Notes under the pieces: model-generated
What the model saw: the letters and a program-made list of their open reading frames with translations, nothing else
Database searches by the model: none
Told to the model about the DNA's origin: nothing
Part shown: positions 1 to 47,450 of the stretch, in pieces
How the letters are laid out: the number at the start of each line of letters is the position of its first letter
Position numbering within the stretch: position 1 is the stretch's first letter
Assembly: GCA_052038965.1 (NCBI GenBank)
Contig: JBQGDI010000009.1
Span: 1 to 47,450, forward strand
Direction of reading: 5' to 3'
Source of the DNA: Candidatus Limnocylindrales bacterium
GTDB taxonomy: Bacteria; Chloroflexota; Limnocylindria; Limnocylindrales; CSP1-4
DNA length: 47,450 nucleotides
Position numbers and translations under genes: made by a program

Positions 1-227
1 GCGGATCGCCCCCGTCCGGTGGTCCCTCATACGCCCCACGGAACGATTCGAACCGGACGCCCCTCCGAGGTGCTCGCGTGTTGCTTCATACGCCGGGCGT
101 ATGGCGGGCGCGAACGAAGGGGCCGGCGCGACCCCGCGACCTGCGCAACACGCGCCCGCCGCGCCCGGTGCGCGAGCGGCGCACGGCTCGAAGGCCGCCT
201 CGGCGGGCGGCGGCTAGCATTCGCTCG

Positions 228-1310
228 ATGTACGCCGTGATCCTGGCCGGCGGTGGCGGGACTCGCCTGTGGCCGATGAGCCGGCCGGAGACGCCAAAGC
301 CGTTCCTGCCGCTCCTCGGCGAGCGCTCGCTGCTCCAGCTGACGGTCGACCGTCTCGTCGGGCACGCCGAGCTGCAGCTGGAGTTCGATGACGTCTGGGT
401 GGTCACCGATCGGCGCTATGCCGAGCTCGTTCGGGAGCAGCTGCCGGACACGCCGATCCTGATCGAGCCGGCCGGTCGCAATACCGCCGCGGCCGTGGCC
501 CTGGCCACGCTGCACATCGAGCGCGACCCGGACGAGGTCATGCTCGTCCTTGCCGCGGATCACCATATCGCGGACGACGCCGCCTTCCGGAAGACGCTCG
601 GAGCGGCGGCGCGCGTCGCGCTCGGCGAGGCCGCCGAGGCGCTCGGCGTCGAGTCGCCCCTCGTGACGCTCGGCGTCCGCCCCGACCATCCCGCAACGGA
701 CTACGGCTACCTTGTTCCCGACCCGCTCCAGCGTGCCCGCGTCGACGGCGTCCGCGCGGCATTGCTTCGCAGCTTCGAGGAGAAGCCGACGCGGGAGCGT
801 GCGGTCGAGCTGCTTGGCGACCCCGCCACGTCGTGGAACGCCGGGGACTTCGCGTGGCGCCGATCCGCGATCCGCGACGCGCTCCACCGCTACACGGGCC
901 TCGTCACCCTGCTCGACCCGGTTCGCGCGAGCGACAGCGGGCTGGCCACCGCGTACGACGTCCTGAAGCCGCTGTCCGTCGATCGCGCGGTCATGGAGGG
1001 CGCAGCCGGCGATCGGCGCGTCGCGATGGTCGTGCTCGGCGGCGGCTGGAGCGATCTCGGCGGCTGGAGCGCGATCCTCGCGGCGATCGGGGCAACAGGC
1101 GCTGGCCGGGTGGTCTCGCCAGGGGAGATCGCCGAGGCCTCCGCCGACGACCTCGTCGTCGAGCGCGTCGACGGCCGGCTCCAGGCGAGTACCGGGCCTC
1201 GGTCGATCCAGTCGAACTCGCCGGTCGCGCTGCTGCTCGGGGCGGCGGTCTCCCGCCTCGAGGTCGATACCCTGTTGGCGCGCGTGACCGAGTGGGAGGT
1301 GCGACGGTGA
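228..1310 (+). CDS. manC: Mannose-1-phosphate guanylyltransferase (nucleotidyltransferase domain)
   Basis: MYAVILAGGGGTRLWPMSR..PKPF, EPAGRNTAAA, ADHHI, FEEKP, WSDLG motifs. ATG228 is preceded by TAGCAT at 215-220. Confidence 0.9.
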   Translation: MYAVILAGGGGTRLWPMSRPETPKPFLPLLGERSLLQLTVDRLVGHAELQLEFDDVWVVTDRRYAELVREQLPDTPILIEPAGRNTAAAVALATLHIERDPDEVMLVLAADHHIADDAAFRKTLGAAARVALGEAAEALGVESPLVTLGVRPDHPATDYGYLVPDPLQRARVDGVRAALLRSFEEKPTRERAVELLGDPATSWNAGDFAWRRSAIRDALHRYTGLVTLLDPVRASDSGLATAYDVLKPLSVDRAVMEGAAGDRRVAMVVLGGGWSDLGGWSAILAAIGATGAGRVVSPGEIAEASADDLVVERVDGRLQASTGPRSIQSNSPVALLLGAAVSRLEVDTLLARVTEWEVRR

Positions 1311-2764
1311 CCCAGGCCCAGACGCCGATCGTCTTCGGCACCGACGGCTGGCGGGCGCGGATCGCCGAGGACTTCACGTTCGAGAACGTCCGGCGCTGCG
1401 CCGACGGCGTCGCTCGCTACGTGCTCGGCAAGGGCGAGCGCGAGCAGGGCGTCGTCGTGGCCTACGACCGGCGGTTCGCGTCGGAGCATTTCGCGATGGC
1501 CGCATCCGAGGTCCTGCTCGCCCACGACATCCCGGTCGCGTTCGGGGCCCATGCCGTCCCGACCCAGATGAGCTCCGACGAGGTCGTCGAGCGCGGCGCC
1601 GCCGCCGGGATCGTCATCACCGCCAGCCACAATCCGTGGACCGACAACGGATTCAAGGTCAAGGCCCCGACCGGCTCGGCGGGCGGGCCCGACATGCTGG
1701 CGGTGATCGAGGAGGCGATCGCGACCGGCGACCCGATCGAGCGCCGTCCGTTCGCGGACGGCGAGGCTGCCGGGCTGGTCGAGCGCTTCGACCCGTTCCC
1801 GGGCTACGAGCGATACGTCCGCCGAACGCTCGACCTCGACGCCCTGCGGGCCGCCGACGTCCGGCTCCTCGTCGAGCCGCTGTGGGGCTCGGGCGCCGGA
1901 TGGATGTCGCGCCTCTTGCGTGGTGGCGCGATTCACGTCACGGAGCTCCACCAGGAGCGGAACCCGTACTTCGGCGGCGTGAACCCCGAGCCGATCCGGC
2001 CCAACATCGACGAGGCACTCGGCATCATCGCGCGCGACGGCCACGACGTCGGCCTGCTGCTCGATGGCGACGCGGATCGCGCGGGAGCGGCGGACGAGCG
2101 CGGGACCTTCATCCACCAGCTCGAGGTGACCGGCCTGCTGATGTACTACCTGGCGGAGCACCGCGGGCTGCGGCAGCCGGTCGTCGTCTCGGTCAACAAC
2201 ACCTCGACCGCCGGGCACCTCGGCGAGAAGTACGGCATCGAGGTCCACGAGACGTCGGTCGGCTTCAAGTACATCGGCCCGAAGATGATCGAGACGGGCG
2301 CGATGATGGGCGCGGAGGAGAGCGGCGGCTACGGCTTCGGGATGCACCTCCCGGAGCGCGACGGGATCTACGCCGACCTGCTGCTGCTCGACCTGTTCCT
2401 GCGCGAGAAGGCCCGCGGCGTGTGGCCGGTCTCGAAGGTCCTCGGGCAGTTCCACGAGCTCGCCGGCCCGTCCTACTACCGGCGCGTGGACGTCCACGTC
2501 GATCGCGCCGTGTACGCCGACACGAAGCGCCGGCTCCTCGAAGGCCTGGCCACGACGCCGCCGTCCTCGCTGGACGGCCAGCCGGTGGCCCGCACGCAGG
2601 CCCTCACGACCCAGGACGGCTTCAAGTTCTTCGTCGCCGACGGGTCCTGGCTGCTGATCCGGACCTCGGGCACCGAGCCGCTCGTCCGCGTGTACACGGA
2701 GGCGTCCTCGCCGCAGGCCCGGGACGCCCTCGTCGCCGCCGGGGAGCGGCTGGTTCGCGGGTGA
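1307..2764 (+). CDS. Phosphoglucomutase/phosphomannomutase family protein
   Basis: FGTDGWR, TASHNP (catalytic Ser), DGDADR (metal loop), EESGG and IRTSGTEP motifs. GTG1307 overlaps the manC stop (GTGA), with SD GGAGGT. Confidence 0.92.
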   Translation: MTQAQTPIVFGTDGWRARIAEDFTFENVRRCADGVARYVLGKGEREQGVVVAYDRRFASEHFAMAASEVLLAHDIPVAFGAHAVPTQMSSDEVVERGAAAGIVITASHNPWTDNGFKVKAPTGSAGGPDMLAVIEEAIATGDPIERRPFADGEAAGLVERFDPFPGYERYVRRTLDLDALRAADVRLLVEPLWGSGAGWMSRLLRGGAIHVTELHQERNPYFGGVNPEPIRPNIDEALGIIARDGHDVGLLLDGDADRAGAADERGTFIHQLEVTGLLMYYLAEHRGLRQPVVVSVNNTSTAGHLGEKYGIEVHETSVGFKYIGPKMIETGAMMGAEESGGYGFGMHLPERDGIYADLLLLDLFLREKARGVWPVSKVLGQFHELAGPSYYRRVDVHVDRAVYADTKRRLLEGLATTPPSSLDGQPVARTQALTTQDGFKFFVADGSWLLIRTSGTEPLVRVYTEASSPQARDALVAAGERLVRG

Positions 2765-3162
2765 CGACCCCTCGGCGGCATGGCCCGCCCCCGGAGTCCG
2801 AGCTGCCCCGGCGGGTCGACAAGCCGTGGGGCGACGAGCTGATCTGGGCCTGGACGGACCGCTACGTCGGCAAGATCCTCACGATCCGGGCGGGCAAGCG
2901 GCTGTCGCTCCAGTACCACGAGGCCAAGGACGAGTGGATCCACGTCCTCGACGGCAGGCTTCGCCTGACGCTCGAGAGCGAGGCCGGCGAGATCGAGGTC
3001 CGTGAGCTCGGCCGGGGCGAAGGCTGCCGGGTTGCCGTCGGCCGGCGGCACCGCTACGAGGCGCTCGACGACTGCCGGCTCATCGAGGTCTCGACGCCCG
3101 AGCTCGACGACGTCGTCCGCCTCGAAGACGACTACGGCCGCGAGGGCACGAGCGCCCCATAA
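2761..3162 (+). CDS. Cupin protein, type II mannose-6-phosphate isomerase-like
   Basis: KPWG, LSLQYHEAKDE, RHRY, IEVSTPELDDVVRLEDDYGR. GTGA overlap with the upstream stop. Confidence 0.85.
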   Translation: MTTPRRHGPPPESELPRRVDKPWGDELIWAWTDRYVGKILTIRAGKRLSLQYHEAKDEWIHVLDGRLRLTLESEAGEIEVRELGRGEGCRVAVGRRHRYEALDDCRLIEVSTPELDDVVRLEDDYGREGTSAP

Positions 3163-3194
3163 CCGCCGTCGCCGTGCGGTACGCTGAGCTGCCC

Positions 3195-3275
3195 ATGGTC
3201 CCGGAGATGATGAACGCGACGCCTCGCAGGCCCGCGTCGCTGGTGGTGGCGGCCAGCGACGGGCCGGCTGGTTGA
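3195..3275 (+). CDS. Putative 26-aa leader peptide (uORF) MVPEMMNATPRRPASLVVAASDGPAG
   Basis: ATG3195 lies 9 nt after TACGCT (3180-3185) and TGA is at 3273-3275. It overlaps alternative hairpins upstream of the transporter gene. Confidence 0.4.
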   Translation: MVPEMMNATPRRPASLVVAASDGPAG

Positions 3276-3340
3276 CGCGCGCCACCCGACTCCATCCACG
3301 TTCGCTCGGCAGCCGCCTCGCCTCGGTCGCGAGCTGACCC

Positions 3341-4606
3341 GTGGACACCTGGATCGCGACCGCGATCTTCGTCGCGACCTATGTCCTGATCGCCACCGAC
3401 CGACTCGATCGGACCCTCCTCGCGCTGCTCGGCGGCCTCGCCGTCGTCGCGCTCGGGATCATCGACCAGCACGAGGCGTTCGCGGCGATCGACCTCAACG
3501 TCATCTTCCTGCTCGTCGGGATGATGGTCATCGCCGGGACCCTCGCCCGGACCGGCCTGTTCGAGTGGCTCGCGGTGCGCACGGTCGTGCTGTCCCACGG
3601 CGAGCCGATGCGCCTGCTCCTGCTGCTGGCGCTCGTCACGGCGGTCCTCTCGGCGTTCCTCGACAACGTCACGACCGTCGTCCTGACGACGCCCGTCACG
3701 CTGTCGATCGCCCGCCGGCTGGGCGTGTCGCCGATGCCGTACCTCATCTCCCAGATCCTGGCCTCGAACATCGGCGGCACCGCGACGCTCATCGGCGACC
3801 CGCCCAACATCCTGATCGGCTCGGCCGCCAACCTCGGCTTCGCCGACTTCATCGTCCACCTCGGGCCGGTGACGGCGCTGGTGTTCGTGGCGTTCGCCGT
3901 CGTCATGCGGGTCATGTTCCGCGGTCGGCTCCGCGTCCCGAGCGAGCGCCGCGAGCAGGCCTTGGAAGCGACCGAGGCCGGAACGATCACCGACCGGCCG
4001 TTGCTGGTGCGAGGCCTGGCCGTCGGCGGGCTGACGTTGCTCGGCTTCCTGTTCCATACCGCGCTCGGTTTGGAGGCGGCGACGATCGCGATGCTCGGAG
4101 CGACGGTGCTCCTGCTCATTGCGCGGCTGGATCCGCACGACGCCTTCCGTGACGTCGAGTGGTCGACCCTGCTGTTCTTCGTCGGGCTGTTCGTGCTCGT
4201 CGAGGCGGTCGTGCACGTCGGGATCGTCGGTGGCGTCGCCGACGAGCTCGCCCGCCTGACGGCCGGGAACTCGGCGGTTGCGAGCATCGCGCTGCTGTGG
4301 TTCTCGGCCATCGCCTCGGCCATCGTCGACAACATCCCGTACACCGCGACCGCGATCCCGGTCGTCCAGCGGCTCGTCGAGGACGGCATGCCCGCGATGG
4401 CGCTGTGGTGGTCGCTCGCCCTGGGGGCGTGTCTCGGCGGCAACCTCACGATCGTTGGCGCGTCGGCCAATGTCGTTGTCGCGAACCTCGCCGAGCGGGC
4501 CGGCCACCCGATCCGCTTCGGTGAGTTCTTCCGTTACGGTGCCGTCGTCGTGGCGGTGTCGCTGGCGATCTCGACGGGCTACGTCTGGGTCCGCTACCTC
4601 GCCTGA
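3341..4606 (+). CDS. ArsB/NhaD (SLC13/P-protein-like) ion transporter
   Basis: Highly hydrophobic 421 aa with SAFLDNVTT, ASNIGGTATLIGDPPN, SAIVDNIP and GGNLTIVGASAN motifs. Confidence 0.88.
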   Translation: MDTWIATAIFVATYVLIATDRLDRTLLALLGGLAVVALGIIDQHEAFAAIDLNVIFLLVGMMVIAGTLARTGLFEWLAVRTVVLSHGEPMRLLLLLALVTAVLSAFLDNVTTVVLTTPVTLSIARRLGVSPMPYLISQILASNIGGTATLIGDPPNILIGSAANLGFADFIVHLGPVTALVFVAFAVVMRVMFRGRLRVPSERREQALEATEAGTITDRPLLVRGLAVGGLTLLGFLFHTALGLEAATIAMLGATVLLLIARLDPHDAFRDVEWSTLLFFVGLFVLVEAVVHVGIVGGVADELARLTAGNSAVASIALLWFSAIASAIVDNIPYTATAIPVVQRLVEDGMPAMALWWSLALGACLGGNLTIVGASANVVVANLAERAGHPIRFGEFFRYGAVVVAVSLAISTGYVWVRYLA

Positions 4607-5904
4607 GCCATCGATCCGGCGGCTCGCAGTCCGGACGTCGGGCCGGCCATCGCAACGAGGCGACCGAGGATTGCGGCCGCGAGGTCGTCGACGTCGGCGT
4701 CGGTCGTCGGAGTGGCGATCGCCCCCATGCCACGGGGCGCGATCTGGAAGCCGTCGAGCAGCAGGCCGAGGTAGATCGCCGACCGCGTCGTGAGGCCCTC
4801 GGGGGCGACGAGATTCGGCCCCGGCAGGACCTGGAAGATCGAGGCGATGCCGGTGACGGCGGCATCGATCCCTCGCTCTGCGAAGGCCTCGGCCAGCCGG
4901 GAACGCAGGCGGTCGCCAAGCCGGTCGAGCTCGGCGTACGCCTCGTCGGTCAGGCGCCGCAGCGTCGCGAGGCCGGCCGCCGCGGCGACGGGGTTGCCGT
5001 TGAACGTCCCGCCGTGCGACAGGGCGTCAGCCCGCCGGGCATCGAACTGGCCCATGACGTCGGCCCGCCCACCGAACGCGCCCGACGGGTAGCCGCCGCC
5101 GATGATCTTGCCCAGAGTCGTGAGGTCGGGCCGGATGCCGCGCCGGCCCTGCGCGCCGCTCGGACCAACCCGGAAGGCGATGACCTCGTCGAAGATGAGG
5201 ATCGCCCCGAGGCGCTCGGTGAGGTCGCGCAGGAAGCCCAGGAACGCCGGTCCCGCGACGCGCACGCCGCCGGCCCCCTGGATGGGCTCGATGATGATCG
5301 CGGCAAGGTCCCGCTCGCGACCGGCCAGGGCGCGCTCGATACCGTCGGCGTCGTCCCACGGCAGCTCGACGACCGCGTCGGACGTGCCACGTGGAACGCC
5401 CCGGCTCCAGGCGAGGGCCGTGTCGTGCGTGCCGTGATAGGCCGACTCGAACTTCGCGACGAGGGGCCGGCCGGTGAACGCCCGGGCCGCCCGGATGGCG
5501 AACATCGTCGCCTCGGTGCCGGAGTTCGTGAACCGGATCCGCTCGACCGAGGGCAGGCGTCGCCGGATCTCCTCGGCCAGCTCGACCTCCAGCTCGGTCG
5601 GGGCCGCAAAGGCCGATCCGCGCCGAACCTGGGCCTCGACGGCCGCGACGACATCCGGGTGGGCATGGCCGAGGATCAGCGAGGTGTAATTGCCCAGGAA
5701 GTCGCGGTACTCGTTGCCGTCGACGTCCCGGACGCGCAGCCCCGAGCCGCGCTCGACGTAGGGCGGGTACGGCGGGTTGAAGACCGTGGTCCGGGTCGAG
5801 CCGCCGGGCAGCGATGCGATCGCCCGCTCGAACAGCGCCCGGGACCGTGGCGTTCGGGCGAGGTACTCGGCGAGCAGAGACGAGGCCGGGGAGGAGGTCG
5901 TCAC
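4594..5904 (-). CDS. Class III PLP aminotransferase (glutamate-1-semialdehyde aminomutase-like)
   Basis: DVDGNEYRD, LGHAHP, FTNSGTEA, LIFDEV, PDLTTLGKIIGGG (PLP Lys), GTFNGNP. Its 3' end overlaps the convergent transporter by 13 nt. Confidence 0.85.
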   Translation of the reverse strand: MTTSSPASSLLAEYLARTPRSRALFERAIASLPGGSTRTTVFNPPYPPYVERGSGLRVRDVDGNEYRDFLGNYTSLILGHAHPDVVAAVEAQVRRGSAFAAPTELEVELAEEIRRRLPSVERIRFTNSGTEATMFAIRAARAFTGRPLVAKFESAYHGTHDTALAWSRGVPRGTSDAVVELPWDDADGIERALAGRERDLAAIIIEPIQGAGGVRVAGPAFLGFLRDLTERLGAILIFDEVIAFRVGPSGAQGRRGIRPDLTTLGKIIGGGYPSGAFGGRADVMGQFDARRADALSHGGTFNGNPVAAAAGLATLRRLTDEAYAELDRLGDRLRSRLAEAFAERGIDAAVTGIASIFQVLPGPNLVAPEGLTTRSAIYLGLLLDGFQIAPRGMGAIATPTTDADVDDLAAAILGRLVAMAGPTSGLRAAGSMAQAR

Positions 5905-6090
5905 GCGCTGATCATCCTCCGGCCGTGGCCCGGTGTCACGCCCGGCGCGGGGTTTCGGTCACCGCCGGGATGGTCGATGTCGGCCCGGCGTTGTAGGCTG
6001 GGGGCTGCGACCGCCTCGCCCGGTCGGATGGTGCAAGGACCGGACGGCGGCCTGCCACTGCCCCAACCTGGGGCTGGAGGGTCTGGCCAG

Positions 6091-6369
6091 ATGCACAGCT
6101 CCCTGATCGGCAAGGTCGAGAAGGCCAATCGGTATGCCCGCGAGCTCGATCGCATCACGATCGACCGAGTGGCCCTCACGTTCCGCGGTGACAACGACAC
6201 CCACCACGTGAGTCTCGATGCCGGTCAGTGGCACTGCACCTGCCACTACTTCGAGAGTTGGGCCACCTGCGTCCACCTCATGACCCTGCAGAAGGTGTTC
6301 GGGGTCATGCTGCCCGACGAAGCCCAGGTCTCGATCTTCGCCCCGGCCGCGGCGCAGATGCCCGCGTAG
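6091..6369 (+). CDS. Small SWIM-type zinc-finger protein (92 aa)
   Basis: SD GGAGG at 6076-6080. WHCTC..F.....CVH matches the SWIM CxC-x(n)-CxH pattern. Confidence 0.75.
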   Translation: MHSSLIGKVEKANRYARELDRITIDRVALTFRGDNDTHHVSLDAGQWHCTCHYFESWATCVHLMTLQKVFGVMLPDEAQVSIFAPAAAQMPA

Positions 6370-6388
6370 GACCCGCGCCGCGTGCCCG

Positions 6389-6411
6389 GCCGCCGGGTGG
6401 GGCCCGGCGGC
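6389..6411. terminator. GC-rich hairpin between convergent genes
   Basis: gccgccggg-tgggg-cccggcggc forms a 9-bp stem; no U-tract. Confidence 0.4.
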
Positions 6412-6470
6412 GGCCCCCGGGTCGCTCCGAGTCGCTCCGAGTCGTCGCTCCCGGCCGCGCGCCCACGGCC

Positions 6471-7526
6471 TCAGGCGCATGGCGCGCCGGCCAGGCGCGC
6501 GCGCACCGCGGTGTCCCAGCACGCGGCGTACGAGACGCGGATCGCGCTCGACGTCGAGCTGTTGAGGCCCTCCGTCGACGACGCGCTGAAGCTGAGCCGA
6601 TAGTCGTAGGTCGCGCTCGGCGTCACCGAGACGGCGTATGACCCGACACTGGTCGTCGGCGTGAGCGTCGCGATCGTCGACCAGGTCGTGCCGCCGACGG
6701 CCCGTCGCTGGAGGACGATCGCCCGCCCGCTCAACGGGTCGCCCGAGAGGCGGCGGGCCGATGACGCCGCCACGATCCCCAGCTTGCCGGTGAAGCGCAC
6801 GGTTTCGCCGGCGCTGACCATCGTCGCGCTGGCCGCGATCGTCAGCGTCGTGTTGAGGTCGAGGCAGGTAGAGACCAGGTCGAAGGTGGTTCGGAGCTCG
6901 TACTCGAGCTGCAGGCGCGCGACGTCGCAGCGTCCGAACACGTGCTCGTTCCAGCCGGTCCGGGGCTTGGCGCGGGCGTAGGCCTGGACCACCGAATCGA
7001 GGTAGTCGCTGTCGTCGGCGAAGTTCACGTGGTGATCGAGGATCTCCACGTGCCCGAACTCGTCGAGGGCGACATTCTCGGCGTCGTAGCAGCCGTTGGC
7101 CGGGTCGGTGGACTGCTGGCACCAGCGGAGCGTGCCCCAGTCGTAGCGGTAGCCATGCGGCCGGAACCACATCGAGAAGCTGTCCGGGACCCCGCTGCGG
7201 TCCATGCAGGCGATGCCGTAGGCAGGGCAGATGGACGGGTACGAGTACCAGATTCGGCTCGGGGCGCTCGACTGGCGAACGAAGGTCGCGGCCCTGGACT
7301 TGCGGCTCTCGGCGACATCGGCGGCGGCCGCGTCGATGGCGGCCGCCATCCACGATGGCGGGACCGCGCCGGAGGCCCACTGGTAGCCCACGACCTGATC
7401 GCGATCCCAGGTCTTCGTGCCCATGAGCGGGTTCGGCCCGTGGCCGAGGGTGGGGCCCGGGACCGAGGCGACGACGAGGAGCGCGGCGACCGGCGCGAGG
7501 CCGAGGATCGGGCGTCGGTTGGTCAC
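6471..7526 (-). CDS. Secreted matrixin/metzincin-like protein with variant zinc motif and C-terminal beta-sandwich-like domain
   Basis: N-terminal signal peptide; ENVALDEFGHVEILDHH resembles HExxHxxGxxH; Cys-rich; Thr/Ser-rich C-terminal strands. GTGA coupling to the upstream gene. Confidence 0.65.
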   Translation of the reverse strand: MTNRRPILGLAPVAALLVVASVPGPTLGHGPNPLMGTKTWDRDQVVGYQWASGAVPPSWMAAAIDAAAADVAESRKSRAATFVRQSSAPSRIWYSYPSICPAYGIACMDRSGVPDSFSMWFRPHGYRYDWGTLRWCQQSTDPANGCYDAENVALDEFGHVEILDHHVNFADDSDYLDSVVQAYARAKPRTGWNEHVFGRCDVARLQLEYELRTTFDLVSTCLDLNTTLTIAASATMVSAGETVRFTGKLGIVAASSARRLSGDPLSGRAIVLQRRAVGGTTWSTIATLTPTTSVGSYAVSVTPSATYDYRLSFSASSTEGLNSSTSSAIRVSYAACWDTAVRARLAGAPCA

Positions 7527-8623
7527 TTCAGGGCCTCCGCGGCGGCGGGTCGGAAGGGGCGAGGATCACCGTCGAACGCGCCGATCGCAATCTCGTCGGC
7601 CTCGACCTCGAGGCCGACCAGCGCCCCCGGCCCATCGGCGAGCGGCAGCGCGCCGGCCTCGAACGGCTCGATTCGATGCTCGGCCCGCGAGACGAGGTCG
7701 ATCCGGAGCGTCGTGCCGCCGGGCGCGCTCTTGACGAGGACCAGGTGTCGCCCGTCGCCGGTCAGGGCCGCGGCAATGGCCCCCTCGGTCAACAGGCTGG
7801 GATCGCCCGTCGCGAGGTCCCAGGCGAGGATCGGGCAGGGGAGGCCCGGACACCAGTCCCAGGTGACGATCGATCGGGGCGCGAGTCCGATGAGCCCACC
7901 CTGGAGGGCCGGGCGACGGCCAACGATCTGGATTCCACGTCGACCGCGAAGGTCGACGAGGCGCGTCACGCAGCCCGCCTGGGAGCATTGCTGGATGGCC
8001 AGCCGACGAGCGGTCGCGTCGACCCGGAGATCGGTCGTCCAGATCGTGCCGAGCGCGGCCGCGGCAGCGCCGGCCGGCGGTGCGATTTGTGCCGGCACCT
8101 CGTCGTTCGCGGCGAAGGCCGAGACCCGCCAGATGCCCCGATCGGCCCGGGTGACCCGATCGACGAGATGGGCGACGACAACCTTGTTGGCGGCGTCGTA
8201 GACGGCGCTCCGGACGACGTCGTCGAGCGACGCCACGAGCCACGAGCAGGCCTCCGTGGCCGAGACGAGGCGGATCTCGGAGCGCCAGCCATCGTCGGCC
8301 GAGACCACGACGAGGCCGTCGACCGGCCCGCGCGCCGAACCCTCGACCGGAAGGTCGAGCGCCAGCTCGACGGAGCCGCCGTGGCCCACGGCGAGCGTGC
8401 GCCCGACCATCGAGCCGCCGGCGTCGAGCCGGTCGGCCAGGCGCCAGGTGGCGCCGGGATCGGGGTTTGCGGTCCGCGCGGGGGATTGGCGGCATGTGCC
8501 GGGTACGGCCGCAACGGCGCGGCCGCCGGCCCTGGCGGCGGGCTGGAGGTTGGACGCGACCACCACGGCCGCGACGACGATGGCGGCCGATCCGACGAGG
8601 ATCGGCCAGGGACGCTTGGCCAA
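7523..8623 (-). CDS. Secreted or membrane-anchored hypothetical protein, possibly beta-propeller
   Basis: TTG8623 with SD GGAGG, N-terminal hydrophobic segment, repeated short beta-strand patterns (WDLATG, LVDL), paired Cys. Confidence 0.6.
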   Translation of the reverse strand: MAKRPWPILVGSAAIVVAAVVVASNLQPAARAGGRAVAAVPGTCRQSPARTANPDPGATWRLADRLDAGGSMVGRTLAVGHGGSVELALDLPVEGSARGPVDGLVVVSADDGWRSEIRLVSATEACSWLVASLDDVVRSAVYDAANKVVVAHLVDRVTRADRGIWRVSAFAANDEVPAQIAPPAGAAAAALGTIWTTDLRVDATARRLAIQQCSQAGCVTRLVDLRGRRGIQIVGRRPALQGGLIGLAPRSIVTWDWCPGLPCPILAWDLATGDPSLLTEGAIAAALTGDGRHLVLVKSAPGGTTLRIDLVSRAEHRIEPFEAGALPLADGPGALVGLEVEADEIAIGAFDGDPRPFRPAAAEALK

Positions 8624-8790
8624 CTGGACCTCCGCGGCGGGGTGCCGGCGGGAGGTTCGCCGGCGATCTTGCCGGGCCCCACTGCACCTCGGCTGCACGG
8701 CGTATCACCCGCCGCTTACCTGGCACGTATCCGTGGCCGCCGCCGGGCGGACATGGTGGTACGCTCGCCGGGTTCGTCGTTCGACGACAC

Positions 8791-8910
8791 GCTGCGTGGC
8801 CGCGAAGCCGGTGAGAATCCGGCACAGTCCCGCTACGGTGACCATCGATCCGTCGATGGAAGTCCGGTCGCCGACCCGCAGTGGCTGTCCGACCTTCGAG
8901 AGAAAGGGCA
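8791..8910 (+). promoter_or_regulatory. Cobalamin riboswitch (compact architecture)
   Basis: CGCGAA-GCCGGTGAGAATCCGGC (P4 T-loop), CAGTCCCGCTACGGTG, B12-box-like GGAAGTCCGGTCGCC, downstream CCTTCGAGAGAAAGG hairpin. TACGCT -10 at 8760-8765. Lies directly upstream of a BtuFCD-like ABC operon. Confidence 0.85.
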
Positions 8911-8995
8911 GGCACGCGATGCGATCCACCGGCTAGGCAGCCCCGCACCGTCCCGTCGCGCCCGGCGCGACCCCTTCACCCGACGGAGAAGCACC

Positions 8996-10027
8996 ATGGC
9001 TGCCCCTTCCCGGCGCACGCTGCGCCTGCGCCGCGCCGCGCCACCCCTCGCAAGGCTTCTCGCGCTCCTTGCCCTCGCGGCATGCACCGCTCCCGCCGCC
9101 ACCGTGGGGCCGACGGTGTCGTTCACCGAGGCGGCCCCAACCCCGTCCGCCGGCACGCCGCCCCCGAGCCCGGCGGCGTTCCCGCTGACGCTGATCGACG
9201 ATGAAGGGACGTCCGTCGAGATCCCAGCGCTCCCGCAGCGGATCGTCTCGCTGACCCCGGCGACGACCGAGATCCTGTACGCGATCGGCGCCGGACCGCG
9301 CGTCGTCGGCAAGGTCGAGGACGTCGCGAGCTTCCCGCCCGAGGCCGCCAACGTCCCGGTGCTGGCGACGTTCTCGGGCGTCGACGTGGAACGGATCGTC
9401 GCTGCCGAGGCCGACCTCGTCGTCGCCGGCGGGTCGGGCCTCAGCCAGGGTCCGGCGATCGAGCAACTCCGGCGCGCCGGCATCCCCGTCCTCGTCGTCT
9501 ACCCGACCTCGGTCGATGATGCCCTGGCTGGGATTCGAACGGTCGGTCGAGCGACGGGCGAGACGGACGCCGCGGAGACCCTCGCGGCCTCGATGGAGAC
9601 CCAGATCGCGGCGATCGAGGACGTGACCGCGGGGATCGACCGGCCCCGGGTCTACTACGAGATCGACTACGGGCAGTCGATCTTCACCCCGCCAGCCGCC
9701 TCGATCTATGGCCAGATGATCCGCCTCGCGGGCGGCGATCCCATCTCGGGCGATCCCAGCTACGCCATCGCGCTGGAGGCCCTCGTCGCGGCCGACCCGC
9801 AGGTCATCCTGCTCGGCGACGCCGTCTACGGGGTCACGTCGAAGGCCGTGACTGCCCGGCCGGGATGGGGCGCCATGTCCGCGGTCATCAGCGGTCGCAT
9901 CCACCCGATCGACGACATCCTCGTCACCCGCCCCGGCCCGCGCCTCGTCCAGGGCCTGGCTGCGCTCCTCGCAGCCATCCATCCCGACCTGGCGAGCGAC
10001 TCGCCACTCCCCACTCTCAGCCCGTGA
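8996..10027 (+). CDS. btuF: Cobalamin ABC transporter substrate-binding lipoprotein
   Basis: Lipobox LAAC; PQRIVSLTPATTEILYAIGAG, DVERIV and RPGPR motifs of helical-backbone binding proteins; located behind a B12 riboswitch. Confidence 0.85.
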   Translation: MAAPSRRTLRLRRAAPPLARLLALLALAACTAPAATVGPTVSFTEAAPTPSAGTPPPSPAAFPLTLIDDEGTSVEIPALPQRIVSLTPATTEILYAIGAGPRVVGKVEDVASFPPEAANVPVLATFSGVDVERIVAAEADLVVAGGSGLSQGPAIEQLRRAGIPVLVVYPTSVDDALAGIRTVGRATGETDAAETLAASMETQIAAIEDVTAGIDRPRVYYEIDYGQSIFTPPAASIYGQMIRLAGGDPISGDPSYAIALEALVAADPQVILLGDAVYGVTSKAVTARPGWGAMSAVISGRIHPIDDILVTRPGPRLVQGLAALLAAIHPDLASDSPLPTLSP

Positions 10028-11124
10028 CCGTCCGCGCGGCGACCCACGGTCCTATGGCACCGGGCCCCGCGCCGTGGGTCCCGTCGCGCCTCCGGGTCGC
10101 CCTGCGGCGGCGACCGGTCGTGCTGACCGCCGCCGGGCTCGTCGGCCTGGCCGCGGTGCTCGTCGCCGGGGTGGCCGTCGGCACCGTGGCGGTCCCGCCC
10201 GAGCAGACGCTCGCGATCCTCGCCCACCGCCTCCTCGGGCTGGACCTCACGCCGACGTGGACGGCTGCCCAGGAGACGATCGTCGTCGACCTCCGGCTGC
10301 CGCGGGTCCTCACGGCGATGACCGTCGGGGTCGGACTGGCCATCTCGGGTGCGGCGTTCCAGGGGATCCTGCGGAACCCCCTCGCGGATCCATACGTGCT
10401 CGGGACGGCCTCGGGCGCCGCGCTCGGCGCGGCGATCGCGGTGATCGTCCCGGTTCGCGCCCTCGTCCTCGAGTTCGGCCTGCTCCACGGGCTGGCCTTC
10501 CTCGGCGCGCTGGGTGCGGTCCTGCTCGTCTACCGCCTCTCCCGCGTGGGTGGCCACGGGCAGATGACGAGCCTCCTGCTGACGGGCTACGCCGTCAGCT
10601 CGCTCCTGGCCGCGGGTCTCGCCATGGCGATGTACCTGTCCGGGACCGGGCTGCGGCAGATCTTCACCTACCTGCTCGGCGGGTTCGAGGCAGCCTCGTG
10701 GGTGCGGTTCGCCACCGCCATGCCGCTCGTCCTCGGCGCGTCGCTCCTGATCGCCCTCCGCGCCCGGGCGCTCAATGGGCTGCTGCTCGGCGAGGAGGCC
10801 GCCGCGCACCTCGGGGTCGACGTCCGACGCGAGCGAGCGATCCTCCTGGGCCTCGCCTCCCTCGCGACCGCCGCCGCGGTCGCCGTCTCCGGCCTGATCG
10901 GCTTCGTCGGCCTCGTCGCGCCGCACGTCGTCCGGCTGGTGGTCGGCCCGAATGCCCGCCTCGTGCTGCCCCTCGCGGCGGTCTTCGGCGCGATCCTCAT
11001 GGCCGGCGCCGACCTGGCGGCACGCCTCCTCGGCGAGATACCGGTCGGGGTCGTGACCGCGGTCGTGGGCGCGCCCTTCTTCCTCGTCCTGCTCCGTCGC
11101 GCCCGAACCGGGTACGAGCTGTGA
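10024..11124 (+). CDS. btuC: FecCD/BtuC family ABC permease
   Basis: LRLPRVL, FQGILRNPLADPYVLG, GEEAAAHLGVD, GLIGFVGLVAPH, EIPVGVVTA..GAPFF. GTGA overlap. Confidence 0.88.
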   Translation: MTVRAATHGPMAPGPAPWVPSRLRVALRRRPVVLTAAGLVGLAAVLVAGVAVGTVAVPPEQTLAILAHRLLGLDLTPTWTAAQETIVVDLRLPRVLTAMTVGVGLAISGAAFQGILRNPLADPYVLGTASGAALGAAIAVIVPVRALVLEFGLLHGLAFLGALGAVLLVYRLSRVGGHGQMTSLLLTGYAVSSLLAAGLAMAMYLSGTGLRQIFTYLLGGFEAASWVRFATAMPLVLGASLLIALRARALNGLLLGEEAAAHLGVDVRRERAILLGLASLATAAAVAVSGLIGFVGLVAPHVVRLVVGPNARLVLPLAAVFGAILMAGADLAARLLGEIPVGVVTAVVGAPFFLVLLRRARTGYEL

Positions 11125-11894
11125 CTGCCGTTCGAACCGAGCACCTGACCGTGGCGTACCGTGGTCGGCCGGTCGTCCGTGACGTCGATCTCGCGATCGA
11201 CCCCGGCGAGCGGGTCGCCCTCGTCGGCCCGAACGGCGCCGGAAAGTCGACGCTCCTGCGCGCGATCGCCGGCCTTGTCGGGCCGGTCGCCGGGTCGATC
11301 AGCCTCGGGGATGAGAATCTCCGCTCCCTCGACCGCCGCTCGATCGCCCGGCGGCTCGCCGTCGTGCCCCAGCTCTCGGCGCTGCCATTCGCCGCGACCG
11401 TCGAGGAGGTCGTGGCCCTCGGCCGATTGCCGCACGAGCACCCGATCCGCGGCCTCCGGCCCCCGGACCGGGCCGCCGTGGCCGCCGCGATCGAGCGCGT
11501 CGGGGTCGGGCATCTCCTGGGCCGCGATGCCCGCGAGCTCAGCCTCGGCGAGCGCCAGCTGGTGCTCCTCGCGATGGCGGTCGCGCAGTCGGCCCCGGTG
11601 CTCGTCCTCGACGAGCCGACCGTCCACCTCGACCTCCGCCACCAGGTCGAGGTCATGGAGCTACTCGTCGACCTCAACGAGCGTGATGGGGTCACGGTCC
11701 TCGCGGTGCTGCACGACCTCCGGCTGGCGGCGCACTTCTTCCCGCGGATCGTGGTCCTGGACGCCGGCCGGCTCGTCGCCGACGGTCCGCCGCCGGTCGC
11801 GCTGGCGTCGGATCGCATCCGCGAGACCTTCCGCGTCGATCCGCGGCACGTCGGCGAGCTGGCGGAGCCGATCCGTGCCAGCATCGGGCCATGA
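11121..11894 (+). CDS. btuD: ABC transporter ATP-binding protein
   Basis: Walker A GPNGAGKST, signature LSLGERQ, Walker B VLVLDEPT, LHD motif. GTGA overlap. Confidence 0.88.
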   Translation: MTAVRTEHLTVAYRGRPVVRDVDLAIDPGERVALVGPNGAGKSTLLRAIAGLVGPVAGSISLGDENLRSLDRRSIARRLAVVPQLSALPFAATVEEVVALGRLPHEHPIRGLRPPDRAAVAAAIERVGVGHLLGRDARELSLGERQLVLLAMAVAQSAPVLVLDEPTVHLDLRHQVEVMELLVDLNERDGVTVLAVLHDLRLAAHFFPRIVVLDAGRLVADGPPPVALASDRIRETFRVDPRHVGELAEPIRASIGP

Positions 11895-12304
11895 TCACGA
11901 ACCGATCCGTGCCCGACGTGGGCGTCATCCCCGTCCTCGCCTACCCGGACGCCAAGGCGGCAGCCGACTGGATCTGCCGCGTCCTCGGCTTCAGCGAGCG
12001 CCTGCGCATCGCCAACCACCGGATCCAGCTGCTCGGCCCGACCGGCGGGGCGGTGATCGTGACCTCGCGCGACGGGAGTCCGGGGCCAGGCGACTCGATC
12101 CACGTCCGCCTCGCCAACGCCACGGCCGTTTTCGAGCGGGCCGTCGCCGAGGGTGCGACGGCCGTGGGAGAGCCCACGGACCAACCGTACGGCGAGCGCC
12201 AGGGCTCGGTCGTGGACCCGTGGGGCCGCCGCTGGACGCTGTCGCAGTCGATCGCCGACGCCGATCCGGCCGATTGGGGTGGCGAGCTGGTCTCGCCCGA
12301 CTGA
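11891..12304 (+). CDS. VOC/glyoxalase superfamily protein
   Basis: VIPVLAYPDAKAA.DW..VLGF and PTDQPYGERQGSVVDPWG.RW. ATGA overlap with btuD. Confidence 0.8.
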   Translation: MITNRSVPDVGVIPVLAYPDAKAAADWICRVLGFSERLRIANHRIQLLGPTGGAVIVTSRDGSPGPGDSIHVRLANATAVFERAVAEGATAVGEPTDQPYGERQGSVVDPWGRRWTLSQSIADADPADWGGELVSPD

Positions 12305-12322
12305 ATCGCCCGAGCCGCTCGA

Positions 12323-14200
12323 CTACCCGAGCGCGGCCTCGGTGAGCCGGGCGACGATCGCGACGTGGCGCGCGAGGTCGACCTCGGCGCGCGGCATCGT
12401 CGCCGTCGGCCCGAACCCGACCACGCGGTTCGTCGTCGCGAGGATCCGGAGCGCGGCGACCGCGGTCTCGACCGACAGCCCGTCGGGCTCCGGCATCGCG
12501 ACCGAGACGCCCTCCGAGGCATCGACGGCGTCGAGGTCGAACGCGACGTACAGGCCGTCGCAGCGTGCGCCGACCGTCCGCGCCCAGCCCTCGAGGGCCG
12601 CGAGCCCGGCGTCGCCGGCGAGCATCCCGGCGCCGAACTGCGCGACGGGTGACGCGGCGAGCATCCTCGATTCCTGCTCGTCGAGCACCTGGCCCCCCAG
12701 CAGCGCCGCATCCACCTCGAGGACCGTCGGTCCCTCGCAGGCGCCGACGAGCCCCGCGTCGCCGCGGCCGCAGAGCATCGCGAACGGCATGCCCCAGACG
12801 TTGCCCGAGGGCGTCGTCTCGGGGATGTTGAAGTCGCCGTGGGCGTCGAACCAGGCGATCGCGAATCTCGCCTCCGGGCTGACCCGCTTGAGGCCGGCCA
12901 TCGCCCCCGAGTGGCTCGTGCAGTCGCCGCCGAGGACGAGCAGCCGCGGCAGCTCGCCGTTCGCGCGCTCGGCTCGCAGCGCCGCTTCGACGTGGCTCGC
13001 CAGGGCCGGAAGGTAGTCGATGATCCGCTGCCGGTTCTTCATCCGCGGGTCGGTGTCGGGCGCCCAGCCGCGCTCGATCGGCGCGTCGCCATGGTCGGTG
13101 ATCAGCTGGCCGGCGAACGCCTGGCCGACGTTCAGCCGCTCCAACAGCCCGGCTGCACGGAGCGCCGCGGGGCCATGCTCCATGCCGCCAAAGTGGCCAC
13201 CGAGCGCCGTCGGCGAGCCGACGACGACGATCGCGGCGGGGACGATCTGGGCCGCGGGGGCCGACTGCGCCGAGGCCACCGGGGCCGGGACCGCCGGCGG
13301 CAGGGCCGGCTCGGCCGCGCTCACCGGAGCCGGATCGGCGACCGGCGTTGGCGCGGCGGCGTCGGGCGCCGCCGGCGGTCGCCGCGCGACCACTGGCGGC
13401 ACGGGCTGCGGCGGCGTGACCAGTGGCGGCATGGGCGTTGCCGCGGCCGCCGACTTCGGGGCGGGCGCTGACTTCGGGCCAGGCGCCGGCTTCGGGGCAG
13501 GCACAGGCGGGGCCGTCGGCTCCCACGCCTTGGCGTCCGCTGGCTCGGGCCGCGCCCCGCGCCCCGGTTCCTCGACGGCCTCGGTCGCTTCGCCGCCGCC
13601 GCGCACGATCCTCGCCAGCCACGCCGGCGGCGACTCGGGGCCGAACTCCGGCCGCACCTCGAATTGATCGGCCTCGATCGACTCGACCGTCCAGCCGTCC
13701 GCGAACGCCTCGCGGATCTCGGCCTGCGTCACGCGTCGCGGACCGGAGGCCCCGGGCACCTGCTCCGAGAAGCAGAGGAGGTGGACCCGCCCGCCCGGGA
13801 CGATGACCGAAGCGAGCGACCGCACGTACCGCGCGCGGTCGTCGTCCTCGAGCGTGTGGAACATCCCGGAGTCGATCACCGACCCGAACCGGCGGTTCAG
13901 GCGGTCGAGGTGGAGCGCGTCCCCGACGACCAGCTGCGGATCGATGCCCCGGATCCGGGCCTTGGCCCGCGCCCGCTCGATGGCGGTCGACGAGATGTCG
14001 ATGCCGATGACGTCGAAGCCACGCTCCGCGAGCATCAGCGTGTGCTCACCGGTGCCGCACCCGCAATCCAGGACCGGCTCCACGAGGTCGCCGCTGTCGG
14101 CCAGACGCCGGAACGCCGGCTGTGGCCGGCCGATGTCCCACGGCGCCCGTCCCTGGACGTACGCCTCATCCCATCGCGCGCCGACGTCGCCCCCCGCCAT
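12323..14200 (-). CDS. Fusion: class I SAM methyltransferase + Pro/Ala linker + arginase/ureohydrolase domain
   Basis: N-term PWDIGRPQP, VLDCGCGTG, GIDIS, DSGMFH. C-term GGDCT, WFDAHGDFN, SGNVWGMP, AFDLDAVD. ATG14200 lies 7 nt after TACGAT. Confidence 0.8.
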   Translation of the reverse strand: MAGGDVGARWDEAYVQGRAPWDIGRPQPAFRRLADSGDLVEPVLDCGCGTGEHTLMLAERGFDVIGIDISSTAIERARAKARIRGIDPQLVVGDALHLDRLNRRFGSVIDSGMFHTLEDDDRARYVRSLASVIVPGGRVHLLCFSEQVPGASGPRRVTQAEIREAFADGWTVESIEADQFEVRPEFGPESPPAWLARIVRGGGEATEAVEEPGRGARPEPADAKAWEPTAPPVPAPKPAPGPKSAPAPKSAAAATPMPPLVTPPQPVPPVVARRPPAAPDAAAPTPVADPAPVSAAEPALPPAVPAPVASAQSAPAAQIVPAAIVVVGSPTALGGHFGGMEHGPAALRAAGLLERLNVGQAFAGQLITDHGDAPIERGWAPDTDPRMKNRQRIIDYLPALASHVEAALRAERANGELPRLLVLGGDCTSHSGAMAGLKRVSPEARFAIAWFDAHGDFNIPETTPSGNVWGMPFAMLCGRGDAGLVGACEGPTVLEVDAALLGGQVLDEQESRMLAASPVAQFGAGMLAGDAGLAALEGWARTVGARCDGLYVAFDLDAVDASEGVSVAMPEPDGLSVETAVAALRILATTNRVVGFGPTATMPRAEVDLARHVAIVARLTEAALG

Positions 14201-14256
14201 GTGCGGCATCGTACGGCGGCGCCATCCCGAAGTCACCCATGTCGCATCATGCGGCG

Positions 14257-15384
14257 GTGCGCATCGCCGACTTCGCCCTCGAGCGGTACTTCGCCCGCTG
14301 GGAGTTCGCCGTCGAGCACGTCCTGTGCGCCAGCGACGTCGAGGGCTGGTCGATGGCCGAGCTGCTCGAGCTGGCCGACGACGAGACGCGGGCGATGTGG
14401 CAGGGCCTCCGGCTCGGCTACACCGAGTCGACGGGGCATCCGCTCCTGCGGCGGGAGATCGCCTCGCTGTACGACACGGCCGTGGCGGACGACGTCCTCG
14501 TCTTCGCCGGCGCCGAGGAGGCGATCTTCTGCCTGTTCATGACCCAGGTGCGGGAGGGCGACCACGTCCTCGTGACCTGGCCCGGTTACCAGTCGCTGTA
14601 CGAGGTGGCGCGAGCGGCTGGTGCGCGGGTCTCGCTGCATGCCCTTCGCGAGGACGGAGGCTGGTCTCTCGATGTCGACCGGCTCATCGCATCCTTCCGG
14701 CCCGAGACGCGAATGGTCGTCGTCAACGCCCCGCACCAGCCGACCGGGATGCTGCCGGCGGTGGAGGAGTGGCGGCATCTCGCCGCCGCCTGCGCCGCTG
14801 CCGGGATCCGGCTCGTGGCCGACGAGGTCTATCGGTTCCTCGAGCACGACGGCGCCGAGTCGCTGCCCGCCGGGGCCGACCTCGACGAGCGGTTCGTGTC
14901 GATCGGCGTGATGTCGAAGTCGTTCGCGATGGCGGGGCTGCGGATCGGCTGGCTGGCGTCGCGCGACCGCGCGGTCCTCGACGCCTGCGCCCGACTCAAG
15001 GACTACACGACGATCTGCGCGGCGGCGCCGTCGGAGGTCCTCGCGCTCATCGGGCTGCGAGGGCGAGATCGGGTGTTGGAGCGTTCGCGCGGGATCGTCG
15101 GCGCGAACCTGGTCGTCCTCGACGAGTTCTTCGCGCGCCGGTCGGACGCGTTCACCTGGGTCCGCACCCGCGGCGGCTCGACGGCCTTCCCCCGGCTCGT
15201 CCCGTCCGGACCGGCGGGGGCGTCGGCGGATCGCTTCAGCGCGCGCCTCGTGGAGGCCACCGGCGTGCTCCTGCTTCCCTCGTCGACGTTCGGCTTCGGC
15301 GATTCACACGTCCGGCTCGGCCTCGGACGCACGGACCTGCCGGTCGCCCTCGGGAGGCTCGAGGGCTTCCTCGACGGCCGATGA
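14257..15384 (+). CDS. Class I/II PLP-dependent aminotransferase
   Basis: LGYTESTGHPLLR, NAPHQPTG, VADEVY, GVMSKSFAMAGLRIGW. Start GTG14257 (alternative ATG14239). Confidence 0.85.
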   Translation: MRIADFALERYFARWEFAVEHVLCASDVEGWSMAELLELADDETRAMWQGLRLGYTESTGHPLLRREIASLYDTAVADDVLVFAGAEEAIFCLFMTQVREGDHVLVTWPGYQSLYEVARAAGARVSLHALREDGGWSLDVDRLIASFRPETRMVVVNAPHQPTGMLPAVEEWRHLAAACAAAGIRLVADEVYRFLEHDGAESLPAGADLDERFVSIGVMSKSFAMAGLRIGWLASRDRAVLDACARLKDYTTICAAAPSEVLALIGLRGRDRVLERSRGIVGANLVVLDEFFARRSDAFTWVRTRGGSTAFPRLVPSGPAGASADRFSARLVEATGVLLLPSSTFGFGDSHVRLGLGRTDLPVALGRLEGFLDGR

Positions 15385-15410
15385 TGGCGCGCCCAGCGCC
15401 GAGGAGTGCC

Positions 15411-15788
15411 ATGAATCGCGACGCCAGGCTCGCCGTCCTCCGCGAGATTGCCCGGGGCTTCGATACCCACGACCTCGATGCGATCATGGGCCACTTCGCC
15501 GCCGACGCGGTCTTCGAGTCGCCGCGTGGTCCCGCGCCGTGGGGAACGCGCTTCGAGGGCATCGCCGCCGTGCGCGAGGCGTTCGCGGCCCGGTTCGCCG
15601 GCATTCCCGACGTCCGTTACCAGGACGACGAGCACTTCGTCGATGGCGATCGCGGCGCCTCCGAATGGACGCTCTCGGGGACGACCTCGGGGGGGCTGCG
15701 GATCGAGGTCCGCGGTTGCGACCTGTGGACGTTCCGCGATGGCCAGGTCACGAAGAAGGACAGCTTCTGGAAGATCCGCACCGAATGA
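15411..15788 (+). CDS. NTF2/SnoaL-like protein
   Basis: HDLDAIMGHFAADAVF, FAGIPDVRY, GASEWT, RGCDLWTFRDG..KKDSFWK. SD GAGGAG before ATG15411 (alternative ATG15381). Confidence 0.82.
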   Translation: MNRDARLAVLREIARGFDTHDLDAIMGHFAADAVFESPRGPAPWGTRFEGIAAVREAFAARFAGIPDVRYQDDEHFVDGDRGASEWTLSGTTSGGLRIEVRGCDLWTFRDGQVTKKDSFWKIRTE

Positions 15789-15834
15789 CGTACGCGCCAG
15801 CGACCTGCCAGGAGCAGGTGACAGCGGTCGTATC

Positions 15835-17610
15835 TCAGGCCTGGGCGGGCATCGGGCGGAAGCGGAAGTAGCCCCAGGTCACGATCGAGAGCGCGCCGAA
15901 AGCGGCGAACACGCCGAGCGCGGCGACCCACGCCTCGGGCGCCAGCTCCGACACGTAGCCGGACGTCGGCCCGATGAGGATGTGGACGAACGCGAACAGG
16001 CTCGCCCCGAAGAGGGCCGCCCAGGCGAGCCGGTTCCAGCGGTAGATCGCGAAGCCCGGCATGAACCGGAGCGGCATCAGGCCGAAGGCCGTCGCCTCGA
16101 GCCCGGCCACGAGGATCGCCGCGAAGGCCGTCTCCGCCAACGTCACTGCGAAGGCCGCCTCGTCGGGGCCCTGGCCGCGCAGCCACTCCAGCGCAAGCCA
16201 CGCCAGGACGGCGGCGGCGAGGGTCCAAAGCGAGCCGTACAACGTGTGCCGGCCCTCGTCCGCATCGGACACGTCCGTCGTGAATATCGCGCCCAGGACG
16301 ATCCCGTAGAGGTAGCCCGGCTGGAGCTCGCCGACGCGCGAGATCACCACGAACACGACGGCGATGACGAGCGCCCAGGGCAGCGGTCGCAGCCGCCCGA
16401 GCTCCCCCGTGGCGCGCCGGTGGGCCAGCATCAGCGGCAGCTTGAAGCTGGCGAGGACGACGACGAGGCCGACGAGGAAGCCGAGGAAGGTCGCCACGGA
16501 GGCGAGATTCGCCCCGAACCCCGGGTCGATGAAGGCACTCACGAGGGCGGTCAAGGCCACGAACCCCAGGACCGACAGCCGCGTGTGCCGGGCGAGCCAG
16601 GCATTGGCCTGGCCGAGCCACCCGAGCCGCCGGCTCCGGAACCAGCCGGCGATCTCGTCGTAGTTGTTCTCGATGGTGTTGTTGAACAGCTCGGCGGCGA
16701 AGCCGATGAGCAGCAGCATCAGGAGGGCCGTGAGCGCGCTGCCGATCAGGGCCTCGCCATCGGACCGGATGTCGACCGCCGACGCGACACTCTGGAAGAA
16801 CGGCGACGACGTGGCGAGCGGTCCGCCCCCGGCACCGCCTGCGCCACCGTTTCCGTCGGGGGGCTCGGTCGGAACTGGGGCGTCGCCTTCCGCTGGTGCG
16901 GGCGCGGTCGCCTGGTTCGTGGGCGCGGGCGCGGGCGTCGCGGTGGCGCTCCCGCCGGGGGCCTCCGAGGGCGCGAGGCTCGGCGATGGCGTGGCGACCG
17001 GCGTCGCCGTCGGGGCCGCGCTGGCCTGGGTCGGCGGCAGGGTCGGCGCCGGCGTTGGCCCCGGCGTCGCGGTCGCCTTCGGCGTCGGTTGCGGGGTCGG
17101 CTGCGCGGTCGGACTCGATGTCGCTGGCGGCGTCGGTGGCAGCACGACCGACGACACCGTGTAGATCGGCGCGGCGAGCGTGCCGCCGTTGTAGCCCCCG
17201 TTGAAGCGGCAGGCGCCGATCACCTCGGGCCCGAGCTGGCCGCCTGTCGTCAACGCTCCGACCCGCGAGACGAAGTTGTTCACGCCGTTCGCGGCGCCGC
17301 AGGCCGCCGCGTGCATCGCGGCCAGCCATTCGATCGAACCGACGTCGAGGGGTGCCTGGCCGACACGTGCCGCCGTGACGAGCTCGGTCTCCGGCCCTGT
17401 CTCAGGAGTGATTCGGGCGTCCCATCGTGGCCCGATCCGCGGCTCCCTGGCGCAGGTGACCTCGCCCGTCCCGACCGTGCAGGTCATGCCGTAGGTTCCT
17501 GTCGCGAGCGCGACGAGATCCTCCGTCGTCGCGGCGAGGGCGGAGACGGGCACCGTGAGACCGGCCAGCGCGACGATCGCGAGGACGAGAAGGCGGCGGG
17601 CGGGACGCAT
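15835..17610 (-). CDS. Membrane protein: signal peptide, small Cys-containing domain, Pro/Thr/Ala stalk, multi-TM C-terminal domain (FGLLP-motif type)
   Basis: MRPARRLLVLAIVALAG signal; TPxP-rich stalk; AELFNNT, QPGYLYG and FGLMPLRFMPG motifs among about 9-10 TM segments. Confidence 0.7.
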   Translation of the reverse strand: MRPARRLLVLAIVALAGLTVPVSALAATTEDLVALATGTYGMTCTVGTGEVTCAREPRIGPRWDARITPETGPETELVTAARVGQAPLDVGSIEWLAAMHAAACGAANGVNNFVSRVGALTTGGQLGPEVIGACRFNGGYNGGTLAAPIYTVSSVVLPPTPPATSSPTAQPTPQPTPKATATPGPTPAPTLPPTQASAAPTATPVATPSPSLAPSEAPGGSATATPAPAPTNQATAPAPAEGDAPVPTEPPDGNGGAGGAGGGPLATSSPFFQSVASAVDIRSDGEALIGSALTALLMLLLIGFAAELFNNTIENNYDEIAGWFRSRRLGWLGQANAWLARHTRLSVLGFVALTALVSAFIDPGFGANLASVATFLGFLVGLVVVLASFKLPLMLAHRRATGELGRLRPLPWALVIAVVFVVISRVGELQPGYLYGIVLGAIFTTDVSDADEGRHTLYGSLWTLAAAVLAWLALEWLRGQGPDEAAFAVTLAETAFAAILVAGLEATAFGLMPLRFMPGFAIYRWNRLAWAALFGASLFAFVHILIGPTSGYVSELAPEAWVAALGVFAAFGALSIVTWGYFRFRPMPAQA

Positions 17611-17654
17611 CGCCGCGCCAGTGTCGGGAAGTCGCCGCCGTTTCGCTGCGGACA

Positions 17655-17686
17655 ATTGACGATCGGTTGGGTCGACGGTCGTCAAT
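17655..17686. promoter_or_regulatory. Inverted repeat, candidate operator
   Basis: ATTGACGATCG-N10-CGGTCGTCAAT (10/11 match), 45-76 nt upstream of ATG17610. Confidence 0.45.
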
Positions 17687-17848
17687 CCGCTGCGTGCCCG
17701 TCGACGGCTTTGCGCGGCCAGGACCGGCTACGGCGCAGGGGCCGCCCGTCAGGACGGATCGCCGGCCAGGCTCGGACGTCGAGATCCGGAACGCCGCGCA
17801 CGAGCTTCTCCGCTGAAGCGGTTGGGGAGAAGGGTTTCGGCGGGTGGG

Positions 17849-19081
17849 TCAGGCGCGCTTGCGGGGCAGGTCCAGGAACGGCAGCGGCACGACGCGGGCA
17901 TCGACGCGGCCGCGGTGGCCCTCGACGGTCCACTCCACGGACAGTTGGGAGCCCGGTGGCTCGAACTGCGGCGGGACCGACGCCAGGCCGATGGCCTGCT
18001 TGAGGATCGGGCTCCAGCCGTGGCTGGTGAGCCTGCCGACCTGGCCCCCGCCGTACGGGCCGAAGACGGGCACGTGTGCGCGATTCACCACGGGCGAGAT
18101 CGCCGGTGGCAGGTCCTGCGCGGAGAACGAGTGCTCGATGCCGTCCCAGTCGAGCATCACGCCCACGAGTCGGCGGGCCGGGCCCCCACGCTGCTGTTCG
18201 CGCCGGAGTGCGAGCCGCCCGACGAAGTCGGCGGCCTTGCCGAAATCGACGAGGCGCCCCAGCCCGATCTCGAACGGCGAGTAGCTCTGCTCCGGGTTCA
18301 GGGCGTGGCGGGACGAGGTGTAGTCGACCTCGAGGAGGATGAGCCCGGCCTCGAGCCGGACGACGTCGAGGGCCAGCATACCGGCCGGCCGGATGCCGTA
18401 CGCGCGGCCCGCGTCCATGAGCGAATCCCACGCCTCGGCCGCGCGCTCGGCCGGGACCCAGACCTCATACCCAAGGTCGCCGGTGTAGCCGGTCCGTGAG
18501 ACCTCGACCGCAAGGGAGCCGCCGGCCCGACCCCGACCCTTCCCCCCGCGGTGGAGCGCGGCCGGGCGACGCCGGAAGTAGCGAAGGTCGGCCAACGACT
18601 CGCCCGTCGCGGCCTCCAGGACGGCCCTCGACAGCGGGCCCTGGAGCGCGACCGCGGCCACGGCCTCCGTCACGTCCTCGAGCGAGACGTCGAGGCCGCG
18701 GGCGTTGAGGGTCAGCCAGCGAAGCTGCGGGTCGGCGGCGGTCCAGAAGAACGCGTCGGGCGCGAGCCGGTGGACGGTGCCGTCGTCGATGACCTTGCCG
18801 TGCTCGTCGCACCACGGCGTGTAGTAGACCTGGCCGACCGCGAGCTTCGTCGCGTCGCGGGTGATGACCCGGTCGACGAGCCGCTCGGCGTCAGGGCCAG
18901 AGACGCGGTACTTGTAGAGCGGCGAGACGTCGATCAGGGCCGCCGCCTCGCGGATCGCGTTGTACTCGACGTCGTGGTGGTCGGCGTAGGCCGACGACGC
19001 CCAGTAGCCGGACCACTCGCGCCACTGCAGCTTGCGATTGAGCGCCGCGGTCCGCGGGTGGAACGGGCTCCCGATGCTCAT
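17849..19081 (-). CDS. Aminomethyltransferase (GcvT/DmdA/LigM superfamily, THF-dependent)
   Basis: EYNAIREAAALIDVSPL, GPDA, GKVIDDG, ALQGPLS, SRTGYTGDLGYE, ALDVVRLEAG, SPFEIGLG. ATGA overlap with the upstream gene. Confidence 0.88.
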   Translation of the reverse strand: MSIGSPFHPRTAALNRKLQWREWSGYWASSAYADHHDVEYNAIREAAALIDVSPLYKYRVSGPDAERLVDRVITRDATKLAVGQVYYTPWCDEHGKVIDDGTVHRLAPDAFFWTAADPQLRWLTLNARGLDVSLEDVTEAVAAVALQGPLSRAVLEAATGESLADLRYFRRRPAALHRGGKGRGRAGGSLAVEVSRTGYTGDLGYEVWVPAERAAEAWDSLMDAGRAYGIRPAGMLALDVVRLEAGLILLEVDYTSSRHALNPEQSYSPFEIGLGRLVDFGKAADFVGRLALRREQQRGGPARRLVGVMLDWDGIEHSFSAQDLPPAISPVVNRAHVPVFGPYGGGQVGRLTSHGWSPILKQAIGLASVPPQFEPPGSQLSVEWTVEGHRGRVDARVVPLPFLDLPRKRA

Positions 19082-20046
19082 GCTCGCTCCAGTGTGCTCG
19101 CTTGCTCCGCCGGCCGCGTGGCGGGATCGGCGAGGCCCAGCCCGAAGGCCGCGACGAGGAGGGTCGTCGAGCCGCCGATCCAGAGCCACCGGAGGGCGCC
19201 CCACGCGGGCGCCTGGCTGACGGACACGGCCATGGGCTGGCCGGCGGCGGCGAGGAGCTCCACGACCAGGCCGAGCGCGCTCAGGCCGCCCGCGAGGAGG
19301 GCCGCCGTGGCGCCGGTGCGTCGCGCCAGCTCCGGCCGACTGTCGTCATCGAGGCCTCGCAGCACCGCACGTGCGACGTACGCCAGGACGCCGATGGCCA
19401 GGATCTGGGCGATCGTGTTCAACGCCAGGAGCCCGTCCGTCTGGGGGTCTCCGACGTCGTAGCCGGGCCCGCTGAGGAAGAGCACCAGCGAGACGGCGGT
19501 CCCGCCGAGGATCGCGAACGCGGCGAGGTTGCCGAGCCCGGACGCGTTGTCGCTCGGTTGGACCGGGTTGAGGCGCGCGAGGCCGCGCCCGATCGCCACC
19601 CAGCCGACGACCTGGACGCCGATCGCCGCGATCGACGTCGCCGCCCACGCGCCGACGCCGCCGATCTCGTTGGCGATGGAGCTGGTCGGAAACGACAGCA
19701 GCTCGGCGAGGCCGATGAAGACCGCGCCGTCGACGATCGACGGCGTGTCGGCCGGCGCCGTCGGGCGCCGCAGGACGAGCAGGGCCGGCAGCAGGATCAG
19801 GGCGCTGTGGGGCAGGACGCTCGACAGCGTCGCGACCGGGGCGCCGAGGTCGAGCACGATCCGCGGGCCGATCAGGCCGAGCAGCCGGGCGAGGACGTCG
19901 ACGGCTGCGAGGGCGATGAAGACCTGCGCGAGCTCGGGCAGCCGGCGGAACCGCTCGATCGCCCCTCGGGCGGCGCGCTCGAGCCCCGGCGGGAGGCGCA
20001 TGGACTCGACGACGCGGACCTCGCGGCCGCTACCGTCGTCGCTCAT
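19078..20046 (-). CDS. Hypothetical polytopic membrane protein
   Basis: About 8 hydrophobic segments, good codon usage, TAGGCT 9 nt before the ATG, coupled to the GcvT-like gene. Confidence 0.7.
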   Translation of the reverse strand: MSDDGSGREVRVVESMRLPPGLERAARGAIERFRRLPELAQVFIALAAVDVLARLLGLIGPRIVLDLGAPVATLSSVLPHSALILLPALLVLRRPTAPADTPSIVDGAVFIGLAELLSFPTSSIANEIGGVGAWAATSIAAIGVQVVGWVAIGRGLARLNPVQPSDNASGLGNLAAFAILGGTAVSLVLFLSGPGYDVGDPQTDGLLALNTIAQILAIGVLAYVARAVLRGLDDDSRPELARRTGATAALLAGGLSALGLVVELLAAAGQPMAVSVSQAPAWGALRWLWIGGSTTLLVAAFGLGLADPATRPAEQASTLERA

Positions 20047-20179
20047 CGTGCGCGGAGCCTACCGGATCGGACGGTGGTCACGGCGAGCACTCCCGACCGG
20101 CGCCGGCCGGGTCCGTCCGCTAGAGTCGAGGGGTCCCACGGCCGGGCCCGCCGAACGAGGCCTGCACCGGGAGGTGTGC

Positions 20180-21832
20180 GTGCCCCAACGCTACGACGCG
20201 GTCGTGATCGGCGGCGGCCACAACGGCCTGATCAGCGCCGCCTATCTCGCGCGCGGCGGCCTGCGGACCCTGGTCCTCGAGCAGCGCCACGTGCTCGGCG
20301 GCGCGGCGGTCACGGAGGAGATCTTTCCGGGCTTCCGGTTCTCGGTCTTCTCGTACGTCGTGTCGCTGCTTCGGCCCGAGATCATCCGCGAGCTCGACCT
20401 GCCGCGCCACGGCCTCGACATCCTGCCGCTCGATGGCACCTTCACGCCGCTGCCCGAGGGCGAGGGCCGGCCCGCGCCGAGGGACGGCGCCGGCAACCCG
20501 ATCGGCACCGGCGACTACCTGTGGCGGGTCAACGATCACGGCCGGACCGTCCGCGAGCTCCGGCGCTGGTCGAAGCTCGACGCGGAGGCGTACCCGGAGT
20601 ACGGCCAGCTGATGGTCGACATGGCCCGGTTCATCAAGCCGATCCTGTCGATCGTCCCGCCCGACCCCGCCTCGCTCGACCCGCGGCCGCTGCTGCCGCT
20701 CGGCGGGTTGCTGCGATCGTTCGCCCGCCTCTCGGAGCGCCAGCAGGCGGTCTTCGTCCAGCTGATGACGATGTCGGCCTTCGACTTCCTGTCGCAGTGG
20801 TTCGAGACCGACCCGCTGAAGGCCACGATGTCCGCCTCGGGCATCATCGGCACGTTCCAGGGCATCAAGAGCCCGGGCACGGCCTACGTGCTGCTGCATC
20901 ACTACATGGGCGAGATCGACGGCGCCTTCCGAGCCTGGGGCATCCCCAAGGGCGGCACGGGCGGGATCTCCGAGGCGATCGGCCGTGCAGCACAGGCGAA
21001 CGGGGCGGAGATCCGGACGGAAGAGCGCGTCGCCACGATCCGGGTCAGGGGCGGGCGCGCCAGCGGCGTCGTCCTCGAGTCGGGCGAGGAGATCGAGGCC
21101 GACGCGATCCTGTCGTCGCTCGACGTGCGACGGACGTTCCTCGACCTCCTTGAGCCTGGCACGGTCGACTCCGCGTTCGAGGCCGAGGTCCGGCGCTTCA
21201 AGTTCCGCGGCTCGTCGGGCAAGGTCAACCTCGCCCTCGACGCCCTGCCGAGCTTCACCTGCCTGCCGAGCGAAGGCGAGCACCTCCGGGGCGCGATCTC
21301 GATCTCGCCGTCGACCGACGAGATGGAGCAGGCCTACGACGACGCCAAGTACGGCCGCTGGAGTGCCCGGCCCTACGTCGACATCATCATCCCGACGCTC
21401 GTCGACCCGTCGATGGCGCCGCCCGGCAAGCACGTCATGAGCTGCTTCGTGCAGTACGCGCCGTACCACCTCGATCCGACGCTCGGTTCGTGGGACGACA
21501 ATCGCGAGCTCTTCGGCGACGCGGTCGTGAACCGGATCGCCGAGTTCGCGCCGGACCTGCCGTCGAAGATCCTCCATCGCAACGTCCAGACGCCGCTCGA
21601 CATCGAGCGCACGACGGGCCTCACGGAGGGCAACATCTTCCAGGGCGAGCTGTCGCTCGAGCAGCTGTTCTTCAGCCGCCCGGTGCCTGGCTGGGCCCGC
21701 TTCCGGACGCCCGTCGAGAACCTCTGGCTGTGCGGCTCGGCGACTCACCCGGGTGGCGGGATCATGGGCGCGAATGGCCGGATCGCGGCCCTTGAGCTCC
21801 TGAGAGCCCGCAAGAGCGGGCGCGCCGCATGA
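20180..21832 (+). CDS. Phytoene-dehydrogenase-like FAD oxidoreductase (COG1233/PYROXD2-like), copy 1
   Basis: YDAVVIGGGHNGL..AAYLA, LEQR..LGGA, PKGGTG, GLTEGNIFQG, LWLCGSATHPGGG. SD GGAGGT before GTG20180. Confidence 0.9.
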   Translation: MPQRYDAVVIGGGHNGLISAAYLARGGLRTLVLEQRHVLGGAAVTEEIFPGFRFSVFSYVVSLLRPEIIRELDLPRHGLDILPLDGTFTPLPEGEGRPAPRDGAGNPIGTGDYLWRVNDHGRTVRELRRWSKLDAEAYPEYGQLMVDMARFIKPILSIVPPDPASLDPRPLLPLGGLLRSFARLSERQQAVFVQLMTMSAFDFLSQWFETDPLKATMSASGIIGTFQGIKSPGTAYVLLHHYMGEIDGAFRAWGIPKGGTGGISEAIGRAAQANGAEIRTEERVATIRVRGGRASGVVLESGEEIEADAILSSLDVRRTFLDLLEPGTVDSAFEAEVRRFKFRGSSGKVNLALDALPSFTCLPSEGEHLRGAISISPSTDEMEQAYDDAKYGRWSARPYVDIIIPTLVDPSMAPPGKHVMSCFVQYAPYHLDPTLGSWDDNRELFGDAVVNRIAEFAPDLPSKILHRNVQTPLDIERTTGLTEGNIFQGELSLEQLFFSRPVPGWARFRTPVENLWLCGSATHPGGGIMGANGRIAALELLRARKSGRAA

Positions 21833-21866
21833 CCCTCCATCGGCTCGGGCCCGAGATGGGCCACCC

Positions 21867-23492
21867 ATGACCGCGGGTAGGCCGCGGCTGGGCGGCTGGG
21901 ATGTGGTCGTCATCGGTGCCGGACACAACGCGCTGGTCACGGCCGCATACCTGGCGAGGGGCGGCCTCCGGACCCTCGTGCTGGAGCGCCGGGAGCGCGT
22001 CGGCGGCGCGGCCGACACGGCGGAGATCGCCCGCGGGGTCCGCCTGCCGGCACTCGCCCACACGGTCGGGCGGCTGCGGCCCTCGATCCAGAAGGACCTC
22101 GCCCTCGCCCGGCACGGGCTGTCGCTCGTCGCGCCCGAGGTTCGGGTCTTCGCGCCGCGCCCGGAAGGGGACGCGCACGTCCTGTGGGCCGATCCGGTCC
22201 AGACCGCGGCCGGTCTTCGCGGGCGCGGCCTCGGGCGCGACGCCGACGGCTACCTGGAGCTCGATCGGCGGGTCCGCGAACTCGGCCGCTTCCTCGACCA
22301 GCTCGGCCGCTCGGTCCCACCGGACACGGCGGCACCGGGGCTCGACGATGCCCTCGCCGCGCTGCGGCTCGGGCGATCGTTCCGCGGCCTCGGGCGTGCC
22401 GGGACCCGGACCCTCCTGCGGGTGCTGCCGATGGCCGTCGCGGACCTGGTCGGCGAATCGCTCGACGGCGACGCGCTGCGGGCGGCGATCGCGTGGCGCG
22501 GCGTCCGCTACGGCGCCGTCGGCCCGTGGTCGGCCGGCACGGCCGCGACGCTCCTGGCCGACGGCGCCGGCAACGACGGCGGCGCCGCCGGCGAGACGGT
22601 CTTCGCGAGGGGCGGGCCGGGGGCGCTGTCCATGGCGCTCGCGGACGCGGCCTCGGCAGCCGGTGTCGCGATCCGAACCGGCGTCGAGGTTACGGCGATC
22701 ACGTCACAGGACGGGGTCGCGACCGGCGTCGTCCTCGCCGGCGGCGAGGAGATCCGGGCACGGGCGGTCGCCTCGGGCGCGGACCCGAAAAGGACGCTGC
22801 TCGACCTCCTGGACCCGGTCGCCCTCGGACCCTCGCTCGCCTGGCGGGCCGGCAACATCCGGACGCCGGGCGTGACGGCGAAGGTCAACCTCGTCGTCAG
22901 GCGCCTCCCGGCGTTCCCGGCGGCCGGCGACGACCCGCGCCTGCTGCGGGGGCGAATCCTCGTCGCGCCCGGCATCGATGCGATGGAGCGGGCGTTCGAC
23001 GCCGTCAAGTACGGCCGCTGGAGCGAGCGGCCGATCGTCGAGGCGACGATTCCGTCGCTCGTCGACCCGTCGCTCGTCGAGGGTGCCAAGGCCGGGACGC
23101 AGGTCGTCAGCGTCATCGCGCAGTACGCGCCGTCGACGCTGCGAGGACGCGACTGGGAGATGGACCGCGAAGCGTTCGGCGACGCCGTGGTCGCCGTCCT
23201 CGATTCGGTCGCCCCGGGGCTCGCCAAGCTCGTCAGCCATCGCCAGGTCCTGCTGCCCGGCGACCTCGAGCGGCTATACGGGCTGACCGGCGGCCACCCG
23301 CTCCACGCCGAGGCGGCCCTCGACCAGTGGTACCTGTGGCGGCCGCTTCTTGGCCACGCCCGCTACCGAATCGCGCTGGAGCGCCTCTACCTGTGCGGCT
23401 CGGGTGCCCATCCCGGTGGCGGGATCACCGGCGGCCCCGGCCAGAACGCCGCCCGCGAGATCCTCTCGGACCTGCGCCGGCGCGGCCGCTAG
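21867..23492 (+). CDS. Phytoene-dehydrogenase-like FAD oxidoreductase, divergent copy 2
   Basis: WDVVVIGAGHNAL..AAYLA, ARGGPG, GLTGGHPLH, LYLCGSGAHPGGG. Confidence 0.88.
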   Translation: MTAGRPRLGGWDVVVIGAGHNALVTAAYLARGGLRTLVLERRERVGGAADTAEIARGVRLPALAHTVGRLRPSIQKDLALARHGLSLVAPEVRVFAPRPEGDAHVLWADPVQTAAGLRGRGLGRDADGYLELDRRVRELGRFLDQLGRSVPPDTAAPGLDDALAALRLGRSFRGLGRAGTRTLLRVLPMAVADLVGESLDGDALRAAIAWRGVRYGAVGPWSAGTAATLLADGAGNDGGAAGETVFARGGPGALSMALADAASAAGVAIRTGVEVTAITSQDGVATGVVLAGGEEIRARAVASGADPKRTLLDLLDPVALGPSLAWRAGNIRTPGVTAKVNLVVRRLPAFPAAGDDPRLLRGRILVAPGIDAMERAFDAVKYGRWSERPIVEATIPSLVDPSLVEGAKAGTQVVSVIAQYAPSTLRGRDWEMDREAFGDAVVAVLDSVAPGLAKLVSHRQVLLPGDLERLYGLTGGHPLHAEAALDQWYLWRPLLGHARYRIALERLYLCGSGAHPGGGITGGPGQNAAREILSDLRRRGR

Positions 23493-23520
23493 GGACCTGT
23501 CCGGGCGGACCTCACCGCCC

Positions 23521-23720
23521 TCGTATTCACGGAATCGGGCACGCCATCGTTGTTCATCTCGGCGATACCTGTCGCTGGTATGCGAGTGGCCGGGCTGGCT
23601 TGGGCCTTGCTTGGCGGATGCATCCCGGCGTCGTGTCCGACCCCCCGAACCGCCTTCGCATGCCCGCGACGGGCATCGCGGGAATCGACGTCAACCCAGG
23701 GCGCGGAATCGTGCATACGA
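23521..23720. repeat. 200-bp degenerate palindromic intergenic element
   Basis: Ends TCGTATTCACG / CGTGCATACGA. Inner arms 23562-23586 and 23655-23679 are 20/25 reverse-complement identical. GGATGCATCC sits exactly at the centre (23616-23625). Confidence 0.7.
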
Positions 23721-23757
23721 AGTCGGCCGGCGGGGCCGGCGGGGCCGGGTCCGGGAC

Positions 23758-25050
23758 CTACGGTTCGGCGGCCCCGCCCGTCGCGGCTGCACCGGGGGCT
23801 GCCGGTGGGGCGGCGGGCGTGGGCGCCGGGGCCGGTGCCCCGGCCGCCGGTGTCGGCCCCGGTACTTCCTCCCCCTCGACATCCGAATCGATCGTCGGAT
23901 CGGGCTCGCGCGGCTGGCGGATCGCGCGGCCCTCGCGCTGGCCGACCCGTCGTGCGGCCCGCTCGGCGACCGGCCCGGCGTCGCGTCGGCGGCTCATCGA
24001 GTGCAGGAACAGGGCCGACAGGACGGCTGCGACTGGGATCCCGAAGATCGCGCCGCTGATCCCCGCGACCTTGAGGCCCACGAACACCGAGCCCAGCACG
24101 ACGATCGGGTGGATTCGCAGCGCGTCGGCCATGATCCGCGGGGTCAGGTAGTTCATGACGATGAGCCAGCCCAGGGCCAGGACGATGCCCGTGCCCAGGA
24201 TCGCGTCGGGCTCCAGGAAGACCGCGACGAAGAACGGCGGCATCCAGGCGAAGAACGGCCCGAAGAACGGGATCGCCATGAGCAGGGCCGCGAGGACGGT
24301 CGTGGCCGGCAGGAATGGCAGCCCGAACACGAGGCTGGCCAAGAACGCCACCGCGCCGTAGGCGATCCCGGTGATGACCTGCCCGCGGATGAACCCGCCG
24401 AACGAGCGGCTCACGGCCTCCTCGAGCAGCTCGGCCTCGGCCTTCCACCCCGGCGGGACGAGCCAGAAGAAGAACGCCGCCAGCCGATCGCGGTCCGCGA
24501 CCATGTACAGCGACAGGACGATCACGAGCAGCAGGTTGCCGATCGCGCCGAGGCTGGCGACGGCGATGTCCTGGAGCGGCTGCACGAGCTGGGCCGCGTA
24601 GGTGCTGATGTTGTCGAGGAAGACCGTGGCCTGGGCCACGAGGTCGACCTGGATGAAGCCGAGTCCGTCCAGCCGCTGCTGCCAGTCGGCCAGGATCGAC
24701 GGCAGCTCGGCCCGCAGGCGTGGCACGTCGGCCACGAAGTCGGCGATCGAGGTCACGAGGGCCGCGGCGCCGACGAGCGCCAGCAGGGTCAGGCCGCCGA
24801 AGAGCAGGAAGTAGACGGTGAAGATCGCGCCCGTCCGGGTCATGAACGGGATCAGGTGACGGAGCCAGTCGATGATCGGGTAGAGGACGAAGGCCAGCAG
24901 CCAGGCCAGGAAGAAGACGAGGATCAGGTCGCCGAAGTAGGCCCACGCGACGCCGACGAAGCCGAGGACGACGAAGCCGAGGGCGATCGCGCCGAGGATC
25001 AGGACGGCATCGAACCAGCGGCGCTCGCTCGGCGTCATCTGGAAGCCCAT
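23758..25050 (-). CDS. AI-2E (PerM) family transporter
   Basis: FFLAWLLAFVLYP, FGGFIRGQ, IPFFGP, NYLTPRIM...LRIHP, GAIFGIPVAA. SD GAGGAGG. Confidence 0.88.
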   Translation of the reverse strand: MGFQMTPSERRWFDAVLILGAIALGFVVLGFVGVAWAYFGDLILVFFLAWLLAFVLYPIIDWLRHLIPFMTRTGAIFTVYFLLFGGLTLLALVGAAALVTSIADFVADVPRLRAELPSILADWQQRLDGLGFIQVDLVAQATVFLDNISTYAAQLVQPLQDIAVASLGAIGNLLLVIVLSLYMVADRDRLAAFFFWLVPPGWKAEAELLEEAVSRSFGGFIRGQVITGIAYGAVAFLASLVFGLPFLPATTVLAALLMAIPFFGPFFAWMPPFFVAVFLEPDAILGTGIVLALGWLIVMNYLTPRIMADALRIHPIVVLGSVFVGLKVAGISGAIFGIPVAAVLSALFLHSMSRRRDAGPVAERAARRVGQREGRAIRQPREPDPTIDSDVEGEEVPGPTPAAGAPAPAPTPAAPPAAPGAAATGGAAEP

Positions 25051-25106
25051 CGCCGCCCTCCTCGTGCCGGGCTAGCCTGGTCTGGCCCGTTCCGCGCCGC
25101 GTGCCA

Positions 25107-26123
25107 TCACGATCGAAGACCCATCTTCTCGCGGACCTCGGCCATCGTCTCGGCAGCCTTTGGCGCGAGGCGCTCCGCTCCGGCGCGCAGGATCTCGTCG
25201 ATCCGGCCCGGGGTCGCCATGAGCTCGAGGTACCGCTCCCGTGCGGGCGCGTAATGGCGGACGATCCGTTCGGCCAGCAGCTTCTTCATGTCGACACAGC
25301 CGGTTCGCGCCGTCCGCTCGCCATCCCACAGGTCTTCGTAGTCGTCGCCGAAGAAGCGCTGCAGCTGGCAGACGTTGCAGACCTCCGGCCGGCCGGGGTC
25401 GGTCCGCAGGAACCGCCGCGTGTCGGTGACCATCGACGTCACCTGCTTCCGGATGACCTCCGGGGCGGCCAGGATGTCGATCGTGTTGCCGATCGACTTG
25501 CTCATCTTCCGGACGCCGTCGGTGCCGAGCACGGTGGGCGCCTCGGTGAACACCGCCTGCGGCTCGGGGAAGGTCTCGGCGTAGCGGTTGTTGAAGGCCC
25601 GGACGATCTCGCGCGACAGCTCGAGGTGCGCCGCCTGGTCCTTGCCGACGGGCACGAACGACGCCTTGTAGATGACGATGTCGGCCGCTTGGAGGACCGG
25701 GTAAGTGAGCAGCCCATGGTTGATGTCGTCAGGCTGCGATTCGCGCTTCTCCTTGTAGGTCGGCGTCCGCTCCAGCCAGCTGACCGGCGTGACCGTCGCG
25801 AGCAGCCAGGCCAGCTCGGTGTGCTCCGGTCGGTGCGACTGGACGAACAGCGTGCACCGCTCGGGGTCGAGGCCGAGGGCCAGCAGCGACGCCGCCATGT
25901 CCCGGGTGTTGCGCCGGAGCACCTCGGGGTCGTGGGTGCTCGTCAGGGCGTGGTAGTCGACGATGCAGTAGATCGACTCGTATTCGTCCTGGAGCCGGAC
26001 GTAGTTCCGGATCGCCCCGAGGTCGTTGCCGAGGTGGGCGACGCCCGACGGCTGGATGCCGCTGAACGTGCGGAGGCCGGCGCGCGGAGCCGTGCCGGGC
26101 GCGTCGGGAGCGGTGGCCGTCAT
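25107..26123 (-). CDS. trpS: Tryptophan--tRNA ligase
   Basis: FSGIQPSG..HLGN, VDYHALT, YPVLQAADI, VPVGKDQ, KMSKS. ATG26123 lies 8 nt after TACACT. Confidence 0.95.
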   Translation of the reverse strand: MTATAPDAPGTAPRAGLRTFSGIQPSGVAHLGNDLGAIRNYVRLQDEYESIYCIVDYHALTSTHDPEVLRRNTRDMAASLLALGLDPERCTLFVQSHRPEHTELAWLLATVTPVSWLERTPTYKEKRESQPDDINHGLLTYPVLQAADIVIYKASFVPVGKDQAAHLELSREIVRAFNNRYAETFPEPQAVFTEAPTVLGTDGVRKMSKSIGNTIDILAAPEVIRKQVTSMVTDTRRFLRTDPGRPEVCNVCQLQRFFGDDYEDLWDGERTARTGCVDMKKLLAERIVRHYAPARERYLELMATPGRIDEILRAGAERLAPKAAETMAEVREKMGLRS

Positions 26124-26252
26124 CGGCCGGGAGTGTAGCCGACGGTCCCGGCCTGACCCGGGCTCCAAGGGGCCGGGATCGGGCCGATGGACCATTCGCG
26201 CCCGAGCCGACCGGCCCTGCCGCGAGCACGCCCCGCCCGACACCCTCGGCCC

Positions 26253-26990
26253 ATGACAGCCGAAGCCACCCTGCTCGTTTCCGACCGCCCGCTGCCCGTC
26301 GTCCGCTCGGTGCGGGCCGGACCCGCGGCCCTGATCCGTGACGTCATCCTGGGCGGCCAGGACGGCCTCGTGAATGTCCTCGGGCTCGTCCTCGGGATGG
26401 CCGCGGCGACGGGCGATACGGGCATCGTCGTGACCGCCGGGCTCGCCTCGCTGCTGGCCGAGTCGATCGCAATGGCCGGCGTCGCCTACACCTCGAGCGG
26501 CGCCGAGCGCCAGCTCTCTGCATCGACCCGGATCACGCTCCGACTCGAGCGCGAGTCCATCGCCGCCGAGCGTGTTGCCGTCCGGCGCGTCCGACTGACG
26601 GCCCTCGGCCTGTCGCCGCAGGCCCGTTCGATCGTGGAGCAGGAGGCGGCCGAGGAGGCCGCGGCCTGGCAGGCGCGGCTCGACGACGAGCGCGACGCGC
26701 TGAGCCCCGTCCGCGAGAGCCGGCCGATCCGTGTCGCGGCGGTCGTGGGTGTATCGACCGCGCTCGGCTCGGCCGTGCCACTCCTGCCGTTCGTCCTGCT
26801 GCCGATCGGCGCCGCCGCCCCGGTCGCGCTCGCGGTCGGGGCCTGGGTTCTCGCCATGGCCGGGATCCATCGCGCCGCGGTCACCGGCGGATCACGCCGT
26901 CGGGCCGCGCTCGAGATGCTGGCGATCGGGCTCGTCTCGGCGCTCGCCGGCTACCTCATCGGCCAGGTCCTGCGCGTGCCGGGCGCGTGA
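26253..26990 (+). CDS. VIT1/CCC1 family Fe/Mn transporter
   Basis: DVILGGQDGLVNVLG, AESIAMAGVAY, GSAVPLLPF; about 5 TM segments. Confidence 0.85.
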   Translation: MTAEATLLVSDRPLPVVRSVRAGPAALIRDVILGGQDGLVNVLGLVLGMAAATGDTGIVVTAGLASLLAESIAMAGVAYTSSGAERQLSASTRITLRLERESIAAERVAVRRVRLTALGLSPQARSIVEQEAAEEAAAWQARLDDERDALSPVRESRPIRVAAVVGVSTALGSAVPLLPFVLLPIGAAAPVALAVGAWVLAMAGIHRAAVTGGSRRRAALEMLAIGLVSALAGYLIGQVLRVPGA

Positions 26991-27033
26991 GCGGATTGCC
27001 GCCGTCCCGGGTGACCCGGAGGCCGAGGCCCGG

Positions 27034-27864
27034 CTAGCGCACCGAGCGCGCGACCTCCAGGGCCTGGTCCAGCGTGATCGCCCCTTCGATCCGATACAGG
27101 ATGCCGTCGCGCTCCCAGGCCAGTGTGTCGCCGACGAGCCGGCGACTGTCCTGGATCGTCGAGCCATCCGGCGCTCGGTACCAGAAGAAGTGGGGCCGGC
27201 CGCTGATCCATAGCCCTGCCGCCCCGTTCACGTCGACCGGCTCGACCGTTGCCTGCCCGGTATCGAGCAGCTTCTGCGCCAGCCCCTCGTCGGTCTCGCC
27301 CCGGTTCTGGGTCATCAACATGCCGGCGCCATCAAGCAGGCCCGATGCCGGCAGGTCCTGGCGTGGCCCATAGATGAAGGCCACCTGGCCACGCAGCGCC
27401 GCGCCGCCGATGTACACGACATCGGGCGGGCCGAGGACGGCCGGAACCAGGACCTCGAAGGCAGCGGCCGTGCGCGCTTCCTCCAGGCCGAGCGGCTGGC
27501 CGAGGCGGAGCCCCGACCCCAGCGGCCCTGGCGTCGCCCCGCCAGGGACGGCACTGGCTCCCGGCGCGGTCGCGCTCGGCGCCGGCGCCGGTGAGGGGAT
27601 CGGCCCGAACGTGATCGAGAGCAGGTCCAGCCCGAAGCGCACCGCGAGCGCACCGCCGCCGACCAGGAGGGCCAGGGCTGCGGCCAGTAGCAGGCTCCGA
27701 GCCAGGCTCCGGGGAACTCGCCGCGGACGAAGGACGGGGGTCCGGAGCCTCGATCCGACGGCGCCGGCGAGGTCGGGGGTCGGCGGGAACGCCAGATGGG
27801 CCGCGAGGTCGGCAAGGCGGGCTTCGAGATCGTCCTGCGCCATCCGCCCGAGGTGGTCGCTCAT
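27034..27864 (-). CDS. Putative anti-sigma factor (single TM, extracytoplasmic domain)
   Basis: ATGA-coupled to the ECF sigma. Short cytoplasmic N-term (LEARLADLA..FPPTP), one TM, C-term TLAWERDGILYRIEG. Confidence 0.65.
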   Translation of the reverse strand: MSDHLGRMAQDDLEARLADLAAHLAFPPTPDLAGAVGSRLRTPVLRPRRVPRSLARSLLLAAALALLVGGGALAVRFGLDLLSITFGPIPSPAPAPSATAPGASAVPGGATPGPLGSGLRLGQPLGLEEARTAAAFEVLVPAVLGPPDVVYIGGAALRGQVAFIYGPRQDLPASGLLDGAGMLMTQNRGETDEGLAQKLLDTGQATVEPVDVNGAAGLWISGRPHFFWYRAPDGSTIQDSRRLVGDTLAWERDGILYRIEGAITLDQALEVARSVR

Positions 27865-28430
27865 GGCGTCACCGCCGCCTGGGTGAGGGTGGCGCGAAGG
27901 CGATCCATCGCCCGGGAGAGGCGTGACTTCGCCGTCCCGACGGGGATGCCCAGGGCGGCGGCCGTCTCGGCCTCGGAGAGCTCGAGCAGGTAGCGATAGG
28001 CGATGACCTCGCGGTCCGTGTCGGTCAGGCGATGGATCGCCTCGAGCAGCGCCGCTCGCCGCTCTCTCGCCAGGACGGCGGTCTCGGGCGACGTCTCGGC
28101 ACGCTCGTGACCCGCTTGGACGTGCGGAGCGCGCAGCGCCAGCGTCTCGCGCCGGCTGGCGGTGCGGCGTCGATTGCGTGCCTTGTTGGCCACGATCGCG
28201 AGCAGCCACGGCCGGAAGGGCGCGTCGGCCCGGAAGCGGGGGAGTGCGGCGAAGGCTTTCATGAATCCTTCTTGGGCGGCGTCCTCGGCATCGTCGGCAC
28301 CACCCGAGGCGATCCAGGCCGTGCGGAAGGCAACCGCCTGATGGGCGCGAACGAGCGCCTCGAACGCCTGCACGTCGCCGTGCCGTGCCCGCTCGATCAG
28401 GTCGCCTTCGGGTAGCGGAGCGGCCTCCAC
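27861..28430 (-). CDS. ECF RNA polymerase sigma-70 factor
   Basis: GDVQAFEALV, AEDAAQEGF, FRPWLLAIVAN, LSEAETAAALGIPVGTAKSRLSRA. Confidence 0.92.
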   Translation of the reverse strand: MEAAPLPEGDLIERARHGDVQAFEALVRAHQAVAFRTAWIASGGADDAEDAAQEGFMKAFAALPRFRADAPFRPWLLAIVANKARNRRRTASRRETLALRAPHVQAGHERAETSPETAVLARERRAALLEAIHRLTDTDREVIAYRYLLELSEAETAAALGIPVGTAKSRLSRAMDRLRATLTQAAVTP

Positions 28431-28442
28431 GGGCCGAGCCTA

Positions 28443-28476
28443 CGGGACGCGCGCGCGTTCTCGCGCGCGCGTCCCG
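28443..28476. terminator. Perfect 15-bp CG-rich hairpin
   Basis: cgggacgcgcgcgcg-ttct-cgcgcgcgcgtcccg, just downstream of the stop at 28485. Confidence 0.55.
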
Positions 28477-28484
28477 ACCGAGGC

Positions 28485-29021
28485 TCAGGTCCTGGCCGAA
28501 ACCTGGACCTCGCCCGGTCCGACCCGGCGGCGCAGCACCAGGCCGGCGATGGCCAGGAGCGCGAGCAGCAGGACCAGCGGCACCGCCCAGTAGGCCAGGG
28601 CGACCGGCGATCCCTCGGCCGCTGCGTCAGGCGCCGGGGCCCCCGCCAGCGACGGTGCCACGCTGATCGCCGCCGACCCCTGCATCACCAGGTCCGGCGA
28701 CTCGAACGTCAGGCTCCAATCGCCGGCGCTCGGGAAGCTGAGTGTCGCGACGTACGAGCCTTCTGGCTCGACAGCCTGTGCCTCGGCCCGAACCACCGTG
28801 CCCGACGCCGCGTCGGTCGCGACCACGGTCAGGCGGGGCCAGCTGACCGGCGTCACCCCGTGCTGGAGCACGTCGAGCTCGATGGTCGTTTGCTCGCCGG
28901 CGGGTGGATCAACCGGCACGCTGCTCGTCGTCACCTCTGCCCAGCCGCCGGCGACGGCAACCGAGGCCGCGACGAACGCGACGAGCAGGGCCATGCCCAT
29001 GGCGATGGATCGATGGCGCAT
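28485..29021 (-). CDS. Secreted protein with C-terminal membrane anchor (YtkA/FixH-like Ig fold)
   Basis: SD GGAGG, signal peptide ending AVAGGWA, LQHGVTP, GSYVATLSFPSAGDW, C-terminal TM followed by RRR. Confidence 0.7.
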   Translation of the reverse strand: MRHRSIAMGMALLVAFVAASVAVAGGWAEVTTSSVPVDPPAGEQTTIELDVLQHGVTPVSWPRLTVVATDAASGTVVRAEAQAVEPEGSYVATLSFPSAGDWSLTFESPDLVMQGSAAISVAPSLAGAPAPDAAAEGSPVALAYWAVPLVLLLALLAIAGLVLRRRVGPGEVQVSART

Positions 29022-29073
29022 TGGTGGGCCTCCACACGGGGTTTGGTTCACGGCGTGTTACCGCCAGCGCTCA

Positions 29074-29099
29074 TACACCGCCCGCGGGCAGGAGGTTCC
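29074..29099 (-). promoter_or_regulatory. Candidate ECF-sigma promoter GGAAC-N16-GTGTA
   Basis: The minus strand reads GGAACctcctgcccgcgggcgGTGTA about 50 nt upstream of ATG29021. GGAAC is a typical ECF -35 element. Confidence 0.5.
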
Positions 29100-29118
29100 A
29101 CGGGGCTACCATGCGCCG

Positions 29119-30183
29119 GTGGCCGGGCAGCCGATGCGCGTCGGGATCCTGGGCGCCGGCACGGTCGGGCGCGAGGTCGCGGCCGCGCTCCTCGACGGGT
29201 CGTCGCCGGTCCACGCCGCCGCGCGCGGCGCGGGCGTGGGGCTGGAGCTGGTCGGCGTGGCCGTGCGCGACCTGCAGAAGGCCGCCACGTCGGGAATCCC
29301 GCCGGGGCTGCTGACCGATGCCCCGGCGCACCTCGTCGCCGGCGAGAGCGACGCCGTGATCGAGCTCATGGGCGGCGAGGAGCCGGCCCGGACGCTGATC
29401 GCCGCGGCGCTCGGAGCCGGCAAGCCCGTCGTGACCGCCAACAAGCACGTCATCGCTCGCCACGGAGCGGCCCTCGAGGGGGCGGCTCGAGGGGCCGGCG
29501 TGCCGCTCCGGTTCGAGGCCGCGGTCATGGGTGGGACGCCGATCCTGCGACTCCTCGCCGAGGACCTGGTCGCGACGCGAGTGACCGGCGTCCGCGGGAT
29601 CGTCAACGGCACGACGAACTACATCCTCTCGGAGATGGCCGAGACCGGGGCGAGCTATGAGGACGCGCTCCGGGCGGCCCAGGCCGCGGGCTACGCCGAG
29701 GCCGATCCGACCGCCGACGTCGAGGGTGGCGATGCCGCCGACAAGCTCGTCATCCTCGCCCGGCTGGCGTTCGGAGCGTGGCTCGACCGCGGGAGCATCG
29801 GGGTCGCCGTGCCGGGTGGACGCCCGGGCATCACCGGCGTGACCCGCGAGGACCTGGCCGCGGCATCCGAAGCCGGCCGGGCGATCCGGCTGATCGCGAG
29901 CGCCACGGCGGCCGAGGGCGGGCGGATCGTCGCTGCGGTCGTGCCCACGCTCGTCCCGGCCGACTCGCCCTTCGGGCGGACGTCCGGCGTGCGGAACCGG
30001 ATCGAGGTGGACGCCGCACCGCTGGGCACCGTGGCGGTCGACGGCCCGGGGGCCGGCGGCCCGGCGACTGCCGCCGCCGTCCTCGCCGACCTCGTGGCCG
30101 TCGCGCGGGGAGCGGGAAGCACGTGGGGCGGGCTGCCGCCGGCGCGTCCCGGAGCGGCGCGAGCGCCATGGGGAGGGGCGTGA
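29119..30183 (+). CDS. hom: Homoserine dehydrogenase (no ACT domain)
   Basis: [59 protein letters not shown]29119 lies 6 nt after TACCAT. Confidence 0.92.
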
Positions 30184-31259
30184 CCGGCGCGCCGCCCGGC
30201 AGGCGGCCCCGGCTCGTCAATCGCTACCGGGGCTTCCTGCCGATCACCGACGCGACGCCCGCCCTGACGCTCGGCGAGGGCTTCACGCCGCTCGTCGCCG
30301 CGCCCCGCCTCGGCGCCCGCGTCGGCCTGCCGAGCCTCCACCTGAAGCTCGAGGGCCTGAACCCGACCGGGTCGTTCAAGGACCGGGGCATGGTCGTGGC
30401 CGTCTCGAAGGCCATCGAGGGCGGCGCGACCTCGATCATCTGCGCCTCGACCGGCAACACCTCCGCCTCGGCGGCGGCCTATGGCGCGGCCGCGGGGCTC
30501 GAGGTCGCGGTCGTCCTGCCGAAGGGTGCGATCGCGATCGGCAAGCTCCTCCAAGCTCTCGTGGCGGGGGCGAAGGTCATCGCCGTCGACGGCAACTTCG
30601 ACGCCGCCCTCGCGGTCGTCCGCGGCATGACCGAGGAGCCGGGTGCCCGGGCCACGCTCGTGAACTCGGTCAACCCGTTCCGGATCGAGGGCCAGAAGAC
30701 GGCCGCGTTCGAGATCTGCGACGACCTCGGCCGGGCGCCGGATGCGCTCGCGATTCCGGTCGGCAATGCCGGCAACATCACGGCCTACTGGAAGGGCTTC
30801 CGCGAGTACGCCGCGGCTGGTGTCGTCTCGACCACTCCCCGGATGCTCGGCTTCCAGGCGGCGGGCGCGGCCCCGATCGTGGAGGGCCGGCCGGTGGAGC
30901 GGCCGGAGACGGTCGCGACGGCGATTCGGATCGGGAACCCGGCATCGTGGGCGGGGGCCGTCGCGGCGCGTGACGAGTCGGGCGGCCGGATCGGGGCCGT
31001 GTCGGACGACGAGATCCTCGCCGCCTACCGCGCGCTCGCGACCGAGGAAGGCGTGTTCTGCGAGCCGTCATCGGCCGCGTCCGTGGCGGGCGTGACGAAG
31101 CTCGCCGCCGCCGGTGAGCTGGAGCGCGAGGCCCTCGTCGTCTGCGTGCTCACGGGGTCAGGCCTGAAGGATCCGCACACCGCGGAGGCGCAGGTCGGCG
31201 GCCGGATCGTGGAGGCGACCGCGGACGAGTCGGGCGTGCGGCGGGCGCTGGGATGGTGA
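30180..31259 (+). CDS. thrC: Threonine synthase
   Basis: [60 protein letters not shown]. Confidence 0.95.
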
Positions 31260-31280
31260 TCTCGCGATGGTGACCTCGCC

Positions 31281-32225
31281 ATGGTGAGCGCCGGGTCGCT
31301 CGTCGGGCGGGCGGCATCGGTCGAGGTGCCGGCGACGATCGCCAACCTCGGGGCGGGTTACGACTGCCTCGGCCTGGCGGTCGACCTGGCGCTCGAGGTC
31401 CGGGTCGAGGTGACGACCGGCGGCCTCGAGCTGTCGATCGAGGGCGAGGGAGCCGGCGAGCTCGCCGCGGACCGCTCGAACCGCCTCGTCGAGGCGCTCG
31501 AGCGGGGCCTGATCGATCTCGGCGTCGAGGACGTCGGCCGGTTGGGCTGGCGGATCTCGCTCGTGAACGCCATCCCGCTGCAGCGCGGCCTGGGATCGAG
31601 CGCTGCCGCCGCGGTCGCGGGACTCGTGCTGGCCGGCGAGATCGCCCGACTGCCGCTGTCCGAGGGCGCGATCCTCCGCGCCGCGACGCGCCTCGAAGGC
31701 CACCCCGACAACGTGGCGTCGGCGCTCCTCGGAGGCCTCGTCGCCAGCGTGGCCACCCCCGACGGGACCGAGGCCCTCAGGCTGGATCCGCCGGAGTCGC
31801 TCCTCGTCGTGGCGTGGATCCCCGAGCGCCGGCTGGCGACGGCCGACATGCGTCGGGTCCTCCCGGACAGCGTGCCTCGCGCCGACGCCTTGGCGAATCT
31901 CGCCCACGTGGCCGTCGGCGTGACGGGCCTTGCCGCCGGCCGGACGGATGTCCTGCGCCTGCTCACCGAGGACCGCCTTCACGAGCCGTACCGCGCCGCC
32001 GTCTACCCGGAGCTGCCCGAGCTCGTGGCCGCCGCGCGAGGCGCCGGCGCGCTCGGCGCCTGCCTCTCGGGCGCCGGCTCGACGGTCGTCGCCTTCGTCG
32101 AAGCGTCGGATGCATCCGGACCCGACCGCGTTGGTGCTGCCTTCGAGGCGGCGGCCGCTCGGCTGGCCTTACCGGGCCGCCGCGCGCTGCTCAAGCCCGC
32201 CCGCCGCGGCGCACGCGTCACGTAG
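31281..32225 (+). CDS. thrB: Homoserine kinase
   Basis: VPATIANLGAGYD, IPLQRGLGSSAAA (GHMP motif), EGHPDN, DRLHEPYR, LSGAGST. Confidence 0.93.
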   Translation: MVSAGSLVGRAASVEVPATIANLGAGYDCLGLAVDLALEVRVEVTTGGLELSIEGEGAGELAADRSNRLVEALERGLIDLGVEDVGRLGWRISLVNAIPLQRGLGSSAAAAVAGLVLAGEIARLPLSEGAILRAATRLEGHPDNVASALLGGLVASVATPDGTEALRLDPPESLLVVAWIPERRLATADMRRVLPDSVPRADALANLAHVAVGVTGLAAGRTDVLRLLTEDRLHEPYRAAVYPELPELVAAARGAGALGACLSGAGSTVVAFVEASDASGPDRVGAAFEAAAARLALPGRRALLKPARRGARVT

Positions 32226-32250
32226 CCGCGAGCGATGGAGCAGCGATTCC

Positions 32251-32895
32251 GTGGCAGGGACCGAGGCCGAAGCTCAGGTCTGGGACGACCCCGCGGCAAG
32301 GGCGCTGCTCGACGCACTTCGTGACGCGGGGGTCGATACCGCCGCGTTCGGGCAGTTCGGACGCCTTGCTCCACGAACCTTCGACTTCGAGCGAGCGGCG
32401 CCGATCATCGTTGCGTGGCTGCCGCGCATCGTCGGACCGCGACTGAAGGAAGCGATGGTGAGGTCGCTCGCCGGACAGCGGAGGCGGCACCGCCTCGGCG
32501 GAGAAGCGCTCCTTCGAGAGTTCGTGCGGTCCGAGTACGTCGAAGAGGAACCGTTGCGCTGGGCGATCGGGAACTCCGTCGCCGTCGTCGCAGAACCCAC
32601 GCACGCCGAGCCCATCATCGAACTGCTCCTCGATCGCCGCTGGGGTCGTTCTCGCCAGATGCTCTGCGACGGCCTGGTGCGCACCGGCGATCGTCGCGGA
32701 ACCGACGTCCTCATCTCGCTGCTCACCGATGACGACGTAGCGGCGCACGCCATCGCGGCGCTGCGGCGGACCAGGCTGGGGAAGCAGCGGCTGCTCACGC
32801 CGGAGGGTCGAGCCCGCCTCGAGGCCATCCTCGATCGTCCGTCGGCATCGCCGATCGCGCAGAAGTTCGCCCGCGCCGCCCTCCGGCTCACGTAA
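32251..32895 (+). CDS. HEAT-repeat-like hypothetical protein
   Basis: Helical repeats (LRWAIGNSV, WGRSRQML, DDDVAAHAIAAL). Codon usage looks less GC3-biased than the neighbours. Start uncertain. Confidence 0.6.
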   Translation: MAGTEAEAQVWDDPAARALLDALRDAGVDTAAFGQFGRLAPRTFDFERAAPIIVAWLPRIVGPRLKEAMVRSLAGQRRRHRLGGEALLREFVRSEYVEEEPLRWAIGNSVAVVAEPTHAEPIIELLLDRRWGRSRQMLCDGLVRTGDRRGTDVLISLLTDDDVAAHAIAALRRTRLGKQRLLTPEGRARLEAILDRPSASPIAQKFARAALRLT

Positions 32896-32988
32896 CCTTG
32901 CGCGACGCTTAGCGCTGCGCTGGCCGTTGTTCAGCCGGCAACGCGACGACCAGGACCGGGTGACGGCGGGAGCCGGCCAACCAAGCGG

Positions 32989-33123
32989 CTAACGCGACTG
33001 CCAGCCCACGTCGACGTGCTCCCGCGTCTGGCGCCCGGCCCAGGCGTCGACGGCCCAGCCGCCGCACAGCGCCCAGCCCGGCTCGAAGCCGCCCATCAGC
33101 CTGACGACGCGGTCGACGGCCAA
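32989..33123 (-). pseudogene. Truncated nucleotidyltransferase fragment (aminoglycoside-2''/lincosamide NTase-like N-terminus)
   Basis: Translates LAVDRVVRLMGGFEPGWALCGGWAVDAWAGRQTREHVDVGWQSR*. GGWAVD...RQTREHxDxD is the family signature, and the frame stops right after it. Confidence 0.7.
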
Positions 33124-33135
33124 GGGCGGACGGCG

Positions 33136-33936
33136 TCAGGCGTCCCGCTGTCCCCAGCCGGCGGCGAAGGGCTCGCCGGCGGTGTGACGGCGGATGAATG
33201 CCAGCGTCCGGTCCCAGGCGTCCGCCGAGGCTTCGGCGAACTCGGCCTGCTTGCGGTCGAAGAAGGCGTGCGGTGCGCCCGGGTAGATGACCGTCTCGTG
33301 GCGCACGCCGGCCCGGTCGAGGGCTTCGGCGAAGGCGTCCCGAGCGGACGGCGGGATGCCCTCGTCGGCCTCGCCGTAGAACGCCAGGACGTCGCACTCG
33401 ATCTGGTCGGCGACGTCGACCGGGCGGGGGATGTCACGGTTCGGGCTCGCGGGCCAGCCATAGAAGGGGATGACGCCGGCGAGGCCGAGGCCGAGGATCG
33501 CGCTGACCGTGGCCAACCGGCCGCCCATGCAGAACCCGGTCGTGAAGATCGAGCGAGGCGGGTTCGCCAGGCCGCGCAGGTGCGCCACCGCAGCCCGGAT
33601 GTCCTGCTGGGCATGTTCCCAGCGCACGGCATCGGCGTGGGGTCGGTAGCCGAAGTCGTCGCCTCGCTCGGTCAGGCCGGCCGTCCGGCCGAAGTAGTCG
33701 ATGGCGAGCGCCGTGACGCCTCGCTCCGCGAATCGCAGCGCGAGCTCCTCGAAGAACGGGTGGAGGCCGCGAACGTCCGGCAGGATGACGATGCCCGCCC
33801 CGGTCTCCTGGACCGGGCGAGCAAGGTAGGCAAGGAACGGCGTGCGGTCCTGGCTCTCGAGGGTGATCGACTGGCTGTCGTGGGCACCACCCACGATCGG
33901 CTCGATCGGCGGCCGGCTGTCGAGGTCGTAGCACAT
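33136..33936 (-). CDS. Dienelactone hydrolase family protein
   Basis: PDVRGL, GFCMGG nucleophile motif, FYG, YPGAPHAF. SD GGAGG. Confidence 0.9.
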   Translation of the reverse strand: MCYDLDSRPPIEPIVGGAHDSQSITLESQDRTPFLAYLARPVQETGAGIVILPDVRGLHPFFEELALRFAERGVTALAIDYFGRTAGLTERGDDFGYRPHADAVRWEHAQQDIRAAVAHLRGLANPPRSIFTTGFCMGGRLATVSAILGLGLAGVIPFYGWPASPNRDIPRPVDVADQIECDVLAFYGEADEGIPPSARDAFAEALDRAGVRHETVIYPGAPHAFFDRKQAEFAEASADAWDRTLAFIRRHTAGEPFAAGWGQRDA

Positions 33937-34077
33937 CGGCGGGTGGTCCTCCGGTAGGTGCGCTCGTCGGGGTCTCGGGGCTCATCCTCGCACGCCGCGG
34001 CTGATCCTCCCAGTGCACGGGGGCGGGCTGAGCGCTGCGGTCGCGATGCAGTTGCTCGACCGACCCGCCCGGTGGCG

Positions 34078-34241
34078 GGTGTGCACGTGGTGCACGAGTT
34101 CGCAACGCCGCCCAGCCAGAGCTGGCGTGTGTGCCGAATCCGGCTCGCTCCCGTGCACCCCGTGCACAGAACGTAGGAGATGGGAGCCCGAGGTGGCTGT
34201 AGGCGACTCACCCTGCGCCATTCGTGCACCTGGTGCACACC
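34078..34241. repeat. 164-bp degenerate palindrome built on GTGCAC-N3-GTGCAC units
   Basis: Terminal 20-mers are 18/20 reverse-complementary. GTGCAC pairs at 34081/34090, 34153/34162 and 34224/34233, plus a single copy at 34013. Confidence 0.75.
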
Positions 34242-34331
34242 AGGCTCGCAGCACCCGCGGCGGGCGACGGAGCGGAGACCCCGGACCAGCGGCTGGGAGC
34301 GCGAAGGGCCGCTGGTAGAATGCGCGGCCCG

Positions 34332-35681
34332 ATGCCCGCCCCCCTGATCGTGCAGAAGTTCGGCGGCTCGTCGCTGGCGAGCGCCGAGCGAATCCGGCAC
34401 GTCGCAGATCGAATCGCGCGGGAGCGCCGGGCCGGCACGGAGCTGGTCGTCGTGGTCTCGGCGATGGGCGACACGACCGACGACCTGCTGGCCCTCGCCG
34501 GCGCGATCACGGCCGATCCGAGTCCCCGGGAGCTCGACGTCCTGCTGGCCACCGGCGAGCACCAGAGCGCGACCCTCGTCTCGATGGCCCTCCACGCCCT
34601 CGGCGTGCAGGCGATCTCGCTGACCGGCGCGCAGGCCGGGATCACGACCGACGGCCGCTACGGCAAGGCCCGGATCGCGAACGTCGAACCGCGACGGGTG
34701 CGCGCCGAGCTGGACCGCGGCAACGTGGTCATCGTGGCCGGCTTCCAGGGTCGGAGCGAGGCACCCACCGGGCCGACGAGCGCGGTCGCCGGGAACGGGA
34801 ATGGGAACGGGATCGACCCCAGCGGCGGCTCGGCCGCGGGCGGCGAGTGGGCCGAGACCACGACCCTCGGTCGGGGCGGCTCGGACACGACCGCGGTCGC
34901 CCTCGCGGCCGCGCTGCGGGCCGACCGCTGCCAGGTCTTCACCGACGTTCGGGGCATCTACACCGCCGATCCGCGCCTCGTGCCGGCGGCTCGCCAGCTG
35001 CCCGTGATCGGCTACGAGGAGATGCTCGAGCTGGCCCAGCAGGGGGCCCAGGTCATGCAGGTCCGGGCCGTCGAGCTCGGCTGGGTGAACGGGGTCGAGA
35101 TCGAGGTCCTGAGCTCGTTCGAGGATGCGCCGGGCACGGTCATCAGGGAGGATCCGCTCGTGGAGCAGCGCAACAAGGTCCGCGGCCTGGCCCACGACCG
35201 CAACGTCGCCAAGGTCACGCTGCTGGCCGTGCCCGACCGCCCGGGGGTCGCGCGCTCGGTCTTCGAGCCGCTCGCCGAGGCCGGTATCAACGTCGACATG
35301 ATCGTCCAGAACGTCGGCCACGACGGCGCCACGGACCTGTCCTTCACCGTCCCGCGGGTCGAGCTCCGCCGGGCGGAGGCCGTCCACCGCCCGAACCTCG
35401 AGGCCATGGGCGCCCGGGGCATCACCACCGACGGGAGCGGCGCCAAGGTTTCGATCGTCGGAGCCGGGCTGCACAACGCGCCGGGCTACGCGGCCCGGAT
35501 GTTCGGGACCCTGGCCGATGCCGGCGTGAACATCGAGATGATCTCGACCTCCGAGGTCCGGATCACCTGCGTCATCGCCGAATCTCGCCTCGAGGCGGCC
35601 CTGGGCGCCCTCCACGGGGCTTTCGAGCTCGAGCGACCCGAGCCCGTCGACGCGGCCGCCGCCGCGCGGCCGGCCGGCTGA
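34332..35681 (+). CDS. lysC: Aspartate kinase (alpha subunit)
   Basis: VQKFGGSS, VVVSAMGDTTD, VAGFQG, TTLGRGGSD, TDVRGIYTADPR, two ACT domains (PDRPG, ISTSE). TAGAAT at 34316-34321. Confidence 0.95.
   Translation: MPAPLIVQKFGGSSLASAERIRHVADRIARERRAGTELVVVVSAMGDTTDDLLALAGAITADPSPRELDVLLATGEHQSATLVSMALHALGVQAISLTGAQAGITTDGRYGKARIANVEPRRVRAELDRGNVVIVAGFQGRSEAPTGPTSAVAGNGNGNGIDPSGGSAAGGEWAETTTLGRGGSDTTAVALAAALRADRCQVFTDVRGIYTADPRLVPAARQLPVIGYEEMLELAQQGAQVMQVRAVELGWVNGVEIEVLSSFEDAPGTVIREDPLVEQRNKVRGLAHDRNVAKVTLLAVPDRPGVARSVFEPLAEAGINVDMIVQNVGHDGATDLSFTVPRVELRRAEAVHRPNLEAMGARGITTDGSGAKVSIVGAGLHNAPGYAARMFGTLADAGVNIEMISTSEVRITCVIAESRLEAALGALHGAFELERPEPVDAAAAARPAG
35160..35681 (+). CDS. Putative in-frame aspartokinase beta subunit (internal start)
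   Basis: AGGGAGGA at 35145-35152, 7 nt before in-frame GTG35160, at the start of the ACT region. Confidence 0.6.
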   Translation: MEQRNKVRGLAHDRNVAKVTLLAVPDRPGVARSVFEPLAEAGINVDMIVQNVGHDGATDLSFTVPRVELRRAEAVHRPNLEAMGARGITTDGSGAKVSIVGAGLHNAPGYAARMFGTLADAGVNIEMISTSEVRITCVIAESRLEAALGALHGAFELERPEPVDAAAAARPAG

Positions 35682-35702
35682 CGGGCCGGCACCCGCCGGG
35701 CG

Positions 35703-36518
35703 ATGACGATCGTCTCGCGCTTCGAGTGGCTATCGGTCGCGACCTCGACCAACGACGTCGTGTCCCGCTGGCTGGACGAGGGCGTGCCGGAGGTCTGCGT
35801 CGCCGTCGCCGACGAGCAGATCGCCGGCCGTGGTCGAGCCGGTCGGGCCTGGACGGCGCCCGCGGGGGCGGCCCTCCTGCTCTCGGCCGGGTTCCGGCCG
35901 ACGTGGCTCGCGCCGGACCTGGCGTGGCGCCTCTCGGCCGTCGTCTCGCTGGCGATGGCCGAAGCCTGCGAGGCCGTCGTCGGGCTCGTCCCCGGCACGG
36001 TCCGGCTGAAGTGGCCGAACGATCTCGTCGTCGACACCCTCGATCGCGGCGTCCTCAAGCTCGGTGGGGTCCTTGGCGAGACCGCCGGCCTGGGCACGCC
36101 CGACCCGCGCGTCGTCGTCGGGATCGGGATCAACGCCGGCTGGCCGCGCCACGAGTTCCCGCCCGAGCTGGCCACGTCGATGACCTCGCTCGCCGAGCTC
36201 GCTGACACGCCCGAGATCGATCGAGCGGGGCTCTGCGAGGCGTTCCGCGACCGCCTCGCACCGCTCGTCGTGGAGCTCCGCGAGGGCGGGTTCGCGGCGG
36301 CCGCGTGGCTCGTGCGCCAGCTGACGGACGGCCGGACCGTCCGCCTGGAGCGACCGGACGGCACCGCCGAGGTGGTCCACGCGGTCGGCGTCGATCCCGC
36401 GACGGGCGCGCTGCTCGTGCGTGGCGGCGACGCGGCCGGCGCGGTCCGAGCCGTCCTCGTAGGCGAGATTCGGCATCTCCGGGTCGCGGATCGGGCGACC
36501 GCGGCGGGTAGGCTGTAA
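35703..36518 (+). CDS. birA: Biotin-[acetyl-CoA-carboxylase] ligase (no N-terminal HTH)
   Basis: STN, EQIAGRGRAGRAW, LKWPND, KLGGVL, VGIGIN. Confidence 0.92.
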   Translation: MTIVSRFEWLSVATSTNDVVSRWLDEGVPEVCVAVADEQIAGRGRAGRAWTAPAGAALLLSAGFRPTWLAPDLAWRLSAVVSLAMAEACEAVVGLVPGTVRLKWPNDLVVDTLDRGVLKLGGVLGETAGLGTPDPRVVVGIGINAGWPRHEFPPELATSMTSLAELADTPEIDRAGLCEAFRDRLAPLVVELREGGFAAAAWLVRQLTDGRTVRLERPDGTAEVVHAVGVDPATGALLVRGGDAAGAVRAVLVGEIRHLRVADRATAAGRL

Positions 36519-36522
36519 CGCC

Positions 36523-37143
36523 ATGGCGCGGCGGGCATTGTGGAGATCGGGAGGAGCCGTGGGCGCTCCCCGCATCGCGCACCTCGACCGCGATCGGTTG
36601 CTGGTCGAGGCCGCGAAGCGCGACCCGGCGCAATTCGACGCCCTGTATCGACGGTATCTGCCCCGCGTGTACAGCTACGCATACTACGAGCTCGGGAATC
36701 ACCACGCCGCCGAGGACGCCACCGAGGCGACGTTCCTGGCCGCCCTCGCGAACCTGGCCCGGTTCGAGGAGCGCGCCCGTCCGGCTGACGGTGAGGGCGC
36801 CTCGACCTTCCGGGTCTGGCTCTTCCAGATCGCCCGAAACGAGGTCGCCGCCGAGCGTCGCCGCGCGCGCCGTCGGCCGCTCGAGCCGATGGACCAGGCC
36901 CTCGCGATCGCCGACCCGCTCGACGTCCAGGCCGACGCCGAACGCCTCGACGACGCGCGCGCTGCCTGGCAGGCCGTCGGTCGCCTGCCCGAGGAGCGCC
37001 GCCAGGCCGTCGTCATGCGCTTCGTGGACGAGCTGAGCACGGCCGAGATCGCCGGGGTGCTCGGCCGCTCCGAAGGCGCCGTCCGGGTCCTGATCCACCG
37101 CGCGCTCCGGGCCGTCGCCCGCGACCTCGCCCGGCCGGAATGA
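36523..37143 (+). CDS. ECF RNA polymerase sigma-70 factor
   Basis: DPAQFDALYRRY, AEDATEATF, FRVWLFQIARN, LSTAEIAGVLGRSEGAVRVLIHRAL. Start is either ATG36523 (8 nt after TAGGCT) or GTG36559 (SD GGAGGAG). Confidence 0.92.
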   Translation: MARRALWRSGGAVGAPRIAHLDRDRLLVEAAKRDPAQFDALYRRYLPRVYSYAYYELGNHHAAEDATEATFLAALANLARFEERARPADGEGASTFRVWLFQIARNEVAAERRRARRRPLEPMDQALAIADPLDVQADAERLDDARAAWQAVGRLPEERRQAVVMRFVDELSTAEIAGVLGRSEGAVRVLIHRALRAVARDLARPE

Positions 37144-37625
37144 CGGCGGCACGCCCCGACGCCGGCGAGATCGAGGCCCTCGTCACCGACCGCTACCTCG
37201 ATTCGCTGCTGGCCGGTCACGAGCCTGCCGAGGCCGAGCGCCAGACGCTCGCCGACAGCGTCGACGCGGCGATTCGCGCCATCTCGCGCCGGCTCTCGAC
37301 CGACCTGCCGCGCTTCCACCCGTCGTTTCGGTTCGAAGAGCGCCTGGCCGTCCGGCTCGCGGAGCTGGCGGCGTCGATGCGCCTCCCGCTGGCCGCCGGT
37401 GGCGAGAGCCAGCCGATCCCGATCCGACCCGTTGCGCCCGTCGCCGACCGCGACGCGGAGCCGACCGACTCGCCCGACGACCGCCGCCCGCTCCTCATCG
37501 GCGGGGCCGTGGCGGCATCGGCGATCAGCCTTGCCGGCGCGTGGCTCGCCTGGCGCCGGCGCACCGGCTCGCCGATGGCCCGTGCCGCGCGCGCCGCCCA
37601 CGGGCGGACCGGGAACGGGGCCTGA
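37140..37625 (+). CDS. Putative membrane-anchored anti-sigma factor
   Basis: ATGA-coupled to the ECF sigma; PSFRFEERL motif; a single C-terminal TM followed by WRRR. Confidence 0.6.
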   Translation: MTAARPDAGEIEALVTDRYLDSLLAGHEPAEAERQTLADSVDAAIRAISRRLSTDLPRFHPSFRFEERLAVRLAELAASMRLPLAAGGESQPIPIRPVAPVADRDAEPTDSPDDRRPLLIGGAVAASAISLAGAWLAWRRRTGSPMARAARAAHGRTGNGA

Positions 37626-37629
37626 CCCG

Positions 37630-38619
37630 ATGCCGATCAAGCTCCCGTCGTTCCGCCCGCGCCGCGACGTCTACCCGCCCGACCTCTGGACGAAGTGCCC
37701 GTCGTGCGGCGAGATGCTGTTCAACAAGACCCTCGACAAGTCCGACCGGGTCTGCCCGACCTGCGATCACCACTTCCGGCTGTCGGCCGCAGCGCGCCTC
37801 GCGCTGCTCCTGGACCCGCACTCCTTCGGTGAGCGCGACGCCGGGCTCCAGTCGGTTGACCCGCTCGGATTCGTCGACCAGAAGACCTACCCCGACCGCG
37901 TGGCGGCGGCCCAGCACGCGACCGGGCTGCGCGACGCCGCCGTCCGCGGCCTCGGGAGCATCGAGGGCCAACCGGTCTCGATCTGCGTGATGGACTTCGG
38001 CTTCATGGGCGGCTCGATGGGCGCGGTCGTCGGCGAGAAGGTCGCGCGGGCCACCGAGGACGCCCTCGCGGCCCGGATCCCGCTCGTCGTCGTGTCGGCC
38101 TCCGGCGGCGCCCGGATGCAGGAGGGGACGCTGGCCCTGATGCAGCTCGCCAAGACCTGCGCGGTCCTCGAGCGCCTGCGTGCGGCCCGGGTCCCGTACG
38201 TCAGCGTCCTGAGCGACCCGACGACCGGCGGCGTGTTCGCCTCGTATGCCGTCCTCGGCGACGTGAACCTCGCCGAGCCGAACGCGCTGATCGGCTTCGC
38301 CGGCGCTCGCGTCGCTGCCGGCACGATCGCCCAGGAGCTCCCGCCGGGCTTCCAGCGGAGCGAGTTCCTGTTCGAGCACGGGTTCATCGATCGTGTCGTC
38401 CATCGCCGCGACCTGCGCGCCGAGATCGCCGGCCTGCTCCGCTACCTCCGGCCGGCCGAGGCGATGCCCGAGACCCGGCCGGCCGGGTTCAGCCCGATCG
38501 GCCTCGTGTCGTCGCTCGTCGACCGGGTCGTCCCGGATCTCGGCGGCAACGACAACGGGCCGGCCGCCACCGCTCCCGGCGCGCGACCGTCGGCGGGGGA
38601 GGGCGGGAGCCGTGGTTGA
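37630..38619 (+). CDS. accD: Acetyl-CoA carboxylase carboxyltransferase beta subunit
   Basis: LWTKCPSC..VCPTCDHH zinc finger, DFGFMGGSMG, SGGARMQEG, PTTGGV.AS, GFQRSEFL. Confidence 0.95.
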   Translation: MPIKLPSFRPRRDVYPPDLWTKCPSCGEMLFNKTLDKSDRVCPTCDHHFRLSAAARLALLLDPHSFGERDAGLQSVDPLGFVDQKTYPDRVAAAQHATGLRDAAVRGLGSIEGQPVSICVMDFGFMGGSMGAVVGEKVARATEDALAARIPLVVVSASGGARMQEGTLALMQLAKTCAVLERLRAARVPYVSVLSDPTTGGVFASYAVLGDVNLAEPNALIGFAGARVAAGTIAQELPPGFQRSEFLFEHGFIDRVVHRRDLRAEIAGLLRYLRPAEAMPETRPAGFSPIGLVSSLVDRVVPDLGGNDNGPAATAPGARPSAGEGGSRG

Positions 38620-39616
38620 CCGGCTGCTGCACCGCGGCCGCGATGCTGGCCCCGACGCTGCCGCCGGCGATCCGAAGGCGGCCGTCTGGCGTCGTGTCCA
38701 GCTGGCGCGCCACCTCGGGCGTCCCCGGACGCTCGACCTGCTCGACGAGATGGCCGACGAGGTCATCGAGCTCCACGGTGACCGCGGCTTCGGCGACGAC
38801 CCGGCCCTCGTCGCCGGCTTCGCCCGGATCGACGGGCTTCGGATCGCCTTCGTCGGCCAGCAGAAGGGCGCCGATACCGACGAGAACATCCGCCGCAACT
38901 TCGGGATGCCGCATCCCGAGGGCTATCGCAAGGCGATGCGGGTCATGGAATTGGCCGAACGGTTCGGGCTGCCGATCGTGACGTTCGTCGACGTGCCCGG
39001 CGCGCACCCCGGCCCGGAATCCGAGGAGCGTGGGATCGCCGAGGCGATTGCCCGGAGCATCGGCCTGATGTCCCGACTCCGGACCCCGATCGTGGCCGTC
39101 ATCACCGGCGAGGGCGGGTCCGGCGGGGCCCTCGCGATCGCCGTCGGCGACGTCGTCCTGGCTCTCGAGAACGCCGTCTACTCCGTGATCAGCCCCGAGG
39201 GCTGTGCCTCGATCCTGTGGCGGACCTCCGACGAGGCGGCGACGGCGGCCCTGGCGATGAGGATGTCGGCCGCCGACCAGCAGGCCCTCGGCGTCATCGA
39301 CGAGGTCATTTCCGAGCCCGGCGACGGCGCCCACGCCGATCGACGCGAGACCGCCCGTCGTCTCAAGGCGGCGATCGTCGCGCGGCTCGAGCGGCTGGCG
39401 ACGATCCCGCTGGACGAGCTCGTGGAGGCTCGCTATCGGCGCTACCGTGCCATCGGCCCGTACACTGAGGTCGCCGCGCCGCCCGTGGCGCAGCCGCCGA
39501 GCCGGGGGCTCACCGACCGCCTGCGCGACCTGCTCGATCCCGGTCGATGGTCGGCCGGCGTCCCGCTCCCCGGCGCGTCGAGACGCGACGAGCCGCCCGC
39601 CCACGAGGAGGTCTGA
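38612..39616 (+). CDS. accA: Acetyl-CoA carboxylase carboxyltransferase alpha subunit
   Basis: VQLARH..RP, ELHGDR, NFGMPHPEGYRKA, AIARS, GEGGSGGALA, YSVISPEGCASIL. Confidence 0.95.
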   Translation: MVDRLLHRGRDAGPDAAAGDPKAAVWRRVQLARHLGRPRTLDLLDEMADEVIELHGDRGFGDDPALVAGFARIDGLRIAFVGQQKGADTDENIRRNFGMPHPEGYRKAMRVMELAERFGLPIVTFVDVPGAHPGPESEERGIAEAIARSIGLMSRLRTPIVAVITGEGGSGGALAIAVGDVVLALENAVYSVISPEGCASILWRTSDEAATAALAMRMSAADQQALGVIDEVISEPGDGAHADRRETARRLKAAIVARLERLATIPLDELVEARYRRYRAIGPYTEVAAPPVAQPPSRGLTDRLRDLLDPGRWSAGVPLPGASRRDEPPAHEEV

Positions 39617-39619
39617 TCG

Positions 39620-40285
39620 GTGCCCGAGACGGACCCCGTGCGCCAGGACGACCGTGCGGCCGCGATCGACCGCGAGGCCGACCACGCCGAGATCGCCCGG
39701 CTGGCCGACGAGCTCCTTCCGGCACTGATCGCGAAGCTCGCAACGACCCGGCTCGGCGAGCTCGAGGTCCGCGAGGGGGGCTGGAAGATCCGATTGCGCC
39801 GGCCGTTCGGAGCGGGGCCCGGCGAGGGCCGCCGAGCGGGGGATCGGCCGTCGCGCTCGCAGCCCGGTCACGAGGGCCACGGCCACCCGCGCGCGACGCC
39901 CGAGCCGCACCGGGTCGCACGGCCGGGCGGCGACGGTGCGGGACGCGGGGCGGCTCACGAATCCGGCCACGGCCACGACCACGCCGTCTCGGGCAACGGC
40001 AGCAGCCCCGGCAACCGCGATCGATCCGTGGCAACGTCGCCGGCGGTCGGGACGTTCCGGCCCAGTGGTCGCGTCGCCGTCGGGACCCGCGTCCGGGCCG
40101 GCGACACCGTCGGGATCGTCGACGTCCTGGGCGTCCCCCAGGAGGTGACCGCGCCCGTCGACGGCATCGTCGGCGCGACGCTCGTCGAGGCCGGGATGGC
40201 CGTCGAGTACGGTCAGGAGCTCGTCCGGATCGAGCTCTCGGCTTCGGCGGCGCCGGGCGGCGGCGCGCCGGCGGAGGCCCGCTGA
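39620..40285 (+). CDS. BCCP-like protein lacking the biotinylation lysine (BADC-like)
   Basis: BCCP N-term (LGELEVREGGWKIRLRR) and biotinyl/lipoyl domain (SPAVGTF, V.VG.RV..GDTVGIV, APVDG.V, G..VEYGQEL), but DVLG replaces EAMK. Confidence 0.85.
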   Translation: MPETDPVRQDDRAAAIDREADHAEIARLADELLPALIAKLATTRLGELEVREGGWKIRLRRPFGAGPGEGRRAGDRPSRSQPGHEGHGHPRATPEPHRVARPGGDGAGRGAAHESGHGHDHAVSGNGSSPGNRDRSVATSPAVGTFRPSGRVAVGTRVRAGDTVGIVDVLGVPQEVTAPVDGIVGATLVEAGMAVEYGQELVRIELSASAAPGGGAPAEAR

Positions 40286-41652
40286 TGTTCCGCCGGATCC
40301 TGATCGCGAACCGGGGCGAGATCGCGCTGCGGATCCTGCGGGCCTGTCGGACGCTCGGCATCGAGGCCGTCGTGGCGTACAGCGAGGCCGATCGGGACTC
40401 CCTTCCGGCCCAGCTCGCCGACGAGGCGATCTGCATCGGGCCGGCTGACGCCCGGCGGTCGTACCTGTCCGCGCCGGCGGTCATCTCGGCCGCGCTCGTC
40501 ACCGGCTGCGAGGCGATCCACCCGGGCTACGGCTTCCTGTCCGAGGACGAGACATTCGCCGAGGTCGTGCGAGCCCACGACCTGGCGTTCATCGGACCGC
40601 CGCCCGAGGTCCTCGACCGCTTCGCCTCGAAGGAGGGCAGCCGCCGGCTCCTCGGCGGCCACGGGTTGCCGACGATCCCCGGCTCGGACGGAATGCTGCG
40701 CGACGACCAGCATGCGCTCGACGAGGCCGCGCGGATCGGCTACCCGGTATTGATCAAACCTTCCGCGGGCGGCGGTGGCAAGGGCATGCGGATGGTCCGG
40801 ACGTCGCGCGAGCTCGAATCGGCGATCCGGGTCTGCAGGTCGGAGGCGAAGGCCGCCTTCGGCGACGACTCGCTGTACCTCGAGAAATGGCTCGACGACA
40901 ACCGCCACGTCGAGGTCCAGGTCGCGGTCGACCGCTTCGCGCACGGCAGCCACCTCGGCGAGCGGGATTGCTCGGTCCAGCGACGGCACCAGAAGATCCT
41001 CGAGGAGGCCCCGACGCCGGCCCTCGGACCGGCCGCGCGGGAGCAGCTCGCGGAGCGGGCGATCGAGGCCGTCGTGGCGGCCGGCTACGAGAACGTCGGG
41101 ACGCTCGAGTTCCTCGTCGATGGCGAGGGCCACGCCTACTTCATCGAGATCAACTGCCGGATCCAGGTGGAGCACCCGGTGACCGAGATGCTGACCGGCA
41201 TCGACCTCGTCGTGCTGCAGCTGCGAATCGCGGCCGGCGAGCCGCTCGGCTTGCGCCAGGCTGACGTCGCGCTCGGCGGCCACGCCATCGAGTTCCGGAT
41301 CAACGCCGAGGACCCGGCCCACGACTTCCGGCCCGGGGCCGGGCTCATCGAGCGCTATCACGCCCCCGGTGGGCCGGGCATCCGGATGGACACGCACCTC
41401 TACCCGGGTTACGAGGTTCCGCCGTACTACGACTCGCTGCTTGGCAAGCTCATCGTCTGGGCGGCGGACCGGGAGACCGCGATCGCCCGCAGCCGGGCGG
41501 CCCTCGAGGAGCTCGTCGTCGACGGCGTGACGACGAACGTCGAGATGCACCGCGCGATCCTCGCGAACGAGGCGTTCCTCGAGGGAAGGATGACGACGAA
41601 CATGCTCGACCGAATCGGAGGCGCAGCGTTCCTCGCCGCGGCCGCGCGATGA
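40285..41652 (+). CDS. accC: Biotin carboxylase
   Basis: MFRRILIANRGEIA, HPGYGFLSE, GGGGKGMR, ERDCSVQRRHQK, RIQVEHPVTE, YYDSLLGKLI. Confidence 0.96.
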   Translation: MFRRILIANRGEIALRILRACRTLGIEAVVAYSEADRDSLPAQLADEAICIGPADARRSYLSAPAVISAALVTGCEAIHPGYGFLSEDETFAEVVRAHDLAFIGPPPEVLDRFASKEGSRRLLGGHGLPTIPGSDGMLRDDQHALDEAARIGYPVLIKPSAGGGGKGMRMVRTSRELESAIRVCRSEAKAAFGDDSLYLEKWLDDNRHVEVQVAVDRFAHGSHLGERDCSVQRRHQKILEEAPTPALGPAAREQLAERAIEAVVAAGYENVGTLEFLVDGEGHAYFIEINCRIQVEHPVTEMLTGIDLVVLQLRIAAGEPLGLRQADVALGGHAIEFRINAEDPAHDFRPGAGLIERYHAPGGPGIRMDTHLYPGYEVPPYYDSLLGKLIVWAADRETAIARSRAALEELVVDGVTTNVEMHRAILANEAFLEGRMTTNMLDRIGGAAFLAAAAR

Positions 41653-42146
41653 CCGAGGCCGCGACGTCGACGGCCGCGTCCGCGCTCGCCGCGCCAGGCA
41701 CCGTGCTCACCACGAAGCAGATCGAGGCGCTCATCCCGCACCGCTGGCCGATGCTCATGGTCGACCGGATCGTCGAGTACGACCCCGCGGCGAAGCGGAT
41801 CGTCGGGATCAAGGGCACGACGGCAACGGAGTGGTGGGCCCAGGGCCACTTCCCGGGACTGCCGATCATGCCTGGCGTGCTGCAGGTCGAGGCGCTGGCC
41901 CAGACGATGGCCGTCTACGTCGCCCAGCAGCCCGGCTTCGGCGACCGGATCGGGCTGTTCGCGGGCATCGACGAGACGCGCTTCAAGCGCGTCGTGGTGC
42001 CGGGCGACGTCCTCCGCCTCGAGGTCACGATGGACAAGCTCGGCTCGCGCTTCGGACGCGGCCGGGGCGTCGCCTCGGTCGATGGCGAGGTCGCCTGCGA
42101 GGCGACCCTCAGCTTCATCATCCCGCCGGAAGGGGTGCTCCGCTGA
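41649..42146 (+). CDS. fabZ: 3-hydroxyacyl-ACP dehydratase
   Basis: LIPHRWPMLMVDRI, GHFPGLPIMPGVLQVEALAQ, RFKRVVVPGD. Confidence 0.93.
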   Translation: MTEAATSTAASALAAPGTVLTTKQIEALIPHRWPMLMVDRIVEYDPAAKRIVGIKGTTATEWWAQGHFPGLPIMPGVLQVEALAQTMAVYVAQQPGFGDRIGLFAGIDETRFKRVVVPGDVLRLEVTMDKLGSRFGRGRGVASVDGEVACEATLSFIIPPEGVLR

Positions 42147-42964
42147 GCCGCCTCGCCGTCTTCTCCGACGTCCACGGCAACCTCGCCGCCCTCGAGGCCG
42201 TCCGCAAGGCGATCAAGCGCGAGAAGCCCGACGCGATTCTCGTCGCCGGCGACCTCGTGATGAACGGGCCCGCGCCGGGAGCCTGCGTCGACGCGCTCCG
42301 GGACATGGAGTCGGGCGGCGCGATCATCGTCCAGGGCAACACCGACATCGCTGTCGCCGACGCCGACTACTCGGCGGCGTTCCCGTGGTATGCCGACGGG
42401 GGCGTGCCCGATCCAGTCCGGGCGGTCGCCGAGTGGACCCACGGGGCCCTCGGCGACGAGCGAATCGACTGGCTCCGGCGGCTGCCGTCGGAGCGGCGGC
42501 TCCGGGTCGAGGACACGCTCGTCCTCGTGACCCACGCGTCGCCGGGGTCCCAGACGCAGGGCCTCGAGATGGGCCTCGACCCGTCGGTCACGCTCCAGCT
42601 GGTGTCGCGGACCGACGCCCGCCTGATCTGCTGCGGCCACACCCACCTGCCGGAGGTCCGCGAATTCGGCTGGAAGGTCATCGTCAACGACGGCAGCGCC
42701 GGCTACGTCTTCGACGGCACCCCGACGGCCTCGTGGGCGCTGGTCACGATCGAGCCGGGGACGGTGACCGAGCTGGAGCCCGAGTCCGAGGCCGCCGAGG
42801 ACGACGAGTGGCAGTCCGGTGGCGATGGCCGGGCGTCCATCACGGCCGAGATCCGCCGCGCCGAGTTCGACACCCTGGCCGTCTCGAATGCCATCTCCGC
42901 GCGGGGCCTGCCCGGCGACGTCTACCGCGCCGCGACGGTCCGAACCGGGAAGCTCGTCCGGTGA
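42143..42964 (+). CDS. Calcineurin-like metallophosphoesterase (YfcE-like), probable CTG start
   Basis: SDVHGN, AGDLV, QGNTD, THASP, CGHTH, VNDGS. The domain begins exactly at CTG42143, overlapping the fabZ stop. Confidence 0.82.
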   Translation: MSRLAVFSDVHGNLAALEAVRKAIKREKPDAILVAGDLVMNGPAPGACVDALRDMESGGAIIVQGNTDIAVADADYSAAFPWYADGGVPDPVRAVAEWTHGALGDERIDWLRRLPSERRLRVEDTLVLVTHASPGSQTQGLEMGLDPSVTLQLVSRTDARLICCGHTHLPEVREFGWKVIVNDGSAGYVFDGTPTASWALVTIEPGTVTELEPESEAAEDDEWQSGGDGRASITAEIRRAEFDTLAVSNAISARGLPGDVYRAATVRTGKLVR

Positions 42965-44223
42965 CGGAGGCGAGCCGGCGCCGCGTCGTCGTCACCGGGA
43001 TGGGCGCGGTGACCGCGCTCGGCAACGACGTGGCGTCGACCTGGGACGGGCTCGTCGCAGGCCGGTCGGGCGTCCGGACGATCGAGGCCTTCGACCCGGC
43101 CCGCGTCGACTCGAAGATCGCGGCCGAGGTCCGTGGCTTCGACCCGTCCGCCGTCATCGACCGCAAGGAGATGCGGCGGATGGACCGCTACATCCAGTTC
43201 GGGCTCGTCGTCGCCCGGCAGGCGCTCGACCAGGCAGGACTCCCGGGCCGGATGAACGGCTCGCTCGCGGCACGGACCGGGGTCATCCTCGGCTCGGGCC
43301 TCGGGGGCGTGGCGACGCTGTTCGACAACGTCCTCCTGATGGCCGAGCGCGGGCCCGATCGGATCAGCCCGTTCTTCATCCCGATGGGCATCGCCAACGT
43401 CGGTTCGGGCCAGGTCGCGATCGCGTTCGGGATGCTCGGCCCGAACTTCGCGACGGTCTCGGCCTGTGCGACCGGCGCCCACGCCATCGGCGAGGCCTGG
43501 GAGACGATCCGCCGCGACGATGCCGACGTCATGCTCGCCGGGGGCACCGAGGCCGCGATCCACGAGGCGGTCCTTGGCGGCTTCAGCTCGATGAAGGCGC
43601 TCTCGACTCGCAATGACGACCCGGCGGCGGCGTCGCGGCCGTTCGACCAGGGACGCGACGGGTTCGTCATCGGCGAGGGCGCGGGGATGCTCGTGCTCGA
43701 GGAGCTGTCGCACGCCGAAGCGCGCGGCGCGGAGCCGCTGGCCGAGCTCGTCGGCTACGGCGCGACCGCCGATGCGTCCCACATCACGCTCCCGGCCCCC
43801 GGCGGCGCCGGGGCGGTTCGCGCCGGACGGCGGGCCCTCGAGAAGGGCGGCGTCGACCCGGCGGAGATCCAGCACGTCAACGCCCATGCGACGTCCACCC
43901 CGGAGGGCGACGCGGCGGAGCTCCAGGCGATCCAGACCCTGCTCGGCGAGGGTGCGCCGGGCGTCTCGGTCACCGCCAACAAGTCGATGGTCGGTCACAC
44001 CCTCGGCGCGGCCGGTGCGATCGAGTCGATCGCGACGATCATGGCCATCCGGACCGGCACGATCCCGCCGACGATCAACCTCGAGGACCCGGACCCCCAC
44101 GCCGACGGCCTCGACCTCACGCCGAACGCGGCCACCTATCGCGATGTCGGCGCCGCGGTCAACAACTCATTCGGCTTCGGGGGCCAGAACGCCACCCTCG
44201 TCTTCCGTCGGTGGGGCGGATGA
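42961..44223 (+). CDS. fabF: Beta-ketoacyl-ACP synthase II
   Basis: RVVVTGMG, SACATG (catalytic Cys), SRPFD.GRDGFV.GEG, NAHATST, KSMVGHTLGAAG, NSFGFGG. Confidence 0.95.
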   Translation: MTEASRRRVVVTGMGAVTALGNDVASTWDGLVAGRSGVRTIEAFDPARVDSKIAAEVRGFDPSAVIDRKEMRRMDRYIQFGLVVARQALDQAGLPGRMNGSLAARTGVILGSGLGGVATLFDNVLLMAERGPDRISPFFIPMGIANVGSGQVAIAFGMLGPNFATVSACATGAHAIGEAWETIRRDDADVMLAGGTEAAIHEAVLGGFSSMKALSTRNDDPAAASRPFDQGRDGFVIGEGAGMLVLEELSHAEARGAEPLAELVGYGATADASHITLPAPGGAGAVRAGRRALEKGGVDPAEIQHVNAHATSTPEGDAAELQAIQTLLGEGAPGVSVTANKSMVGHTLGAAGAIESIATIMAIRTGTIPPTINLEDPDPHADGLDLTPNAATYRDVGAAVNNSFGFGGQNATLVFRRWGG

Positions 44224-44798
44224 CGGGCCACGGCTCGGATGCCATCCCGGTGCCCGACGCGTCGTCACCCGAGACGCCGCCCGACGAGCCGCCGATGGTC
44301 GCCGATGGCCCGGTGGTCGCGCCCGCCGATCCCGCCGACGCGTCCCTCCTGGTCCTGATCGACCGCCTCGCCGGGCTCCTCGACCGGACCGAGCTGACGG
44401 AGCTGGAGGTCCAGGTCGGCGCGACCGGGCTCGTCCTGCGGAAGCCGTCGGCCATTGCACCGCCTGCGTCCCCCTCCGGCCCCGACGGTGCCTCGGCGAC
44501 CGCGGCCCCGGCGGCCCATCCCGGGCCCGGGGGCCCCGTTGGCGCCGCTCCGCCCATGCGACCGTCCGTCAAGGCGCCGCTCACCGGCATCTGGTATGCC
44601 TCGCCGGCACCGGGCTCGGCCCCATTCGTGAGCCTTGGCGGCGAGGTCGCCGTGGGCCAGGTCATCGGGCTCATCGAGGCGATGAAGCTGTTCAACGAGA
44701 TCAAGAGCGACCTCGCCGGCCGTGTCGTGCGGATCCAGGCCGAGGACGGCAAGCTCGTTCGTGCCAAGCAGCCCCTGATCGAGGTGGAGCCGCTGTGA
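44220..44798 (+). CDS. accB: Biotin carboxyl carrier protein
   Basis: APLTGIWY..P.PG..PFV, GQVIGLIEAMKLFNEIKSD with the biotin Lys codon at 44685-44687. ATGA overlap with fabF. Confidence 0.92.
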   Translation: MTGHGSDAIPVPDASSPETPPDEPPMVADGPVVAPADPADASLLVLIDRLAGLLDRTELTELEVQVGATGLVLRKPSAIAPPASPSGPDGASATAAPAAHPGPGGPVGAAPPMRPSVKAPLTGIWYASPAPGSAPFVSLGGEVAVGQVIGLIEAMKLFNEIKSDLAGRVVRIQAEDGKLVRAKQPLIEVEPL

Positions 44799-46009
44799 CC
44801 CAGTCGTCGCGGAACGGGACGATGACCGCGCCGCGGGCGCACGTCACGGGCTGGGGTCGCTACGTGCCCAGCCAGATTCTCTCGAACGCCGATCTCGAGC
44901 GGATGGTCGACACGTCCGACGAGTGGATCGTCACGCGCACCGGGATCCGCGAGCGACGGGTCGCGGCCGCCGACGAGACGACGGCCTCGATGGCCGCGGT
45001 GGCCGCGATGCGAGCCATCCGAACCGCAGGGATCGAGCCCGACGAGATCGACCTCATCCTCCTGGCGACCCTCACGCCGGACTACTGGATGCCCTCGACC
45101 GCCGCCCTCGTGAAGGAGGCGATCGGCAACACCCGGGCCGCGGCCATGGACGTCGCGGCGGCCTGCTCCGGCTTCGTGTACGCCTTCGCCTCGGCCCAGG
45201 CGTGGATCGCGGCGGGCCTCGCGAAGCACGTCCTGGTCATCGGGGCGGAGCTCCTGACGCGGTTCCTCGACTACGCCGACCGGGGCACCTGCATCCTGTT
45301 CGGCGATGGCGCCGGGGCCGTCGTGCTGTCGGCCTCGCACGGGCCGGGCGGCGCGCTCGGCGTGGAGCTCACGACGGAGCCGCAGGGCGCGTACATGATC
45401 TGGCTCCCGGCCGGCGGCGCAAAGAGCCCGCCCTCGGCCGAGACGATCGCCCGCGGCGAGCACTACATCCGGATGGAGGGCCGCGAGACCTACCGCTTCG
45501 CCACCAAGACGATGGCCACCACGGCCCTCGAATCGGTTCGGCGCTCCGGCCTCGCGCCGTCGGACGTCGACCTCTTCATCCCACACCAGGCGAACGTCCG
45601 GATCATCGAGGCCGTGGCGAAGGGCCTCGGTCTGCCGATGGACCGGATGTACACGAACGTCGATCGCTACGGGAACACGTCGGCCGCATCCGTCCCGATC
45701 GCCCTCGCGGAGGCCGTGAACGAGGGCCGCGTTCGAATCGGCGACAACGTCTGCCTCGTCGCCTTCGGGGCCGGCTTCACCAGCGGCGCGGTGACGATCG
45801 AGTGGACGGCCGATCCCGCGCGCGGCCGGGCCGGCGACGCCGCCGTGAACGCCGAGGACATCCGGGTCCGGCTGCCGGTCGACTGGGATTCGGTGGATCC
45901 GATCCCGCAGGCGCTGGCCGAGGTGATGGCCCGGCCGGGGCCGGTCGACGTACCGCTCGACGACGTGGTGCCGGGCGATCCAGAGCCGGTGTCCCACCCG
46001 GTCCGCTAG
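44795..46009 (+). CDS. fabH: Beta-ketoacyl-ACP synthase III with C-terminal extension
   Basis: VDTSDEWI..RTGIRERR, AACSGF, ILFGDGAGA, PHQAN, YGNTSAAS, FGAG. Confidence 0.94.
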   Translation: MTQSSRNGTMTAPRAHVTGWGRYVPSQILSNADLERMVDTSDEWIVTRTGIRERRVAAADETTASMAAVAAMRAIRTAGIEPDEIDLILLATLTPDYWMPSTAALVKEAIGNTRAAAMDVAAACSGFVYAFASAQAWIAAGLAKHVLVIGAELLTRFLDYADRGTCILFGDGAGAVVLSASHGPGGALGVELTTEPQGAYMIWLPAGGAKSPPSAETIARGEHYIRMEGRETYRFATKTMATTALESVRRSGLAPSDVDLFIPHQANVRIIEAVAKGLGLPMDRMYTNVDRYGNTSAASVPIALAEAVNEGRVRIGDNVCLVAFGAGFTSGAVTIEWTADPARGRAGDAAVNAEDIRVRLPVDWDSVDPIPQALAEVMARPGPVDVPLDDVVPGDPEPVSHPVR

Positions 46010-46024
46010 TCGCGGTTTGACGCG

Positions 46025-46888
46025 ATGCGCGTCGCGGTCAACGGCACGTCGTTGTGGTTCGACGTCGTGGGCTCGCGGCTCGTACCCGAGGGCCCACGGA
46101 TGCGACCTCGGCCTACGGCCGTCCTCGTCCACGGCGGCCCCGGGGGCTACGACCACTCGTACCTGCGGCCGTCGTTCGATTGGCTCGCCGATCACGCGCA
46201 GGTCGTGTACCTCGACCTCCGCGAGCATGGTCGGTCGGCGCGAATCGACCCGGCGGGCTGGTCAATCGACGCCTGCGCCGATGACCTCGCGAGGTTCTGT
46301 GATGCGCTCGGCATCGATGCCCCGATCGTCATCGGGCATTCGATGGGCGGGATGGTCGCGCTGCGGTACGGCCAGCGCCATCCGGGCCACGCGGGCGGGA
46401 TCGTGGCGCTCGGCGCAATGGCTAGATACGACGTCGCGCGCATCACCGACGGCTTCCGGCGCGTGGCCGGCGACGAGATCGCGGAGCTGGCGCGCCGGGC
46501 GTACGCCGACGAAGGCGTGGACGACGACGCATGGGAACGGGTGCGGGTCGCCTTCGGACCGAACGTGCTGTCACATGACGAGCGCCAGCGGATGCTCCGA
46601 AACGCGGAGCTGGGCGCCGCGGCAGCGCCCGAGATGATGGCGTTCGACATCGTGGACGAGCTCGACCGGATCGACGTGCCGACGTTCGTCGTGGTGGGCT
46701 CCCTCGATCCCGTGACGCCCGTCTCGGCCGCGGAGGAGATCCATCGCGGGCTCCGGACGGGCGTCGGCCGACTCGCGGTCATCGACGGAGCCGGCCACTG
46801 GCCGTGGCTGGATGCGCCCGGCGAGCTTCGCGACCTGATCGCGGGGTTCATGGCGCAGGTCGACGACCGCTCGGCCGCGAGCGCGTGA
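46025..46888 (+). CDS. Alpha/beta hydrolase (proline-iminopeptidase-like)
   Basis: VHGGPG, GHSMGG nucleophile elbow, GSLDPVTP, GAGHWP. Confidence 0.88.
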   Translation: MRVAVNGTSLWFDVVGSRLVPEGPRMRPRPTAVLVHGGPGGYDHSYLRPSFDWLADHAQVVYLDLREHGRSARIDPAGWSIDACADDLARFCDALGIDAPIVIGHSMGGMVALRYGQRHPGHAGGIVALGAMARYDVARITDGFRRVAGDEIAELARRAYADEGVDDDAWERVRVAFGPNVLSHDERQRMLRNAELGAAAAPEMMAFDIVDELDRIDVPTFVVVGSLDPVTPVSAAEEIHRGLRTGVGRLAVIDGAGHWPWLDAPGELRDLIAGFMAQVDDRSAASA

Positions 46889-46904
46889 TAGCGTCCGAGC
46901 GATC

Positions 46905-47333
46905 GTGAGCGACGCGTATCGCATCGAGCTTCGAACGGTCGACGGTGGACCGACGGCCGTCGCCGCATCCGGCCCGTTCAGCGTGATCACTGACCGGCCG
47001 GCCGCCGCGGGCGGCCGGGGCCTCGGGTTCAACGGCGGGCAGCTGCTCTACGCCGCCATCGCGGGCTGCTACTCGAACGACCTGTACCGCGAGGCCGCGA
47101 CCCTGGGGATCACGCTGCGCCGCGTCGCCATCACCGTCGACGGGGACTTCCCGAAGCGCGGCGAGCCGTCGACGCCGATCAGGGTCGATCTCGAGGTGGA
47201 GGGCGATTCGTCGGAGGGCCGGCTTCGCGAGCTCGTCGAGCTCGTCGACCGCATCGCCGAGATTCCGAACTCGATCCGGGGCACGACGCCGGTGACCCTG
47301 GCGCAAGTCCTGGGGAGGGGAGGGCTCGGATGA
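46905..47333 (+). CDS. OsmC-like protein
   Basis: [24 protein letters not shown]-terminal OsmC/YhfA motif; only one Cys. Confidence 0.78.
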
Positions 47334-47450
47334 TCGAGCTGTCGGGCAAGAGCGCCGTCGTCACGGGCGGATCGCGCGGGATCGGCCGCGCGATCGCGCT
47401 GCGGCTCGCGGGCCAGGGCGCGGACGTGGCGTTCAGCTACCGCGGCAACG
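47330..47450 (+). CDS. fabG: Short-chain dehydrogenase, probable 3-oxoacyl-ACP reductase (partial, runs off window)
   Basis: [44 protein letters not shown] overlap; fab operon context. Confidence 0.7.

Follow-up and report, generated by a model that had tools for sequence, protein, structure and literature searches.

The window analyzed here, a stretch of 47,450 nucleotides from Candidatus Limnocylindrales, carries on its plus strand nine genes in the order accD-accA-X-accC-fabZ-phosphoesterase-fabF-accB-fabH, with junctions that overlap or abut (Table 1). The same order was found in every related locus long enough to show it, and every such locus has the true accB in one operon with gene X, a BCCP homologue without the biotin lysine (the Lys-less gene). 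Further upstream lies birA, which was present in 51/51 loci having enough flank; the metallophosphoesterase occurs in nearly all long loci, and fabF orthologues hold the same position in relatives by BLAST. The start of the true accB was placed at ATG 44220 by its ATGA overlap with fabF (the ORF list gives GTG 44211), and its EAMK motif occupies 44676-44687. EAMK was likewise present in 51/55 orthologous accB ORF pieces, and the other four end short of the hairpin. The Lys-less gene begins just after the accA stop codon (39614-39616) and is preceded by a Shine-Dalgarno sequence, GAGGAGG, that ends 7 nt before the GTG. Its TGA (40283-40285) overlaps the accC ATG (40285-40287) as TGATG, and this 1-nt overlap is kept in 61/84 loci, with gaps of at most 21 nt in the others. 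The initial annotation had described an intact BCCP-homologue ORF between accA and accC, its coupling to accC, and a canonical EAMK BCCP downstream between fabF and fabH, and all three are borne out; for the first, the ORF list and the family and structure matches given below agree.

Table 1. Features of the acc-fab operon and of the Lys-less BCCP paralogue in the window
Feature	Position	Strand	Basis or remark
birA, group I biotin protein ligase	35703-36518	+	TIGR00121, 103 bits (cut-off 83.1)
accD, carboxyltransferase beta, Zn ribbon	37630-38619	+	TIGR00515, 358 bits; PF17848 Zn_ribbon_ACC
accA, carboxyltransferase alpha	38612-39616	+	PF03255, 379 bits; NF004344, 376 bits; GTG 38612 start inferred
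Lys-less BCCP paralogue	39620-40285	+	ORF with GTG start, 221 aa, between accA and accC
N-terminal BCCP segment, residues 32-62	39713-39805	+	most conserved part of the Lys-less protein
His-rich linker motif S-R-S-Q-P-G-H-E-G-H-G-H, residues 78-89	39851-39886	+	invariant in alignment A1
Biotinyl-domain-like C-terminal domain, without Lys, thumb shortened	40034-40234	+	PF00364 match
Hairpin tip D-V-L-G replacing E-A-M-K	40121-40132	+	alignment to E. coli BCCP and the window's AccB
accC, biotin carboxylase	40285-41652	+	NF006367, 643 bits
fabZ	41649-42146	+	PF07977, 100.8 bits; ATGA overlap with accC
Metallophosphoesterase inside operon	42143-42964	+	PF12850, 81.3 bits; start codon uncertain
fabF	42961-44223	+	named from translation; GTGA overlap with preceding gene
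True accB (BCCP with EAMK)	44220-44798	+	PF00364, 46.9 bits; TIGR00531, 90.2 bits
fabH	44795-46009	+	named from translation; start inferred; orthologues in same position

The Lys-less protein matches the Pfam family PF00364 (Biotin_lipoyl) over residues 139-204 with 31.5 bits (cut-off 22.1 bits). Its score against the NCBIfam BCCP model TIGR00531, 44.7 bits, is below the curated equivalog cut-off of 115.2 bits; the true AccB of the window also falls below it, so that this cut-off alone does not discriminate between the two. In a PDB profile search the best solved relative was E. coli BCCP (4hr7_B, E 1.5e-16), with residues 31-203 of the query aligned to residues 28-176 of that chain, from the N-terminal segment through the C-terminus, and the 1bdo and 3bdo chains were aligned as well. 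The PF00364 and PDB alignments indicate that the signature of the biotinyl-domain fold is present. Comparison of the Lys-less family with the co-resident AccB family by HHalign gave a probability of 93.5% and 27% identity over 139 columns, and a direct BLASTP of the window's two BCCPs against each other gave a weak match (best E 0.003). An identity as an E2 or GcvH lipoyl carrier was rejected, the best family and PDB matches being BCCPs; the lipoyl-lysine site at the hairpin tip is a Gly.

The hairpin tip of the Lys-less protein has Leu-Gly where BCCPs have Met-Lys, the codons at 40121-40132 translating as D-V-L-G and aligning to the E-A-M-K of E. coli. There are just two lysines in the whole protein, at residues 39 and 56, and both sit in the N-terminal segment. 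The initial annotation was thus right about both the altered hairpin and a C-terminal domain free of lysine, to which neither biotin nor lipoate could be attached. Some orthologues do have one or two lysines within the last 80 residues; we found no conserved alternative, lysine reaching at most 11% in every column of the C-terminal domain. The thumb is six residues shorter than in BCCP (23 vs. 29 residues, from the beta-1 Gly to the hairpin Glu); the 23-residue spacing was seen in 18/18 rows from the class Limnocylindria and the 29-residue spacing in all 15 lysine-bearing rows. Other parts of the domain are well kept: V143, G144, G155, L170, G171 and V195-G198 do not vary across the wide alignment A2. 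The gene is therefore predicted to encode a BCCP paralogue that cannot be biotinylated. Its N-terminal segment can be aligned with the AccB family and, starting at residue 28 of the latter, with E. coli BCCP; it holds many of the invariant columns of A1, and keeps P34, L36, E47, E49, R58 and R60 invariant in A2. Judged by these alignments, the Lys-less protein retains the short segment that BCCPs use for oligomerizing and tethering within the carboxylase. The His-rich motif in the linker has no AccB counterpart, as it falls in a gap of the HHalign comparison with that family, and no second genuine copy was found in its own genome. The core pattern QPGHxGHxH was found in 69/92 orthologous ORFs and is missing from divergent members.

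Within Candidatus Limnocylindria the loss of the hairpin lysine is general. A class-wide profile search for Lys-less BCCPs, which the initial annotation had proposed, matched 300/301 genomes. The lysine was missing in 120/120 of the close homologues listed and in 91/92 orthologous loci, the remaining ORF ending before the hairpin. Among 150 representatives listed and read by eye, several of them fragments or frameshifted, it was missing wherever the C-terminal domain was intact. The same was found in family f2 (6/6 loci), f3 (4/4), f4 (3/3 plus a further 20/20) and f5 (1/1). In all, the change is conserved over the five families of the class and 57 genera, with an x-L-G hairpin in members of every family. 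Alignment A1, of 36 sequences with 59-71% identity to the query, contains 61 invariant columns. Selection was compared as median pairwise dN/dS, another check the initial annotation had suggested, and the Lys-less gene (0.38) lies close to accB (0.34), with accA at 0.25 and accC at 0.20; these values draw on 2316 pairs that are not independent and whose dS (0.4-1.1) is close to saturation, and so support comparison between genes only. Purifying selection on the Lys-less gene is similar to that on accB.

Lys-less BCCPs extend to 10 or more other Chloroflexota families, with cultured Ktedonobacteria among their hosts. Outside the class, 41/51 readable best matches, from 10 families, have no hairpin lysine; the hairpin reads [EQ][SA]LN in 120/120 Ktedonobacteria homologues and DVLG in about 70/76 of those from family f22. 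The family is thus broader than the initial annotation had supposed and is not peculiar to the operon of the window. All of the first 16 outside-class loci examined have the BCCP gene in the arrangement pepP-efp-[BCCP]-xseA with no acc gene nearby, and accC is located elsewhere in those genomes. Elsewhere in Chloroflexota the Lys-less gene mostly adjoins no acc gene, and therefore its link with the acc operon is limited to the class of the window. Four of the 16 efp-linked loci carry a bona fide EAMK AccB. Efp-linked EAMK AccBs from five genomes in four families (three being the same genomes as in the 16-locus set) scored 136-168 bits, above the TIGR00531 cut-off. The occurrence of such AccBs in some families suggests that the efp link is the ancestral accB position. 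This slot between efp and xseA is empty in 5/5 genomes of the window's class. The true accB follows fabF in 5/5 other Chloroflexota genomes checked, which makes this arrangement the phylum norm; the "displaced true accB" of the initial annotation is thus not displaced, and it is the Lys-less gene that has its home elsewhere. Of the two copies, it was probably the Lys-less one that changed place, a point the tree does not settle.

In the BCCP tree, which has a single outgroup, all 32 Lys-less rows form one clade (support 98/93) and the fabF-linked AccBs form another (97/98). Most likely, the Lys-less family is an old Chloroflexota family derived from the ancestral efp-linked accB. In this scheme the descent would have followed the takeover of the carrier role by a second, fabF-linked accB. 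When the hairpin columns were removed, support for a single Lys-less clade dropped to 80/87, and an AU test did not reject a tree in which those from the class stand beside the fabF-linked AccBs (p 0.19), which makes a separate origin of the class's genes by local duplication possible.

We propose by analogy, with a probability of roughly 60%, that the Lys-less protein is an ACCase subunit without a catalytic part, with a function like that of plant BADC. The protein would be made in step with AccC and would join AccB through the N-terminal segments of both proteins. The dead carrier domain would fill a BCCP docking site on AccC, possibly also the zinc domain of AccD, and the occupied site would stabilize or gate the BC-BCCP subcomplex, as has been proposed for plant BADC proteins. 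PMC11160672, on E. coli ACCase tubes, models the N-terminal 30 residues of BCCP as the hub of an oligomer and has the carrier domain docked, at a non-catalytic site, on BC and AccD. We infer both the partners of the protein and the direction of its effect. Universal occurrence of the gene in the class, together with its coupling to accC, leads us to favor a structural 'glue' or cap over a conditional inhibitor. More tentatively, at somewhat under even odds, Chloroflexota may have a five-component ACCase with an obligatory, ancient and phylum-wide Lys-less BCCP that co-assembles with AccB via the N-terminal hub, caps AccC, and independently matches BADC down to the change from Met-Lys to Leu-Gly; the His-rich linker of Limnocylindria could then be a pH or metal switch.

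A different role for the same dead domain would be that of a conditional negative regulator or decoy, which would lower ACCase activity by vying with holo-AccB for AccC or by sequestering another BCCP-binding protein, such as PII or BirA. PMC11926652 quotes such a mechanism as the model first put forward for plant BADC, and PII does bind BCCP in bacteria and plants (PMC12706156; cited in PMC11160672); the retained BCCP fold signature and the conserved neighbor birA would also fit. However, near-universal presence in the class and coupling to accC suggest fixed co-production rather than conditional expression, and the shortened thumb and altered hairpin probably remove features that BirA and PII would be expected to recognize. 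We therefore regard a decoy as unlikely. It is more doubtful still that the N-terminal segment acts on transcription or translation of the acc operon itself, as the N-terminus of E. coli AccB is reported to do, without the protein being part of the enzyme. No other stretch of the protein is so well conserved, and transcriptional repression by the BCCP N-terminus is discussed in PMC11160672, but a pure N-terminal regulator would not need the C-terminal domain, which is conserved too. Moreover, Pfam and NCBIfam scans gave no match to a DNA- or RNA-binding domain, and other Chloroflexota have the gene at a distance from their acc genes.

That distance could instead point away from ACCase altogether, to some other partner, for example one linked to pepP-efp-xseA, with the acc operon position being incidental. 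We give this about as little weight as the expression regulator, since the true AccBs in a quarter of the efp-linked loci mark the slot as the ancestral position of accB, and the move into accA-X-accC, where a 1-nt overlap is conserved, favors a role in ACCase. The efp link outside the class may or may not be merely historical. Finally, a decaying accB duplicate or strain-specific pseudogene might be suspected from the lost catalytic lysine and the score under the curated BCCP cut-off. The conservation data refute this: the frame is intact, invariant columns are many, the hairpin change extends through the class, and dN/dS is well below 1 and near that of accB. In the initial annotation, orthologues retaining MK were to be the mark of strain decay, and all readable orthologues lack it.

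Compared with known systems, the putative subunit is built like canonical AccB (E. coli AccB, 4HR7, 1BDO; TIGR00531), with an N-terminal alpha/beta/beta segment, a low-complexity linker and a C-terminal biotinyl domain, and in the window's class its gene adjoins accC as E. coli accB does. Unlike canonical AccB, it has Leu-Gly for Met-Lys, a shortened thumb and no predicted site for biotin, and its TIGR00531 score compares with that of the window's true AccB and those of the efp-linked EAMK AccBs as 44.7 vs. 90.2 vs. 136-168 bits. The epsilon subunits found in actinobacterial acyl-CoA carboxylases are not known to be homologous to BCCP; their binding partner is the carboxyltransferase beta subunit, and we know of no sequence relation between them and the Lys-less protein. 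RfaA (YqhY) of Bacillus subtilis also belongs to a different fold family from BCCP. The likeness to epsilon subunits would lie in being a small non-catalytic carboxylase subunit, these being described as 'glue' that assembles and activates a biotin carboxylase complex (cited in PMC11926652). RfaA is likewise a small protein encoded beside accC, after accB-accC, and it targets AccC; by its abstract, however, it is a degradation adaptor and not a BCCP mimic (10.1101/2024.02.19.580884).

The closest parallel is with the BADC proteins of plants, for which a literature search aimed at a bacterial case found no description of a Lys-less BCCP in bacteria, in agreement with the initial annotation, whose author knew of none. 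BADC proteins, which are 25-30% identical to BCCP, carry no biotin and interact with both BC and BCCP; reports are split on whether they activate or inhibit, and PMC11926652, the source of these statements, calls BADC 'unique to the plant htACCase'. The 27% identity found by HHalign for the Chloroflexota protein falls in the range of about 25-30% between the plastid BADC1-3 (biotin attachment domain-containing or BCCP-like proteins) and true BCCP, and in both cases the heteromeric ACCase system has a true BCCP alongside the Lys-less homologue. In Brassica orthologues of Arabidopsis BCCP-like protein 2, CYIEQLGGQFPIE replaces CIIEAMKLMNEIE (PMC9578262). The BADC-type hairpin there is EQLG, so that the Gly given in the initial annotation is indeed present, and the change from MK to LG is the same as in the DVLG, DMLG and QSLG of Chloroflexota (PMC9578262 for Brassica). 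Unlike plant BADC as described, the Chloroflexota protein has a six-residue deletion in the thumb and a linker motif that is His-rich in most close relatives, and its gene is bacterial, operon-encoded and apparently derived from an efp-linked accB. The nesting of the Lys-less clade inside Chloroflexota AccBs, in a tree built without BADC sequences, suggests an origin independent of BADC. The two families are probably convergent, and descent of plant BADC from such a bacterial gene is highly improbable. A whole phylum thus appears to keep a second BCCP without the biotin lysine, resembling the BADC so far described for plant chloroplasts only.

The gene between accA and accC encodes a Lys-less paralogue of the biotin carboxyl carrier protein (BCCP), here called X, that belongs to the BCCP superfamily yet fails the defining feature of AccB, the biotinyl lysine. 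Its ORF begins 3 nt past the accA stop, preceded by a GAGGAGG ribosome-binding site, and its TGA overlaps the accC ATG (TGATG, 40283-40287). The Biotin_lipoyl model of Pfam matched residues 139-204 at 31.5 bits (cut-off 22.1), and the top NCBIfam family was the BCCP family TIGR00531 at 44.7 bits, far under the curated cut-off of 115.2, which the window's true AccB also failed to reach (90.2 bits). Profile-profile comparison of the X family with the co-resident AccB family gave a probability of 93.5%, with 27% identity over 139 columns. When X was aligned with E. coli AccB and the window's AccB, codons 40121-40132 (D-V-L-G) fell opposite the E-A-M-K of both; that is, Leu-Gly occupies the Met-Lys position of the biotinyl-like domain. 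The initial annotation was accurate as to the DVLG hairpin, the coupling to accC and the EAMK-bearing BCCP downstream, and it rightly saw no lysine in the C-terminal domain, both lysines of X (residues 39 and 56) being in the N-terminal segment. The source genome is 68% complete, and the other genomes compared here are mostly MAGs.

Coordinates of X, its linker motif and associated genes in the window
Feature	Position	Strand	Remarks
birA (group I), ECF sigma factor and possible anti-sigma ORF	35703-37625		directly upstream of accD
X, Lys-less BCCP paralogue	39620-40285	+	ORF with GTG start, 221 aa
His-rich linker motif of X	39851-39886		SRSQPGHEGHGH; invariant among close relatives
Metallophosphoesterase	42143-42964 (start codon uncertain)		PF12850, 81 bits; between fabZ and fabF
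True accB, canonical BCCP	EAMK at 44676-44687		between fabF and fabH

We then asked how far the loss of the lysine extends within Candidatus Limnocylindria, the class to which the window belongs. Of 8000 candidates scored in a word-seeded search through 5.8 billion proteins, 2723 matched at E <= 0.001, and the hairpin lysine was absent from all 120 listed matches (57-71% identity, query aside), which follow the pattern x-[V/M]-[L/I]-G. In a locus scan limited to one genome per species, 371 loci encoded a relative, and the best 80 of them were retained; nearly all of these are titled Chloroflexi/Chloroflexota or Candidatus Limnocylindria/Limnocylindrales. Together with 12 loci from relatives, the window's own among them, they make up a set of 92, in which X has the hairpin [D/N/E]-[M/V/L]-[L/I]-G at 91 loci, the remaining copy being truncated. 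The possibility raised earlier, that orthologues might retain Met-Lys, is thus borne out neither by the 120 listed homologues nor by these 91 loci. EAMK is present in 51 of the 55 ORF pieces of the downstream accB, and the other four end before the hairpin. A profile of X matched 300 of 301 genomes of the class, in 5 families and 57 genera (289 of 290 without 11 unpublished genomes). In the four other families (f2-f5), hairpins were VDVLG or VEVLG in f2 (6/6), QSLG in f3 (4/4) and f5 (1/1), and [D/E]-[V/M]-L-G in f4 (3/3, then a further 20/20). Wherever flanks were read in these families the accA-accC slot holds X; f3 and f4 loci of sufficient reach continue to fabF and then a true EAMK accB, and f2 loci have a second Biotin_lipoyl match about 4.6 kb from X. 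Five f2 genomes (G025-G028 and G035) each carry a third such match of 63-67 bits in a frame of 90-120 aa (e.g. G025:C5:35538-35750).

An alignment of 36 X homologues contains 61 invariant columns. Median pairwise dN/dS by the Nei-Gojobori method was 0.38 for X (2316 pairs), 0.34 for accB (623 pairs), 0.25 for accA and 0.20 for accC, from pairs that are not independent and with dS near saturation. The 1-nt overlap of the X stop with the accC start is conserved in 61 of 84 loci, and the gap in the others is at most 21 nt. X is a conserved protein under selective constraint that is unable to take biotin at the canonical site, and strain-specific decay could be ruled out, since the lysine loss is conserved across the class and the gene is constrained.

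The best-conserved stretch of X is its N-terminal BCCP segment (residues 32-62), which matches E. coli BCCP from residue 28. The linker that carries the His-rich motif (S-R-x-Q-P-G-H-x-G-H-G-H, invariant in 69 of 92 loci) has no counterpart of that motif in AccB, where the profile comparison shows a gap, and divergent members of the X family lack it. Within its own genome the full motif was found in X alone; one further GHEGHGH lies in a seemingly non-coding frame. One may speculate that the motif serves as a pH or metal input. In the biotinyl-like domain, six residues of the thumb, a loop of ACC-type biotinyl domains, are deleted in 18 of 18 rows from the class, and the full 29 residues are present in 15 of 15 lysine-bearing rows; this common deletion supports one origin of X within the class. 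Lysine occurs in at most 11% of sequences at any column of the C-terminal domain, which speaks against a conserved alternative lysine there, and X was rejected as a lipoyl carrier because Gly replaces the hairpin Lys and its best family and PDB matches are BCCPs rather than E2 or GcvH. For one homologue (P0044), the nearest clusters listed (ranks 1, 2, 3 and 19 of 30 matches) are all commonest in Chloroflexota.

The order accD-accA-X-accC-fabZ-phosphoesterase-fabF-accB-fabH was found in every sufficiently long contig among the 92 loci, and almost every locus of the class keeps the metallophosphoesterase inside the operon. Most junctions of this nine-gene operon are overlaps of 1-8 nt. For the true accB the likely start is ATG 44220, where the gene overlaps the stop of fabF in ATGA, rather than the GTG at 44211 of the ORF list. 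A promoter and terminator scan of 35500-47000, which has low power in such G+C-rich DNA, returned none of either. The window's birA matched TIGR00121 at 103 bits, and of 51 relatives' loci with enough flank, all 51 have birA upstream, 49 the sigma factor and 33 an anti-sigma-like ORF. In four f2 loci (L093, L096, L097 and L098, from genomes of 1.0-1.4 Mb) accD and accA share one open frame of about 670 aa, suggesting a fused carboxyltransferase. Seven contigs (L014, L020, L062, L063, L067, L068 and L082) are titled as other phyla (Deferrimicrobiaceae, Patescibacteria, Eisenbacteria, Methylomirabilota, Polarisedimenticolia, Verrucomicrobiia and Sulfomarinibacteraceae); since they have this operon too (50-69% identity to the query), they are probably mis-binned.

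Lys-less BCCPs also occur in Chloroflexota outside the class. The X profile matched 233 of 401 sampled genomes of the phylum (one unpublished), and we read 51 of the best outside matches, 16 as complete loci and 35 (out of 40) as short stretches. The hairpin lysine is missing from 41 of the 51, in 10 families, and the other 10 have E-A/T-M-K. The Lys-less hairpins are VLG, ALG, TLG, ALN, SLN, VLN, TLN, TLR, VLR, ALR, ALA, ALQ, VVN and VMM. Ktedonobacteria (Thermogemmatispora, Dictyobacter) account for one of these ten families; all 120 listed homologues there have [E/Q]-[S/A]-L-N despite being annotated as BCCP. About 70 of 76 homologues of another family have DVLG, as in the window. The efp-linked Lys-less BCCPs of Ktedonobacteria (L156, P0276-P0395) have a full-length thumb and conserved lysines outside the hairpin. 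A representative search covered the best 150 of its 4839 matches, and the hairpin lysine is absent from every one of these that has an intact C-terminal domain.

All 16 full outside loci have the gene in the order pepP-efp-[BCCP]-xseA, and none has it beside accC. At four of them the efp-linked gene is a normal AccB (TIGR00531 136-168 bits in five genomes of those four families), and a fabF-linked accB was not seen among the BCCP matches of these five genomes. Conversely, five of five genomes with a Lys-less efp-linked copy have a true E-A/T-M-K accB after fabF, with accC just upstream of that fabF in two, and xseA comes straight after efp in five of five genomes from the window's class. Because of these fabF-linked true accB genes and the empty efp slot of the class, fabF-accB is the phylum norm; the initial proposal of a displaced true accB is not supported, and it is probably the Lys-less gene that left the efp slot. 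Most likely the Lys-less gene descends from an old efp-linked accB and moved to accA-accC in the window's class. The tree agrees with this history: the 32 Lys-less rows group together (98/93), separate from a clade of the fabF-linked AccBs (97/98). Neither clade includes the efp-linked EAMK rows, of which two branch beside the root and two have no resolved position near the fabF-linked AccBs. With the hairpin columns removed, the Lys-less clade is less well supported (80/87), and placing the Lys-less genes of the class among the fabF-linked AccBs is not rejected by an AU test (p 0.19), so that a single origin of the Lys-less genes is better supported but not proven.

X still has the two interaction modules of BCCP and is encoded together with AccC, and we infer that it is a non-catalytic ACCase subunit. 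In a structural study of the tubular ACCase of E. coli, the carrier domain of BCCP is docked at a non-catalytic site, on BC and the zinc domain of AccD, and an oligomeric hub modelled from the N-terminal 30 residues of BCCP holds the carriers in place (PMC11160672). The N-terminal segment of X would join such a hub beside AccB, and its dead carrier domain would fill docking sites on AccC. Because the gene occurs throughout the class and its translation is coupled to that of accC, we favour a standing structural or 'cap' role over the alternative that X acts as a conditional inhibitor of ACCase.

Public names for the Lys-less proteins are 'acetyl-CoA carboxylase biotin carboxyl carrier protein' or 'biotin/lipoyl-containing protein', so that proteins unable to carry biotin are named as biotin carriers, and metabolic reconstructions of Chloroflexota that take the accA- or efp-adjacent gene as accB would choose the wrong gene. 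No description of lysine-less bacterial BCCP paralogues was found in full-text searches, subscription journals being mostly outside their scope, in agreement with the initial annotation, which knew of none. A paper on Chloroflexus ACC deals with a BC-BCCP fusion, and its accessible portion does not mention lysine-less BCCPs (PMC11077971).

The initial annotation had likened X to the BADC proteins of plant plastids, and this part of its interpretation holds at the level of sequence, unlike the 'displaced accB'. In one account, BADCs are non-biotinylated BCCP paralogues with 25-30% identity that bind BC and BCCP; they are described there as unique to the plant enzyme, and their role as inhibitor or 'glue' is disputed (PMC11926652). 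Brassica orthologues of Arabidopsis BCCP-like protein 2 read CYIEQLGGQFPIE and the BCCPs there CIIEAMKLMNEIE (PMC9578262), which confirms the Gly that the initial annotation gave for the BADC hairpin. If X is a conserved bacterial counterpart of BADC, the dead-carrier solution would have evolved at least twice, and the bacterial version, operon-encoded beside accC in one class and also present in cultured Ktedonobacteria, would be a simple model made up of small soluble proteins, free of plastid import and isoform redundancy, in which to establish what a dead carrier domain does to heteromeric ACCase. As far as sequence can tell, X works like BADC, and the BADC-type Brassica proteins and X share the same change of Met-Lys to Leu-Gly in the hairpin; X is nested inside the Chloroflexota AccBs, which suggests that this likeness arose by convergence.
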